A DNA stretch of 64,000 bases from NCBI GenBank assembly GCA_963841735.1, contig CAWJDT010000001.1:32001-96000 (forward strand), in the 5' to 3' direction. Position 1 is the stretch's first letter. Every line of letters starts with the position of its first letter. Both the position numbers and the translations under genes were made by a program. This document shows positions 1 through 64,000 of this stretch, one piece after another. A model generated the notes under the pieces. That model was not told where the DNA came from. It did not search any database and worked only from the letters and a program-made list of their open reading frames with translations. This stretch comes from an uncultured Actinomycetes bacterium. GTDB lineage: Bacteria; Actinomycetota; Thermoleophilia; RBG-16-64-13.

Positions 1-20
1 CATCTGCAGGATTCCTCATA

Positions 21-49
21 TTGCGCTATTGGTAGCATGGTGCTACCCT
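21..49 (+). promoter_or_regulatory. Sigma70-type promoter of the TAC operon with palindromic operator
   Basis: TTGCGC (21-26), 17-nt spacer, TACCCT (44-49) preceded by TG. A perfect inverted repeat GGTAGCA-TGG-TGCTACC (31-47) lies in the spacer and overlaps the -10, as expected for antitoxin autorepression. Confidence 0.7.
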
Positions 50-72
50 AGGCACGCTGCGGTCACGGTTTC

Positions 73-390
73 GTGAGCCGGGAAGGTCCTCGATACGATC
101 CGAAGGAGGTCGCGCGCCTCGCACGCGAAGGGCGTGTTGTCACTACCAAGCGCGTCCAGTCATGGCTCCTTAATCACAACTATGACGCCGCCGATACGGT
201 CATCGAAGTGTTGACCTCCATCGAAACGCTAGGAAAATGGTTGAGTTCGTGCGTCTTGGGCAACTCCGAGATCGCCGATGAGTATGTCGTCACGGTCGAC
301 GAAGAAGAATGGTATGTGAAGTTCTACGTAGACAATGAGCAAGTGGTGGTAAACGTGTGGTCGTGCTGGTGGCAGGGAGTGGCTCACTAG
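73..390 (+). CDS. MqsR-like (RelE superfamily) toxin
   Basis: 105 aa with ADEY...WYVKFY...VVVNVWS pattern resembling MqsR-family toxins; directly upstream of an MqsA-type antitoxin. Confidence 0.65.
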   Translation: MSREGPRYDPKEVARLAREGRVVTTKRVQSWLLNHNYDAADTVIEVLTSIETLGKWLSSCVLGNSEIADEYVVTVDEEEWYVKFYVDNEQVVVNVWSCWWQGVAH

Positions 391-415
391 CCACGGTCGC
401 GTCAGGGAGGATGTC

Positions 416-955
416 GTGTCGATGTATCCGAAGACTTGTGGCGAATGCGGTGGCGCCGTTTCGCTGTCTTGCGCCGAGGTTCCTGTGGCCTTGCGCGGAG
501 AAACGATCATGGTGCCGAATCTAGAGCACGGCCTCTGCGAAGGATGCGGCGAGGTCTTCCTCGACCTACGCGGAATGGAACAGCTGCAGAAGGAAGCCGT
601 CAAGTGCTCGAAGCAGGCCAAGGGGCTGCTTACGCCGGATGAGGTTCGAGCCCTTAGGCATTCTCTCGGTCGTTCTCAGACTGCCTTTGAACAGCTGCTT
701 GGAACGGGTCCGAAGACCGTCACCCGCTGGGAGAAGGGCACGGTATTTCAGAGTGCTACCGCCGATCGCCTCATGCGCCTGATTCGCGCCATGCCTGAGG
801 TGGTCGAGGTACTCGAAGGCGAGGACAACTGCGTGAGCTCCGTGACGCAGTTGTCTAGGCGCAATGCAGGTCTCTTCACCCCGAGTTGGCGTGAACGTAT
901 AGTGACCTCGCGCAACCTAAAGGTGGTGGTCGGTGACAACGCCGCTGCAGCTTGA
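416..955 (+). CDS. MqsA-family antitoxin (Zn-ribbon + XRE HTH) with C-terminal extension (putative ChAD)
   Basis: CGECG...CEGCGE zinc ribbon, then HTH (LTPDEVRALR...SQTAFEQLLG.GPKTVTRWEKG), then a ~40-aa tail ending DNAAAA. Confidence 0.85.
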   Translation: MSMYPKTCGECGGAVSLSCAEVPVALRGETIMVPNLEHGLCEGCGEVFLDLRGMEQLQKEAVKCSKQAKGLLTPDEVRALRHSLGRSQTAFEQLLGTGPKTVTRWEKGTVFQSATADRLMRLIRAMPEVVEVLEGEDNCVSSVTQLSRRNAGLFTPSWRERIVTSRNLKVVVGDNAAAA

Positions 956-1355
956 CGCCTACGTCATAGACAGATTGCAGGTCGATACGCTGGAGAACTT
1001 CGACGACGGTGCCACCACAATGTCAGTGCATACCGACGTTGACCCCACACACCTTCTCTGCAACGAAGACCCGGCGGCGCACCAGCTTCGACTGAAGGTC
1101 GTATTTGGCCCCTCACAACCAGGGTCTGCCCCGTACTCAGGTGAGATAGTTGGCAGAGCCTTCTTCCATGTCTCTGATGACTTGAACGCGGAGGACACAG
1201 CCAGGTACATCCTCTTGAACGGCTCAGCCATTCTCTTCGGCCTGCTCCGGGCTCAGGTCGCACAGGTCTGCGCCCTTGGCCGATGGGGCGCGTTCCTGCT
1301 TCCTCCCGTGAACTTCGTAGAAGCGCTCGAGCAGAAGGCCGAAGCGGGGACCTAG
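933..1355 (+). CDS. SecB-like chaperone of a TAC system
   Basis: SecB-like motifs PLQLDAY, PYSGEIVGRAFF, NGSAILFGLLRAQV...LLPPVNF; overlaps the antitoxin stop. Confidence 0.8.
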   Translation: MTTPLQLDAYVIDRLQVDTLENFDDGATTMSVHTDVDPTHLLCNEDPAAHQLRLKVVFGPSQPGSAPYSGEIVGRAFFHVSDDLNAEDTARYILLNGSAILFGLLRAQVAQVCALGRWGAFLLPPVNFVEALEQKAEAGT

Positions 1356-1419
1356 AAGAAGTATCGCCTCCGGCCTGGGGAGGCGGGCGGTCAACCGGGC
1401 GCGTCGCGGCGCGATCTGC

Positions 1420-1915
1420 TCATGACCTTCCCCACTCGTAGGTGGCCCCCTTCACCGCCAGATAATTGCGGTCCAGCGCCGGCTGCAGCAGCAGAATCGC
1501 CCCAATCCGCCGCGCCATCCGCGTCACCTCACGCACCTCGTCGGTCTTCAGATCCCGGCCCAGGAGCGCCTTCTCCCGATAGCTCAGCCACTTCTTCATC
1601 ACCTGATATCCGCCGATGGTGTAGCTCCACACCCCCTCCGGCACCCCGCGCCAGTAAGCGACGCCGTTCAGATACACGTCCACCGCCTCATCCCCCAGTT
1701 GAGCCAGTGCCTCCTCTGCGCTGAGGCCGAGAGCCTCAGCTCCTTGCCCGATGGCCGCCAGCTCTTCGGATGTCCAAGGTCTTGCACTCGCTTTTCCTTT
1801 GCCCGGCATGGTGACGCCCCCCTGGCCGGCATGACCCCAACCGGCGGTGACGGCCAGATCACCGGTGCCCTCGTTCAGATTGCCCCCGCCCATCCGCGAG
1901 GCCACGCCCATCACC
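1420..1915 (-). pseudogene. Orphan duplicate of the 3' end of the RM gene (Type ISP C-terminal region), direct repeat copy 1
   Basis: Nucleotide and protein match to 6789-7288 (GVASR.GGGNLNEGTGDLAVTAGWG...YTIGGYQVMKKWLSYREKALLGRDL). No upstream methyltransferase portion. Confidence 0.9.
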
Positions 1916-2124
1916 CCCCCACCCACGAATGTTGTCCTTGCAACCTGCAGCCACTGGGGGTACAGTGAACTTGAATCTGACCCTGGGCTAGACTCGGCAG
2001 TAGGATTCACCGGGCCCCCGAGAAGGGGCCCTTCCTTCGCCTAGAGACGAACAATCCCCTGTGCGTCCGCGGCGCTGGCCACTTTGCACAAGACCGGATC
2101 AAGACCGACGATGTATCCGGTGCC

Positions 2125-2202
2125 TTCACCCCAGGGGTGAACGACCACTTGACAAACTCCTCACATCAGGATACCCTTCACCTGAAGGGTGAAGGGTATC
2201 CT
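2125..2202 (+). promoter_or_regulatory. HigBA promoter with two TTCACC-N5-GGTGAA operators
   Basis: TTGACA (2149-2154), N17, TACCCT (2172-2177). Palindromes at 2125-2141 and 2168-2202 (the latter with perfect 15-bp arms). Confidence 0.8.
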
Positions 2203-2221
2203 CAAAGTGCGGGAGACCCGG

Positions 2222-2515
2222 TTGCTTATCGAGTTCAAGACCAACAAGCTCAAGAAGTGCTTTGAGGACTCAAAGATGGGTCAACGCACCCTCGGCCCAG
2301 AAGTAGCCCGGAAGTACATCCAACGGATCCAACTTATCCAGCAGACCCATGACATCGACGAACTAGTGTCCCTACCAGGCCTGCGCTGCCACCCACTTGC
2401 CGGTGACCGCGAGGGCCAGCATGCAATCACACTGACCGGGTTCTATCGACTGATAGTCACAATCGAAGATGGAGTGGTCACGATACAGGAGGTCAGCAAG
2501 CACTATGGCGACTAG
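2222..2515 (+). CDS. higB: HigB-like (plasmid maintenance killer) toxin
   Basis: MLIEFKTNKLKK...PGLRCHPLAGDREGQHAITLTGFYRLI...IQEVSKHY; TTG start after GGGAG. Confidence 0.85.
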   Translation: MLIEFKTNKLKKCFEDSKMGQRTLGPEVARKYIQRIQLIQQTHDIDELVSLPGLRCHPLAGDREGQHAITLTGFYRLIVTIEDGVVTIQEVSKHYGD

Positions 2516-3608
2516 GGAGGAGATCCATTCCGATCTGGCCGTTCCGCCCGGGGAATACCTCTCCGAGGTGTTGGATGACCTTGACATGTCCCAGGCCGAT
2601 CTGGCTCGACGTATGGGCAGACCCGCTCAGGCCATCAACGAAATAGTCAAGGGCACCAAGGCGCTCACCCCCGAGACGGCTCTGCAGCTAGAGCACGTGG
2701 TCGGTGTGCCCGCTCACATTTGGCTGGGGCTGGAGGCTGAGTATCGCCTCACTCTTGCGCGGCAAACAGAGTCGGCGGAGGTCGACAAGGAGACCCAGCT
2801 GCTCGAGGCCTTTCCATACAAACAGATGGCGGAACTGGCGTGCGTGGCCCCGGTCCGCAAAGCTCAGGACAAGGTGCGAGAGCTGCGGCGGTTCTTCGGC
2901 GTCGCCTCGCTGGCGCAGCTCGGACAACAGCCTGCCTACGCTCCAGCCTTTCGAGTCGGCGGCGGTGCTCGTCAACCTTCGGAGTACGGACTGGCCGCTT
3001 GGCTGCACTGCGGACACGTGCAGGCCCAAGCGACAGAGGTCGCGTCGTTCAGCGAGACGGCTCTTCGGGCTTCCATTCCTGAACTGAGAAGACTGACCAT
3101 GGCCCCGGCAGCGGAGGTGGCCTCCGCGCTACGCGTCCGCCTTGCTGATTGCGGGATCGTCTTCGCGCTATTCCCGCACTTCCCGAAGACCTACGCGCAG
3201 GGTGCGACGTTCTGGGTTACGCCGCGACAGAAGGCGGTGGTCCTGTCGAGCATCAGGGGCAAGTGGGCCGACATCTTCTGGTTCTCGCTGTTCCACGAGC
3301 TGGGTCACCTGCTCCTGCATGGCAACGCGACCTTCGTCGAAGTCGAAGGCGGGCAAGGCACGCGCGATTCCGCCGAGGAAGAAGCCGACTCCTTCGCCCG
3401 CGATGCCCTCATCCCAGCGGCTGATTTTGCAGCATTCGCCGGGACACTGGACTTCGGCCCCGGCGCCATCACCAATTTCGCGTCAGCGATGGAGATACAT
3501 CCCGGAGTGGTGGTCGGACGCCTGCAGCACGAGCAGCTGCTGCCGGTCAACCAGGGCATCCAACTCCGGGAGCGCTACGAGTTTGGGGCGGGTGCGGCGG
3601 CGGCGTAG
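2505..3608 (+). CDS. higA: HigA-family antitoxin: HTH fused to ImmA/IrrE-like metallopeptidase domain
   Basis: PPGEYLSEVL...SQADLARRMG...INEIVKG...PETALQLE HTH; FWFSLFHELGHLLLH (HExxH) and EEEADSFA. Confidence 0.85.
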   Translation: MATREEIHSDLAVPPGEYLSEVLDDLDMSQADLARRMGRPAQAINEIVKGTKALTPETALQLEHVVGVPAHIWLGLEAEYRLTLARQTESAEVDKETQLLEAFPYKQMAELACVAPVRKAQDKVRELRRFFGVASLAQLGQQPAYAPAFRVGGGARQPSEYGLAAWLHCGHVQAQATEVASFSETALRASIPELRRLTMAPAAEVASALRVRLADCGIVFALFPHFPKTYAQGATFWVTPRQKAVVLSSIRGKWADIFWFSLFHELGHLLLHGNATFVEVEGGQGTRDSAEEEADSFARDALIPAADFAAFAGTLDFGPGAITNFASAMEIHPGVVVGRLQHEQLLPVNQGIQLRERYEFGAGAAAA

Positions 3609-3661
3609 ATCGGTGTACCGGATGGGCTGATGCTCAGACCCGTAGCCATAGGCGCTGCAGG

Positions 3662-5830
3662 TCAGGTCTTCGACATCTCCCTGTAGTGATCTAGGTAACC
3701 AGTCTTCTCGAACACCAAGCGCAGGCCCTCGCGAAACGTGTCGTAGTCGAACTCCTTCATGTCCAGGATGTTCTGCCCGAGAGAGTGAGACTCCCGGTTC
3801 ACGTAGCGACAAAACGCTTGGTACTTCGTGGCCTGCAATTCGGGCATCTGAAACACGTTGTTGAGGTCCTTTCTCCTCACGAAGTTGAAGAAGTACTCGA
3901 CTACGTTTCTCATGCAATTGGCGAGCAAGGCTGGCGGTTGGCAGGGGTCATTGATGATGGCCCAGTAAGCCTGATAGTCGTTCTGGATGTCTTCGTAAGC
4001 CATTCCAACGATTTGGCTGCCCGCGGAGTTCTTCGTCATCCGAAACAGCTTCTGATCTCTGCTTCGTCTATCGCGATTCGCGTCCGTCAACTCGTAGAAG
4101 AAGTACAAGCTGTGCGTCAGCACAAAGACTTGAGAAAAACGGTCCGACGAGAAGAAGGAACGCCGCAACAGTTGACCCACGTTGAAGACATAGACATGCG
4201 ACAGACTCGAAATCGGGTCATCAATGACCGCCACGCGACGAAGCCCCGTGTCCTCAACGCTTTGCCGCCCCTTACACAGCTCGCAGAAATACAGGAAGCT
4301 GATGATCATCTTCTCGCCCTCGCTCAGACTCCGGAAAGAAACGTCAGAATCATCCTGACGTGCTATCCGGTAAAGGGTCTCGGAGTGCTTGGTGATCGCG
4401 AAATCCTCAATACCCAAGTCGAGCAACGCAGCGTTGATGTTGCCCACGGCCTGGTCAGTATTTACCGTTTCCCGCTGAGCTGACGCGATAATCCGTCTCT
4501 GCTCCTCAACCTGCTCCTCAAACCGGGTCTTCTTATCTTCAAGCGCCTTTGTCTTGTCGTCCGACTCTTCCCGGTCCTGCAAATATCGGGAAACGGTTTG
4601 GTCGTACTGCCATCTCATCAGTTCCCAGAATTGGGCCTTTACGACATTGAGGGCGTCATCTCTGTGTCGAATCTTCTCCTGGTGCTGCCTGATTTGTTCG
4701 TTGGCACGGCTCAAGGCCTCACTAAGAGCATGAATGCTGGGCTTTGTGTTCTCAAGCTCCACCACCATGCTGGGGGTCGCCACCTTTGCCTGAAGCTTCC
4801 GAAGGTTCGCCTCCAGCTGTCGGGCACATTCGAGATGAAGCTTCGCGATCTCCGCAGAACAATCGAGCACGAGAGAGTATTCGCCGAGTTCTGGCGCGCC
4901 TCCCATGTTCGTGATGGCAGTTCGATAGGACTCTTCCAGCCCGCTGAGCGTCGATACGTCTTCCATGTATGAGTCGTCGAAGTACTGAGCGATGCTCTGC
5001 AACAGAGCGGGGGTTATTGTCTTCTCCTGGCAGAAGGGGCATGGGCTCCCCGCTTCGCCCGCGTCCTCGGGAACGTAACGTAGCCCCTCCCTCACCCAAT
5101 CCGAGTTCTCAAGCTTCTTGATTAGACCGGATACCGCACTGTCGTCGCTACCGACGATCGCCTTGGCAAGCAAAGGGTTGGATTCAACCGCGTGTTCGCA
5201 AAAAGCGAACTCCGTCAATTCGGCCAAGTCTTGCGCGGACACATCCTTGAGTGCTTCAACGTCCTTCTTGAGTTGTTCAATTGTTGTCTCAGGCTTCTCT
5301 GCCGGCTTCGTGAGCGACAAGACATGTGAAAGCAGCTTGTCCTTCTGAGCCTTGAACCCTTCGAGGCAGAACTCAAGCACGCGGTCGCCACCGCAGTGGT
5401 TCGTCTTGATCTCCCAGGTCTGCTCCATAGCCAGGGTTATCTTCTTGCCGAAGGCGGCCTTGGCCTCGTTTGTCTCCTGCGCGTTGGCGGCAAGAGCCTC
5501 TTGCAGAGCCCTAAGTTCCTGCTCAGCTCTGGATATCTTCTCCTCTGCCGCCTTGTTCTCTCTCGAAAGGCTGAATATCCCCTTGAGACTGTCAGACTCG
5601 TAGAAGTGATCTTGGACAAATCTCTGGTTGTACACCATCACAGCATCTGTCGTGTCTTGGGTCATTCGGCAATCTGCGAATCTCGCGTCACCACACCTGT
5701 AGAGGAAATCAGAGACTGTGGACTTCCCGGTGCCGTTCAGACCGTAGATTAGATTGACCTTCTTGTCAGTCACGAGGGAGGCCGTCGCACGGAAGCTGGC
5801 AACATTCGACATGTGTATCTCAGTAATCAC
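3662..5830 (-). CDS. RloC-like AAA_13/SMC-type ATPase with zinc hook and C-terminal HEPN domain
   Basis: Walker A GLNGTGKS, coiled coils around a CPFC hook, signature LSEGEK, Walker B VIDDPISSL, LTH switch, C-terminal RYVNRESH. Confidence 0.8.
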   Translation of the reverse strand: MITEIHMSNVASFRATASLVTDKKVNLIYGLNGTGKSTVSDFLYRCGDARFADCRMTQDTTDAVMVYNQRFVQDHFYESDSLKGIFSLSRENKAAEEKISRAEQELRALQEALAANAQETNEAKAAFGKKITLAMEQTWEIKTNHCGGDRVLEFCLEGFKAQKDKLLSHVLSLTKPAEKPETTIEQLKKDVEALKDVSAQDLAELTEFAFCEHAVESNPLLAKAIVGSDDSAVSGLIKKLENSDWVREGLRYVPEDAGEAGSPCPFCQEKTITPALLQSIAQYFDDSYMEDVSTLSGLEESYRTAITNMGGAPELGEYSLVLDCSAEIAKLHLECARQLEANLRKLQAKVATPSMVVELENTKPSIHALSEALSRANEQIRQHQEKIRHRDDALNVVKAQFWELMRWQYDQTVSRYLQDREESDDKTKALEDKKTRFEEQVEEQRRIIASAQRETVNTDQAVGNINAALLDLGIEDFAITKHSETLYRIARQDDSDVSFRSLSEGEKMIISFLYFCELCKGRQSVEDTGLRRVAVIDDPISSLSHVYVFNVGQLLRRSFFSSDRFSQVFVLTHSLYFFYELTDANRDRRSRDQKLFRMTKNSAGSQIVGMAYEDIQNDYQAYWAIINDPCQPPALLANCMRNVVEYFFNFVRRKDLNNVFQMPELQATKYQAFCRYVNRESHSLGQNILDMKEFDYDTFREGLRLVFEKTGYLDHYREMSKT

Positions 5831-5867
5831 AAGGGCTCACTCATCGATATTTACACGCGTCCGCATG

Positions 5868-6713
5868 TTACCTGAGTACCGCGGCGAGGTCATTCACCGC
5901 GGCTTGGACCACCAGCCAGCCGATACCGCACGTGTCCGCATCAGGGAAGGTCTTCAGAGTCCACTGCTGATAGGGGTGGATGAGGTTGCGGAACTCCCGC
6001 AGCGCGTGTGAGAACTTTTTGACGTCGAGTCCGATCCACCCGCACTCATGCGCGACGTTGATCATGTCTGAGAGCGACCAATCAGCGAAGTGCTTAACCT
6101 TGCAGGAACCATGATCTGTGGGAGCAGAAGGGCAGATATTGGCCTGCTGCGGATGCTTCTGAAACACGGCGAGCAGGAGCCCCTCAAGGAGCGACCCCAT
6201 CAGTATCGTTGCCGCAAGAAACGATCCGGAGTTCACACATGTCTGCGTCTCGGTCCACCGGTTCGCAAGTACTGCACCAAGACTAGGCTCGAGCGACAAT
6301 GCCAAGAAGTCCGGAGGCGGAAGTGGCACGAGTTCCGGCTCTCTCTCAGGCTCTTCCTGAAACGAAGGGGTCACTTTGACGAGTGCTGGTTGGACGCCGT
6401 CGAGCTTCACTCCCAGACCCTCTAGCAGAAGAATCTGGTTGAGCCTGGCAACCGCCTGAAGCGTAAGGTGCTTGTCGCCTTGGTATTCGTGAGGGTCCGC
6501 CAGGCGGCAGATAACCGCTTTGAGGTTGTTCTCAGTCAGCTGATCAAGAACACCTAGGGTCCACCACTTCCTGGTTGAGCCGTCATGGGCGAAGTTCGAG
6601 AACCCGACATTGTGGAAGAACTCCGTGAGTTCGTGACCTTTGCGGTACTTCGGGTGGTCCGGAGAATCCCCACAGATCAGGCCAGCAAGTGATACTAGTG
6701 TCTGATGATCCAT
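5868..6713 (-). CDS. AbiJ-like N-terminal domain fused to HEPN RNase (putative abortive-infection protein)
   Basis: N-terminal ICGD..YRKG.ELT.FF...G...HDGSTRKWW motif typical of AbiJ N-terminal domains; C-terminal REFRNLIHP (RxxxxH). Confidence 0.65.
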   Translation of the reverse strand: MDHQTLVSLAGLICGDSPDHPKYRKGHELTEFFHNVGFSNFAHDGSTRKWWTLGVLDQLTENNLKAVICRLADPHEYQGDKHLTLQAVARLNQILLLEGLGVKLDGVQPALVKVTPSFQEEPEREPELVPLPPPDFLALSLEPSLGAVLANRWTETQTCVNSGSFLAATILMGSLLEGLLLAVFQKHPQQANICPSAPTDHGSCKVKHFADWSLSDMINVAHECGWIGLDVKKFSHALREFRNLIHPYQQWTLKTFPDADTCGIGWLVVQAAVNDLAAVLR

Positions 6714-6788
6714 CCCACCCCCGGTCGACGACAACAAGCGCCGCACGCCCGGCACTGCTCTCTTTCGCGACGCCCAGATGCCTTCATG

Positions 6789-7288
6789 TCACCGATTCGC
6801 CCCCCACTCCCAAGTCGCCCCCTTCGCCGCCAGATAATTCGCATCCAGCTCCGGCTGCAGCAAGAGAATAGCCGCGATCCTCCGGGCCATGCGCGTGACC
6901 TCGCGCGCCTCCTCCGCCTTGAGGTCCCGCCCCAGCAGCGCCTTCTCCCGATAGCTCAGCCACTTCTTCATCACCTGATATCCGCCGATGGTGTAGTTCC
7001 ACACCCCCGCCGGCACCCCGCGCCAGTAGGCGACGCCGTTCAGATAGACGTCCACCGCCTCATCCCCCAGTTGAGCCAGCGCCTCCTCTGCGCTGAGGCC
7101 CAGAGCCTCAGCTCCTTGCCCGATGGCCGCCAGCTCTTCGGATGTCCAAGGTCTTGTATTCGCTCTTTCCTTTGCCCGGCATGGTGACGCCCCCCTGGCC
7201 GGCATGACCCCAACCGGCGGTGACGGCCAGATCGCCGGTGCCCTCGTTCAGATTGCCCCCGCCCACCCGCGAGGCCACGCCGATCACC
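6789..7288 (-). repeat. Direct repeat copy 2 (native 3' end of the RM gene)
   Basis: Aligns by eye with 1420-1915. Confidence 0.9.
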
Positions 7289-10200
7289 TTGAGCTCCGGA
7301 CGCAGGCTGCCGGTGGTGACCCCGTCGACCTCGGTCTCGGGATCGAGCAGGTCGGCCACCTTGCGGCCCAGCTCGGCCGAGGCGAGGAGCAGCTCCTTGC
7401 TGTCGGGGAGCGGGATGCGGGGCCAGTCGAGACGAAGACCGTCGGCGTTCTCGGATAAATATGCCGGCGAGTAGCCAATTGAAAGCGAGTGAAGCCAGAC
7501 GATGTTGGGTTCATCTTCCCCGCCGCCCACAGCGCAACCTAGTCTCTTGAGATAGCCCCGGGCCCCCGGCGACGCGTTCGGACCGTTCTGAGCCTCTGCG
7601 TTGTCAGCCAGACCAAAGAGGTCGATTGGTCCATGCTCGGCGCGACGCACAGCAGGAAAGCACATGCTCGCCGACCTTATGAGGTGCATGTCTGGCAGGC
7701 ATCGGGTCACGTAGAAGGGTGTGCCTTCCCAATGACGCTCGGCCTTCTGTCGAGATGTAAGGAAGAGATTGCCCGGAGCATACTCAGCGAACAAATCTGA
7801 ACGCTTCTCATCAAGAAGCTTTGTCTCCGCGTGCCAGTAGACATACCGGTCGTCAAAGGGACGGTAGGCCGTCCTCGCGAAAGTGCCGCTCTCAACACCG
7901 CGGCCTTGCAGGTAGTGGCGAGTCTGTACTGGATCGAACCGGGCGACAGGCGTCATCAGCGCAGACAGCTGACCGGCAACCTCCTGGTCGCTGACCCCAG
8001 GGTCGAAGTAGTGCGACATCCGCTTCGTCAGGGTTTCGAGTTCGATGTCCACCAGATCAGAGTCTCTGCTCGTCTTCACTCCGGGCGAAAAGACAGGCAT
8101 CAGTTCGGTCAAGAGGGGCCACAAGAAGTACTCAGTTGATGAGGACGAAGGAAAGAACGGGATTCCCAGTTCTGGAGCAGGCGTGACTGATTGATAAGAG
8201 GCCTGGTCCGCAGCGGCAGACAAGAGTTCGTCTTTCTTGTTCACGCCCCAAAAATGTCGGAAGGACACTGAGTCGCCCCCGCCAGCACGACCTGTGCGCG
8301 TCAAGAGAGAAACCGCCGTGCCGACCTGGATTCCCTCGCGGTTGTGCGGGGTGGAGAACACGCTGGGGTCGGGCTTCCCCTCGGGCGTCAGCTTTCCCGT
8401 CTTGAAGGCGTCACCGTTCAGACAATCGATCCAAATCTTGTCGAACACCTCTAAATAGTGCTCGCGCATGCCGGTGAACGATAGACCGTCGAGCCAAGAG
8501 TAATTGGAGATGAAGCAGACGATGCCCCGTTTCGTTCCCTCAACGATCTTGCGCTCGGCCATGCGAAGGAACCGCACGTATAGGTCGTTCAGTCCTCGGC
8601 CAACAGGCGCCGGCGCCTTCTTCGTCGTGCGGTAGGCGTCGGTCAGGCCCCGCTCTTCGGCGGTCGCCATCCCTGCGTAGCCGTTATAGGGCGGATTACC
8701 CAGCACCACCAAGATGGGCAGGTCCTGTTTCACATGTTCCGCGGCGTCGCGCTCCTGCTCCAGCTCCGGCAGGCCCAGCACCTGTTGGTGGCCGTGGGGC
8801 GATTCCCAGCCGGTGAGGGCGTTGGTCAGAAACACTCCCACCCGTTCGTTCTCCTCCAGGGGCAGGTGCATATTCTGGAGCAGCAGACCCAACTGCATGT
8901 GCGCTATGACAAAAGGAGCGGGCAAGATTTCAAAGCCAAAGACGCGTTTCATGGCCGCCTTCTTGACCTCGCCCGCCACCAGGGCGTCGGCCCCCTTCTC
9001 GTCCAGGGTCTGGCTGATGCGCTCCAGCACCTCCACCAGATAGGCGCCGGTGCCGCAGCAGGGGTCCAGCACGTACACGTTGGGGTCGGCCAGGCCGTCG
9101 GGCACGCCCAACTCCTCGCGCAGCACCGTGTCCACGCGGGCCACCATGTACTCCACGATCTCCGGCGGCGTGTACCACACCCCCAGCTCCTTGCGCAGCT
9201 CGGGGTCGAACGCCTCCAGGAAGGGCTCGTAGAAATACTGGACGGCGTGATGCTTCTCGAATTTGCTGAAGAATGCTCGTCTATCTACCCGGTTGAGCGC
9301 CGCGGCCGCCAGATTCAGAACCGGCACCAGCCCCAGCGAGCCCAACCGGCTGGGAGTGGCGATCTGCTCGAAGAGGGCTTTGACCACGGGCACGCGCAGC
9401 GTCCAGGCGGCTTGGCGCCACTCGAAATGGGCGCCGTCGGTGTCGCGCCGCGGGCCGTGCCGGTGCCGCTGGGCTCGTGCTCGTGACTCCACAAGACCCA
9501 GGAGGCGAACAGGCCGTAGAAGAGGGTCTGCACCAGAGTCGAACGGAAAAAGTGCTCTCCCTTTGCCCCCTCGAACTTGACACCCAGAGTCTCTTCCATA
9601 GACCTGCGCACCGCGTCCAGCGCCGGCAGCTCGGCCGACTCGACCAGGAAGCGGGCCTCCCGCGCGTAGGAAGCCAGGAACCAGGCCAGATCTTGCGGGG
9701 TCGCGAGCGTGGCTCCGGAGAGCAGCACCCGCTTGAGAAACTCCAGGAAGCGGGCGCCCTGCTCCTTCTCGGCGTTGCGGGGATGGTTGGCCAGGGTCCA
9801 GAACTCGGCTTCGGTGGGCGCTAGCGTGTAGCTCTCGAGGGTGACCGGCTTGCCGTGCTCGTCGAGGCCCAGCAGCAGAAACTCGCGTAGGGTGGTGACC
9901 AGCACCTGCCGGTAGGCGTCCAGGTAGCCGAGCACCTGAGGCGACGCCGCCACGGTGGCGGCGTCGTGGCTGGGTGGCTTGACCTCGATGGCGCCGCGCG
10001 CGGGCTTCTGGCCGCCGAGGGCATCCAGACCCGGTGGCACGCCGGCGACCGCGCCGCCCGCGCCTTTGGCCCCTCGCGACCCGCGCAGCTGATCGGCAGT
10101 GAACAGCCCGCCGTCGGGCAGACCGGCGCCGTGGTTCTTGAGGTTCATGAGGCAGCGGACCTTGGGCTTCAGCCCTCCGCCGACTTCCTCCAGCAGTTGC

Positions 10201-10292
10201 CGCAGCGCAGGGTAGTACGAAAGCTCCGAGACGCCCTCACCCGCAAGCCGTATATCGCGCACATCGCTTAGGAAGTTCTCAAGGATCCCCAA
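6789..10292 (-). CDS. Single-chain restriction-modification enzyme (PD-(D/E)XK nuclease + N6-adenine MTase + Type ISP-like specificity domain); two frameshifts
   Basis: PDGG...AIEVK nuclease; GVWYTPPEIV, VLDPCCGTG and GNPPY MTase motifs; C-terminal WPRIPLP...IGGYQVMKKWLSYR. Frame changes near 9450 and 7165. Confidence 0.85.
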
Positions 10293-10528
10293 CTGCCACC
10301 CCTCATTGAGCCTGGACTTCCGTCCATGATAGTACGAAAGGCGGACGGCAACGGTGCGGAGCCAGGCTGCAACCAACGACGGACGGGCAAAAGCGCGGAA
10401 GCCAGCGAAACTGAGACCTCGGCCAGGCCGTCACGGGGCGCGACCGGGCCGGTTTGGGAGTCTCGACTCGGAAGGACAGTGGTGCTAGAATGACGCCAGT
10501 ACAGAACCCATTCCGAACTGAGGCTGTC

Positions 10529-10774
10529 ATGTCGGTGAGCCTGTCCATCAAGGATGTGCCCGAAGAGACCCTCCACCGGCTCCGCACACGAGCAGAGCGG
10601 AATCACCGGTCGCTTCAGAAGGAGCTTCTAGCCATCGTCGAAGCGGCCGCGTTCGGCGACGAGGAATCGCCACTGACGGTGGACGAGCTGGCCGAGTACG
10701 CCAAGACCCTCGGTCTCTCACCATCAGTCGATTCCACGACGTTGATCAGGGAAATGCGCGATGGACGCTACTAA
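10529..10774 (+). CDS. FitA/Arc-like ribbon-helix-helix antitoxin (VapB)
   Basis: LSIKDVPEETLHRLRTRAERNHRSLQKEL; ends ..STTLIREMRD; overlaps the PIN gene. Upstream TCGACT-N17-TAGAAT promoter candidate. Confidence 0.85.
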   Translation: MSVSLSIKDVPEETLHRLRTRAERNHRSLQKELLAIVEAAAFGDEESPLTVDELAEYAKTLGLSPSVDSTTLIREMRDGRY

Positions 10775-11171
10775 GGCGGTTGTCTGCGACGCCTCGGTGC
10801 TCGCCGCGATCGCGTTTGAGGAGCACAACTCGACCGAGGCACGAGCGCTGACACGCTCGAGGCGACTATTGGCCCCCTCGCTTTTGAAGTACGAGATGGC
10901 GCAGGTGGCAGTCACCAAGTGCACGCTGAACCCGCATGATGCTTCCGGCATCATGCGGGCCTTCGCCTCAAGCCTCAGAGTGCCGGTGAGGCTCCTCATG
11001 CCCTCCTGGCCCGCGGTAGTCGAACTCGCCCGCGCTCACGGACTCTCTGCCTACGACGCTTGCTACCTGCAGCTCGCCTTGGAATTGCGCCTCCGCCTGG
11101 CCACACTCGACGCGCGCCTCGGTCGGGTGGCCGAAACTCTTGGGTTCAAGGCGGTGCCGCGCGCCGACTGA
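10761..11171 (+). CDS. vapC: VapC PIN-domain toxin
   Basis: VVCDASVL, APSLLKYE, GLSAYDACYLQLA...LATLDARL. Confidence 0.9.
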   Translation: MDATKAVVCDASVLAAIAFEEHNSTEARALTRSRRLLAPSLLKYEMAQVAVTKCTLNPHDASGIMRAFASSLRVPVRLLMPSWPAVVELARAHGLSAYDACYLQLALELRLRLATLDARLGRVAETLGFKAVPRAD

Positions 11172-11365
11172 GGTCGCCCCCCCACTGTGGGCGCCCGCAC
11201 CGCGCTGCCGAACGGCCCTTTCCTGGGGCTTCAGCCTCTTGGTAAAAGCCCTTTACTAAGTGCGGTTCTATTGACTATTCTCATCGTAGTCAAGCGCACT
11301 GCGCCGCGACTTCGGCCGCCGATGCCTACGGGCCGGAGGTCGGTGCTTGTTGAGAGGAGAGGGTG

Positions 11366-12790
11366 ATGGCAGAACCGCTGTCGACCGGGTGGCACTACGT
11401 CAAGAGCGGCGCGGCGACAAACCAGCAAGTGGGCCCGCTGACCTGGGAGCAGCTCCACGATCTGCGCTCGTCCGGCCAGTTGCAGCCTGCCGACCTGGTC
11501 TGGCATCCAACCATGCCCCAATGGCTACCCGCCATCCAGGTGACCGGGCTCTATCCGCCCGCGCCGCCATCCCCCGTCTATCAGCAGACGCCTTACCCAC
11601 AGGCCTGGCAACCCCCACAACAGGGCTACGGCGGCTATCCCCCGGCCGCGCAGAAACGCGCGAGCATCGCGCCCTGGCTGATTCCGCTCATCGCACTCAT
11701 ACTTGTCGGAGGCGGCCTGGGAGCGTACTTCGGGGTTTGGTACCACAAGGGCGGCCCCGTAAGCGCCTCTGAACTCGCGGGCATCTGGGAGGGCACCCTC
11801 AAATACGAGTCGCTCGACCTCAAGGACGCGTCCCAAGAAGACCTGGCCCTCCGCGACGCGACGCTGGGCAAGGAGATTCCCGCGACTCTAACCCTGAACT
11901 TGGACGGGTACTCCAACGGCACCGCCGCCACCGAGTTGGCCCAGCGCATGACGGTGGGCGAGAAGAAGGGCAGCGGCACCGCGGAACTAGTGGGGTCCGT
12001 GGCCGAGGATCAAGAGATCAGCGGCACCGCTGTGCTGACCATGGATCTAACGGTCGTCGACGAGAGCTACGGGGAAGTCAGCGACAACATGTCTTTCACC
12101 TACTCCGGGAACAAGCTCACCTTCCAGTCCGAGGACCTGGAGAGCGGCAGAGAAACAGTGACTGCCACAGTCTCCCGCAACGGCGACCTGCTCTCCATGA
12201 AGGGCACCATGACTTTTGAAGACGAGACCGGCTCGGGCAGAGCTGGTTGGACGGTCTCAAAGGAGAGCCCGGCCACCGATTCGAGCGATCCGACCGATTG
12301 GCCCGACACCACCGACAGCGGCGGTGGGGGCGACGACACCGGCGGCGGGACCGCGGCCACCGACGCCGACGACACCGGCACGATCGCGCCTACCGACCTG
12401 AATGGCACCTGGAACGGCACCCTGACAGTCACGTCGTTCACCGGCGATCCGTGGGCAGCTAGAGGACTCACCGCGGCGCTTCTCGGTACGCTCACCGGCC
12501 TGCCTATCCCCGTGACCATGAACATAACCGCGGATGAGAGCGGCAGCGGCAATGGTCAGATGGTCGTGTCCGCGACCGCCCTCGGCGCGGCCTTCGACAT
12601 CGGCACGGCCGACATGCCCCTCACCACCTCGGGAACAACCCTGACCTTCCAGCCCGAATCCTGGCCGTGGGGGGTTCCGACGATGACCGGCGAAGTCACC
12701 CAGGCGGGCGGCGCTCTCATGATCGAAGGGACCTTCTCCTACGAATCCGCGGCCAGTACCTTCGACGCCGTCTTCAACCTGACCAAGTAG
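11366..12790 (+). CDS. GYF_2 (DUF4339) domain single-pass membrane protein with repeated extracellular beta domain
   Basis: WHY...QVGPLTWEQL...DLVWHPTMPQWLP; Pro/Gln linker; TM helix; two repeats starting ELAGIWEGTL and DLNGTWNGTL. Confidence 0.7.
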   Translation: MAEPLSTGWHYVKSGAATNQQVGPLTWEQLHDLRSSGQLQPADLVWHPTMPQWLPAIQVTGLYPPAPPSPVYQQTPYPQAWQPPQQGYGGYPPAAQKRASIAPWLIPLIALILVGGGLGAYFGVWYHKGGPVSASELAGIWEGTLKYESLDLKDASQEDLALRDATLGKEIPATLTLNLDGYSNGTAATELAQRMTVGEKKGSGTAELVGSVAEDQEISGTAVLTMDLTVVDESYGEVSDNMSFTYSGNKLTFQSEDLESGRETVTATVSRNGDLLSMKGTMTFEDETGSGRAGWTVSKESPATDSSDPTDWPDTTDSGGGGDDTGGGTAATDADDTGTIAPTDLNGTWNGTLTVTSFTGDPWAARGLTAALLGTLTGLPIPVTMNITADESGSGNGQMVVSATALGAAFDIGTADMPLTTSGTTLTFQPESWPWGVPTMTGEVTQAGGALMIEGTFSYESAASTFDAVFNLTK

Positions 12791-12830
12791 GCGCCTGCTC
12801 GACACCAGGGGCCGCTAGTGCCCGTGATAT

Positions 12831-13595
12831 CTAGTGCCCGTGATAGGCCAGGGTCTGCGTCAGCACCTGCTCGACCTCTGCGGCCGCCCGATCGTCGATA
12901 TCCATACGCTCAAGCTCAGCTAGAGGGTTGGCAAGGAGTACCCGGAGCGTCGCCACGGCGCCCGCGCTAAGGGGGAAGCATGAGAAGGCTCCTGATTGCC
13001 CATCTCGGGATGAATCGGCGCCGCTCGACCCACCACCCCCGTTCGCGCACGAATCGCACACCATCCCGCCCAGACTGGGTGAATAGCCGTAGAGCGACTC
13101 TTCATCGCCACAACCCGCGCAGTGCGACACCTCCGGCGCGTAGCCGAGCAGGGTGAGTAGCTTGAGCCGAGTCGCCAGCACCACACCGGCCGCCGTGACC
13201 GCATCGGGGCTGTCGGCCACACAGGCGATGCCCCGCACCAGCAGGTTGAAAGCGGGAGCGCTCCCCTCCTCGGCCGGGAAAAGGTGGCGGATAGCCGCGA
13301 ACAGCCGCGCGCCCTCCTCCATGCGGAAGAGCTGGTCGCGTACGCCCTGGAAGGTGCGGAGAGTGTCTACCCCCACCACCGTGTAGAGGGTGCCCCGTCC
13401 GGAATGGAGACTGGCCCGCACCAGACTGAACGGCTCCAGCCGTCCCCCGGTCTTGGACTTGGTGCGTCGCACCCCTTTGGCGATCGCGCCGAGGCGGCCG
13501 CGATCGCGCGTATACAGGGTGACGATGCGGTCGGCCTCCTTGTAGCGCATGGAGCCGATCACCAAGGCCTCAGTGGTGAAGAAACGGGAGCTCAT
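12831..13595 (-). CDS. recO: DNA repair protein RecO
   Basis: EADRIVTLYTRDRGRLGAIAKGVRRTKSK; CAGC...CDSC zinc finger. Confidence 0.95.
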   Translation of the reverse strand: MSSRFFTTEALVIGSMRYKEADRIVTLYTRDRGRLGAIAKGVRRTKSKTGGRLEPFSLVRASLHSGRGTLYTVVGVDTLRTFQGVRDQLFRMEEGARLFAAIRHLFPAEEGSAPAFNLLVRGIACVADSPDAVTAAGVVLATRLKLLTLLGYAPEVSHCAGCGDEESLYGYSPSLGGMVCDSCANGGGGSSGADSSRDGQSGAFSCFPLSAGAVATLRVLLANPLAELERMDIDDRAAAEVEQVLTQTLAYHGH

Positions 13596-13654
13596 GTCAG
13601 CGCCTCACCAGTCTCTTCGCCGTTGGCCTAGCCGTCGGCTCCGCCGGCCACCCG

Positions 13655-14350
13655 TCAGACCCTGTCGGAGGAGAACTCCTTGATGATATCCACCGCGTGG
13701 GACGTACCTATGCGGGCGGCCCCGGCGTTGATCATCAGCTCGGCGTCCTCGGCGGTGTTGATGCCTCCCGACGCGTCCACCCCCACGCTCTCCGGAAGGA
13801 GATCGCGGAACAACTCCACATCTTTGGCCGTGGCGCCGCCGGGAGCAAAGCCGGTTGACGTCTTGATGAAGTCGGCTCCCGAGTCTTCCACGATCTTGCA
13901 CACCAGGCGCTTGAGCTTATCGTCGAGGTAGTAGGCCTCCACGTTGGCCTTCACCAGCACCAAGCCCCGCCCGGTGTTGACGCTGGTCATGCGCACGGTA
14001 CGCACCACTCCGCGCAACTCGTCGCGCACGTAGCGGAAGTCGCCCGAGAGCATGGCCGCGGTGTTCAGAATCACGTCGATCTCATCGGCTCCCAATGCCA
14101 CCGCCTGCTCCGCACCGGTGATCTTGGTGCGTTGCGAGTCGGCCCCCAGGGGATATGAGACGACGGTGCCCACCTTGACGTCGTAGCCCTGAAGCAGCTG
14201 CCGGGCCACCGGCACACTGTAGGGCAAGACACAGACCGATGCGAAATGATATGAGATAGCATCGCGGCACAGAGCCTCGACGGCCGTCGTCGTACTGGCG
14301 GCTTCGAGAAGCGTGCTATCGATGGTCTTGGCTAGTTCTTCTACCCTCAC
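13655..14350 (-). CDS. deoC: Deoxyribose-phosphate aldolase homologue (second lysine replaced)
   Basis: GADEIDV, ADFIKTSTGF, GAARIGTS; reads VDASGG where VKASGG is canonical. Confidence 0.85.
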   Translation of the reverse strand: MRVEELAKTIDSTLLEAASTTTAVEALCRDAISYHFASVCVLPYSVPVARQLLQGYDVKVGTVVSYPLGADSQRTKITGAEQAVALGADEIDVILNTAAMLSGDFRYVRDELRGVVRTVRMTSVNTGRGLVLVKANVEAYYLDDKLKRLVCKIVEDSGADFIKTSTGFAPGGATAKDVELFRDLLPESVGVDASGGINTAEDAELMINAGAARIGTSHAVDIIKEFSSDRV

Positions 14351-14378
14351 GGCCTACTGGACCTCCTTCGTAGGCTTT

Positions 14379-14897
14379 CTATAATACACTGCCCTGCAAG
14401 CCCTCCCCGCCAAAGCGCCAACGAAGGATATGCCGGTCTTCGCCCTGGCCGTAGAAAGCATGGACAAACGTCTCTTCCACAAACCCCGTACTCCGATAAA
14501 GCTGCAGCGCTCGTTGGTTGGTGGGAGCTACCGTCAACACGAAACCCGAGCCGCCCATCAGCCTGATCTCCTCTGCCAGAGCCAACAAGAACGCCCTGCC
14601 CAGCCCGCGACCCTGCCAGCTCGGCCTGATGTAGATGCCCACCACGTAGAAGAACCCAGGCTCATCGAACATCCGCAGCAATTGACAGCCGCCCACGAGC
14701 TCGCCGTACACGTGTGCCAGGTATACGCCCCCGGCCTGAGCCATCACAGCCAAATCGTAGGTCCTCAGGCCGGACGATCCGAAAGCCTCGAGATCGTACT
14801 TCTCCAGCGTCACCAGCAGGTCATGGTCAGGACGTGACACCCTAGCGATGGTGAATCCCTCATCCGAGACAGACGGTTCGGCCTGGTGCGGCCTCAC
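14379..14897 (-). CDS. GNAT-family N-acetyltransferase
   Basis: IRPSWQGRGLG acetyl-CoA motif; LTVAPTNQRALQLY..GF. Start uncertain. Confidence 0.8.
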   Translation of the reverse strand: MRPHQAEPSVSDEGFTIARVSRPDHDLLVTLEKYDLEAFGSSGLRTYDLAVMAQAGGVYLAHVYGELVGGCQLLRMFDEPGFFYVVGIYIRPSWQGRGLGRAFLLALAEEIRLMGGSGFVLTVAPTNQRALQLYRSTGFVEETFVHAFYGQGEDRHILRWRFGGEGLQGSVL

Positions 14898-14907
14898 TCC
14901 GATGCCC

Positions 14908-15291
14908 TCACTCGACCGCTGCGATCTCGGACAAGGGGAGCATTACCCAGCGTCCCCTTTGCTTGAACACTATCTGCAGATCGGGGTCCACCCCGGCCAG
15001 GATGCAGCATGACTCCGCGCTGGGCAAAACAGTGCCGGCGGGGTCGGCCGGGACAGTCACCGCGGCAGCCAGGATCTCTTCGCCGCCCGCCTCTTGTGCC
15101 GCGGCCAGCGCCATCTCGGCCGCCGCCACGCTGCACGAGCCCGACTCTGAATGCCCCACGTACACAGAGTCGGCGGCGGTCAACAGCGCCACGCCTTCGG
15201 CCCGCTCTACCTCCGGCCCCGCGCGCCGCGCGGCGGCCTTGGCCTCATCGATCAACCGGCCGAGCCGGGGAGAAAGCCTGTCTACGTCCAC
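14908..15291 (-). CDS. Cytidine deaminase-like protein lacking Zn ligands
   Basis: Cdd-like layout (GVALLT...VYVG...AAE.AL..A...I.A.AV...P) in the usual dgkA-cdd position. Confidence 0.6.
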   Translation of the reverse strand: MDVDRLSPRLGRLIDEAKAAARRAGPEVERAEGVALLTAADSVYVGHSESGSCSVAAAEMALAAAQEAGGEEILAAAVTVPADPAGTVLPSAESCCILAGVDPDLQIVFKQRGRWVMLPLSEIAAVE

Positions 15292-15314
15292 GCCTGCCTC
15301 CTACTCCGCATCCA

Positions 15315-16067
15315 CTAGAACGCCAGCTGAAAGATCAGCGTGGTGACCAGGATCCCCAGCAAGGCCCCGAGCAGAACCTCCAACCACGAATGGATGCCGG
15401 TCTCCACCCGGCTCTGGGCCACCAGAGCCGCCATCCCCAGCACGATAAGACTCACAAGGAGGCCCTCCCGGGTCTTTCCGACAACAAAAGTCACCACCGT
15501 CCAACCAGCGAAGGCAAGAGCGGCATGACCGGAGGGGAGACCGCCGGATAGGGGCGTGCCCTTCTTGCGGGTGGCCTTGATGGCTATGACCGCCGCCAAG
15601 ACCACGGCCAGGGTGGCGAGCGTCAGATGGATAGGCGAGTGGCGGATGGCGGATAGCACACGCAGCGACCTGTTTGTCAGACGGTCGGCCAGCACAAGAT
15701 ATGCCACCGCCATGGCGTTAACGGCAGCCACCAGCACGGCGCCGGCCGCCAGATCCTTGGCCGCCTTCGCCCGTGGGTCGAAGCGATCGGTGAGCAGATC
15801 CACCACTGCCTCCACCGCACTGTTGACCAACTCCATCACCAGGACGAACGTGATGGCCACCAGAATGGCGACCATCTCAAGCCGGGTCACGTTCAGAAGA
15901 ATGCTGGCGAGCAGAACCCCCACGGCGACCGCCAGGTGGATGCGCATGTTGCGCTGGTGCCTCACGCAGTGGACCAGACCCACAAAGGCATGGTTGAAGC
16001 TCTGCATCAGGGAGGTCCGGCCCACGATCCTTTCGTCCGGCTCGGCCGCTTCATCCGTATTGGCCAA
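15315..16067 (-). CDS. dgkA: Diacylglycerol/undecaprenol kinase fused to PAP2 phosphatase
   Basis: SFNHAF.GL, ELVNSAVEAVVD, AKDLAAGAVL; PAP2 motifs PSGHAA and QSRVETGIH. Confidence 0.9.
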   Translation of the reverse strand: MANTDEAAEPDERIVGRTSLMQSFNHAFVGLVHCVRHQRNMRIHLAVAVGVLLASILLNVTRLEMVAILVAITFVLVMELVNSAVEAVVDLLTDRFDPRAKAAKDLAAGAVLVAAVNAMAVAYLVLADRLTNRSLRVLSAIRHSPIHLTLATLAVVLAAVIAIKATRKKGTPLSGGLPSGHAALAFAGWTVVTFVVGKTREGLLVSLIVLGMAALVAQSRVETGIHSWLEVLLGALLGILVTTLIFQLAF

Positions 16068-16104
16068 GTGCTTGGGCTTCCTCTTAGGCCACCAGCGCAC
16101 TGAG

Positions 16105-16591
16105 TCAGCCCCCCATCGCCGCGGCAACCACCAGCACTGACTCTTCCAGCTCAAGCAGAAGCTCCTGCTCGCGCAGGCGCATCTCTCCGTCGTCGGCCTC
16201 ATGGTCATAGCCCACCAGATGGAGGACACCGTGCACTACTGTCCAGGCAAACCGGCGACCGGCATCGTCGCCCTCCTGTTCCGAGTAGCGGCGCACCACG
16301 ACCGGGCACACGGCTATCTCTCCCACCTGGCCCCCCTCTTCCTCGCCGGGCCATGTGGAAAAGCCAGGCCTGGCCGCCTCGCCGGCATAACGGAAAGAGA
16401 GCACGTCGGTCGGCCCGCTATGCCCCCGGTAGCGCCTATTCAGACTGGGCGATCGTCTCCTCGTCGACGAACGCGACGACCACAGACCCCCCCACCTTCT
16501 CAGCCGCCATGGCAGCCCTCACGAGACCGGCGACCGGAGCCTCGAGTGCCGCGAGTCCGGGGAGAGCAACCACCTCCACCTCAGGGTCCAC
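16105..16591 (-). CDS. ybeY: rRNA maturation endoribonuclease YbeY (frameshifted)
   Basis: HGVLHLVGYDH; LNRRYRG..GPTDVLSF after a frame change near 16440. Confidence 0.9.
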
Positions 16592-18672
16592 TACTCTTCA
16601 CCCTGCGTGTCTTTCGGCCCGGGATAGCGCACCCGGTGCCCCAGCAGCCCCAGCAGACTCGCGTCGAACGACTCGCTGAGGGTGTGAAGATCGCTCTGGG
16701 TGAGGGCCGATTCGTCCAACTGCCCGTCCTGGACCCTCTGCGTGATGACCTCCTGGATGACCCCCTGGATCTTGCGCCGGGTAGGAGTCTCAAGGGCGCG
16801 CACAGCCGCCTCCACGCCGTCGGCGAGCATGACGATGGCCGCCTCTTTCGATCTGGGCCTCTCGCTCTCGTACCGGTAGCTCTCCTCGTAGACCAGCTCC
16901 TTCGAGTTCTCCCGAGCCTTGTGATAGAAGAAGCTGAGCAGGGAGGTGCCGTGGTGCTGCTTGATGATGTCCACCACAGGTTGTGGCAGACCGTAGAGCC
17001 TGCCCAGATCCTCTCCGTCGCGCACGTGCGCAGTGATCGCCAGCTTGGATAGATTGGGACTCAGGTTGTCGTGCGGGTTGCCCACATAGATCTGGTTCTC
17101 GATGAAGTACTCCGGGCGCACTGTCTTACCGATGTCGTGGTAGTAGGCGCCCACTCGCGCCAGTGAGGAGTTCGCCCCGACCGCCTGGGCGGCGGCTTCG
17201 GCCAGGTTGCCCATCATGATGCTGTGATTGTAGGTGCCCGGAGCGACCTGCAAGAGCTTCTTGAGCAGCGGGTGGGCGGGATCTGCAAGTTCGAGCAGCC
17301 GCAGCGGAGTCGTCAGATTGAGGACCCCCTCCAGCAGTAGCAGCAGGAGGATGGTTAGGACGCCCACCAGGAAGCCGTTGCCGAACCCCCAAACAGACGC
17401 GCGTAGAGCCTCCCCCACGGTGGCCTCGGTGAAGATCTCAACGGTGAAGATCGTATACGCCGACGCGACCATCGCCACAAGGGCGGCCCCCAGCAGAGCC
17501 GCGCGCTTGGTGACCTTCGACACCAGGTACAACGACAAAGCCCCCGCCAGCAGAGCCGTGAGCGTGTAGCGCATGTCGAAATCGGTGAGCAACCCGATGT
17601 TGAGCGATGCCAGCACCACCATCAGGAGTGCGCTACGCGCGTTCAGGATGACAGTCACCACCATGCCCATCGCGGCAACAGGGAAGAGGTACGCCGAGAG
17701 CGGGTGGATCATCAACAGCCGGGCGATGACGGTGCCACCCAACAACAGAAACACCAGGGCCAGGAGCATGATATTCCCGTATTCCGGTGTCTTCGTGACC
17801 ATGTTGAAGCGGTAGAGCAGGCGCGAGAACACCGCCACCTCGAGCAGAACGACTAGGAAGACGCCAAGCCATACCTTCCAACCATGTCGCGTGCTGGTGA
17901 GGCCCAGCGCCCCGAGCGCCAGCATTTGCTGAGCAGTCACCGATTCCGCTTCCCGCACAACGATCTCGCCCTTATCGATCGAGAGCAAGATCGGGACCAC
18001 CTGCCGCATGACCTCTTCCCGGCGGGCCTGCGTCTGTCCCTCGTCCACCACCTGGTTGGGCCGCAGGTAGCCCGCCACAACCTCGTATACGGCGTCCGCG
18101 GCGACCTCCGACGTGGCCAGACCGTCGACGATGGAGCGCAGCCGGATCTTCGCGCCGTCGAGTGAGCCCGCGGTGAGACGGTAGGCGAAGAGCGTTGTGA
18201 GAGCTCCCGAGATCTGCCCTTGCACCAGGTCGTACGAACCGGCCTCCGCTGAAAGTAGGAATTGCAGCGTAGCGACCGAGACAGTAGCGGGCGCCACCTC
18301 AGCCAGCTGGGCTAGAGCGCTGTGAACATCCGGTGCGCCCGAAACCGTCTGCCTTAGACGCTCCGCCTCCTGCATGAAGATATCCAGCTCCGCGGACGCG
18401 GCGGGGAGCGCTCCGGAGTCGGGCAGGTAGACCGGCTCCACCAGTTCTGCCACCCGAGCCTTCGCCTCGTTGGTAGCCTCGACATCGACAACGGTGACGG
18501 GCTGGTCGGCCGTGACCGACCGAGGCGCCGGGACACCTTCGGAGAAGCCCCCCAGCGCGGGGACATAGACTGACCAGATGACGGCTGTGAGCCCAACGAC
18601 CAAACAGGACAGCAGCACCAGTTCGACTTTGCGAGGACTGCGGCTGTTCAACCCACTCCCGAAAGTCGGCAA
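16591..18672 (-). CDS. 7TM-HD phosphohydrolase (PgpH-like c-di-AMP phosphodiesterase)
   Basis: Extracellular domain, 7 TM helices, APGTYNHS...YYHDIGK...FIENQ...QHHGT...MLAD. Confidence 0.9.
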   Translation of the reverse strand: MPTFGSGLNSRSPRKVELVLLSCLVVGLTAVIWSVYVPALGGFSEGVPAPRSVTADQPVTVVDVEATNEAKARVAELVEPVYLPDSGALPAASAELDIFMQEAERLRQTVSGAPDVHSALAQLAEVAPATVSVATLQFLLSAEAGSYDLVQGQISGALTTLFAYRLTAGSLDGAKIRLRSIVDGLATSEVAADAVYEVVAGYLRPNQVVDEGQTQARREEVMRQVVPILLSIDKGEIVVREAESVTAQQMLALGALGLTSTRHGWKVWLGVFLVVLLEVAVFSRLLYRFNMVTKTPEYGNIMLLALVFLLLGGTVIARLLMIHPLSAYLFPVAAMGMVVTVILNARSALLMVVLASLNIGLLTDFDMRYTLTALLAGALSLYLVSKVTKRAALLGAALVAMVASAYTIFTVEIFTEATVGEALRASVWGFGNGFLVGVLTILLLLLLEGVLNLTTPLRLLELADPAHPLLKKLLQVAPGTYNHSIMMGNLAEAAAQAVGANSSLARVGAYYHDIGKTVRPEYFIENQIYVGNPHDNLSPNLSKLAITAHVRDGEDLGRLYGLPQPVVDIIKQHHGTSLLSFFYHKARENSKELVYEESYRYESERPRSKEAAIVMLADGVEAAVRALETPTRRKIQGVIQEVITQRVQDGQLDESALTQSDLHTLSESFDASLLGLLGHRVRYPGPKDTQGEE

Positions 18673-18723
18673 GACGGCTACGTAGTTGGAAACTGCCCCG
18701 GTTCATGAGTCATCGACCTGCCG

Positions 18724-19770
18724 TCACTCGCCCGGCACGGCAACGCCACGACCCCGGCGTTGCCGGTCGGCTGCGCCGTGGGGGTTGGAGCGCTTGACCG
18801 GCTGATGCTGCTCCGAGTACAGCTTGTACGCGGAGACGATGTCCTGCACCAGCTTGTGACGCACTACATCCTGGCTGTCGAAATATACAAAGGCGATGTC
18901 GGGGATGCCGACCAGAACCTCGCGCACGTTCACCAGCCCCGAATGCTGACCGCGAGGCAGGTCGATCTGGGTGATATCGCCGGTGACGATCATCTTGGCG
19001 CCGAAGCCCAGCCGAGTGAGAAACATCTTCATCTGCTCGGGACTGGTGTTCTGAGCTTCATCCAGGATTATCAGCGAGTCGTTCAAGGTGCGACCGCGCA
19101 TGTAGGCCAAAGGGGCGACTTCGATCGTGCCCCGCTGCAGGTGGTCGGTGAGACGCTCGGTGTCCATCATGTCGTACAGGGCATCGAAGAGAGGACGCAG
19201 ATAGGGGTCGACCTTCTCCATCAACCCTCCGGGAAGAAAACCGAGCTTCTCGCCCGCCTCCACGGCCGGCCGGGTGAGGATGATACGGGCCACCTCGCCC
19301 GAAAGCAGAGCCGCCGTCGCCATGGCCATAGCCAGGTAGGTCTTGCCGGTCCCGGCGGGCCCGATGCCGAATGTGATGGTGTTGGCCCTGATGGCATCCA
19401 CGTAGGCCTTCTGGTTGACGGTCTTGGGCCGGATGCGCCGGCCCCGGTGCTCCAGGATGACGTCGCTGACGATGCCACTCAGATCCCGAGTCCAGTCGTT
19501 GCCACCGCCGCTCAGGGACGCGGCCAATTCAAGAGTCGAGCGGTCTAGCCCCTGCCCCGACCCCAGAAGGGCCAGAAGCTCGTCCACCAAGGCTTCTCCC
19601 CGTTCCACCTCAACGGCCGGACCCTCCAGCGTCAACTGATTGCCCCGCAGGCTGATGTCGCAACCAAGCAGGCCCTCCAGGGTCCGCAGGTGCGCGTCGT
19701 GCTCCCCCACCAAGAGCGCCGCCACCCGGTTGTCTAGATCGATCCGCTTGGTGCGCTCAGCAGAGCTCAG
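18724..19770 (-). CDS. phoH: PhoH-family ATPase
   Basis: GPAGTGKTYLA, RPAVEAGEKLGFLPG, LDEAQN. Start approximate. Confidence 0.95.
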   Translation of the reverse strand: MSSAERTKRIDLDNRVAALLVGEHDAHLRTLEGLLGCDISLRGNQLTLEGPAVEVERGEALVDELLALLGSGQGLDRSTLELAASLSGGGNDWTRDLSGIVSDVILEHRGRRIRPKTVNQKAYVDAIRANTITFGIGPAGTGKTYLAMAMATAALLSGEVARIILTRPAVEAGEKLGFLPGGLMEKVDPYLRPLFDALYDMMDTERLTDHLQRGTIEVAPLAYMRGRTLNDSLIILDEAQNTSPEQMKMFLTRLGFGAKMIVTGDITQIDLPRGQHSGLVNVREVLVGIPDIAFVYFDSQDVVRHKLVQDIVSAYKLYSEQHQPVKRSNPHGAADRQRRGRGVAVPGE

Positions 19771-20210
19771 GACAAACGCTCCTTGACCAAGCGTGCTGCA
19801 AGCTTGCCGTCCACCCGCACACCGCCCTCAGCCATTACGACCGCCATGACCTTTCCCATCTCCTTGATGGACGATGCTCCGGTCTCGCCCACCACCCGGT
19901 CGATCAGCACCGATAGCTCTGCCTCTTCCATCTGTTTTGGCAGCAGCTCCTGGATGATACCCGCGGCGACTTCCTCGTGCACCACAAGATCCTCGCGACC
20001 TCCGGCCCGGAAGGCCTCGATCGACTCCTCCCGCTTCTTCAGCTCCCGGCGCAACACGGCCATCTCGGCGCTCTGATCCAACTCCTGCCGCGCCTGCTTC
20101 GCCTCTTTCTGCAGTTCGCACACCACCATGCGCAGCGCGACCACCCGCTCCTTGTCCCCGGCCTTCAGCGCCGCTTTGACCGATTCCTGCAATTCAGAGA
20201 GGATGCTCAC
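19767..20210 (-). CDS. GatB/YqeY domain protein
   Basis: KKREESIEAF..GGREDL...LPKQM...MGKVM. Confidence 0.9.
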   Translation of the reverse strand: MSILSELQESVKAALKAGDKERVVALRMVVCELQKEAKQARQELDQSAEMAVLRRELKKREESIEAFRAGGREDLVVHEEVAAGIIQELLPKQMEEAELSVLIDRVVGETGASSIKEMGKVMAVVMAEGGVRVDGKLAARLVKERLS

Positions 20211-20548
20211 CGGAAGTCTCCTAGATCTTGGCCACCGAGTAGGTGGAAATGAAGGTGCATGACCTCCTGGCCGCCATCGGAACCCACGTTGGTCAATGTC
20301 CTATAGCCGCTTTCTTTGATGCCCACTTGCTGGGCGACACGCACGATGAATTGCAGGAGGGCGTGGCCCCGGCATCCGTCCTCGCCTTCCAGATCGTTTA
20401 GCGACGTCACGTGCTCTCTTGGCACCACCAGGATATGCTGGGGAGCTTTGGGGTGCAGGTCGCGAAAGGCGACGAAATCAGCGTCTTCCATGACCACAAC
20501 ACTGGGGATGTCCCCCTTGGCGATCCTACAGAATATGCAGTCGTCCAT
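20207..20548 (-). CDS. HIT-family nucleotide hydrolase
   Basis: DCIFCRI...GQEVMHLHFHLLGG. Confidence 0.95.
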   Translation of the reverse strand: MDDCIFCRIAKGDIPSVVVMEDADFVAFRDLHPKAPQHILVVPREHVTSLNDLEGEDGCRGHALLQFIVRVAQQVGIKESGYRTLTNVGSDGGQEVMHLHFHLLGGQDLGDFR

Positions 20549-20562
20549 GGCGGCTGATTATA

Positions 20563-21405
20563 CTACCAATCCCGCAGCAACAGACGCGCCGCGGCTACCG
20601 CGACCGGCCCCGCGGTCTCCGTTCTCAGTATGCTCCTGCCCAGCCGGACCGCCTCCACTCCGGCGGCGGCGAACTGGTCGAGTTCGGCCGCACTCCAGCC
20701 GCCCTGTGGCCCCACCCAAAGAGCGACTCCTTGGTCTTCCTGGCGCCGCCGCCCCCCTACGGCACCCCCCCGGGGGCCGTCGGGCCCGAGCCACTCCCAC
20801 AGGTCGGCCGAAGCGCTGGGTTCCAGCACAAGTGAAAACATACCTCTACCGGCAAGCGTCCCGAGAGCCTGACCGATGGAATCCGCCATCTCGACTTGCG
20901 GCACCTCCACCTGCTTACTCTGTTTGGCCGCCTCCAGGATGATACGGCGCCGGCGCTCCAGGCGGTCGGGCCGGGACTGCTCCGGCCGGTGAGGTGAGCC
21001 CGCGGTCTGCACCAGGATGAAGAAGCCGGCCCCCACCTCCGTCGCCTTCTCGAGAACATGATCGATCAGGGCGGGACGAGCCATCGCCTGGATCACGCCC
21101 ACCCGGATGCGATAGCCGCCTCCGGCAGAGTCCCCCTCCAGTAGCGACGTCAGTCTGACCTTCACGGGGTCCTGGTCGGAACTCACCGTGGCCGCGTAAA
21201 CGGCGGCCCCCACGGCCATCTCACACCGGTCTCCCAACGTCAGACGCAGCACCCGCAGAGCGTGGTGAGAATCCTTTTCATCCAAAGCCCATTCGGTGCC
21301 GGAAAGATCGGTGCCAGAAAGGTCCGTCCCCGGTCCGCCCGAGACGCCCCCCGGTGACGAGGCCCCCGACGGGCAGACGAAGAAGCGGGGACAGAAACCG
21401 GACAT
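20563..21405 (-). CDS. rsmE: 16S rRNA m3U1498 methyltransferase
   Basis: HALRVLRL, EKATEVG, EAAKQS, VGPQGGW, LGRSILRTETA. Confidence 0.9.
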   Translation of the reverse strand: MSGFCPRFFVCPSGASSPGGVSGGPGTDLSGTDLSGTEWALDEKDSHHALRVLRLTLGDRCEMAVGAAVYAATVSSDQDPVKVRLTSLLEGDSAGGGYRIRVGVIQAMARPALIDHVLEKATEVGAGFFILVQTAGSPHRPEQSRPDRLERRRRIILEAAKQSKQVEVPQVEMADSIGQALGTLAGRGMFSLVLEPSASADLWEWLGPDGPRGGAVGGRRRQEDQGVALWVGPQGGWSAAELDQFAAAGVEAVRLGRSILRTETAGPVAVAAARLLLRDW

Positions 21406-21414
21406 CCGGCAGTC

Positions 21415-22740
21415 CTACCTCGGACCGGAAGCGCCGGCTATAAGATCCAGCACGGCCTCTAGCCCCTCATCCACGTCGGCGGTCTGCGGATCGTCGGGCG
21501 CGACTACATCGGGCGTGATGCCCGTGGCGTTGATGTCGCGGCCATTGGGGGTCAGATATATTTGAGTGGTGACCTTGATGGCTCCGCCGTTACTCAGCGA
21601 CTCCAGAGTCTGCACCAAGCCCTTGCCGAAAGTCGTCTCGCCCACCAGGGTAGCCCGCCGGTGGTCCTGCAACGCTCCCGACACGATCTCAGAGGCGCTG
21701 GCGGAGTATTCGTCCACCAACACGTAGAGAGGCACGTCGACAAAGGCGTCTCCAGTCGCGCTGAGGACCTCCTTGGCGTAGTGCAGACCTTGCGTGCTGA
21801 CGATCACCCCGGTATCGATGAAAATGCTGGCCACGTCGATGGCCGACGTCAGCAGCCCCCCGGGGTTGCTCCGCAGGTCGAGAATGATCGCAGCTACCTT
21901 ATCGATCTGCACGGCGGCCGTCACCTCGGCCCTCAGATCGTCGGCAGAGGCCTGGGCAAACTGGTACAGAGAGATCAACGCCACCTTCTTACCAGCGACA
22001 GTGCGGGTCTCGCTATCGGTGCTGGGGATGGTGATCTCTTTTCGCGTGAGGGTGTAATCCTTGCTCTCTCCGCCGTCGGTCAGGCCGGACAGATCAACGG
22101 TGGGGTCGCCCTCATCCTCGGTGGCCCGCGCGTCCGTAGTGGTCGTGGTACTGCTGCTTGTGGCGGTCGTAGTCGTGGGGGGAGTGACCGCCGGACGCCA
22201 CATCTTGAGAACCACCGTGGTATCGGCTGGGCCTTTTATATCCCCCACCACTTGGTCCAGGGTGCGGCCCTCCGAGGACACTCCGTCCACAGCCAAGACC
22301 ACGTCGCCTTGCTCAATACCCGCCGCCGCGGCCGGAGACTCTTCGAACACGGCGGCCGCGGTGACCAGGTGGTCCTTCATCGCCACCACGATGCCCACCC
22401 CGCTGTACGATCCGGAAGTCTGCTCTTTCCACGAGGTGTACTCCTCAGGGTCCATGTAGACGGTGTAGGGATCGTCCAGCCCGGCCAACATGCCGTCTAT
22501 GGCGCCCACTTGCAGCACCTCAGGATCGATCTCCTTGTAGTACGACTGCTCCAGCTTGTCTATGACCTCCTGCTGAAGTGCGTGGTCGCCTACCGACGAA
22601 CCCACGCCGAAGACGTCGTGCACCGCGCCCCCTATCTGGGGGTCCATGCCCAGGAGAAAACCGGTGAACACCAAGAGGACGGCGATCAGGAGCGACCACG
22701 CCGTCAAGAAGGTCCTCCTACCGCTATGCATGTCCGGCAA
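21415..22740 (-). CDS. ctpA: S41 carboxyl-terminal protease with PDZ domain
   Basis: LDDPYT, DLRSNPGG, SASASEI, GETTFGKG. Confidence 0.9.
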   Translation of the reverse strand: MPDMHSGRRTFLTAWSLLIAVLLVFTGFLLGMDPQIGGAVHDVFGVGSSVGDHALQQEVIDKLEQSYYKEIDPEVLQVGAIDGMLAGLDDPYTVYMDPEEYTSWKEQTSGSYSGVGIVVAMKDHLVTAAAVFEESPAAAAGIEQGDVVLAVDGVSSEGRTLDQVVGDIKGPADTTVVLKMWRPAVTPPTTTTATSSSTTTTTDARATEDEGDPTVDLSGLTDGGESKDYTLTRKEITIPSTDSETRTVAGKKVALISLYQFAQASADDLRAEVTAAVQIDKVAAIILDLRSNPGGLLTSAIDVASIFIDTGVIVSTQGLHYAKEVLSATGDAFVDVPLYVLVDEYSASASEIVSGALQDHRRATLVGETTFGKGLVQTLESLSNGGAIKVTTQIYLTPNGRDINATGITPDVVAPDDPQTADVDEGLEAVLDLIAGASGPR

Positions 22741-22750
22741 CGGTCAGACC

Positions 22751-23647
22751 CTAGATCTTGAGGAAGCGTCGTAGTCCCAGAGCCGAACCGATGGCGCCTA
22801 TGACCACTCCCACACCCAGCAGGACCAGCGTGACCGAGACAGAGGGCACCGCGTCCAGTGGGATGGTCAAGAACAGGATGCTCGCCTTCAGCTTGCCCGC
22901 AAGATAGCCGTTGAGCACCAGAAGAGTGGCCGCCGCCATCAGAGCACCAAAGAACCCAACCGTGACTCCTTCGATCAAGAAAGGCCATCGGATGAACCAG
23001 TTGGTCGCCCCCACCAGCTTCATGATCTCGACCTCCCGCTTGCGCGCAAAGATGGAGAGCCGGATGGTGTTGGAGATGAGCAAGATGGCCACCACTCCCA
23101 AGAGCACAATGAAGATGAGCATGAAGTTACGGGCACCCGACGTGAAGGTGAAGAGCTTGTCGGCGATGTCCTTGCCAAACTTGACTTCATCGATGATCTC
23201 GTTGCCGGGGTCTTCGGCCTCGATCTGCCGTTTCACCTGATCGGCCGCCTGTGGGTCGATGAGGCTGACCTCAAGAGACGCAGGCAGTGGGTTGGAGGAC
23301 AGGTTCTCCCAGATCTCCGGCTTGTCTGGCCACCACTCCTTCATCCGCTCGAGAGCCTCGGCTTTGCTTATGAATTCACAGGACCTGACCTCGGGCCAGC
23401 TGCGGATCTCGGTCTGCAGGGCGGTGATCTGCTCTGTGTCCGGATCGGGCTTGGTCTTGAAGTAGACCGTGATCTCCACCTTCTGCTCCACCTCCACCAG
23501 CAGGGCGTCGGTGGTGAAGACGAAGACCAGCACTCCCCCCAGCACAAGCATGGAGAGAAAGACAGTGACCAGGGCTGCGACGGTCATGAAGTAGTTGCGC
23601 TTGAGAGACCCGAAAGCCTCCTTGAGGAAGAAGCTAATCTTCCCCAT
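22751..23647 (-). CDS. ftsX: Cell division permease FtsX
   Basis: ISNTIRLSIFARKREVEIMKLVGATNWFIRWPF. Confidence 0.95.
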   Translation of the reverse strand: MGKISFFLKEAFGSLKRNYFMTVAALVTVFLSMLVLGGVLVFVFTTDALLVEVEQKVEITVYFKTKPDPDTEQITALQTEIRSWPEVRSCEFISKAEALERMKEWWPDKPEIWENLSSNPLPASLEVSLIDPQAADQVKRQIEAEDPGNEIIDEVKFGKDIADKLFTFTSGARNFMLIFIVLLGVVAILLISNTIRLSIFARKREVEIMKLVGATNWFIRWPFLIEGVTVGFFGALMAAATLLVLNGYLAGKLKASILFLTIPLDAVPSVSVTLVLLGVGVVIGAIGSALGLRRFLKI

Positions 23648-24317
23648 AACCGCCTCGTTTCTGGTCGCGCACTACCCGTCCCCCGTCGAGCGCTATCACG
23701 CGTCGGCGCATACGGTCCACCATTTCTCGGTCGTGCGTGGCCATGACCACGGTCGTCCCGGTCTTGTTGATGCGGTAAAGCAACTGCATGATACCCAGAG
23801 AAGTCTCGGGGTCGAGGTTCCCAGTGGGCTCGTCGGCTATCAGTAGGGGCGGATGGTTCACGAACGCCCGGGCGATGGACACCCTCTGCTGCTCGCCACC
23901 CGACAGCTCGGTCGGAAGGCTGCCCGCCTTGTGACCAAGGCCCACTAGCGAAAGCATCTCGGCCGCCTTCTTCTTGGAGGCGCTGGTGGCATTGCCGGTG
24001 ACAACCAGAGCGTACATGACGTTCTCGAAGGCAGTCTTGTTGGTTAGAAGCTTAAAGTCCTGGAACACACAGCCGATGTTGCGCCGCAAGTAGGGCACCT
24101 TCCACCTCCGCAGGGAGGCCAGATCGCGCCCGCCCACGCTGATACGTCCCCTGTCGGGCTCTATCTCGCGGATAAGCAGGCGGATGAAGGTGGACTTTCC
24201 CGAGCCGGACGGCCCGACAAGAAAGACGAACTCACCCTTCTCGATATGAAGACTGACCCTCTCCAGGCCGACTGTGCTCGGGGGGTAGACCTTGGTTACG
24301 TCTTCGAAAATGATCAC
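23634..24317 (-). CDS. ftsE: Cell division ATPase FtsE
   Basis: [35 protein letters not shown]. Confidence 0.95.
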
Positions 24318-24414
24318 GGGCTACCTACAACCTCCGTCTTAGGACTTCTAGCCAGTATTCTGCGAGGCTCTGGAAAAGCCTGCCATCTTCCGAGGAACAT
24401 CGCGCACCGACCGA

Positions 24415-25585
24415 CTAGGTCGCACGTACGCCCCATTTCCCCGTCGACCTTTGCCAGACATACTCCCTAATGAATTCGTCTATGGCGCCGTCGAGAACAG
24501 CCTCGACATTGCCCTTTTCGTAGTTGGTGCGATGGTCTTTGACCAGGGTGTACGGAGCCAGAACATAAGAGCGGATCTGGCTGCCCCAGGCGATCTCTTT
24601 GTGCTCCCCCTTCTCCCGAGCCATCTCCTGCTCCCGCTTTTCGTGCTCAAGTAGCAGCAGTTTGCCGCGCAACATGCGCATGGCCGTTTCCTTGTTCTGG
24701 AGCTGCGAGCGCTCGTTCTGGCACTGGACGACCGTCTTGCTGGGGATATGCGTGATCCTGACAGCCGAGTCGGTCTTGTTGACGTGTTGGCCTCCAGCTC
24801 CCTGGGAGCGATACGTCTCGATCCGCAGTTCCTTGTCGTCGATCTCCAACTCCACCGCGCCGTCGATCAGCGGGGTGACGTCGACCGACGCAAAAGAGGT
24901 GTGTCGCCGCGCGGCCGAATCGAACGGGGACATGCGCACCAGCCGGTGCACCCCTCGTTCGGTGGAGAGCAGACCGTAGGCGTTCTCGCCGTGCACGGTG
25001 AAGGTGGCACTCTTGATACCGGCCTCGTCGCCCTCGCTGGCCTCGTTCATCTCCACCGAGAATCCTCTCCTCTGGGTCCAACGCAGATACATGCGCAACA
25101 GCATCTCCGCCCAGTCTTGGCTCTCCGTGCCCCCGGCCCCCGGGTGGATGCTGACAATGGCGTCACCTGCGTCAAACTCCCCGGTAAACAGACGCTGCTC
25201 TTCCAGGAGCTCAAGAATGCTGCCCACGTCAGCGCTCAGCCGCCCGACCTCGTCCTCAATCTCCGGCGGCAGCTGTTCGCCGTCGCCCTCCTCCGCGGCC
25301 ATCTCCAACGCCACTTCCAGGTCGCCCATCTGCGCGGCCAGGTGATCGTAGTCCTCCAGGCGGCCTTTGAGGCGACTGTAGCGGGTGCCCACCTCCTGAG
25401 CATGACTCTGGTCGTCCCAGTAGTCAGGGGCGCGCATCGCCTCCTCGAGAGCGGCGATATCGGCTTTCAGTAAGGCGGGGTCAAAGATAGTCCCTTGCCC
25501 ACGAGAACTTATCGCGGAAAACCGCCATGAGATCACGATATTCGGCAAGGGACGGTGCGGTCTGCTTATCTGTCTTCTCAGCCAT
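24415..25585 (-). CDS. prfB: Peptide chain release factor 2 with programmed +1 frameshift
   Basis: SPF and GGQ motifs; a short ORF from ATG 25585 ends ...AGG GAC TAT CTT TGA C. Confidence 0.95.
25480..25495 (-). promoter_or_regulatory. RF2 frameshift cassette (internal SD AGGGA + CTT TGA C)
   Basis: Canonical slippery site with an upstream Shine-Dalgarno-like sequence. Confidence 0.9.
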
Positions 25586-25685
25586 GTGACGGAGGATTAT
25601 ACAGCGGTGCGGGCCAGGGGCCAAGTCACCACAAGACGAGCGCAGACGCGGCGGCCAAGCCGTCCAGGATGGGCGCCGCCGGCGC

Positions 25686-25849
25686 TAGTCGCTCGCCGGG
25701 CAGGGATGACGCGCCGCCAGGCTGCGCCGGGTACGCGTGAGGCAAGAACGCAGGGAGCTCCCGTAGCAGCGCTACGGGAGCGACTGAGGACGAAGTATCA
25801 CGCCGCCCGGTGCAGACTCGGCGGCCAAGCATCCTTGCCCGGCGAGCGA

Positions 25850-25852
<3 letters not shown>
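25686..25852. mobile_element. MITE-like palindromic element, copy A
   Basis: 21-bp terminal inverted repeats with 1 mismatch (25688-25708 / 25830-25850), flanked by TA on both sides; homologous to 40714-40877. Confidence 0.75.
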
Positions 25853-28477
<2,625 letters not shown>

Positions 28478-28556
28478 TGATCGCGCCTACCACGCGGGGG
28501 CAGCCCACGATACCGGCAGCCGGCACCGCGAACCGGCCCGTTTGTTTGCCGGCCTT

Positions 28557-29123
28557 CTAGCGCTCAGCCTCTATGAGGCCGTAGTTGCCGTCGCGACGCC
28601 GATAGACCACCGCGGTCTCATTGGTCTCGGAGCTGGTGAAGACATAGAAATCATGCCCCACCAACTCCAACTGAAGCGCCGCTTCTTCGGGGGTCATGGG
28701 CTTGATCATGAAGTGCTTCGTCTTGACGATGAGAGGAAGGGCAGACTCCTCTTCGACCTCCTCATGGTCTTCGAGAAGCATGAAGCCCTCAGAAGCCAAG
28801 GCCTCTTTCGGTGCTCCCTGATGGTGCGAGGCGATCTTGCCCCGGTACTTCTTCACCTGGCGCTCGAGCTTGGCGAATACCAGGTCGATGGAGGCATGCA
28901 TGTCGGGTGAGGCTTCCTTCGCCCGTATCACCGGACCCTTGGTGAAGATGGTGGCTTCGACCACCTGGTTGTCGGAGATGCTGGGATTCTTCTCGGTCCA
29001 CAATTCGACTTCACAGCGAGAGCCGTCGGCTAGGTACTTGCCCAGCTTCCCCATCTTCTCCTCGGCATAGGCGCTGATCGCATCGGTTAGAACTAGGTTT
29101 CTGCCTTTGACCGTGAGATTCAC
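28557..29123 (-). CDS. hpf: Long-form ribosome hibernation promoting factor
   Basis: VKGRNL..TDAI..YAEEK...KLERQVKKY...KPMTPEEA.LQ.EL.GHDF.VF...VVYRR.DG.YGLIE. Confidence 0.95.
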   Translation of the reverse strand: MNLTVKGRNLVLTDAISAYAEEKMGKLGKYLADGSRCEVELWTEKNPSISDNQVVEATIFTKGPVIRAKEASPDMHASIDLVFAKLERQVKKYRGKIASHHQGAPKEALASEGFMLLEDHEEVEEESALPLIVKTKHFMIKPMTPEEAALQLELVGHDFYVFTSSETNETAVVYRRRDGNYGLIEAER

Positions 29124-29227
29124 GCTTGCACCGCTCCTTGACTAGTCATGCCACCTGGATAGAACAATCGCCGGGCGCACCCGGCGCCGTCGCACTCGGA
29201 CGATAAGAGATACAGATAATACCCCCT

Positions 29228-30025
29228 TCAGTCATGTCTTTCAGTCGCACCGGACACGGCCCGAGAGAAAGTGAACACGTGTACTGGTATCCCGATACCC
29301 GAGACCAGCACTGAAGACACTTCCCGGGCAGTCGCTCCTGTGGTGTAGACGTCGTCGACCAGCACGACGGCCTCGGTTTTCCGAGGTAGCTGCGACACGG
29401 CGACTTCGTCCAACGCGAACACCCCACCGAGGTTCGCCTGCCGGCCGACCTTGCCCAGACCCTTCTGATGCTTGGTCGTCCTGGTCTTGCGCACTAAGGC
29501 CGTCCGCCGCAGTGGCCGCGGGCCCGCGGCCAAGGCCCGGGCCAGCAGTTCCGCTTGGTTGTACCCTCGCTGCCGTTGAAGAGCGCGATGACACGGCACC
29601 CAGGTGACCACCAACCCATCGCGGCAGCCGGCGGAGCCGACGAAATCGGTGAACATGGGCCTAGCCAGATCGGCCATCACCCGACCCAAGACAGGCTGGC
29701 CGCCGAACTTGAACTCAGCCACCAAACGGCGAGCCGTTCCCACATGTCGAAACGCCGCCCGAGCGCGGGAATACGAGAACTCCGCGGCCATGCAGCGGGC
29801 ACAGCGGCCGGCCACCAGTGGAACCGGGCCCGGTTCGCCACAACGGGGACAGCAGTCGGGTCCTATCGCGTCCAGACTGCTCCGGCAGGCCGCGCAGAGA
29901 TGAGATTCGAAGTCTCCGCAGCCGACACATCGGGGCGGAAAGAGCACCGAGAGCACAGGCTCGGCGATGGCGCTGCACCAAGTGCGCGCCGCTTCGACCA
30001 GATCGTGCGCACGGGCGTCGTTCAC
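29228..30025 (-). CDS. comF: ComF-family protein
   Basis: Double zinc ribbon, RGYNQAELLA, VLVDDVYTTGAT. Confidence 0.9.
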   Translation of the reverse strand: MNDARAHDLVEAARTWCSAIAEPVLSVLFPPRCVGCGDFESHLCAACRSSLDAIGPDCCPRCGEPGPVPLVAGRCARCMAAEFSYSRARAAFRHVGTARRLVAEFKFGGQPVLGRVMADLARPMFTDFVGSAGCRDGLVVTWVPCHRALQRQRGYNQAELLARALAAGPRPLRRTALVRKTRTTKHQKGLGKVGRQANLGGVFALDEVAVSQLPRKTEAVVLVDDVYTTGATAREVSSVLVSGIGIPVHVFTFSRAVSGATERHD

Positions 30026-30032
30026 GCCAGTG

Positions 30033-31046
30033 TCAGCCCGGTCCGTCGGCTTGTGGCGCCGCGCCGACCGCTCTTTGTCCAATGATTCCGTCGACCACCA
30101 GCGACCCTGGGAGCAACCGGGAATGCGAGAGAACGAGGGCCCGCGCGAGATGCGCGCCCGCGCCCACCAAGCACCCATCGCCGATGACGGTCGGGCCCAC
30201 TATCACCACATCCTCACCGACCTCGCAGTTGGCCCCGATGACCACCGGGGGCTCGATCCGCGCCGATGGCGCCAGCCGGGTACCGTCGTCCACCCACACT
30301 CCCGGACGGATCTCGGTGCCGGGGATCTCGACTTCCACCCGCCTGGCCATAGCGTCCGCGTTGCCTCGGATGAACTCCCTGAGATTGCCCACGTCGCTCC
30401 AGTAGCCATCGACCGCGTGAGCATGGAAGCGGACACCCTGCGCTCAGCAGGTCGGGAAAGAGCCTCTTGCCGAAGTCGTCGAACCGACCCGGGGGGATAT
30501 GCGACAGGATCTCGGGCTCAAGGACATATATGCCGCAGTTGCACAGGCGAGAGCGGGCTTCTTCGCGGGTGGGCTTCTCCTGGAAACCCACGACCCTGCC
30601 CGTGTCGTCGGCCACCACCACGCCGTAGAGGCTGGGATCGGCTCACCTCTTTGACCGCCATGGTGGCGATGGACCCCGTGCGCCGGTGCGCGAACGATCA
30701 GCCCGGTGAGGTCGATGTCGGTGAGGGAGTCGCCGCTCATCACCAGGAACGTGCCGCCGCCCAAGAAGTCGGCGTTGTTCTTCACTCCGCCGGCCGTGCC
30801 CAGCAGTTCTGGCTCGAAGGAGTAGCTGATATCCATGCCCATCCGGCTACCGTCGCCGAAGTAGTCGGTGATCGACATCGGGAAGATGGTGCAGGTTGAT
30901 CACCACTTCCCGCAGGCCGTGGCGCTGCAGGAGGCGCAGGATGTGGTAGAGCGCAGGCCTGTTGACTATGGGAGCCATCGGCTTCGGTATGACGTCGGTG
31001 ACGGGACGCAGCCTCGTCCCGATCCCGGCGGCCATGATCATGACCC

Positions 31047-31050
<4 letters not shown>
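30033..31050 (-). CDS. Sugar-phosphate nucleotidyltransferase (mannose-1-P guanylyltransferase-like), frameshifted
   Basis: [12 protein letters not shown]...PKPM, LGTAGG, FQEKP, C-terminal hexapeptide repeats. Confidence 0.9.
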
Positions 31051-33378
<2,328 letters not shown>

Positions 33379-33392
<14 letters not shown>

Positions 33393-34024
33393 AGACTATC
33401 TCCTCTTCTTCAGATCCTGTCATCACTACTGCGGCGGCCACCCTCAAGCCCATGTGGGCGGCGACGATGACCACCGGCACCAACTCCTCGCTCACGGCGA
33501 GATAACCCGGAGCCCGCGCCACTTCGGCCTCATAGGGGGTCAAGCGGCCTTCGTCCCGCACCCCGGCCACCACTCCCGTCTCTACTATGATACCCCCGGC
33601 CGCGCCCGCCCGGTCCAAAACCGTCTCCGGCAGGTAGATGCCTGTCATGCTGGGAAATCGCGGACCCACCTTCTCATCGTTCGGGCCGGTCAACGGCGAG
33701 CGCCAGGTCAGGTTGACGTGATCGGACACCGCCACCACCCGAAGCGGCCCGCCCACCTCCCCAAAAGAGGCTGTCCCCCCGACCACCGCGGGTCTGATAT
33801 CTGACAGCCACGCTCCTCGACAAACGTAACCGACCACCGGCTCCTCACCGGCGAGCGCTTCCCTCATAAGAGCCACTTCGGCGGCGCTGAGAGGTCGCTT
33901 CAGAGTCCGAACGCCGGCCTCGGTGCAGAGAGACTATCGCTCCGCCGGCACCGGCCAAGGCCCGGGCGACAGACTCGGCACCGGCGCACTCCTGGGAGGC
34001 GCGGGGAGAAACGACCACCCTCAT
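33379..34024 (-). CDS. Degenerate purine nucleoside phosphorylase-like protein
   Basis: SDHVNLT..SPL.GPN....GPRFPSM..IY is a PNP signature. 5' part diverged and frameshifted. Confidence 0.65.
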
Positions 34025-35830
34025 CCGACGGGGATGCGCACCATACAGCGGGCGATCGCCAGCATCTCTTCTTCGCTGAGCAAGTGAGAGAGGCTGTTTG
34101 AGACCCAATAGAGCACGTCGTCCGTTTTCCACCACACCCGCGCGACCTTCTCGCTGCTCCCCACCACGGTGAAGACGGTGCCGTCGTAGACGACCTGCCG
34201 CCCCGCGACGGCTGCGGGAGCCTCGAGCCAGGTGGTCTCGGTGATGCTCATGTATTGGTCGGTAGAGTCTCCGTCGTGGAAGAGACGGTACAACATGGTG
34301 AAGGCAGGCTGCGTGCCACCGCCAACCTGGATATCGTACGTGGCGCCCTCGTCCGGCCTCTTCTGAACGAAGAAGTAGCCTCGAGGGATATGGGAGGGCG
34401 CCATCACCGGATAGGGCACCATCTCGGCGATCGTCTTCCAACCACCGTAGCTGGAGACCTCCTCTGGGCTCAGACGAACAGCGTATTCGGGAGGTAGAGC
34501 AAAGTCGCCACCTAGGACGACGGTGATCCGCTCCAGCGACTTATTCCCGTCGACAGAACCCGCATACACCACCTGCGGCCACCCGCTCGGCATCTGCCGC
34601 CAGGCCCGAAGGGTACCGCACGGCGGTCTTGTCCGCCGGCTCCTCGGCAATGCCCGCTTCGACCACCGTCGCTCCGAGACTGGTGAGCCACTCCGCGGCC
34701 GCTGTAGCCTCCCCTCCCCGGCCGTTGGCCGAGAGCAGGTCGATCTGCAGCCCCTCAAGTTCCGGTTCGGCGATCGTGGTCGTGGTGGTCGCCTGCCCAG
34801 CAGCCGGTTCGCCCGTCGTGGCGGCCGCCCCGCCCCCGACCACTGGTGGGGTGAGCAATTCGCCCACGGCCTTCGCCAACGCCTCCTCGTCGAGAAGCAC
34901 GTAGGACGCCCCCGCGATGGTGGCCGTGTCACCGACCAAGGTCAGTTGCCGGATGCGGCTGCTGTCTAAACCAACAAGCCACCAGGCCAGCTTGATGAAG
35001 TCGTCGGCCACCAGATCGGTGGTGATATTCGAGAACAGAGCACGCACTAGGCCCGGCAACTTCAGGGTCAAATTCCATCCCACGGCCTGCTCCCGCAGCT
35101 CGCTCAGGAAGCGCTGCTGCCGCTCCATGCGCCCGAAGTCCATGTTGCGATCATGACGGAAGCGTACGTAGTCCAGGGCGTCTGCACCCCCCATGAGCTG
35201 ATAGCCCGGCAGCACATCTATCTGCTCCCAGAGGGGGTCCTGGTAGTAGTAGCGCCGGTCGACATCCACATAGACCCCGCCGAGCGCGTCGGTCATGTCT
35301 TTGAAGGCTTCGAAATCCACCTCCATGTAGTGATCGATGTCGACGCCGGTGACCTGCTCGACGGTTGTGATGCACAAAGCCGCCCCCTTGAACGAGTACG
35401 CGGCGTTGATCTTCTGCTTGCCATACCCCGGTACTTCCACCCGCAGATCTCGGGGCAGCGACAGCACCGACAGATAGTCGTTGTCGGGGTCGATATGCAC
35501 CACGATTATGGTGTCAGACCGGCCGTTCTCTCCCTCTTCCTCCGGCCGACGGTCCGTCCCAATCAAGAGGAGGTTCATGGCCGAAGGCGACTCGGGCGCC
35601 TCGGCATTCGAGGCCACCGAGGTGAGGGTGCTGCTGGGCTCGTTGGCTAGAACGGCCAGGACCTCTTCGGGCACCCGCTGGTTGGCCTCCGACACCTGGG
35701 CCTGAAACCAGAGGTAGAACCCCCCGGCCGTGGCCAACAAGGCTACCACTAGGCCAACGGAGACCCAAAGAACGATTCGCTTCCACCCTCCGCCGAACCG
35801 TCCTTCGACTTCGTAAGGGTATAGGAGTCC
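34021..35830 (-). CDS. LCP-family glycopolymer transferase with LytR_C and extra C-terminal domain (frameshift ~34570)
   Basis: LLIGTDRR..GRSDT, SLPRDL, KINAAY, DFGRMERQQRFL. Start approximate. Confidence 0.85.
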
Positions 35831-35834
35831 TTCT

Positions 35835-37384
35835 TCAGCGCGCAGCCCCGCTTGGTATCGCGACCATCGACTGAGCCACCTTGAGCAATTCGCTGGAGTG
35901 CAGAACGTACGAGAGGGTGTTGGACACCCAGTACAGCACTCCATCCTTCTTCCACCACACGTGGTCGATGCTTTGGCTCGTGCCCACCACGGTGTAGACG
36001 ATACCGTTGACCTCCACCTCACGGCCCGGGCTCGCCGCGGGCGCCTCCAGCCAAGTGGTCTGCATGATGCCCATGTACTGGTCTTTGGACTCTCCGTCTC
36101 GGGTCAGCTGATAGACCATCTTCAGCGCCTTCTCGACCTCGTTACCTACCACAAGGTCGTACGAAACCAGGCCCTGCCGGTAGTACAGGTCGACCAAGTC
36201 GTATCCCTTGGGTATATAGGCGGGACCCAACACTTGGAACGGTTCTATTGTAGCCAGCCCGTGCCAGATCTCGCTGTCGGGGATCTCATCGGGATCGGTG
36301 GTCCACCCCGTCCCCTCTCCCCGCTGGAAGGCGTGGTGCCGTCGCCGGCCCCTTCGTCGGTTGTCCCGGTAGAAGGTTCAGTGGCCACTGTGGTAGTCGC
36401 GGCCGCGGCAGTGGGCGGCGTCATGAAGTCGTCAACCGCCTCCTCCAAGGCTCCCTCGGCCGGGATCACGTAGTAGGTGTCACCTATGAGCTGGTTGGTG
36501 CAGTTGTTGAGAGCCACCTGGCGGATACGGCTGCCATCCAGCTTGGTCACCGCCCAGTAGACCAACGAGATAATGTCGTTGGTGTCCAGGCCACTGATCC
36601 CCACATTGTCGAACAAGGCGGCGACCAGACCGGGCAACTTGAAGGTGAGGTTCCAGCCCATGGCCTGCTCCCGAAGGGCGGTGAGGAACCGCTGCTGCCG
36701 CTCCATGCGCCCGAAGTCCAGGTTGCCGTCGATCCTGTAGCGTACGTAGTCAAGCGCGTCGCGCCCACTGAGCAACTGATACCCAGGCCGGAGATCGATG
36801 AATTCGTACTCGGGGTCGGTGTTGAAATAGTGTTTGTCGATGTCGACGTAGACTCCGCCGATCTCGTCGGTCAGATCGCGGAACGCCTGAAAGTCAACCT
36901 CCACGTAGTCGGTGATGTTGACATGGGTGAGATCCTTCACGGTCTCCACGGCCAAAGCGGCGCCCCCGTAAGTGTAGGCCGAGTTGAGCTTGTCAAGGCC
37001 GTGGCCCGGCACCTCCACGCGTAGGTCGCGCGGCAGGGAGAGGATGGACAGATAGTTCTGATCTGGGTCGACATGCACCAGCATCAAGCTGTCCGACCGG
37101 ATGTATTCCCCTTGGTTGGTGGGCCGCCGGTCGATACCCATGAGCAGGATATCCCTACCGGTCGGAGTTGCGATGGCGTTTTCGGGGATCGATGACAGCG
37201 CCGAATCCAGAGACGGGTCATCGAGCTGCGCACCACCGACCTTGCACGACAGCCACAGGTACGACCCACCCGCCACCACCGCGGCCACCAATAGCACACC
37301 GCTCAGCGCCAGCAGGAGCCCGCGCAAAACGCGGCGCTTCCGCAATCGCTGGCTTGTATAGGTGGTGTATGGTCTACCGCTCAC
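35835..37384 (-). CDS. LCP-family glycopolymer transferase with extra C-terminal domain (frameshift ~36290)
   Basis: LLMGIDRR..RSDS, SLPRDL, DFGRMERQQRFL. C-terminal domain paralogous to 34021-34500. Confidence 0.85.
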
Positions 37385-37453
37385 TTGTCCGTTCCCCTCG
37401 ACGGTGGAGAGATAGATTCTAGCCTGGGAAGGGGTCAGTAGCCAACGGATGGA

Positions 37454-38758
37454 CTAGTCGCAACAACCGGACCCCATGCTCACTCTCTCGATATCGGCGC
37501 CCAAACCCCGCAGCTTCTCCTCGAAGCGCTCGTATCCACGGTCGATATGGTAGATGTCCCGCAACTCGGTGCAACCTTCCGCAACCAGGCCGGCCAAGGC
37601 CAAAGCCGCGCCGGCCCTCAGGTCGGGACAGCGGACGATGGCCCCTGTCAACGACCGCCCTCCGGAGACAACTGCGTGATTCCCGTCCACTCGGATGTCT
37701 GCTCCCAACCTGATCAACTCGTCTACAAAGACGAAGCGGCTCTCGAAAACGTTCTCGGTGACCACCGAGACCCCTTCGGCGACCGAGAGCAGCACCATCA
37801 TCTGAGCCTGCAGGTCGGTGGCGAAGCCCGGATAGGGCAGAGTAACGACATCCACCGCCGTGAACGAACCCGGAACGCCACCTGCCTTGATACTACGAGT
37901 GTTCTCATGCACCTGAACGCCGACCGCCCGGATCTTCGAAAGAAAGATGTCCAGCACATGCGGACTGATGCCGGTGACCTCCACCTCGCCGCCGGTGAGA
38001 GCTCCCGCTATGAGGAAGGTGCCCGCTTCGATGCGATCGCCCAGCACCGTATGCTCGGCCGGGTGCATCGCGGTGACCCCGTGCACCTTCATGGTAGAGC
38101 TGCCTGCCCCCTCGATCTCGGCCCCCATGCTGATCAGGAACTTGCAGAGATCGACGATCTCCGGCTCGCGGGCCACGTTCTCAAGAGTGGTGGTGCCTTC
38201 GGCCATCACGGCAGCCATGAGCAGATTCTCTGTAGCGCCCACGCTCGGATAGTCCAGGAACATGTTGATGGCGTGCAGCTTGGAGGCGGTTACTTCGACG
38301 AAGCCGTGGTCGGAGCGCACCACCGCACCCATGTCGGTCATGCCCCGCAGATGGATGTCGATCTTGCGCGGCCCCAGGTTGCAGCCGCCGGGCATCGCCA
38401 CCTTGGCTACCCCAAAACGCGCCACCAAGGGGCCCATGATCTGGATGGACGCCCGCATACGCTGCACGAGTTCATATGGAGCCACGTGAGACTGCACCGC
38501 CGTGCTATCCACCGTCATGGTGCCACCGGCGAACTCCACCGCCGCCCCCAGGTACTCCAGCAACTCCTTCATGGTGCGGACGTCTTGGATATCGGGGACG
38601 TTGTGCAGCACGCACTTGCCAGGCGCCAAAAGCGACGCCGCCATGAGCTTGAGGGCCGAGTTCTTGGCGCCCGAGACGGCTACCTTTCCGGACAAGCGGC
38701 GCCCACCGCGTACCAACAGGCGTCCCTCGTCAGCCCCCACGACCGCCTCCGGCGTCAC
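37454..38758 (-). CDS. murA: UDP-GlcNAc enolpyruvyl transferase
   Basis: [38 protein letters not shown]. Confidence 0.97.
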
Positions 38759-39201
38759 TTATCGGGCCTCTCCGCCACTTTCAAACGGTTGTGGGCCCGC
38801 CGCAACGCGAGTTGCTCCCTGTAGGGATCGACATCCTCCCCTTCGGGGACGGTGCCGAGCCGGTGCATCTCAAGGCGCTGAGTGGCCCGCTCCACAGATT
38901 TCTGCACCCGGTCGACGTCGATCTGCGCTGCCTCTTCGGCCGCGTCGGCCAGAACGATCACCTCGTCGAACTGGATCTTTGCAAAACCTTCTGCCACAGC
39001 GAAATTCAGCCACTCCCCGCCGGCTTTGAGCACCCGCAACCGACCGATGCTCAACTGGGCGACCAGAGGAGCGTGACGGGGCAATATGCCCAACTCGCCC
39101 GATGTCGCTGGGAGCACGACCATCTCCACCTCGCCTTCGAACACCGGCCCTGAGGGTGCGACCAGCTCTAAGTGAAGAACGCGGCTCTCCTCTTGACTCA
39201 C
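38755..39201 (-). CDS. atpC: ATP synthase epsilon subunit
   Basis: [11 protein letters not shown]; operon position. Confidence 0.95.
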
Positions 39202-39217
39202 GACCTACCTCACTCGC

Positions 39218-40880
<1,663 letters not shown>

Positions 40881-40884
40881 AGCT

Positions 40885-41776
<892 letters not shown>

Positions 41777-41782
41777 ACCGGG

Positions 41783-43289
<1,507 letters not shown>

Positions 43290-43306
<17 letters not shown>

Positions 43307-43863
43307 CTGAACCCTCCAAGCTAGCCATAGGGGTGATCAACAACTCGCGGAGCTTCTCCAGCCGGTGACGCACACTGGCATCGGCGACCCGGTCGCCCAT
43401 GCGCAGCCGCAGTCCACCGAGGATCTCCGGGTCTACGGTCAAAGTCAGTTCGACGGTCTTCTGCAGCGACGACTCGATCTTGGTCCGCAACGCCTCCTGC
43501 AGAGACGGGGTGAGGGCCACGGCGCTGACGACTTCCACGTGCACGAGACCCTTGGGCCTGCTCGACAAGCTCCACAAAGGCCCGATAGATGGCCGGCAGT
43601 TCGGTCTCCCGGTTCTTGTCCACCACGAGGCGCAGGAGATTCCTCATGAACTCGTCGCCGCCCTCGGTCAGCTCCAGCAAGACCTCGGTCTTGCGGGCAT
43701 CGGAGACCTCTTCGGCCACCAGAAGCTGACGGAGCTCAGTCGAGGTCTCCACCGCCTGGACGAACTCGCCCAGGTCGCGGCGCACCTGCTCCACCCGGCC
43801 CGCTTCCGCGGCGGCTTGGTAGAGCGCTGTCGCGTAGACTCTTGCGATCTTGCCTTCGCTCAC
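43290..43863 (-). CDS. atpH: ATP synthase delta subunit (frameshift ~43555)
   Basis: ARVYATAL; VDPEILGG...D.S. Confidence 0.9.
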
Positions 43864-43896
43864 TGTGCTATCCCCGGCCTCTGGTCCCTCGTCCGC

Positions 43897-44404
43897 CTAG
43901 TTCTCGCTGACCTTGCTCAGGTCGATCTCGTTGATGGCCTCCTGGATGAGGCGCAGTTGATCCTTCTCCGACAGGCTCGTGCGGGCCACCTTCTCGGTGG
44001 CGGCCACGGTGAGGTCGGCCACCTCTTCGCGGATCTTCTGCAGGGCCTGGTTGGTGTCGCGCTCGATCTGCTGCCGGGCCTTGGCCAGAGCGGCCTCCGC
44101 CTGCACCCGAGCTTCCTCCAGCACCTCAGCCTTGGTGGACTCGCCCGCCTTGCGCGCCCGGTCGAGGATGGCTGCGCCTTCCTCCCGGGCTTCGGCCAAC
44201 TGCTGCTTGTAGTTGGCCAGCAACTCCTGGGCTTCGTCGCGCAGCTGCTCGGCGTCGTGGATGGACTGGCTGATGTCGTCCTGCCGGGCCTTCTGCAGCT
44301 TCACCAGCGGGCCGAACGCGAACTTGTACAGCAGCGCCTACCAGGATCACGAAGGTGATCGCCGACCAGATGAACAGCCCGGGATTGATCTCGAATATCT
44401 TCAT
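43897..44404 (-). CDS. atpF: ATP synthase b subunit (frameshift ~44340)
   Basis: N-terminal TM FIWSAITFVIL followed by a charged coiled coil. Confidence 0.9.
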
Positions 44405-44468
44405 GCTATTCCTATTGATCCTCTACTCGCGTGTGCGACGCGGCCTGCTGGACTACTCCGTGCGGCCC

Positions 44469-45526
<1,058 letters not shown>

Positions 45527-45560
45527 CAGTCTCTCCTACTTCGCGACGCCCGCGCCCGCC

Positions 45561-45947
45561 TCAGGCGGCGCGGTACGGCGCTTGGCAAAGACGTACAGGG
45601 AGTAACCCGTGAGCAGGGTGAACGCACCGATAAAGGCGATACACAACGCGAGGAAGTCGAGCGGCGCCCATAGGCCCAGCACCACCAAGATGACTGCGAT
45701 CAGGACCAGCCGAACAAGAAACCGCGAGAATCACAATGGAAGGTGTCAGGGTAGCCCGCCGCTTCGAGGCCCAACCCTGGAACCATGTAGACAGAAGGTG
45801 ATAGCCAACTGCCAGAACCAGTCCCACGACCACGGATATCAACGTCAGAGCCAGAACATCCTCCCGATCAGTTGCGGCCTCGTCAAGACGAGCCCCTGCC
45901 AGTTCCCGCGCCTCCGTCTTCTGCGCCTCCGTCTTCGTGCTTATCAC
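45561..45947 (-). CDS. ATP synthase protein I-like membrane protein (frameshifted)
   Basis: Hydrophobic ORF directly upstream of atpB. Confidence 0.55.
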   Translation of the reverse strand: MISTKTEAQKTEARELAGARLDEAATDREDVLALTLISVVVGLVLAVGYHLLSTWFQGWASKRRATLTPSIVILAVSCSAGPDRSHLGGAGPMGAARLPRVVYRLYRCVHPAHGLLPVRLCQAPYRAA

Positions 45948-46166
45948 GGCTCCCACGGCTCGACGAGCCAGCGAACAGTATAGAACACCAAGTAGGCAAA
46001 GCCCAGGCCTGCGCCCACGAACACTCCGGCCACCATGACCCAGGGACCTGTGTGCAGCCACCGGTCCACCAGATATCCGAGGCCGGTAAAGACCAGCACC
46101 AAAGGCGACAAATGTGAAGGCCAGACTCCCTGCCTCAGGTGGCTCCTGCCGGGAGGACTTGCTCAT
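45944..46166 (-). CDS. AtpZ/AtpQ-like small membrane protein (frameshifted)
   Basis: GLGYLVDRWL.T.PW...G.F.G pattern at the start of the atp operon. Confidence 0.6.
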
Positions 46167-46259
46167 AGTCGCGCCCGCCGCATTATAGACATTGCTCCCT
46201 CGAACCGCAAGCGAAAATGGTATCTATTATTCAGCCAGTGTTCGCAAGCTTTTCTTTTT

Positions 46260-46735
46260 CTAGCCCATCCGCACCAGACGGGTCCCCGCTTCTTCGAACA
46301 TCTCCATGGACAGACTCATCAGGGTAGATCGCCCCGGAAATGCACCGCGACGATCCCGGCGTTGATCAGCGTCTTGGCGCAGGTCACGCACGGCTGGAGG
46401 GTGCAGTACACCTCGGCGCCGTTGACGGCCACCCCGTGATACGCCGCCTGGATGATGGCGTTCTGCTCGGCGTGCAGCCCCCGGCACAGCTCTTGCCGCT
46501 CGCCAGAGGGTATGCCCAGCCGGTCGCGCAGACAGCCGACTTCCTCGCAGTGGCGCATGCCTCTGGGCACGCCGTTGTAGCCGGTGGCGAGGATCTGCTT
46601 GTTCTTCACGAGCACGGCGCCCACAGATCTGCGCAGGCAGCTCGACCGGGTGGAGACCACCTCCGCGATCTCCATGAAGTACTCTTCCCAGCTGGGACGA
46701 GGCAGCCGTTCGGATGTCTCTCCCGCGCAGGCCAT
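46260..46735 (-). CDS. dCMP deaminase (ComEB family)
   Basis: [24 protein letters not shown]. Confidence 0.9.
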
Positions 46736-48018
46736 CAGTCGCCCAAACAGGAGTAGAGCGGGAAGGCCGCGGTGAGGGCCCGGCTGCGCTGCAGCAGACC
46801 GGCGAAGTCGGCGTCCGAGTGGGCGGAAGTCAGCGCCTCGACGATGATCCGGCCCACCTCCCGCATCTCTTCGGGCCCGAAGCCCCGGGTGGTCATGGCC
46901 GGTGTGCCCAGCCGCAGCCCCGAGGCGACCGTGGGGGGCCGCTCGTCGAACGGCACGCTGTTCTTGTTCGCGGTGATGCCCACCCGGTCGAGCAGTTCCT
47001 GGGCCAGCTTGCCCGTCATCTCGGTGCCGCTGAAGTCCACCAGCAGCAGATGGTTGTCGGTGCCGCCCGACACCAGCTTCAGACCCCCCTCCGACAAGGG
47101 TCTCCGCCAAGATCTTGGCGTTCTGGACGGTCGCGATCTGCTTCTGCTTGAACTCCTCGGTAGGCCGCCAGCAGGAAGCACACTGCCTTGCCCGCTATGA
47201 CGTGCTCGAGCGGCCCTCCCTGCAGGCCCGGGAACACGGCCTTGTCCAAGCTCCGCGCCGACTCGGCCCGGCAGAAGCAGGCGCCGCCCCGGGGCCCGGC
47301 CAGCGTCTTGTGGGTGGTGGTCGTGACCCACTGACTGTGCGGAAAGGGCGAAGGGTGGACACCGGCGGCCACCAGCCCGGCGATGTGGGCCATGTCGACC
47401 ATCAACTCCGCCCCCACCTCGTCGGCGATCGCCCGGAAAGCGGCGAAGTCGATGATGCGCGGATAGGCGCTGGCCCCGGCCACGATCAGCTTGGGCCTGT
47501 GCTTCAGAGCCTGAGCCCTCACCTCGTCCATATCGATGCGCCCGGTCTCCCGAGCCACGCCGTAGTGGACGAAGGCTGTAGCCCCGGCCCGAGAAATTGA
47601 CCGCGAGGCCGTGAGTGAGGTGACCGCCGTGGGCCAGGCTCATGGACAGCACGAGATCTCCAGGCTCGAGCAGGGCCCAGTAGACCGCTTGGTTAGCCGC
47701 GGACCCCGAGTGGGGCTGCACGTTGGCATGTTCGGCGCCGTAAAGAGCCTTGGCCCGCTCGATGGCCAGAGTCTCGACGTCGTCCACCACTTCGCAGCCG
47801 CCGTAGTAGCGACAGGCCGGATAGCCTTCGGCGTACTTGTTGGTGAGCACGCTCCCCACCGCCTCGAGCACCGGGACCGATGTGAAGTTCTCGGAGGCGA
47901 TCAACTCGATGTTGCGCCTCTGCCGGCCAAGCTCCTGCGTCAGCAGGCCGGCGATCTCGGGATCGACCTGCTCAAGAGGCAGGTCGGCATAGCTGGCCTG
48001 GTGGGAACACGTGCTCAC
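46735..48018 (-). CDS. glyA: Serine hydroxymethyltransferase (frameshifted)
   Basis: [44 protein letters not shown]. Confidence 0.97.
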
Positions 48019-48068
48019 TCTGGATTGCCTCCTACCAACGTCGGAGCGATACGGCACCGCCGCTCGGC

Positions 48069-48522
48069 TCACTTGCGGAAAACACCCTTGTATCCCCCCC
48101 GCATCAATTCGAGCCGCTCGGCATACCGCCCGCCCTCGAACTCGGTCGCCAGCCAGGTCCTCAGCACCTCCGTCGCGGCTCCCGCGCCCAGCACCCGGGC
48201 CCCGAGGCAAAGGATATTGGCATCGTTGTGCGCCCGAGCCATGCGGGCCGAAAAGCAGTCGCTGAGCGAGACCGCCCTGACGCCTGGGTACCTGCCCGCC
48301 GCCAAAGCCATGCCCAATCCCGGTGCCGCACACCAGGACTCCCATGTCCAAGGTCCCCTCGCTCACGCCCTCCGCCACCTTGTTCGCGTAGAGGGGAAAG
48401 TCGGTGCGCTCGGTGCTGTCGGTGCCCATGTCGACGACCTCGTGACCGGCGGCCACCAGCTCTTTGACAAGCACCTCTTTCAGATCGAACCCGGCGTGAT
48501 CACAGCCAAACCCGTAGCGCAT
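48069..48522 (-). CDS. rpiB: Ribose-5-phosphate isomerase B (frameshifted)
   Basis: GCDHAG, VCGTGIG, HNDANILCLGAR, FEGGR. Confidence 0.93.
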
Positions 48523-48614
48523 GATGACTCCTCCTCGAGAACCCGCCACAAGAATATCAGATGAGGTGTCGGCGCCCGCCGGCAGCCCGCCGGCGAGCCC
48601 TAAGCCACGAGCGC

Positions 48615-49260
48615 TCAGAGTGCGGCGATCCGTTCAAGCACTTCTCGGCCCTGCCACCGCCCCTTCTCTCAGGATCAAGGGCGCGCCTCCCGAGGCCAGA
48701 GGACGCAGATCGACCACCGTCGACGCCGCCCCCGCGACCTGCCCTCCAGGTGGCACCGGCAAAGGCCACCGAACAGTGCGCGAGCACGGCCGGGTCGACC
48801 TCCGCGAGGCCGGCTGCGTCCTTCTCGCCCGAGCGATTGGCGCTGGTGGCAGCGAGCGGCAGTCGCCAACGAGGCCATCAGACCGAGAAGCTCCGGCTGG
48901 TCCGGCACCCGTACCCCCAAGGAGTCGGCCGTTCCCACGAGAGCGGGGCGAGGCACCATGGTGGCCACCACGAACGTGAACGGCCCGGGCAGAAGCGCTT
49001 CCAACACTCTGGCCGCAGTGGGCTCCAGATCGGGCAGAGCCGCCTTGACTGCCTCCACCGAGGCGAACAGCACAGCCACGGGCTGCTCGGGAGGCCGGCC
49101 TTTGGCCGCGAACAGTGCCGCCACCCCCACCCGTGAGTCCCACCTGGCCGCCAAGCCGTACACCGTGTCGGTAGGCACACCGATGACCGCGCCCGCATCA
49201 AGCGCCCCGGCCAGCGCGGCCCTGTCCGCCGCGTCCAAGTCTTCCGCGGCGCGGACGGCC
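48615..49260 (-). CDS. tsaC: Sua5/YrdC threonylcarbamoyl-AMP synthase domain (possibly fused to PrmC)
   Basis: PTDTVYGL, AKGRP, PGPFT, GVRVP, ASTVVDL, LREGA. Confidence 0.85.
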
Positions 49261-49269
49261 GCCCCGGGA

Positions 49270-50153
49270 AGGGTCGCCCGCCACGATGCGGTCCTTCTGG
49301 GACATGTCCTTGTGCACCGCGACCGTGGAGAAACCGGCCTCCACGGCCAGTCCCGCGACCGCCTGCCGCCTGTCCGTCGCCCACTTCCAGAAGCAGACTG
49401 CCCCCGGGCCGGAGCGCCCGGGCGGCTTCCGGCAGGAGGCGCCGTATCACGTCCAGTCCATCAGGCCCGGCCTCCAGGGCCAACGTTCGGCTCGAACAGC
49501 CGGATGTCGGGCGCCAGTGAAGCCATGTCTCCCGAGGTGACGTACGGCGGGTTGCTTACCACCAGGTGCAGGCTGGCATCGGCCACCCCCGCGAGAAGAT
49601 CGCCCTGCTTCAGCTCGACCAGCGCTTCCACACCCACCGCTGCCGCGTTCCGGGCCGCGACGGCCAGCGCTTCAGGATCGACGTCGATGGCCAGCACCGA
49701 GTAGCCGCCCTCCTGGGCCAGACTCAAGGCGATGGCGCCGCTCCCGGTGCCCACATCGGCGATGAGACACGACCGGAGAGCCCTTCTCCCTCCAGGGCGG
49801 CCGCCTGCGCAGGAGGTCCAGCGCCGCTTCCACCAGTTCCTCGGTCTCCGGCCGGGGGATCAAGACCGCCGGCCGCACCTCCAGCTCGCAGGCGGCGAAA
49901 ATGGGCGCGGCCAAGGATGTAGGCCACAGGCTCGTGCGCGGCGCGGCGGGCGATGAGGGCCCGGTAGCTGTCCACCTCGCCGGCGGCCAGCGGACGGTCG
50001 AACTCGGTGTAGAGATGGATCGCGATCCAGCCCCAGGGTCTCGGCCAGCAGCAGCTCGGCGTCCAGCCGGGGCGAGGACGACCCCTTGCCGCGCAGATAG
50101 CCGGCGGCCGTCTCCAGCAGGGTGGCGATGGTCCACTGGTCCACCATGGTCAC
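49270..50153 (-). CDS. prmC: Release factor glutamine methyltransferase (frameshifted)
   Basis: PRLDAELLL, EPVAYILG, VLIPRPETE, GTGSGAIA, SNPPY. Confidence 0.93.
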
Positions 50154-50166
50154 GCTGCGCGACCGG

Positions 50167-51247
50167 TCAGAACGTGGCGGCAGCCAGTTGCTCCGCCCGC
50201 TGATGCGCCTGCAGGGCCTCGGTGAACTCCTCGAGTTCGCCCTGCAGGATCGCCTCCATGCGATGAGAGGTCAGCCCGACTCGATGGTCGGTGACCCGTC
50301 CCTGGGGGAAGTTGTAGGTGCGGATCTTCTGCGACCGGTCGCCGGTGCCCACCTGGCTGCGCCGCTCGGCCGCCAGTTCGGCGTTCTGCTCGGCTTGGGC
50401 CATGTCGTACAGGCGGGCCCGCAGGATGCGGAAGGCCCGTTCTTTGTTCTGCAACTGCGACTTCTCGTCCTGGCACGAGACCACCATGCCGCTGGGGACG
50501 TGGGTGAGCCGCACAGCCGAATCGGTGGTGTTGACCGACTGACCGCCCGGACCGGTGGAGCGGTATACGTCCACCCGCACGTCGTTGGGGTCGATGTGGA
50601 TCTCGACGTCCTCCACCTCGGGCAGCACCGCGACCGTGACGGTGGAGGTATGAATGCGGCCGGTGGACTCCGTCACCGGGACCCGCTGCACCCTGTGCAC
50701 GCCCGACTCGTACTTCAGCGCCCCGTATGCGCCCCGCCGGCCTTTGACCTCGAAGATGACCTCCTTGATGCCGCCGAGAGTCGCCTCAGTGGTCGACAGG
50801 ATCTCGGTCTTGAAGCGCATCCGCTCGGCGTAGCGCATTATCATCCGCTGGATCTCGGCCCCGAAGAGCGCAGCTTCGTCGCCCCCGGCTCCCGCCCGGA
50901 TCTCCACGATGGCGTTCTTTTCGTCGCGAGGGTCCTTCTCGAGCACCGCCAACCGGATCTCCTGCTCCAGCTCGTCCAGCCGGGCCCGAGCGCCGGCCTT
51001 CTCCTCCGCGAGGAACTCCTTCATCTCCGGATCGAGTCCGCCCTCTTCGAGCATGGATTCAGCTTCCTCGAGTGACTGGCGCGCTTCTCGGTAGGCGACC
51101 GCAAGCCGGTAGGACTCCTGCCAGATCGGAGTGAGCCTTGGAGAGTTCTGTGTAGCGGGATTGATCTTTGAGAACGTCCGGGTCGGACAGTTCCTGCGTG
51201 AGAGAGTGGTACCTCTCCTCGATCTCCGCTGCCAGTCGCTCGATCAC
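50167..51247 (-). CDS. prfA: Peptide chain release factor 1 (frameshift near 5' end)
   Basis: PVT motif, [16 protein letters not shown]. Confidence 0.97.
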
Positions 51248-52266
51248 GACTGCGCTGTGGCCGCTTCGAGCCTCGAGCGAGCCGCCTCGTCCATGCGGAT
51301 GACCTCTTCCAATGCGGCCGCCGCCACCTCGAGCTGATCGGGAGTGGGCTCGCGGGTGGTCAGCCGCTGCAGTTGCAGACCTGGCCAGAGAAGGATGCGG
51401 GCGAACCACCCATCGGGGTGCCTACCCAACCACTTGATGCCTATCTCGTAGGAGATTCCCACGATGAACACGATGCCTACCACTCGCGACAACACCAGCC
51501 AGGGCAACGCGGGCTTGCCCACGATGGCGAACACGAACACCGCGATGACCATCACCAAGAGAAGAAAGCCGGTGCCGCAGCGCGGGTGCAGGGTAGAGAA
51601 GGGGGTAGCCCGCTCGGCGTCGGGCTCACCGTACGCTTCGTAGGCGTGGATGACCTTGTGCTCGGCCCCGTGATATTGAAAGACCTTGCGCAGATCCGGA
51701 ATGAAGGATATCGCGACGATGTAGAGCAGGAAGAGCGCGATGCGGATGAGCCCTTCCACCAGATTGAAGACGAAAGCGTTGGCGAACGTTTCTTCGAACT
51801 GCTTGACCACCACGAGCGGGATCACGATGAAGAGACCCACAGCGAAGGCCACGGCCACGATCACCGTACCGGCCATTTGTTTCCAGCCGAACGGCTTCTC
51901 CTCGACCGCCGCCGTCTCGCTGGTCGCACCGGACTCGTCTCCAGTCGCAGCCGTCTCGCCGACCTTGACGCTCTCGTCGCCTATCTCCACAGGCTCCAGA
52001 CCGATGTTGGCAGCGATCCCGAGGGCTCTGATGCCCAAGCTCAGCGACTCGCCGAGGGCCACCACCCCGCGCACAACCGGAAGCTTGAGCCACCGGTGGC
52101 GGGAGCCCGCGGACTCCAGAGCATGCGACACCAGGGCGATGCCGCCGGAAGGCCTGCGCACAGCTACTCCCCAGGAGTGCTTGCCGCGCATCATCACGCC
52201 TTCGATGACGGCCTGCCCGCCAAAAACGTGCTCCTGACCGCCCGACTCTGTCTTCTTGTTGGCCAT
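51244..52266 (-). CDS. DUF1385 membrane protein
   Basis: GGQAVIEGVMMR, YHGAEHK, HPRCGT, LQRLTTREP. Confidence 0.93.
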   Translation of the reverse strand: MANKKTESGGQEHVFGGQAVIEGVMMRGKHSWGVAVRRPSGGIALVSHALESAGSRHRWLKLPVVRGVVALGESLSLGIRALGIAANIGLEPVEIGDESVKVGETAATGDESGATSETAAVEEKPFGWKQMAGTVIVAVAFAVGLFIVIPLVVVKQFEETFANAFVFNLVEGLIRIALFLLYIVAISFIPDLRKVFQYHGAEHKVIHAYEAYGEPDAERATPFSTLHPRCGTGFLLLVMVIAVFVFAIVGKPALPWLVLSRVVGIVFIVGISYEIGIKWLGRHPDGWFARILLWPGLQLQRLTTREPTPDQLEVAAAALEEVIRMDEAARSRLEAATAQS

Positions 52267-52271
52267 CACAG

Positions 52272-53026
52272 TCAATTGAGTTCGGACACCGACCGAATTA
52301 GGTCCATGGCCAGGATCTCCTCACTGGTGTAGGGCTCGCCGCACGTCATCTTGCCTTCAGGACAGCCTCCGGTCGAGACACCCCGGCCCCGCGCTTTCGA
52401 AAAGCAGGGGCGCGACCGACATCGCCAGATAGCGCATGGTCCAAGCCAGACGGTTGATCTCCCACTGTGCCCGGCGACAGCAGCGCAGCGCGAAGAAAGT
52501 GCCTCAGCTCGCGCGCGTTCATGGTAACTACGATCTTGGTCTCGGCGGCGTTGGGCAAGACGAACCGGGCATCCTCGTACACCGACTCGCTCGTGCGCCC
52601 CTCAGCAAGACCAAGTTCCACCAGCCGCTCGTAGGAGCGGCGCGCGTTCTCCATTGCCTCCAGAAATACCGCCTGTGCCTCTACCGAACCCGCGATGCTG
52701 GGAGGCATGACAAAACCACCTTCAGAGTCGAAGCGCACGTAGCGCTGGGACTGCTGGCTGTAGGAGGCCACCCGGTGCCGCACCAGTTGGTGCGAACACG
52801 CCCGGGAGATGCCGTCGACGGCGAAGGTGAAGCTGGCGTGCTCCAGAGCGCTCATGTGACCCGACCTGACCAAGCCCCGCACCAGGCGCGTCACATCGTC
52901 GTCGCTCATAGCCGTCTTGAGTTCGGCGGCACTGATGGGCGCGTAACAAAGCCGCCCGGCAGAGGCCACCGCCCTCTCAGGCGAGGGTGTGAATTGTAAA
53001 AGCGTTACCTTGAGATCTGCAGGCAC
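52272..53026 (-). CDS. thyX: FAD-dependent thymidylate synthase (frameshifted near 3' end)
   Basis: HQLVRHRVASYSQQSQRY, EDARFVLP, MNAREL. Confidence 0.95.
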
Positions 53027-53049
53027 GGCCGAGACTAGGCTCGCCTCGG

Positions 53050-53262
53050 CTACTTGCTCGGCTCGGCGCGGCGGTACTTCTTGTTGAACCTCTCCACCCT
53101 ACCGGCGGTGTCGACCAGTTTCTGCTTGCCCGTGTAGAACGGGTGACACGCAGAACAGACCTCGACCTTGATCTCAGGCACTGTCGAGTGCGTCACAAAA
53201 GTCTCGCCGCATGAGCACAGGACTTTGCTCTCAACGTATTTCGGATGTATGTCGTCCTTCAA
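53050..53262 (-). CDS. rpmE: 50S ribosomal protein L31 (Zn-binding type)
   Basis: IHPKY...CSCG...[10 protein letters not shown]...GRVERF. Confidence 0.97.
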
Positions 53263-53373
53263 GGTGCCTCCAATGACACTTCCCACGAATACCAGGCTTA
53301 AGAGTGCAAAATAATACCACGGTCAGTCCGGAACGGCCGCCGGGCGCGATGGCCGCTCTGGTACGGACCGGTA

Positions 53374-54723
53374 TCAGCCTGCCGCCAGACCCCGGCGAGC
53401 CGCTGCCAGAAACTCAGCCGAGTTGGTCGCCTCTCCAGCCTCCCAGGCCAACCGAGCCTCGCGTAGGGCCTTGCCCAGCAGAGGACCGCTCGGCAACCCC
53501 AGTTCGCGCATGAGGTCTTCGCCGTCCAGCGGAGGCCGGGGCGCTCCGTCCCTGATCCGGCCGGCCCAAAGATTCATCAACCGCCTGGTAGCTGCGAGCT
53601 TGGCCGGGTCCGAGAGCGAATCCCCGTTGCCGGGATCGTACCCGCTTCCCGCGGTCACGGACGAGGCGAGAAGGGCGGTGACCTCCGGCTCCCACGGCGC
53701 CGTATCCCATAGAAACAGCACGTCCGCCCTCTTCGAGCCGGGTGGCACCGTCCCGCCGAGCGCCGGCTGCGACGCCGCCGGCCGCCCTGAGTCTTGCGCG
53801 CGCGCGCCGGATTCCCCGACAAGCAGATGCCGGGAGGCGGTCAGCAGCAGAGAAAGCATGGCCCCAGACAGCCTCAGACGCCGCGCAGCCATCTCGACGT
53901 CCGCGGCCGGAAGCGCGTGCATCAACCCTGCCCACCGCAAAGCAACCGGCCGGCTCGTGGCGCCGTCGACGGTGATCGCCAGCCGTTCGTCCAGTACACC
54001 GGCCGCCCCGGGAAACCAGACCGCCGGACGTTCCAGAAAGTCATCAAGCCGCTCCAACAGGGCCAGCGTCGGCTCCAACTGTTCTTCGGCAGCGAGTTCC
54101 GGCAGCACCTCCATGAGCAACCCCAGATCGTGCCACCGCCGCACTGCCTCGGCAGCCCGGCCCGAGGCCAGCGTGAGAGCCATCTCAGTCGCCACGCGTT
54201 CGGCCGCCGCGTCGGACAGAACACCGGCCTGCGCCCTGATGGACCCGGCCAAGGTCTCGTCCAACCGGAGGCCCAACACGTGGCAGAAGCGGGGCGCCCG
54301 CATCAGACGCAGGGCATCATCCGCGAACACCGTGGCGGAGACCGCCACCAGACGCCTTTCTCGAAGATGGGCCAGGCCTTCAAAGGGATCGAGAACGGCG
54401 GTGCCGTCCAAGGGCACGGCCATCGCGTTGACCGTGAAATCCCGCAGGGCCAAGTCGGCCAGGATGCCACCTCCCCTCACGGCAGCAACATCCAAGTAGC
54501 CCCCCGGACCCAACACTCGGTAGGCGGGGTGGCGCTCGGATAGGGCGAACCAGGGGGATCCAACAGCGGCCGCAACTTCTTTGGCAACCGCCGCCGCGTC
54601 ATCCATGACGGCCACGTCCACGTCGGGAGAGAAGCGGCCCAGTTCCCGGTCGCGCACGCTGCCGCCCACCAGCCAACCCGCGGCACCGCGCCGCCTAAGG
54701 ACCTCGGTCACGACCAGTATCAT
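53374..54723 (-). CDS. Class II tRNA nucleotidyltransferase, probable CC-adding type
   Basis: VGGSVRD, DVDV, RDFTVNAMA, DDALR, ERV..E; very short loop before motif B. Confidence 0.85.
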   Translation of the reverse strand: MILVVTEVLRRRGAAGWLVGGSVRDRELGRFSPDVDVAVMDDAAAVAKEVAAAVGSPWFALSERHPAYRVLGPGGYLDVAAVRGGGILADLALRDFTVNAMAVPLDGTAVLDPFEGLAHLRERRLVAVSATVFADDALRLMRAPRFCHVLGLRLDETLAGSIRAQAGVLSDAAAERVATEMALTLASGRAAEAVRRWHDLGLLMEVLPELAAEEQLEPTLALLERLDDFLERPAVWFPGAAGVLDERLAITVDGATSRPVALRWAGLMHALPAADVEMAARRLRLSGAMLSLLLTASRHLLVGESGARAQDSGRPAASQPALGGTVPPGSKRADVLFLWDTAPWEPEVTALLASSVTAGSGYDPGNGDSLSDPAKLAATRRLMNLWAGRIRDGAPRPPLDGEDLMRELGLPSGPLLGKALREARLAWEAGEATNSAEFLAAARRGLAAG

Positions 54724-54758
54724 GGTCAAGCTACCTTCGCCGGCGGGCATCGCGGCTC

Positions 54759-55158
54759 CTACTTGGACGGGCCTTTCATGCTGCCCAGCTTCCGCTTGTA
54801 CTTCCACCACTCCACCGCATAGACAACACCCGCGTAGAGGAAGAAGACAAGGAACGAGAACATGGCGTTAGACTGCGTGTTACCTCCGCTCTTCCAAAGC
54901 CACTGGATCACTGCGAAATAGGCGAAGGCCAGCAGAGCCCCAGTGATAACCGCTCTCCGGATCGACGGAGGCCGGAGAGCCTGGCCGCCGCCCCGCCCGC
55001 GGCCTTGGCCGCTCTGCACGCGACCGCGGCCGGCCACCGGGGCCCGCCCTCGGCCCCGCGCACCGCCCGCGCGGCTGCCTCGCGACGCCGAGGCCGGCGC
55101 CGATTTGGCCTTGGGGAACGCCTGCCGAACGGCTCTGCGTTTTGCCTTCTTGGACATG
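54759..55158 (-). CDS. Hypothetical membrane protein with basic N-terminus and two TM helices
   Basis: ORF in operon context with a clear hydrophobicity pattern. Confidence 0.55.
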
Positions 55159-55220
55159 ATCCTCCGTAGCGCCTCAGCGGCTTTGCTGTTCAGCAACGCA
55201 CTGCATGATAACCCGAATGC

Positions 55221-57332
55221 TCACTCTCTCCACGAAGGACCTCGGTCGTATAGTCGTCCGGCCACCACATCAGGGACAAGCTCTACCAAGTCGCCGGCCA
55301 AAACACCCTGCGGGTCTGTGAAGGCGCCCAGACTTCCAGCCTCAGCATGAATCCAGGCGCCGGCGTAGGCCGCCTCAAAAGGCTCAAGACCTTTGGCAAG
55401 CAAAGTCCCGATGATGCCCGACAGCACGTCTCCCGTGCCGGCTGAGGCCAGTTGCGACGGACCCTGTACCACTGCCCGGGTCTCGCCCGAGGGAGCCACG
55501 ATCACCGTGGACGACCCCTTCAGCAGGACCACTTGACCCGTGGCGGCCGCGGCGCGGCGCGCGGCCACCAGAGCCGACGCCGCCAGCTCAGCCACCGGCG
55601 CGCCCAGAAGGGCCGCCAGTTCACCCACGTGCGGCGTCAGCACCATACCGGGGCGTGCCTGCAATGCCTCAGCCATGCCGGCGAAGGCAAACAGACCGTC
55701 GGCGTCGAGCACCATGGGGACCCTGCTCTCGAGTACCACGCGCCTGACTGCTTCCACCGTATCCAGCTCACGGCCAAGTCCCGGTCCGGCCACCAAGGCG
55801 CCCAGACGCTCATCTGCAAGCGCCTCCAACACGGCAGCCGCATCGGCCAAGTGGTCACCCGGACCGATCTCCTGAAGCACCGCCTCCACCAGCCGGCCCC
55901 GCACCCCGGCGGCCGCACCCGCGGTCATCAGTAACCGTACATACCCCGCGCCCGTCCGGTAGGCGGCGTGTGCTGCCAGCCAGGCGGCCCCGGGATATGC
56001 GGTCGAACCGGCCAGCACAGCGACGTATCCCGCCCGGTACTTGTGGTCGTCCACTCGGCGCCCGGGCAGGTTCACGTCGCCGGCAGTCACCACCCACAGA
56101 TCGGGGTCAGGCTCGAGCGACTCGGGGATGCCTATGTCCCACACAAGCACCTCCCCGGCGGCCTCAGAGCCTGGAGGGCAGACGAGTCCGCTCTTGGAAG
56201 CGTGAAAAGTCACCGTGACGTCGGCCGCCACCGTGCCTCGGGCGATGCTGCCCGTGGCGGCGTCCACGCCCGAAGGCACGTCCACAGCCAGCACAGGGAT
56301 ACCCCTGGCTCCGGCCGCGTTGATCAGCCGCGCCCACTCGGCCACCTTGCCCCGCAACTCCCCGGTCGCGCCGGTCCCCAGCAGACAGTCCACCACCAGC
56401 TCTGTCTCGTCCCACAGATAGTCCGGCACCTGGCCGATCCGCAGGTTGACGCCCGCCTTCTCTGCCGCCCGGCAGTTGAGAGCCGCATCGGGACTGAGTT
56501 CCACGGTGGAGGCCACGGCCACCACACAGGCCACCGAATGACCGGCCAGGTGCAGCTGCCTGGCCACGGCCAAGCCGTCTCCCCCGTTGTTGCCTCGACC
56601 ACAGACGATCAGGGTGTGCCGCCCCGGATACCGCGCCAAGACCAAGGCACTGACCCCCAACGCCGCCCGTTCCATGAGCACCGCCCCCGGCACTCCCACG
56701 TCCTCCGTAGTAGCCCTGTCCAACTCGCGCATCTGCTCGGGAGTGAAGACCGCGGGCCGGTCGGCCAGGGGGCGGGGCAGACCTGAAGCGCGGCCGCATT
56801 CCAAGTCACCGGCTATCTCACCCGGACTGTTGTCCCCGCACCGGCAGTCGTCCATCTCGGCACCTCCCAAAGGACATGCTATGGCCATTGCACAAGCTCC
56901 CGCGAGCGAGTCGACGTGAGACAGCGAGAGCGCGACTGCGGCTATCCCCAGCCGCTCGGCCACCCGGGCCGTCCGGCCGCTCAAGACTACGCGCGGAGCA
57001 CCCCCGGTACCAGAGGACAGACCCTGTAGGCCGCCGAGGACACGCTCCGCCGGCTGAGCCGGATCCGGCCGCTCAGTCGCCACCACCTCGATCTCCCGCC
57101 AAGACAGCACTCCGGTGCCCAGGAGCTTCCCCACCGCCTCTTTGGCGGCAAAGCGGGCGGCCAAATGCAGGGGCGCATCGACCCGCGCCCGACAGTAGGC
57201 CGACTCACCGGGCGTGAACACCCTCAGCTCCAACCCGGGATGCCGGCCGAGTGCCTGTCGAAATCGCTCGACTTCCACCAGGTCGAGACCAAGCAAAGCG
57301 GTACCTCGCGCCTCGCCGGTCACTACGATCAC
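55221..57332 (-). CDS. nnr: AcpS domain in frame with bifunctional NAD(P)HX epimerase/dehydratase (Nnr)
   Basis: GLDLVE...AARFAAKEA...LSLSH (AcpS); LMERAA, GRGNNGGDG, DVPSG (NnrE); HKY..G, GPGLG, DADGL, LTPH.GE, AGTGDVL (NnrD). Confidence 0.9.
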   Translation of the reverse strand: MIVVTGEARGTALLGLDLVEVERFRQALGRHPGLELRVFTPGESAYCRARVDAPLHLAARFAAKEAVGKLLGTGVLSWREIEVVATERPDPAQPAERVLGGLQGLSSGTGGAPRVVLSGRTARVAERLGIAAVALSLSHVDSLAGACAMAIACPLGGAEMDDCRCGDNSPGEIAGDLECGRASGLPRPLADRPAVFTPEQMRELDRATTEDVGVPGAVLMERAALGVSALVLARYPGRHTLIVCGRGNNGGDGLAVARQLHLAGHSVACVVAVASTVELSPDAALNCRAAEKAGVNLRIGQVPDYLWDETELVVDCLLGTGATGELRGKVAEWARLINAAGARGIPVLAVDVPSGVDAATGSIARGTVAADVTVTFHASKSGLVCPPGSEAAGEVLVWDIGIPESLEPDPDLWVVTAGDVNLPGRRVDDHKYRAGYVAVLAGSTAYPGAAWLAAHAAYRTGAGYVRLLMTAGAAAGVRGRLVEAVLQEIGPGDHLADAAAVLEALADERLGALVAGPGLGRELDTVEAVRRVVLESRVPMVLDADGLFAFAGMAEALQARPGMVLTPHVGELAALLGAPVAELAASALVAARRAAAATGQVVLLKGSSTVIVAPSGETRAVVQGPSQLASAGTGDVLSGIIGTLLAKGLEPFEAAYAGAWIHAEAGSLGAFTDPQGVLAGDLVELVPDVVAGRLYDRGPSWRE

Positions 57333-59162
57333 TCCACCGTGACAGTCTTGGCCAGGTTGCGCGGTTGGTCGACCTTCTCGCCACGAGCCTTCGCGACGTA
57401 GTAGGCGAACAACTGGAGCGGCACAGTGGCGAGGAGAGGAGTGAACATCTCGTCGGTGCGGGGCACGTACAGGACGTCCTCCGCCATGCCGGCCAGGCTC
57501 TGGTTGCCCTCGGAGGCCACCGCGATGACCTTAGCGCCGCGGGCGATCACCTCCTGCACGTTGGAGATGAGCTTGTCGTACACGGTGCTGTCCGTCGCGA
57601 CCACCAACACCGGGGAACCCTCTTCAAGCAGGGCGATGGGCCCGTGCTTCATCTCCCCGGCCGCATAGGCCTCGGTGGGCACGTAGGAGATCTCCTTGAG
57701 CTTGAGAGCTCCCTCGAGGGCGACCGGCAAGCCGGTCCTCCGGCCCAAACACATGAAGAAATTCTTGGACGAGTAGCGACGAGCGACCTCTTCCACCTCG
57801 GCGGCTGCGCCATCTTCAAGGTAGTCGCTCAGCAGAGCCGGGATGCGCCGCAGTTCCTCCGTATGTACCCGCACCTCCTCCACGCTCAGGCGACCGCGCA
57901 GACTGCTCACGTGCAAGGCCAGAAGCAGCATGGCCAGCACCTGGGTGAGGAAGGTCTTGGTAGCCGCCACCCCGATCTCCAGACCGGCGCGGGTGAAGAG
58001 CACACCGTCAGCCTCCCTGGTGACCTGAGACCCCACGATATTGGTCACCGCCAGGACTCGAGCGCCCATGTGGCGGGCAAGCCGCATGGCCGCGAGTGTA
58101 TCCGCCGTCTCGCCCGACTGGCTGATGGCGATGCAGAGACAGTCGGAGTCGATCACCGGGTCTCGGTAGCGGAATTCCGAGGCCACCTCCACCTCCACCG
58201 GCAGGCGAGCCCACCGCTCCAAGGCGTACCTGCCCACCAGCCCGGCGTAGTACGAGGTGCCGCAGGCCACGATGACCACCCGGCGCAGTCCCTGGACGGT
58301 CTCAGCAGTCAGACCCAAGCCGTCGAGGATAACACCGCCGTCGGCCCCGACCCGCTCCGCGAGCGTATCGGCCAGGGCGCCGGGCTGCTCGTGGATCTCC
58401 TTGAGCATGAAGGTCTCGTATCCGGCCTTCTCCGCGGCTTCGTCGTCCCAGTCGACCGTCTGTATCGGTCGCTCCACGGGCGCGCCGTCGAGGGTAGTGA
58501 TCTCCACCCCGCCGCGCGTGACCACGACCACGTCACCGTCCTCAGGGAAGATCACCGTGCGGGTCTCGGATAGAAAGGCCGAAACGGCCGAGGCCAGGAA
58601 GTTCTCCCCCTGGCTCAGAGCCCACCACCAGCGGAGTCTCCTTGCGAATGCCCACGATCACGTCCGGCTCGTCCGCCGCGAGGGCACAGAAGGTGAAGTG
58701 CCCCTCCATCTGCCGGTAGGCGTCGACCGCGGCCTGACGCAGCGAGCCCTGATAGGCGCGCTCGATCAGATGAGCCACCACCTCGGCGTCGGTCTCGGAG
58801 GTGAACACGTGGCCCTCGTCCTGGAGCAGGGCCCGAAGGCTCAGGTAGTTCTCGACGATGCCGTTGAGCACTATGGCGAAACGGCCCGAGCAGTCGGTGT
58901 GCGGATGAGCGTTCTCGATGGAGGGACGGCCGTGAGTGGCCCAACGCGTGTGGGCGAGACCAAGCGTGCCGACCTCGTCCAGCCGGTCGAGGACCGCCTC
59001 CAAGTTGTCCAGGTTGCCTACGGAGTGCAGCAGTTCAAGGCGATCGTCGGTGACGATGGACAGCCCCGCTGAGTCGTATCCGCGATACTCGAGCTTTCGC
59101 AGGCCCTGGAAGAGGATGTCCCGGCAGGGACGTTCGCCCACATAGCCGATGATGCCGCACAT
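57329..59162 (-). CDS. glmS: Glutamine-fructose-6-phosphate transaminase (frameshifted ~58560-58620)
   Basis: MCGIIG, EYRGYDSAG, HTRWATHG, SQSGETAD, PRNLAKTVTVE. Confidence 0.97.
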
Positions 59163-59167
59163 TCTCT

Positions 59168-60209
59168 CTAGACCTCCATAGTCACGACTCTTGAAGTCTC
59201 AGATCCACGTAGGGAGACATCCAGGCGGCCACGAGAGCCTCGTAGCCGGGGATCATTTCGACCACAGTCCCCACCCGCGGGTGGAGAGACCCTGCATCTG
59301 CTTCGACCACCAGGTAATCGGACGAACGCCCGATCTCCCGCAGACCCGGCTCGCACGAACTCGACCGCGCCCCGACCAAGGTCCTGTCTGCCTAGCCCCA
59401 GAAGCAGGCGCCGTGAAGGTCCCTCCGGGGAACGGCCTAGTATACTCCTCGACCACTTCGGCCCGCAGCACGCAGGCCCCTCTGCCGGCAGCCGGGCAGA
59501 GGCTCGTAGAACAGCGCGTCCTGGCCCAGCAACAGCGCCTCGCCGCACCGCAGCTCGGTCACCGGCCCGGGCAAATCCTCCCCACGAGCTAGCAGCCACA
59601 GCAGGCTGGAGTTGCCCCCCGACACCCGCCCGACCGGCAGTCCCGCGTCGCGCAGAGCCAGGGCCCCCCGGGCGACCCTCTCCACCGAGGCTCTCAGACC
59701 CTCGGGCTGACCTCGGAAGCAGGCGTAGTTGGTGGCCACCCCCTCCAAGGCCAGACGCCGGTCGCCGCCGATGGCAGCCACCAGTTCCAGCATCCGCTCT
59801 TCAGGGACACCCTCTCGCTCGTCGCCGGTCTCCACCAGCATCATCACCCTACGAGCGGCGGCCGGCGGCCCGCTCCGCGCCGTGACCACCAAGCGCGGCC
59901 ACCGCCTCGCGCCCCTGCCCACGAGGACACGTAGGTCACGTCGCCCGGCTCGAAACGTCCCGCCGGCGACGGCAGATCGATGCGGTGCAGTTCCGCGCCC
60001 GGCAGCGCCGCCCGTAGTCTGCGCATATTGAGGTCACGCGTGTCGGCCAGCGCCACCGCGCCACCGGCCAGCATGGCCGCAGCCACCCGGGGCTCGCCCA
60101 GGCAACCCTTGGTGACCGCGACCAGATCAAGACCGCGACGTCTGAGCAAGCCCGCCACTGCCTCGGTGTTCCTGCCGATCGCGTCGATGTCTACACGCAG
60201 TTCGGGCAT
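59168..60209 (-). CDS. PLP-dependent racemase, ornithine racemase/YhfX-like (frameshifted)
   Basis: VAVTKG, ETGDEREG, TNYAC, SGGNSS, LRCGEALLLG, SSDYL. Confidence 0.8.
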
Positions 60210-60218
60210 CGGCCCTCC

Positions 60219-60257
60219 GAAAAAGAAAGAGGCGAGGGAGATTTCTCCCTCGCCTCT
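60219..60257 (-). terminator. Rho-independent terminator after rplM-rpsI
   Basis: Perfect AGAGGCGAGGGAGA / TCTCCCTCGCCTCT hairpin followed by a U-rich tract on the minus strand. Confidence 0.9.
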
Positions 60258-60280
60258 CGATTCCCTGGAAGTAGAAGCGA

Positions 60281-60675
60281 CTAGCGCTTCGAGAACTGCG
60301 GGCGCTTGCGGGCCTTTCTCAGTCCGGCCTTCTTGCGCTCCACCATACGGGCGTCGCGGGAAAGATGCCCGGCCCGCTTGACGTCGGTCCTGAGAGAGGG
60401 GTCGGCCTCTACCAGAGCGCGGGCCAACCCGTGCTTCGAGAGCGCCGGCCTGACCCGATTTGCCGCCCGCCGTGGATCTGGGCGATCACGTCGTAGCGAG
60501 CATCGGTGCCCGTCTCGACCAACGGTGAACGCACGGTAAGCATCAGGGTCTGCCGGTTGAAGTACTCGCGTACGTCTTGACCGTTGACCGTGATGATCCC
60601 GGTGCCCGGCATGAGACGGACCCTGGCGACCGAGGTCTTCCGCTTACCCGTCGCCGAGTAGACTACTGCTGCCAT
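60281..60675 (-). CDS. rpsI: 30S ribosomal protein S9 (frameshifted)
   Basis: [11 protein letters not shown]; [19 protein letters not shown]. Confidence 0.97.
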
Positions 60676-61097
60676 GGCAACTCCTCCGGCTTCTGGGCGG
60701 TATGCGGATGCTTAGGCCCAGCATAGATCTTGAGCTTGGTCAGTTGCTGCGCGGCCAGACGGTTCTTGGGCAGCATGCCTTTGACCGCCTTGCGCAGCAC
60801 TTCGGTTGGCCGCATCTGGAGCATCTGCCCGAGACTGCGGGTCTTTAGGCCACCCGGATAGCCGGAATGGCGGTAGTACATCTTGTCCGTCAGCTTCTTG
60901 CCGGTCACCGCGATCTTCTCAGCGTTGACCACCACGACAAAATCCCCGGTATCCGCATGCGGAGTGTACTGGGGCTTGTTCTTGCCCCGGAGCACAATGG
61001 CTATCTCCGACGCGAGCCGGCCAAGGTTCTTGCCGTCTGCGTCGACGACCCACCAGTTGCGCTGGATCTCACCGGGTTTCGCCGTATACGTCCTCAC
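60663..61097 (-). CDS. rplM: 50S ribosomal protein L13
   Basis: WWVVDA...LGRLAS...GKNKP.YTPH.D.GD...HSGYPGG...GMLP. Confidence 0.98.
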
Positions 61098-61126
61098 ACT
61101 GCCTCCTAGATAAAACGCGACCGCAG

Positions 61127-61155
61127 ATAATAGTCGAGGGGGCAGATAGTGTCAA
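61127..61155 (-). promoter_or_regulatory. Sigma70 promoter of rplM-rpsI
   Basis: TTGACA-N17-TATTAT on the minus strand ~30 nt upstream of rplM. Confidence 0.8.
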
Positions 61156-61199
61156 GGCGACGAGCGCGCGATCCCGCTGACATCCGAGACTTCGGTGAA

Positions 61200-61857
61200 G
61201 CGTTTGTGGCGTCAGCTGCCGATCCTCGCCGAGCCACATCCGCAGGTGCGACCGCCCGGAGCCGAGGCGCCGCGACCCGGCCACGAAGCTGGCGAAGATC
61301 ACGTCCAGCCAGTGCACCCCGATGTTGGGCTCCAAGAAGTGTCTTGAAACCCATGAGATGCGACACGTCGCCGGCAAAGGCCCAGCCGGTGATGAACCAC
61401 GCCACCTGCTCTGGATCGACGTGCGCCGGTATCTTGCCTTCCTTCTGCCCGTCCCTGACCACCTGGGCGTACTGCTCGATGGAGGCCATGTGCTTCTCGG
61501 CCAGGATCTCCCGCAGACCTTCGCCGCGGGCTCCGGAGACATACTCCAGCAACTGATGAGCGTGGTGCCGCTCACCTTGGGTGGCCCAGAGCATCAGATG
61601 ATGGTCACACATCTGCCGGAGCCGCTCCAGCGAGTTCTCGTCGCTGGGCGTCTCGCGCGACGCGTAGATGCGCTCGTAGACAACATCGAGAGCAGCCAGC
61701 AGGATCGCCCGCCGGCTTTCAAAATGAGTGTAGAGAGAAGCCTGCCGTATCCCGGCAGCCGCGGCGATACGGGCCATGGTCGCCCCGGCAGGCCGTGCTC
61801 GGCGATCAGATCGAGGGTGACCTCGACGATCTGGCGCTTTCGCGCCTCAGCCGTCAT
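61200..61857 (-). CDS. TetR/AcrR-family regulator (frameshifted; 3' end uncertain)
   Basis: ARKRQIV...L.LIAEHG...TMARIAAAAGIRQASLYTHF. Confidence 0.85.
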
Positions 61858-61934
61858 CCGCTGGGAACCTGGAGCCACCGCTTCGTTCCCTCCCGTCCGC
61901 CCGCAGAAAGCCCCCCCGGGCGGCGCTAGTCCGA

Positions 61935-61995
61935 TTGACAAACTAGGATGCAGCAGGTAGTTTAGCGCAATACAACAACCGGTCGCTCGGTAGTT
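61935..61995 (+). promoter_or_regulatory. Promoter of the Mo-enzyme gene with two candidate TetR operators
   Basis: TTGACA (61935-61940), N17, TAGTTT (61958-61963). 22-bp quasi-palindromes AAC.A...GGTAGTT at 61941-61962 and 61974-61995. Confidence 0.6.
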
Positions 61996-62059
61996 TAGCC
62001 CAGCCGGCACAATCACCGGCAAACGACACCCGGCGTACCCCGCTCCAAAGAAGAGAGAT

Positions 62060-64000
62060 ATGGCGGCAGTGCAGCGACTAACGAATCTTACCACCGGCGG
62101 ACCGGTGCACGTCGACGTGCAAGACGGCAAGATCCTCCGCATCATGCCCCTCGCGCTGGACGCGGACGACGGCCCCTCGTGGACCATCGAGGCCAGAGGC
62201 AGAACGTTCACTCCGCCCCGCAAGACGACCCTCTCCAACTGGACCGTGGCCCACAGGTCCACTATCTACTCGCCCAAGCGCATCCTCACCCCGCTCAAGC
62301 GGGTGGACTTCGACCCCAAGGGCGACCGCAACATCCACAAGCGCGGAGAGTCCGGCTACGAGCCCATCAGCTGGGACGAAGCCCTCGACATGGTCGTCCG
62401 AGGAGATGATCCGCCTCAAGCGCGAGTACGGTCCTGCCGCCATGATGACCACCCCCTCTTCGCACCACATGTGGGGCAACGTCGGCTATCGCTTCAGCGC
62501 CTACAACCGGTTCATGAACCTGTGGGGCATGACCTATGTGGAGCACAACCCCGACAGTTGGGAAGGCTGGCAGTGGGGCGGCGACCACATGTGGGGCTTC
62601 AGCACCCGCCTGGGCATCCCCGAGCAGTACGACCTCTTGGAGGACGCTCTCAAGAACGTAGAGATGATGGTGTTCTGGTCGTCCGACCCCGAGACCACCG
62701 GCGGAGTGTACGGGTCGCACGAGAGCACGTGTCGCAGGCGGTGGCTCAAAGAGCTGGGGGTCAAGATGGTCTTCATCGATCCCTACTTCAACCACACGGC
62801 CGGCCTCATGGGCGACAAGTGGTTCGCCCCCCGCATGGGCACCGACGCCGCCCTGGGCCTCGGCATCGCCTTCGTGTGGCTCACCGAGGACCTCTACGAC
62901 AAGGAATACGTGGCCTCCCACACCCACGGCTTCGACGAGTGGAAGACGCTACGTCCTGGGCGAGAGCGACGGCGCGCCCAAGACGCCGGAATGGGCGGAG
63001 CGCGAGACCCTCATCCCCGCCCGGGAGATCCGGGCCCTCGCCCGGGAGTGGGGCTCCAAGCAGACCATGCTCGCCGCGGGCGGCATGGGCGGCTGGGGCG
63101 GGGCATGCCCGCTCCTCATACGGGGCCGAATACGCCCGCACCATGATCGCCCTGGCCGCCATGCAGGGGCTGGGCAAGCCGGGCAGCAACATCTACTCCA
63201 CCACCGGCGGAGCGCCCGCCGACCGTTCCTTCTGGTTCCCCGGCTACGCCGAGGGCGGCATCTCCGGCGACACCGCCAACACGGCGTCGGGCTATTCGCC
63301 TGCAAGCGCGCATGTGGCCCAACGGCGGCACCATCTCCAATCCCGCAGCACGGCGCCGAAGGGCAGGTGGGCTACCGGCTGCTCATCCCGGAGATGATGA
63401 ACCACGAGAAGCTGGAGTGGCGCAGCAAGGGCTTCTGCGGCGGCTCCATCGAGATGCAGTTCAAGAAGTACCAGTATCCCGCCTCCGGCTATCCCCACGT
63501 GCAGATGTACTACCGCTACGGGGGCTCGTTCATCGGCACCATGACCGAGACCAACCGCTTCGTCAGGGGCTACCGGGAGGGCAAGGTGCCCTTCGTGGTC
63601 AACCAGTCGGTCTGGTTCGAGGGCGAGGCTCGGTTCGCCGACATCATCCTGCCGGCCTGCACCAACTTCGAGCGCTGGGACATCGGCGACTGGGCGCATC
63701 CGTCGGGTTACGGCACTCACAAGTTCGACCAGGTGAACCACCGCATCATCGTGCTCCAGAAGAAGTGCATCGAGCCCTTGGGCGAATCGAAGTCCGACTA
63801 CGAGATCTTCGCGGCGCTCGCCGACCGTCTGGGCTTCGGCGAGAAGTTCACCGAGGGCGGCCACACCGACCTGGACTGGGTCAAGCGGGTCTTCCAGGCC
63901 AGCGACCTACCCGCCCGCATCAGCTGGGAGGAATTCGAGAAGAAGGGCTACTACGTGGTGCCCGTCCCGGCGGACCAAACGACCACGCCGGCGCTTCGCT
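62060..64000 (+). CDS. DMSO-reductase-family Mo-bisPGD enzyme, pyrogallol-phloroglucinol transhydroxylase large-subunit-like (partial, frameshifted)
   Basis: RLTN.TTGGPV.V.V.DGKI, EARGRTFTPPRKT, SSHHMWGNVGYR, HNPDSWEGW.WG, FPGYAEGGISGD, ADIILPACTNFERWDI. Runs off the window end. Confidence 0.9.

Follow-up and report, generated by a model that had tools for sequence, protein, structure and literature searches.

How do successive blocks of defence genes come to lie behind one RM gene, each of them preceded by a copy of the end of that gene? The question is raised by contig CAWJDT010000001.1 (C1) of an uncultured Actinomycetes bacterium, from which a stretch of 64,000 nt (the window) was analysed. 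The genome is labelled G000, and its relatives and their loci carry G and L codes. A first-pass annotation of the window had described two same-orientation copies of the RM 3′ end with defence cargo between them and had pointed to possible further copies to the left. BLASTN recovered this direct repeat (1430–1915 vs. 6802–7288, 447 of 487 nt identical, 92%, one 1-nt gap; distance between the copies 5372/5373) and revealed two more copies on C1, both left of the window. In total, four RM 3′ ends, rather than two, part four defence blocks in an island of about 22 kb, and each of them leads into different cargo. Copy A (6802..7288, minus strand) is the 3′ arm of the main RM gene, the conserved part behind its variable target-recognition domain (TRD). 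Copy B (1430..1915, minus strand) is a displaced RM 3′ end (a stump), which is in frame and without a stop codon. Stump C (C1:31502-31932), which comes within 69 bp of the left end of the window, has an internal stop, and stump D (C1:22619-22924) has an internal deletion. All stumps of G000 begin behind the TRD.

That the repeats are an artefact of assembly is extremely improbable. The assembly is indeed prone to indels, with 16 of 72 orthologue queries being frameshifted, but the four copies show 91–96% identity, have unique flanks and differ in a codon-structured manner, and the same layout is found in many independent assemblies.

The RM gene itself is represented by three ORFs in this assembly, one of the breaks falling within the repeat. 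The N-terminal piece (9315..10376, minus strand, with its real start near 10292) has a weak match to PADLOC REase_MTase_IIG, is 78% identical to aa 1–274 of the G019 homologue and carries a PD..EVK nuclease motif, read by eye. The middle piece (7108..9492, minus strand), with a frameshift on each side, contains the N6 MTase (DPCCGTG, NPPY) and the TRD, and the C-terminal piece (6789..7205, minus strand) is the Type_ISP_C tail. In relatives, the enzyme is encoded by one ORF of about 1150 aa, some of them also having stops or shifts, and the extra base inside the repeat is absent from related soil contigs. The two frameshifts are probably assembly errors, and the gene was not considered a pseudogene because indels are so common in this assembly. 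The variable target-recognition region (7455..8310, minus strand) has no DNA similarity to any of the eight relatives compared; it is flanked by a 5′ arm of about 2 kb and a 3′ arm of about 0.6 kb.

N6-MTase motifs I and IV, a TRD and an N-terminal PD-(D/E)xK nuclease occur in one chain, as in Type IIG/IIL enzymes, and the RM gene matches PADLOC REase_MTase_IIG at 5e-72. Among solved structures, DrdV (PDB 7LO5) is the best match to the intact homologue from G019 (E 1.6e-29, aa 342–949), and it likewise combines nuclease, MTase and TRD in a single chain; DrdV has 1029 aa and the relatives of this enzyme about 1150 aa. Judged from these similarities, the gene codes for a DrdV-like Type IIG enzyme and not for a Type ISP enzyme. 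The hallmark of Type ISP enzymes (LlaGI/LlaBIII) is an SF2 helicase-ATPase between nuclease and MTase. No helicase family was matched here, and the match to 5FFJ and 4XQK is limited to the MTase; the term "type ISP" on homologues is an annotation name only. Among the 253 plasmid records matching the RM gene, eight cover at least 80% of it, all with less than 60% identity, and the 3′ arm had no match in the phage collection.

The first cargo block lies between copies A and B. The first-pass assignments of an RloC-like ABC ATPase (3662..5830, minus strand; AAA_13; PADLOC PDC-S06, 832 bits) and of a HigBA pair held, the latter consisting of a HigB-like toxin (2189..2515, plus strand) and a HigA HTH fused to an IrrE/M78 peptidase (2469..3608, plus strand; PD-Lambda-2 B-like). 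The AbiJ/HEPN label given to a 295-aa protein (5868..6755, minus strand) is a lead from Atlas look-alikes to AbiJ-NTD/HEPN; the protein had no Pfam, PADLOC or NCBIfam match. The block ends with a remnant (1930..2115, minus strand) of the 3′ end of a DUF3800 gene and its trailer, which resembles the intact copy (C1:24596-24782) at 87% and forms a sharp junction into copy B. Beyond copy B follows the TAC module, as annotated, with a SecB-like chaperone (933..1355, plus strand; PD-T4-9 C-like), an MqsA-type antitoxin (416..955, plus strand) and an MqsR-like toxin (73..390, plus strand; 26% to the L214 MqsR_toxin protein, E 1e-5 pairwise). A spacer (1..72) runs to stump C. Beyond stump C are DUF4238, NYN, an HTH-IrrE-PIN-like trio, DUF5131, DEDDh, DUF3800 and AbiEi with an AbiEii remnant, then stump D, and then DUF4760, DEDDh and RHH-ParE. 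The upstream edge of the island is a FitA-RHH and PIN toxin-antitoxin (TA) pair (10454..11171, plus strand), divergent from the RM gene and common to G005, G011, G007 and G010. HigBA had been proposed in the first-pass annotation as a possible addiction module against loss of the cargo as a circle of about 5.37 kb; several relatives (e.g., G005, G017, L167) have no recognised TA pair in their first cargo block. Truncated duplicates or remnants are not restricted to the RM gene but were also seen for DEDDh, the DUF3800 tail and AbiEii.

Copies A and B are unevenly diverged. The alignment over 1566–1915 contains 11 substitutions and one indel, in agreement with the "about a dozen" differences counted by eye, and the other 28 mismatches fall into the final stretch of about 136 bp, which had been read as far more diverged (8/285 vs. 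28/144, Fisher p 2e-8). Divergence between A and B amounts to 4.5% over the initial 288 nt and to 19% over the last 145 nt, the latter being similar to the divergence of A from G011, G019, G017 and G005 (17–21%). Mere protein constraint was rejected as an explanation of this gradient, as pairs from different species differ by 14–18% in the proximal part and A and B by only 4.5%. The dN/dS ratio is 0.22 for A–B and likewise for the stump–stump pair B–C, lower than in a duplicate-then-decay simulation (p 0.002–0.017; for B–C, p 0.01–0.017). At other loci, the pooled dN/dS is 0.33 (13 pairs in nine loci), with values above 1 in two of the 13 pairs (L146 and L110; few sites). The differences between the copies are mostly silent, and the stumps look like the ends of once-working RM alleles. 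In a tree of the tails, B and C group with the copies from G012, away from A (100/94). Stumps group with their own gene in G005, G012, L146, L107 and L167, which is also compatible with local duplication.

A rival reading is that foreign cargo entered with a long target duplication. The 3′ end of the recipient's RM gene would have been copied in the process, possibly following cleavage by the RM nuclease, and allelic replacement would later have made the copies diverge. Events of this type are known from the literature: at RM loci, imperfect repeats reach about 400 bp and mobile genes are missing; the repeats often span stop codons, so that the target gene stays intact, and a Type IIG RM gene was the target in one H. 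pylori case (PMC2853133). The grouping of stumps with their own gene in the five loci named above fits in. Repeated allelic replacement would be required, however, both for the silent-site excess, which is found even in B–C, and for tails as far apart as those of other genera. In addition, the same follower occurs right behind intact genes of several lineages, which indicates that it moves with the tail. MerR-DUF433 is found behind the intact genes of L107 and L143 and behind stumps in L102 and L158; Fic lies behind the L158 gene and behind the L146 stump; and the match between L110 and stump 3 of L102 comprises the gene tail plus 180 bp. We consider target duplication rather unlikely.

Comparable loci exist in relatives, with the same layout, other cargo and other chromosomal sites. 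The outcome that would have refuted the first-pass reading, a fixed single duplication with invariant cargo and no comparable loci, was thus not observed. Extra places with the 3′ arm number about 28 in 16 of 61 family genomes (counted by hand, nine genomes being inspected). Control queries against the same 61 genomes gave zero extra places for the MTase core and three for the N-terminal part. These counts bear on the idea that complete RM-plus-cargo units accumulated in tandem, with later 5′ erosion reducing the older RM genes to their 3′ arm. Internal deletions are common in stumps (D, G005, G015), one G059/L045 stump retains a TRD-region motif fused to the tail, and lone RM fragments begin at reference aa 875–934, all of which would agree with erosion. 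Yet neither a second full gene nor an MTase-core fragment was found beside any gene in the 61 genomes, and the MTase core is also absent among the downstream pieces of the loci surveyed below, so that we regard tandem addition as quite unlikely.

For this survey, loci were chosen by N-terminal motifs, and a whole gene with at least 2 kb downstream was required. Of 80 GTDB loci, 58 were kept, the others being dropped for want of a whole gene or, in 12 cases, because less than 2 kb followed; the 80 metagenome loci included 39 with a complete gene, and at least 2 kb followed in 23 of these. The counts are not independent, as some loci are one record in two collections or belong to one genome. Same-strand downstream RM pieces, which the first-pass annotation had proposed to look for, were present in 6 of the 58 GTDB loci, and every one of them stems from the final 550 nt. 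No stump occurs within up to 10 kb in the other 52 GTDB loci or in 21 of the 23 metagenome loci. Beyond records titled Thermoleophilia or Actinomycetota, stumps were found in only two of 47 loci, one of them with an inversion. Cargo is present without a stump in G011, G019, G024 and G077, and G022 has merely a 35-nt RM piece.

The RM islands are located between guaB and recO in G000, G005 and G011, between glnS and gltX in G012, and elsewhere in others. Despite its different site, G012 has TAC, a HigA piece and DEDDh in common with G000; a GmrSD domain was seen in the cargo of G012's block only. G011, G019 and G024 each have a single arm copy, but their cargo differs. AbiE sits ahead of a stump in G000, G006, G015 and G050 with differing followers, and no cargo-to-stump junction was found exactly reused in two genomes. 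Shared cargo blocks can extend across a repeat. In sister G004 and G010, the RM gene is gone and collapsed island remnants persist; G004 was not accepted as an ancestral empty site, as it holds two short island remnants. Two soil runs (5–7% of words shared; relatives at 80% likeness) each contain a contig in which an RM 3′ piece is joined to the end of DUF5131; at this likeness, that is a hint only.

Duplication of a gene end is the usual footprint of integration by a site-specific recombinase, and the RM 3′ end might be the attachment site of elements that are integrated by a recombinase acting in trans and restore the gene end. The starts of stumps C and D (-431, -434) are no more than 3 nt apart, and eight tyrosine-recombinase matches exist elsewhere in the genome. 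However, the sharp 5′ edges of stumps range from -579 to -87 and share no att-like motif, and the nearest tyrosine recombinase on C1 is about 770 kb away. The absence of integrases and transposases noted on first reading was borne out for the families searched: there is no match to tyrosine or serine recombinases, rve, IS110, DDE_Tnp_1, IS256 or IS200 in window or island (the genome searched is 89.7% complete). Integrase families are also missing among the scanned cargo proteins, the ORFs of which were picked heuristically, so that the scan took in part of them. An attachment site is thus very unlikely, and we consider this reading already largely refuted. A hairpin of about 45 bp was dropped as an attC-like candidate; it occurs at five places in 4 of 61 genomes and is missing from most islands. 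Rfam gave no match in the G000 island and, among five loci, a sole match to a fluoride riboswitch in the G024 flank.

It might also be argued that stumps are kept for a function of their own, as a small C-terminal protein or as a promoter of the next gene. Copy B keeps the reading frame, contains no stop codon and has an ATG where copy A has ATC. Against this, C has a stop, D has a deletion, and many stumps of relatives are broken; copies A and B show no promoter-like site, and promoter and terminator counts equal those of shuffles (3 vs. 2.2; 10 vs. 8.0). We regard stump function as highly improbable.

The anatomy of the array, its variable stump edges, the selection signature, mosaic tails, cargo turnover and shared tail-plus-cargo units were observed directly, and they suggest that new defence genes repeatedly recombined in directly behind the RM gene without an integrase. 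We consider it reasonably likely that the 3′ arm of the Type IIG RM gene is where the island grows, by homology-anchored accretion, and that old ends are pushed downstream. Donor DNA from another strain or species would bring its own RM 3′ end followed by its cargo. A first, homologous crossover would fall within the RM gene, whereby the frame is kept and the gene receives the donor tail. At the far end, the join would be either illegitimate, falling inside the 3′ arm of the recipient in the manner of homology-facilitated illegitimate recombination (HFIR), or homologous, via a stump already on the donor. The resident's former 3′ end and its old neighbour would thereby be displaced downstream as a stump. 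Repetition would yield an array of gene, cargo, stump and cargo, with the newest block adjoining the gene, and stumps would later decay and offer additional sites for crossover and deletion. This route and its polarity, the entry of the DNA and any excision are what we infer from the sequences. The genome has comEC and dprA matches, but so do E. coli and most control genomes, so that they are no sign of competence.

The first-pass proposal of the RM 3′ end as a homology arm, by which cargo is added without a recombinase, is supported. A dedicated cassette "system" is overstated: the edges of stumps vary, truncated duplicates are also left by other cargo genes, a shared block may extend over a repeat, and isolated events of the same type are on record (PMC2853133, PMC5361080). 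A bolder reading is possible, if speculative: the post-TRD arm would be a shared docking arm, making the locus a recombinase-free, polarised conveyor belt for defence genes, integron-like without an integrase. Arm-flanked blocks would be swapped between genera and sites by two homologous crossovers, landing right behind the RM gene and often overlapping its stop codon; they may excise as TA-stabilised circles, and cleavage by the enzyme itself may have a stimulating effect. If the docking-arm reading were true, block order would be an acquisition record, and unknown genes behind any stump would be defence candidates.

For integrase-less hotspots of E. coli and Pseudomonas, the route by which cargo is gained or swapped is stated to be open (PMC10121019). 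The locus family described here might serve as a fossil record of a concrete route, in which displaced ends of the anchor gene mark successive insertions. It offers a testable mechanism that can be rebuilt in a laboratory strain and a simple sequence marker for the block edges of islands. Candidates for a role against phage, by position, are the 295-aa first cargo gene, DUF4238, DUF4760 and the 359-aa gene of G017. No description of iterated, lineage-wide IIG-tail defence arrays was found in the open-access literature searched. Rhs orphan tips are sequential displacement arrays, and unconventional circularizable structures have a circular excised form. An integron or other site-specific integrative element was rejected for want of a linked integrase, a fixed att core and an Rfam match in the G000 island.

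Single insertion events of a related type are known from Furuta, Abe, and Kobayashi (2010; PMC2853133) and from Kirchberger (2017; PMC5361080). The former described RM loci with long, variable direct repeats and inserts of less than 20 kb. The locus agrees with a direct repeat longer than 30 bp (487 bp), an insert below 20 kb (5.37 kb) and no recombinase or transposase family match nearby, but the insert has no R and M genes, carrying AbiJ-like, RloC-like and HigBA genes instead. In the published cases, as far as the available text goes, the insert is an RM system and events are single (PMC2853133). At the present locus, an RM gene provides the anchor time after time (three stumps), the inserted defence genes are diverse and of non-RM type, and the copies look donor-supplied. 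The pneumococcal tvr locus (SpnIV) is similar in that it encodes an RM system and has a TA pair enclosed by direct repeats, and it forms circles, partly without TvrR (Kwun, 2018; PMC6265443). It has its own tyrosine recombinase and alters specificity by TRD shuffling, whereas the stumps of G000 are TRD-free with no linked recombinase; a tvr-type excision-reintegration shufflon was rejected, as no recombinase lies between the repeats and these stumps begin behind the TRD.

The E. coli ICR and hotspot 37 are alike in having a fixed site, no integrase and highly variable defence cargo, the mobilisation mode of hotspot 37 being described as not readily determined. Replacement there is between conserved flanks or at a tRNA/integrase anchor, and the available text has no anchor-gene stumps between blocks (PMC12707154, PMC10121019). 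A further parallel is provided by T6SS effector-immunity arrays of V. cholerae, which arise by HFIR: incoming DNA is anchored through a conserved segment of a gene, the previous module moves downstream without an integrase, and complex arrays afterwards spread by homologous recombination (PMC5361080). Sharp, variable 5′ edges and a tail-plus-follower unit behind both genes and stumps, as expected of an HFIR displacement array, are found here as well. In V. cholerae, the variable part is the toxin tip of the anchor gene with its immunity gene (PMC5361080), whereas at the present locus a defence enzyme contributes its conserved end as the anchor, and separate anti-phage and TA genes make up the variable portion.

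The first-pass annotation had reported that the 3′ end of the RM gene, a Type IIG (DrdV-like) gene on the minus strand, recurs as a direct repeat. The window spans C1:32001–96000 of the source genome, G000. BLASTN confirms the repeat: 1430–1915 and 6802–7288 of the window are identical at 447 of 487 nt with one 1-nt gap, the longest direct repeat found within the window. The dozen or so differences estimated by eye over 1566–1915 amount to 11 substitutions and an indel, and the final part is indeed more diverged: the terminal ~136 bp hold 28 mismatches (8/285 vs. 28/144; p 2e-8). We designate the 3′ end of the gene copy A and the displaced copies ("stumps") B, C, and D. Copies C (C1:31502–31932, with an internal stop) and D (C1:22619–22924, with an internal deletion) were detected by a whole-genome search left of the window, where further copies had been anticipated, so that the original observation stands and is enlarged, while its interpretation is supported in part (see below). 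A second direct repeat (34079–34296 and 35902–36119; 218 nt, 70% identity, 1823 bp apart) probably represents paralogous domains.

The RM gene encodes N6-MTase motifs, a Type_ISP_C region, and a nuclease motif recognized by eye; it lacks a helicase. PADLOC classifies it as REase_MTase_IIG. Among solved structures, DrdV (7LO5) is the closest to the intact homologue from family genome G019. In DNA comparisons with 8/8 relatives, alignment covers ~2000 nt at the 5′ end and ~600 nt at the 3′ end but not the ~850 nt between them, which are the target-recognition domain (TRD). The repeat is thus the conserved arm that follows the TRD. A 718-bp soil contig shows 4 differences in 230 nt of the arm (L039:16599–16828; window ~7199–7428) and is then unlike at the TRD edge, which suggests a close relative carrying another TRD. 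In the assembly of the source genome (G000), the gene is broken by two frameshifts. This assembly is indel-prone: frame changes affect 16 and stops 9 of 72 orthologue queries (drawn from G011 and G005, some redundant), and those inside the window include C1:57853–60486, 72888–75863, and 89332–91183. Because of this, and because the extra base inside the repeat is absent from contigs of related soil organisms, we consider the frameshifts uninformative. Stops or shifts also occur in the RM genes of some relatives, so that real decay is possible. A lone N-terminal fragment of the RM family (L230:10419–11075; G000 C5:102435–103075; 77% DNA identity) adjoins a uvrB-like gene (by eye), and similar stand-alone N-terminal matches occur in G049 and G050. 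A distant Type_ISP_C-tail-like fragment (L231:5183–5503; G000 C1:8183–8494; 29–36% aa) is found 7 kb past guaB, on the other strand.

Upstream, the island is bounded by fitAB (a FitA-RHH and PIN pair), divergent from the RM gene. In gene direction, copy A is followed by AbiJ-like, RloC-like, HigBA, and a DUF3800 remnant, then B; by the toxin-antitoxin-chaperone module (TAC), then C; by DUF4238, NYN, an HTH-IrrE-PIN-like trio, DUF5131, DEDDh, DUF3800, AbiEi, and an AbiEii remnant, then D; and by DUF4760, DEDDh, and RHH-ParE. The GC content is 57.5–60.8% in cargo blocks, 64.2% in the RM gene, and 63.3% in the contig. In agreement with the annotation, which had seen no integrase or transposase in the window, the island and its surroundings yielded no match to tyrosine/serine recombinases or to five transposase families. 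In the HigBA pair (window 2189–3608), HigA carries a fused IrrE/M78 peptidase and matches PD-Lambda-2 component B (1e-35); the pair may therefore serve anti-phage defence more than simple addiction. The two DEDDh exonuclease copies (L001:9321–9931 and L001:13558–14168) are 91% identical and both appear frameshifted at one shared position, which would reflect an inherited break, recoding, or a systematic error of the assembly. An imperfect hairpin of ~45 bp, sharing an exact 21-nt core and without a match in Rfam, occurs five times in 4/61 family genomes from three genera (L001:12167–12211 and L001:15251–15295, at C1:24167 and 27251; L024:4559; L031:14494; L233:75–95). Four of these sit in RM islands and are oriented alike; one copy lies ~100 bp behind the RM stop, and one is part of a 126-nt stretch that folds strongly (z −6.4) and is preceded by promoter-like sequence (by eye).

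The stumps might simply be duplicates left to decay. Values of dN/dS are 0.22 (A–B), 0.27 (A–C), 0.22 (B–C), and 0.32–0.39 for pairs with D; 13 gene–stump pairs from nine other loci give a pooled 0.33, two short pairs exceeding 1. Duplication followed by decay, simulated with one branch neutral and the other at 0.15, yields a non-synonymous fraction of ~0.6, compared to 0.39–0.41 observed (p 0.002–0.017), which is at odds with this simple origin even for stump versus stump. Between A and B, divergence is 4.5% in the first 288 nt and 19% in the last 145; between A and G011, G019, G017, and G005 it is 14–18% and 17–21%, respectively. A tree of the final 195 nt places B and C with copies from G012, apart from A (100/94). 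The arm is homogenised in its proximal part and has foreign tails at its distal end, a pattern that crossovers within the arm, with tails moving along with their cargo, would produce. Against travelling tails counts that stumps group with their own gene in G005, G012, L146, L107, and L167.

Close-homologue records with taxonomic titles are from Thermoleophilia, Gaiellales, or Actinomycetes. The 3′-arm query matched ~28 places outside main genes in 16 of 61 family genomes (a hand count, with places inspected in G000, G005, G006, G008, G012, G015, G017, G050, and G059); an MTase-core query of the same length matched 0 extra places and an N-terminal query 3, both taken from G019 and thus differing in sensitivity. 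Among family genes with contiguous downstream DNA, stumps follow those in G000, G005, G012, and G017; none was seen in G011, G019, and G024, and G022 has only a 35-nt piece. Among GTDB loci selected on N-terminal motifs and having ≥2 kb of downstream sequence, same-strand downstream pieces occur in 6/58, all from the last 550 nt: 4/11 Thermoleophilia/Actinomycetota-titled versus 2/47 elsewhere (an Armatimonadota locus and a Blastocatellia locus with inversion). Upstream pieces occur in 3/63 loci, and downstream pieces in 2/23 metagenome loci. By these counts, the pattern is lineage-enriched, not general. Stump 5′ edges are sharp (−579 to −87), and no common motif was found at them.

The island lies between guaB and recO in G000, G005, and G011, and stumps adjoin guaB in G006 and G008. 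In ten other genomes of the genus this interval spans 13 bp to 8 kb and lacks the RM gene; two of these are collapsed islands keeping only outer ends, namely G010 (L221:15309–16848; fitAB, a 70-bp RM piece, and RHH-ParE) and sister G004 (L229:5105–5362; 57 bp matching sequence behind stump D, and a 37-bp piece of fitB). The G012 island lies between glnS and gltX and has TAC (75%), a HigA piece (82%), and DEDDh (85–86%) in common with G000. The array thus follows the RM gene, not a chromosomal address.

Cargo was expected to vary among relatives, and the gene directly behind the RM gene (ORFs selected heuristically) differs in nearly every locus, including AbiJ-like, Fic, T5orf172, kinase, AAA ATPase, AbiEi_2, MerR-DUF433, NYN, and AAA_21. 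One and the same tail and follower unit is found behind intact genes in some loci and behind stumps in others: MerR-DUF433 (genes L107 and L143, stumps L102 and L158; 70–80%), Fic (L158 gene, L146 stump; 72%), and the tail of the L110 gene with the adjoining 180 bp, which resembles stump 3 of L102 (81%). AbiE precedes a stump in G000, G006, G015, and G050, with differing followers; G024 shows no such arrangement. No junction recurred exactly.

We favour, with some reserve, formation of the island by homology-anchored accretion, and infer its polarity, its recombination route, DNA uptake, and excision. A donor tail with its cargo would enter by homologous crossover within the RM gene; the far end would join the resident arm illegitimately, or homologously via a donor stump, and the old RM end would be displaced along with its neighbour. 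Recombination between copies would delete 5372, 1930, or 9011 bp. The anatomy, the selection signal, the mosaic tails, and the sharing of tail and follower units are demonstrated, in keeping with the proposed role of the RM C-terminus as a homology arm. The dedicated cassette system proposed with it fares less well: other cargo genes in the G000 island have also left partial duplicates, and a TAC–HigA block common to G000 and G012 spans the position of B, so that a recombination hotspot seems to describe the locus better than does a system of separate cassettes. Metabolic cargo between stumps of G006 (C3:59649–80060, L026/L027: ABC transporter-like genes, peptidase M24, epimerase, UPF0261, ECF sigma, SLH protein) indicates that the hotspot takes in more than defence genes. 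That the arrays form a polarised conveyor belt, free of integrase and exchanged across genera, is doubtful.

Searches of the open-access literature returned no account of lineage-wide arrays in which iterated IIG-tail stumps lie between diverse defence blocks. Long target duplication upon insertion, as described for RM loci, involves imperfect repeats of up to ~400 bp without mobile genes, often across stop codons, one target being a Type IIG gene (Furuta 2010, PMC2853133), and HFIR displacement is proposed for T6SS immunity arrays and cited for Rhs (Kirchberger 2017, PMC5361080). The IIG-tail array would work like both, yet long target duplication calls for an insert carrying R and M, which the G000 array does not have. 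Integrons and the tvr locus (PMC6265443) are characterized by an integrase and a fixed site, both lacking in the G000 array; tvr contains repeats and a TA pair and forms circles, but is set apart by its own recombinase and TRD shuffling.
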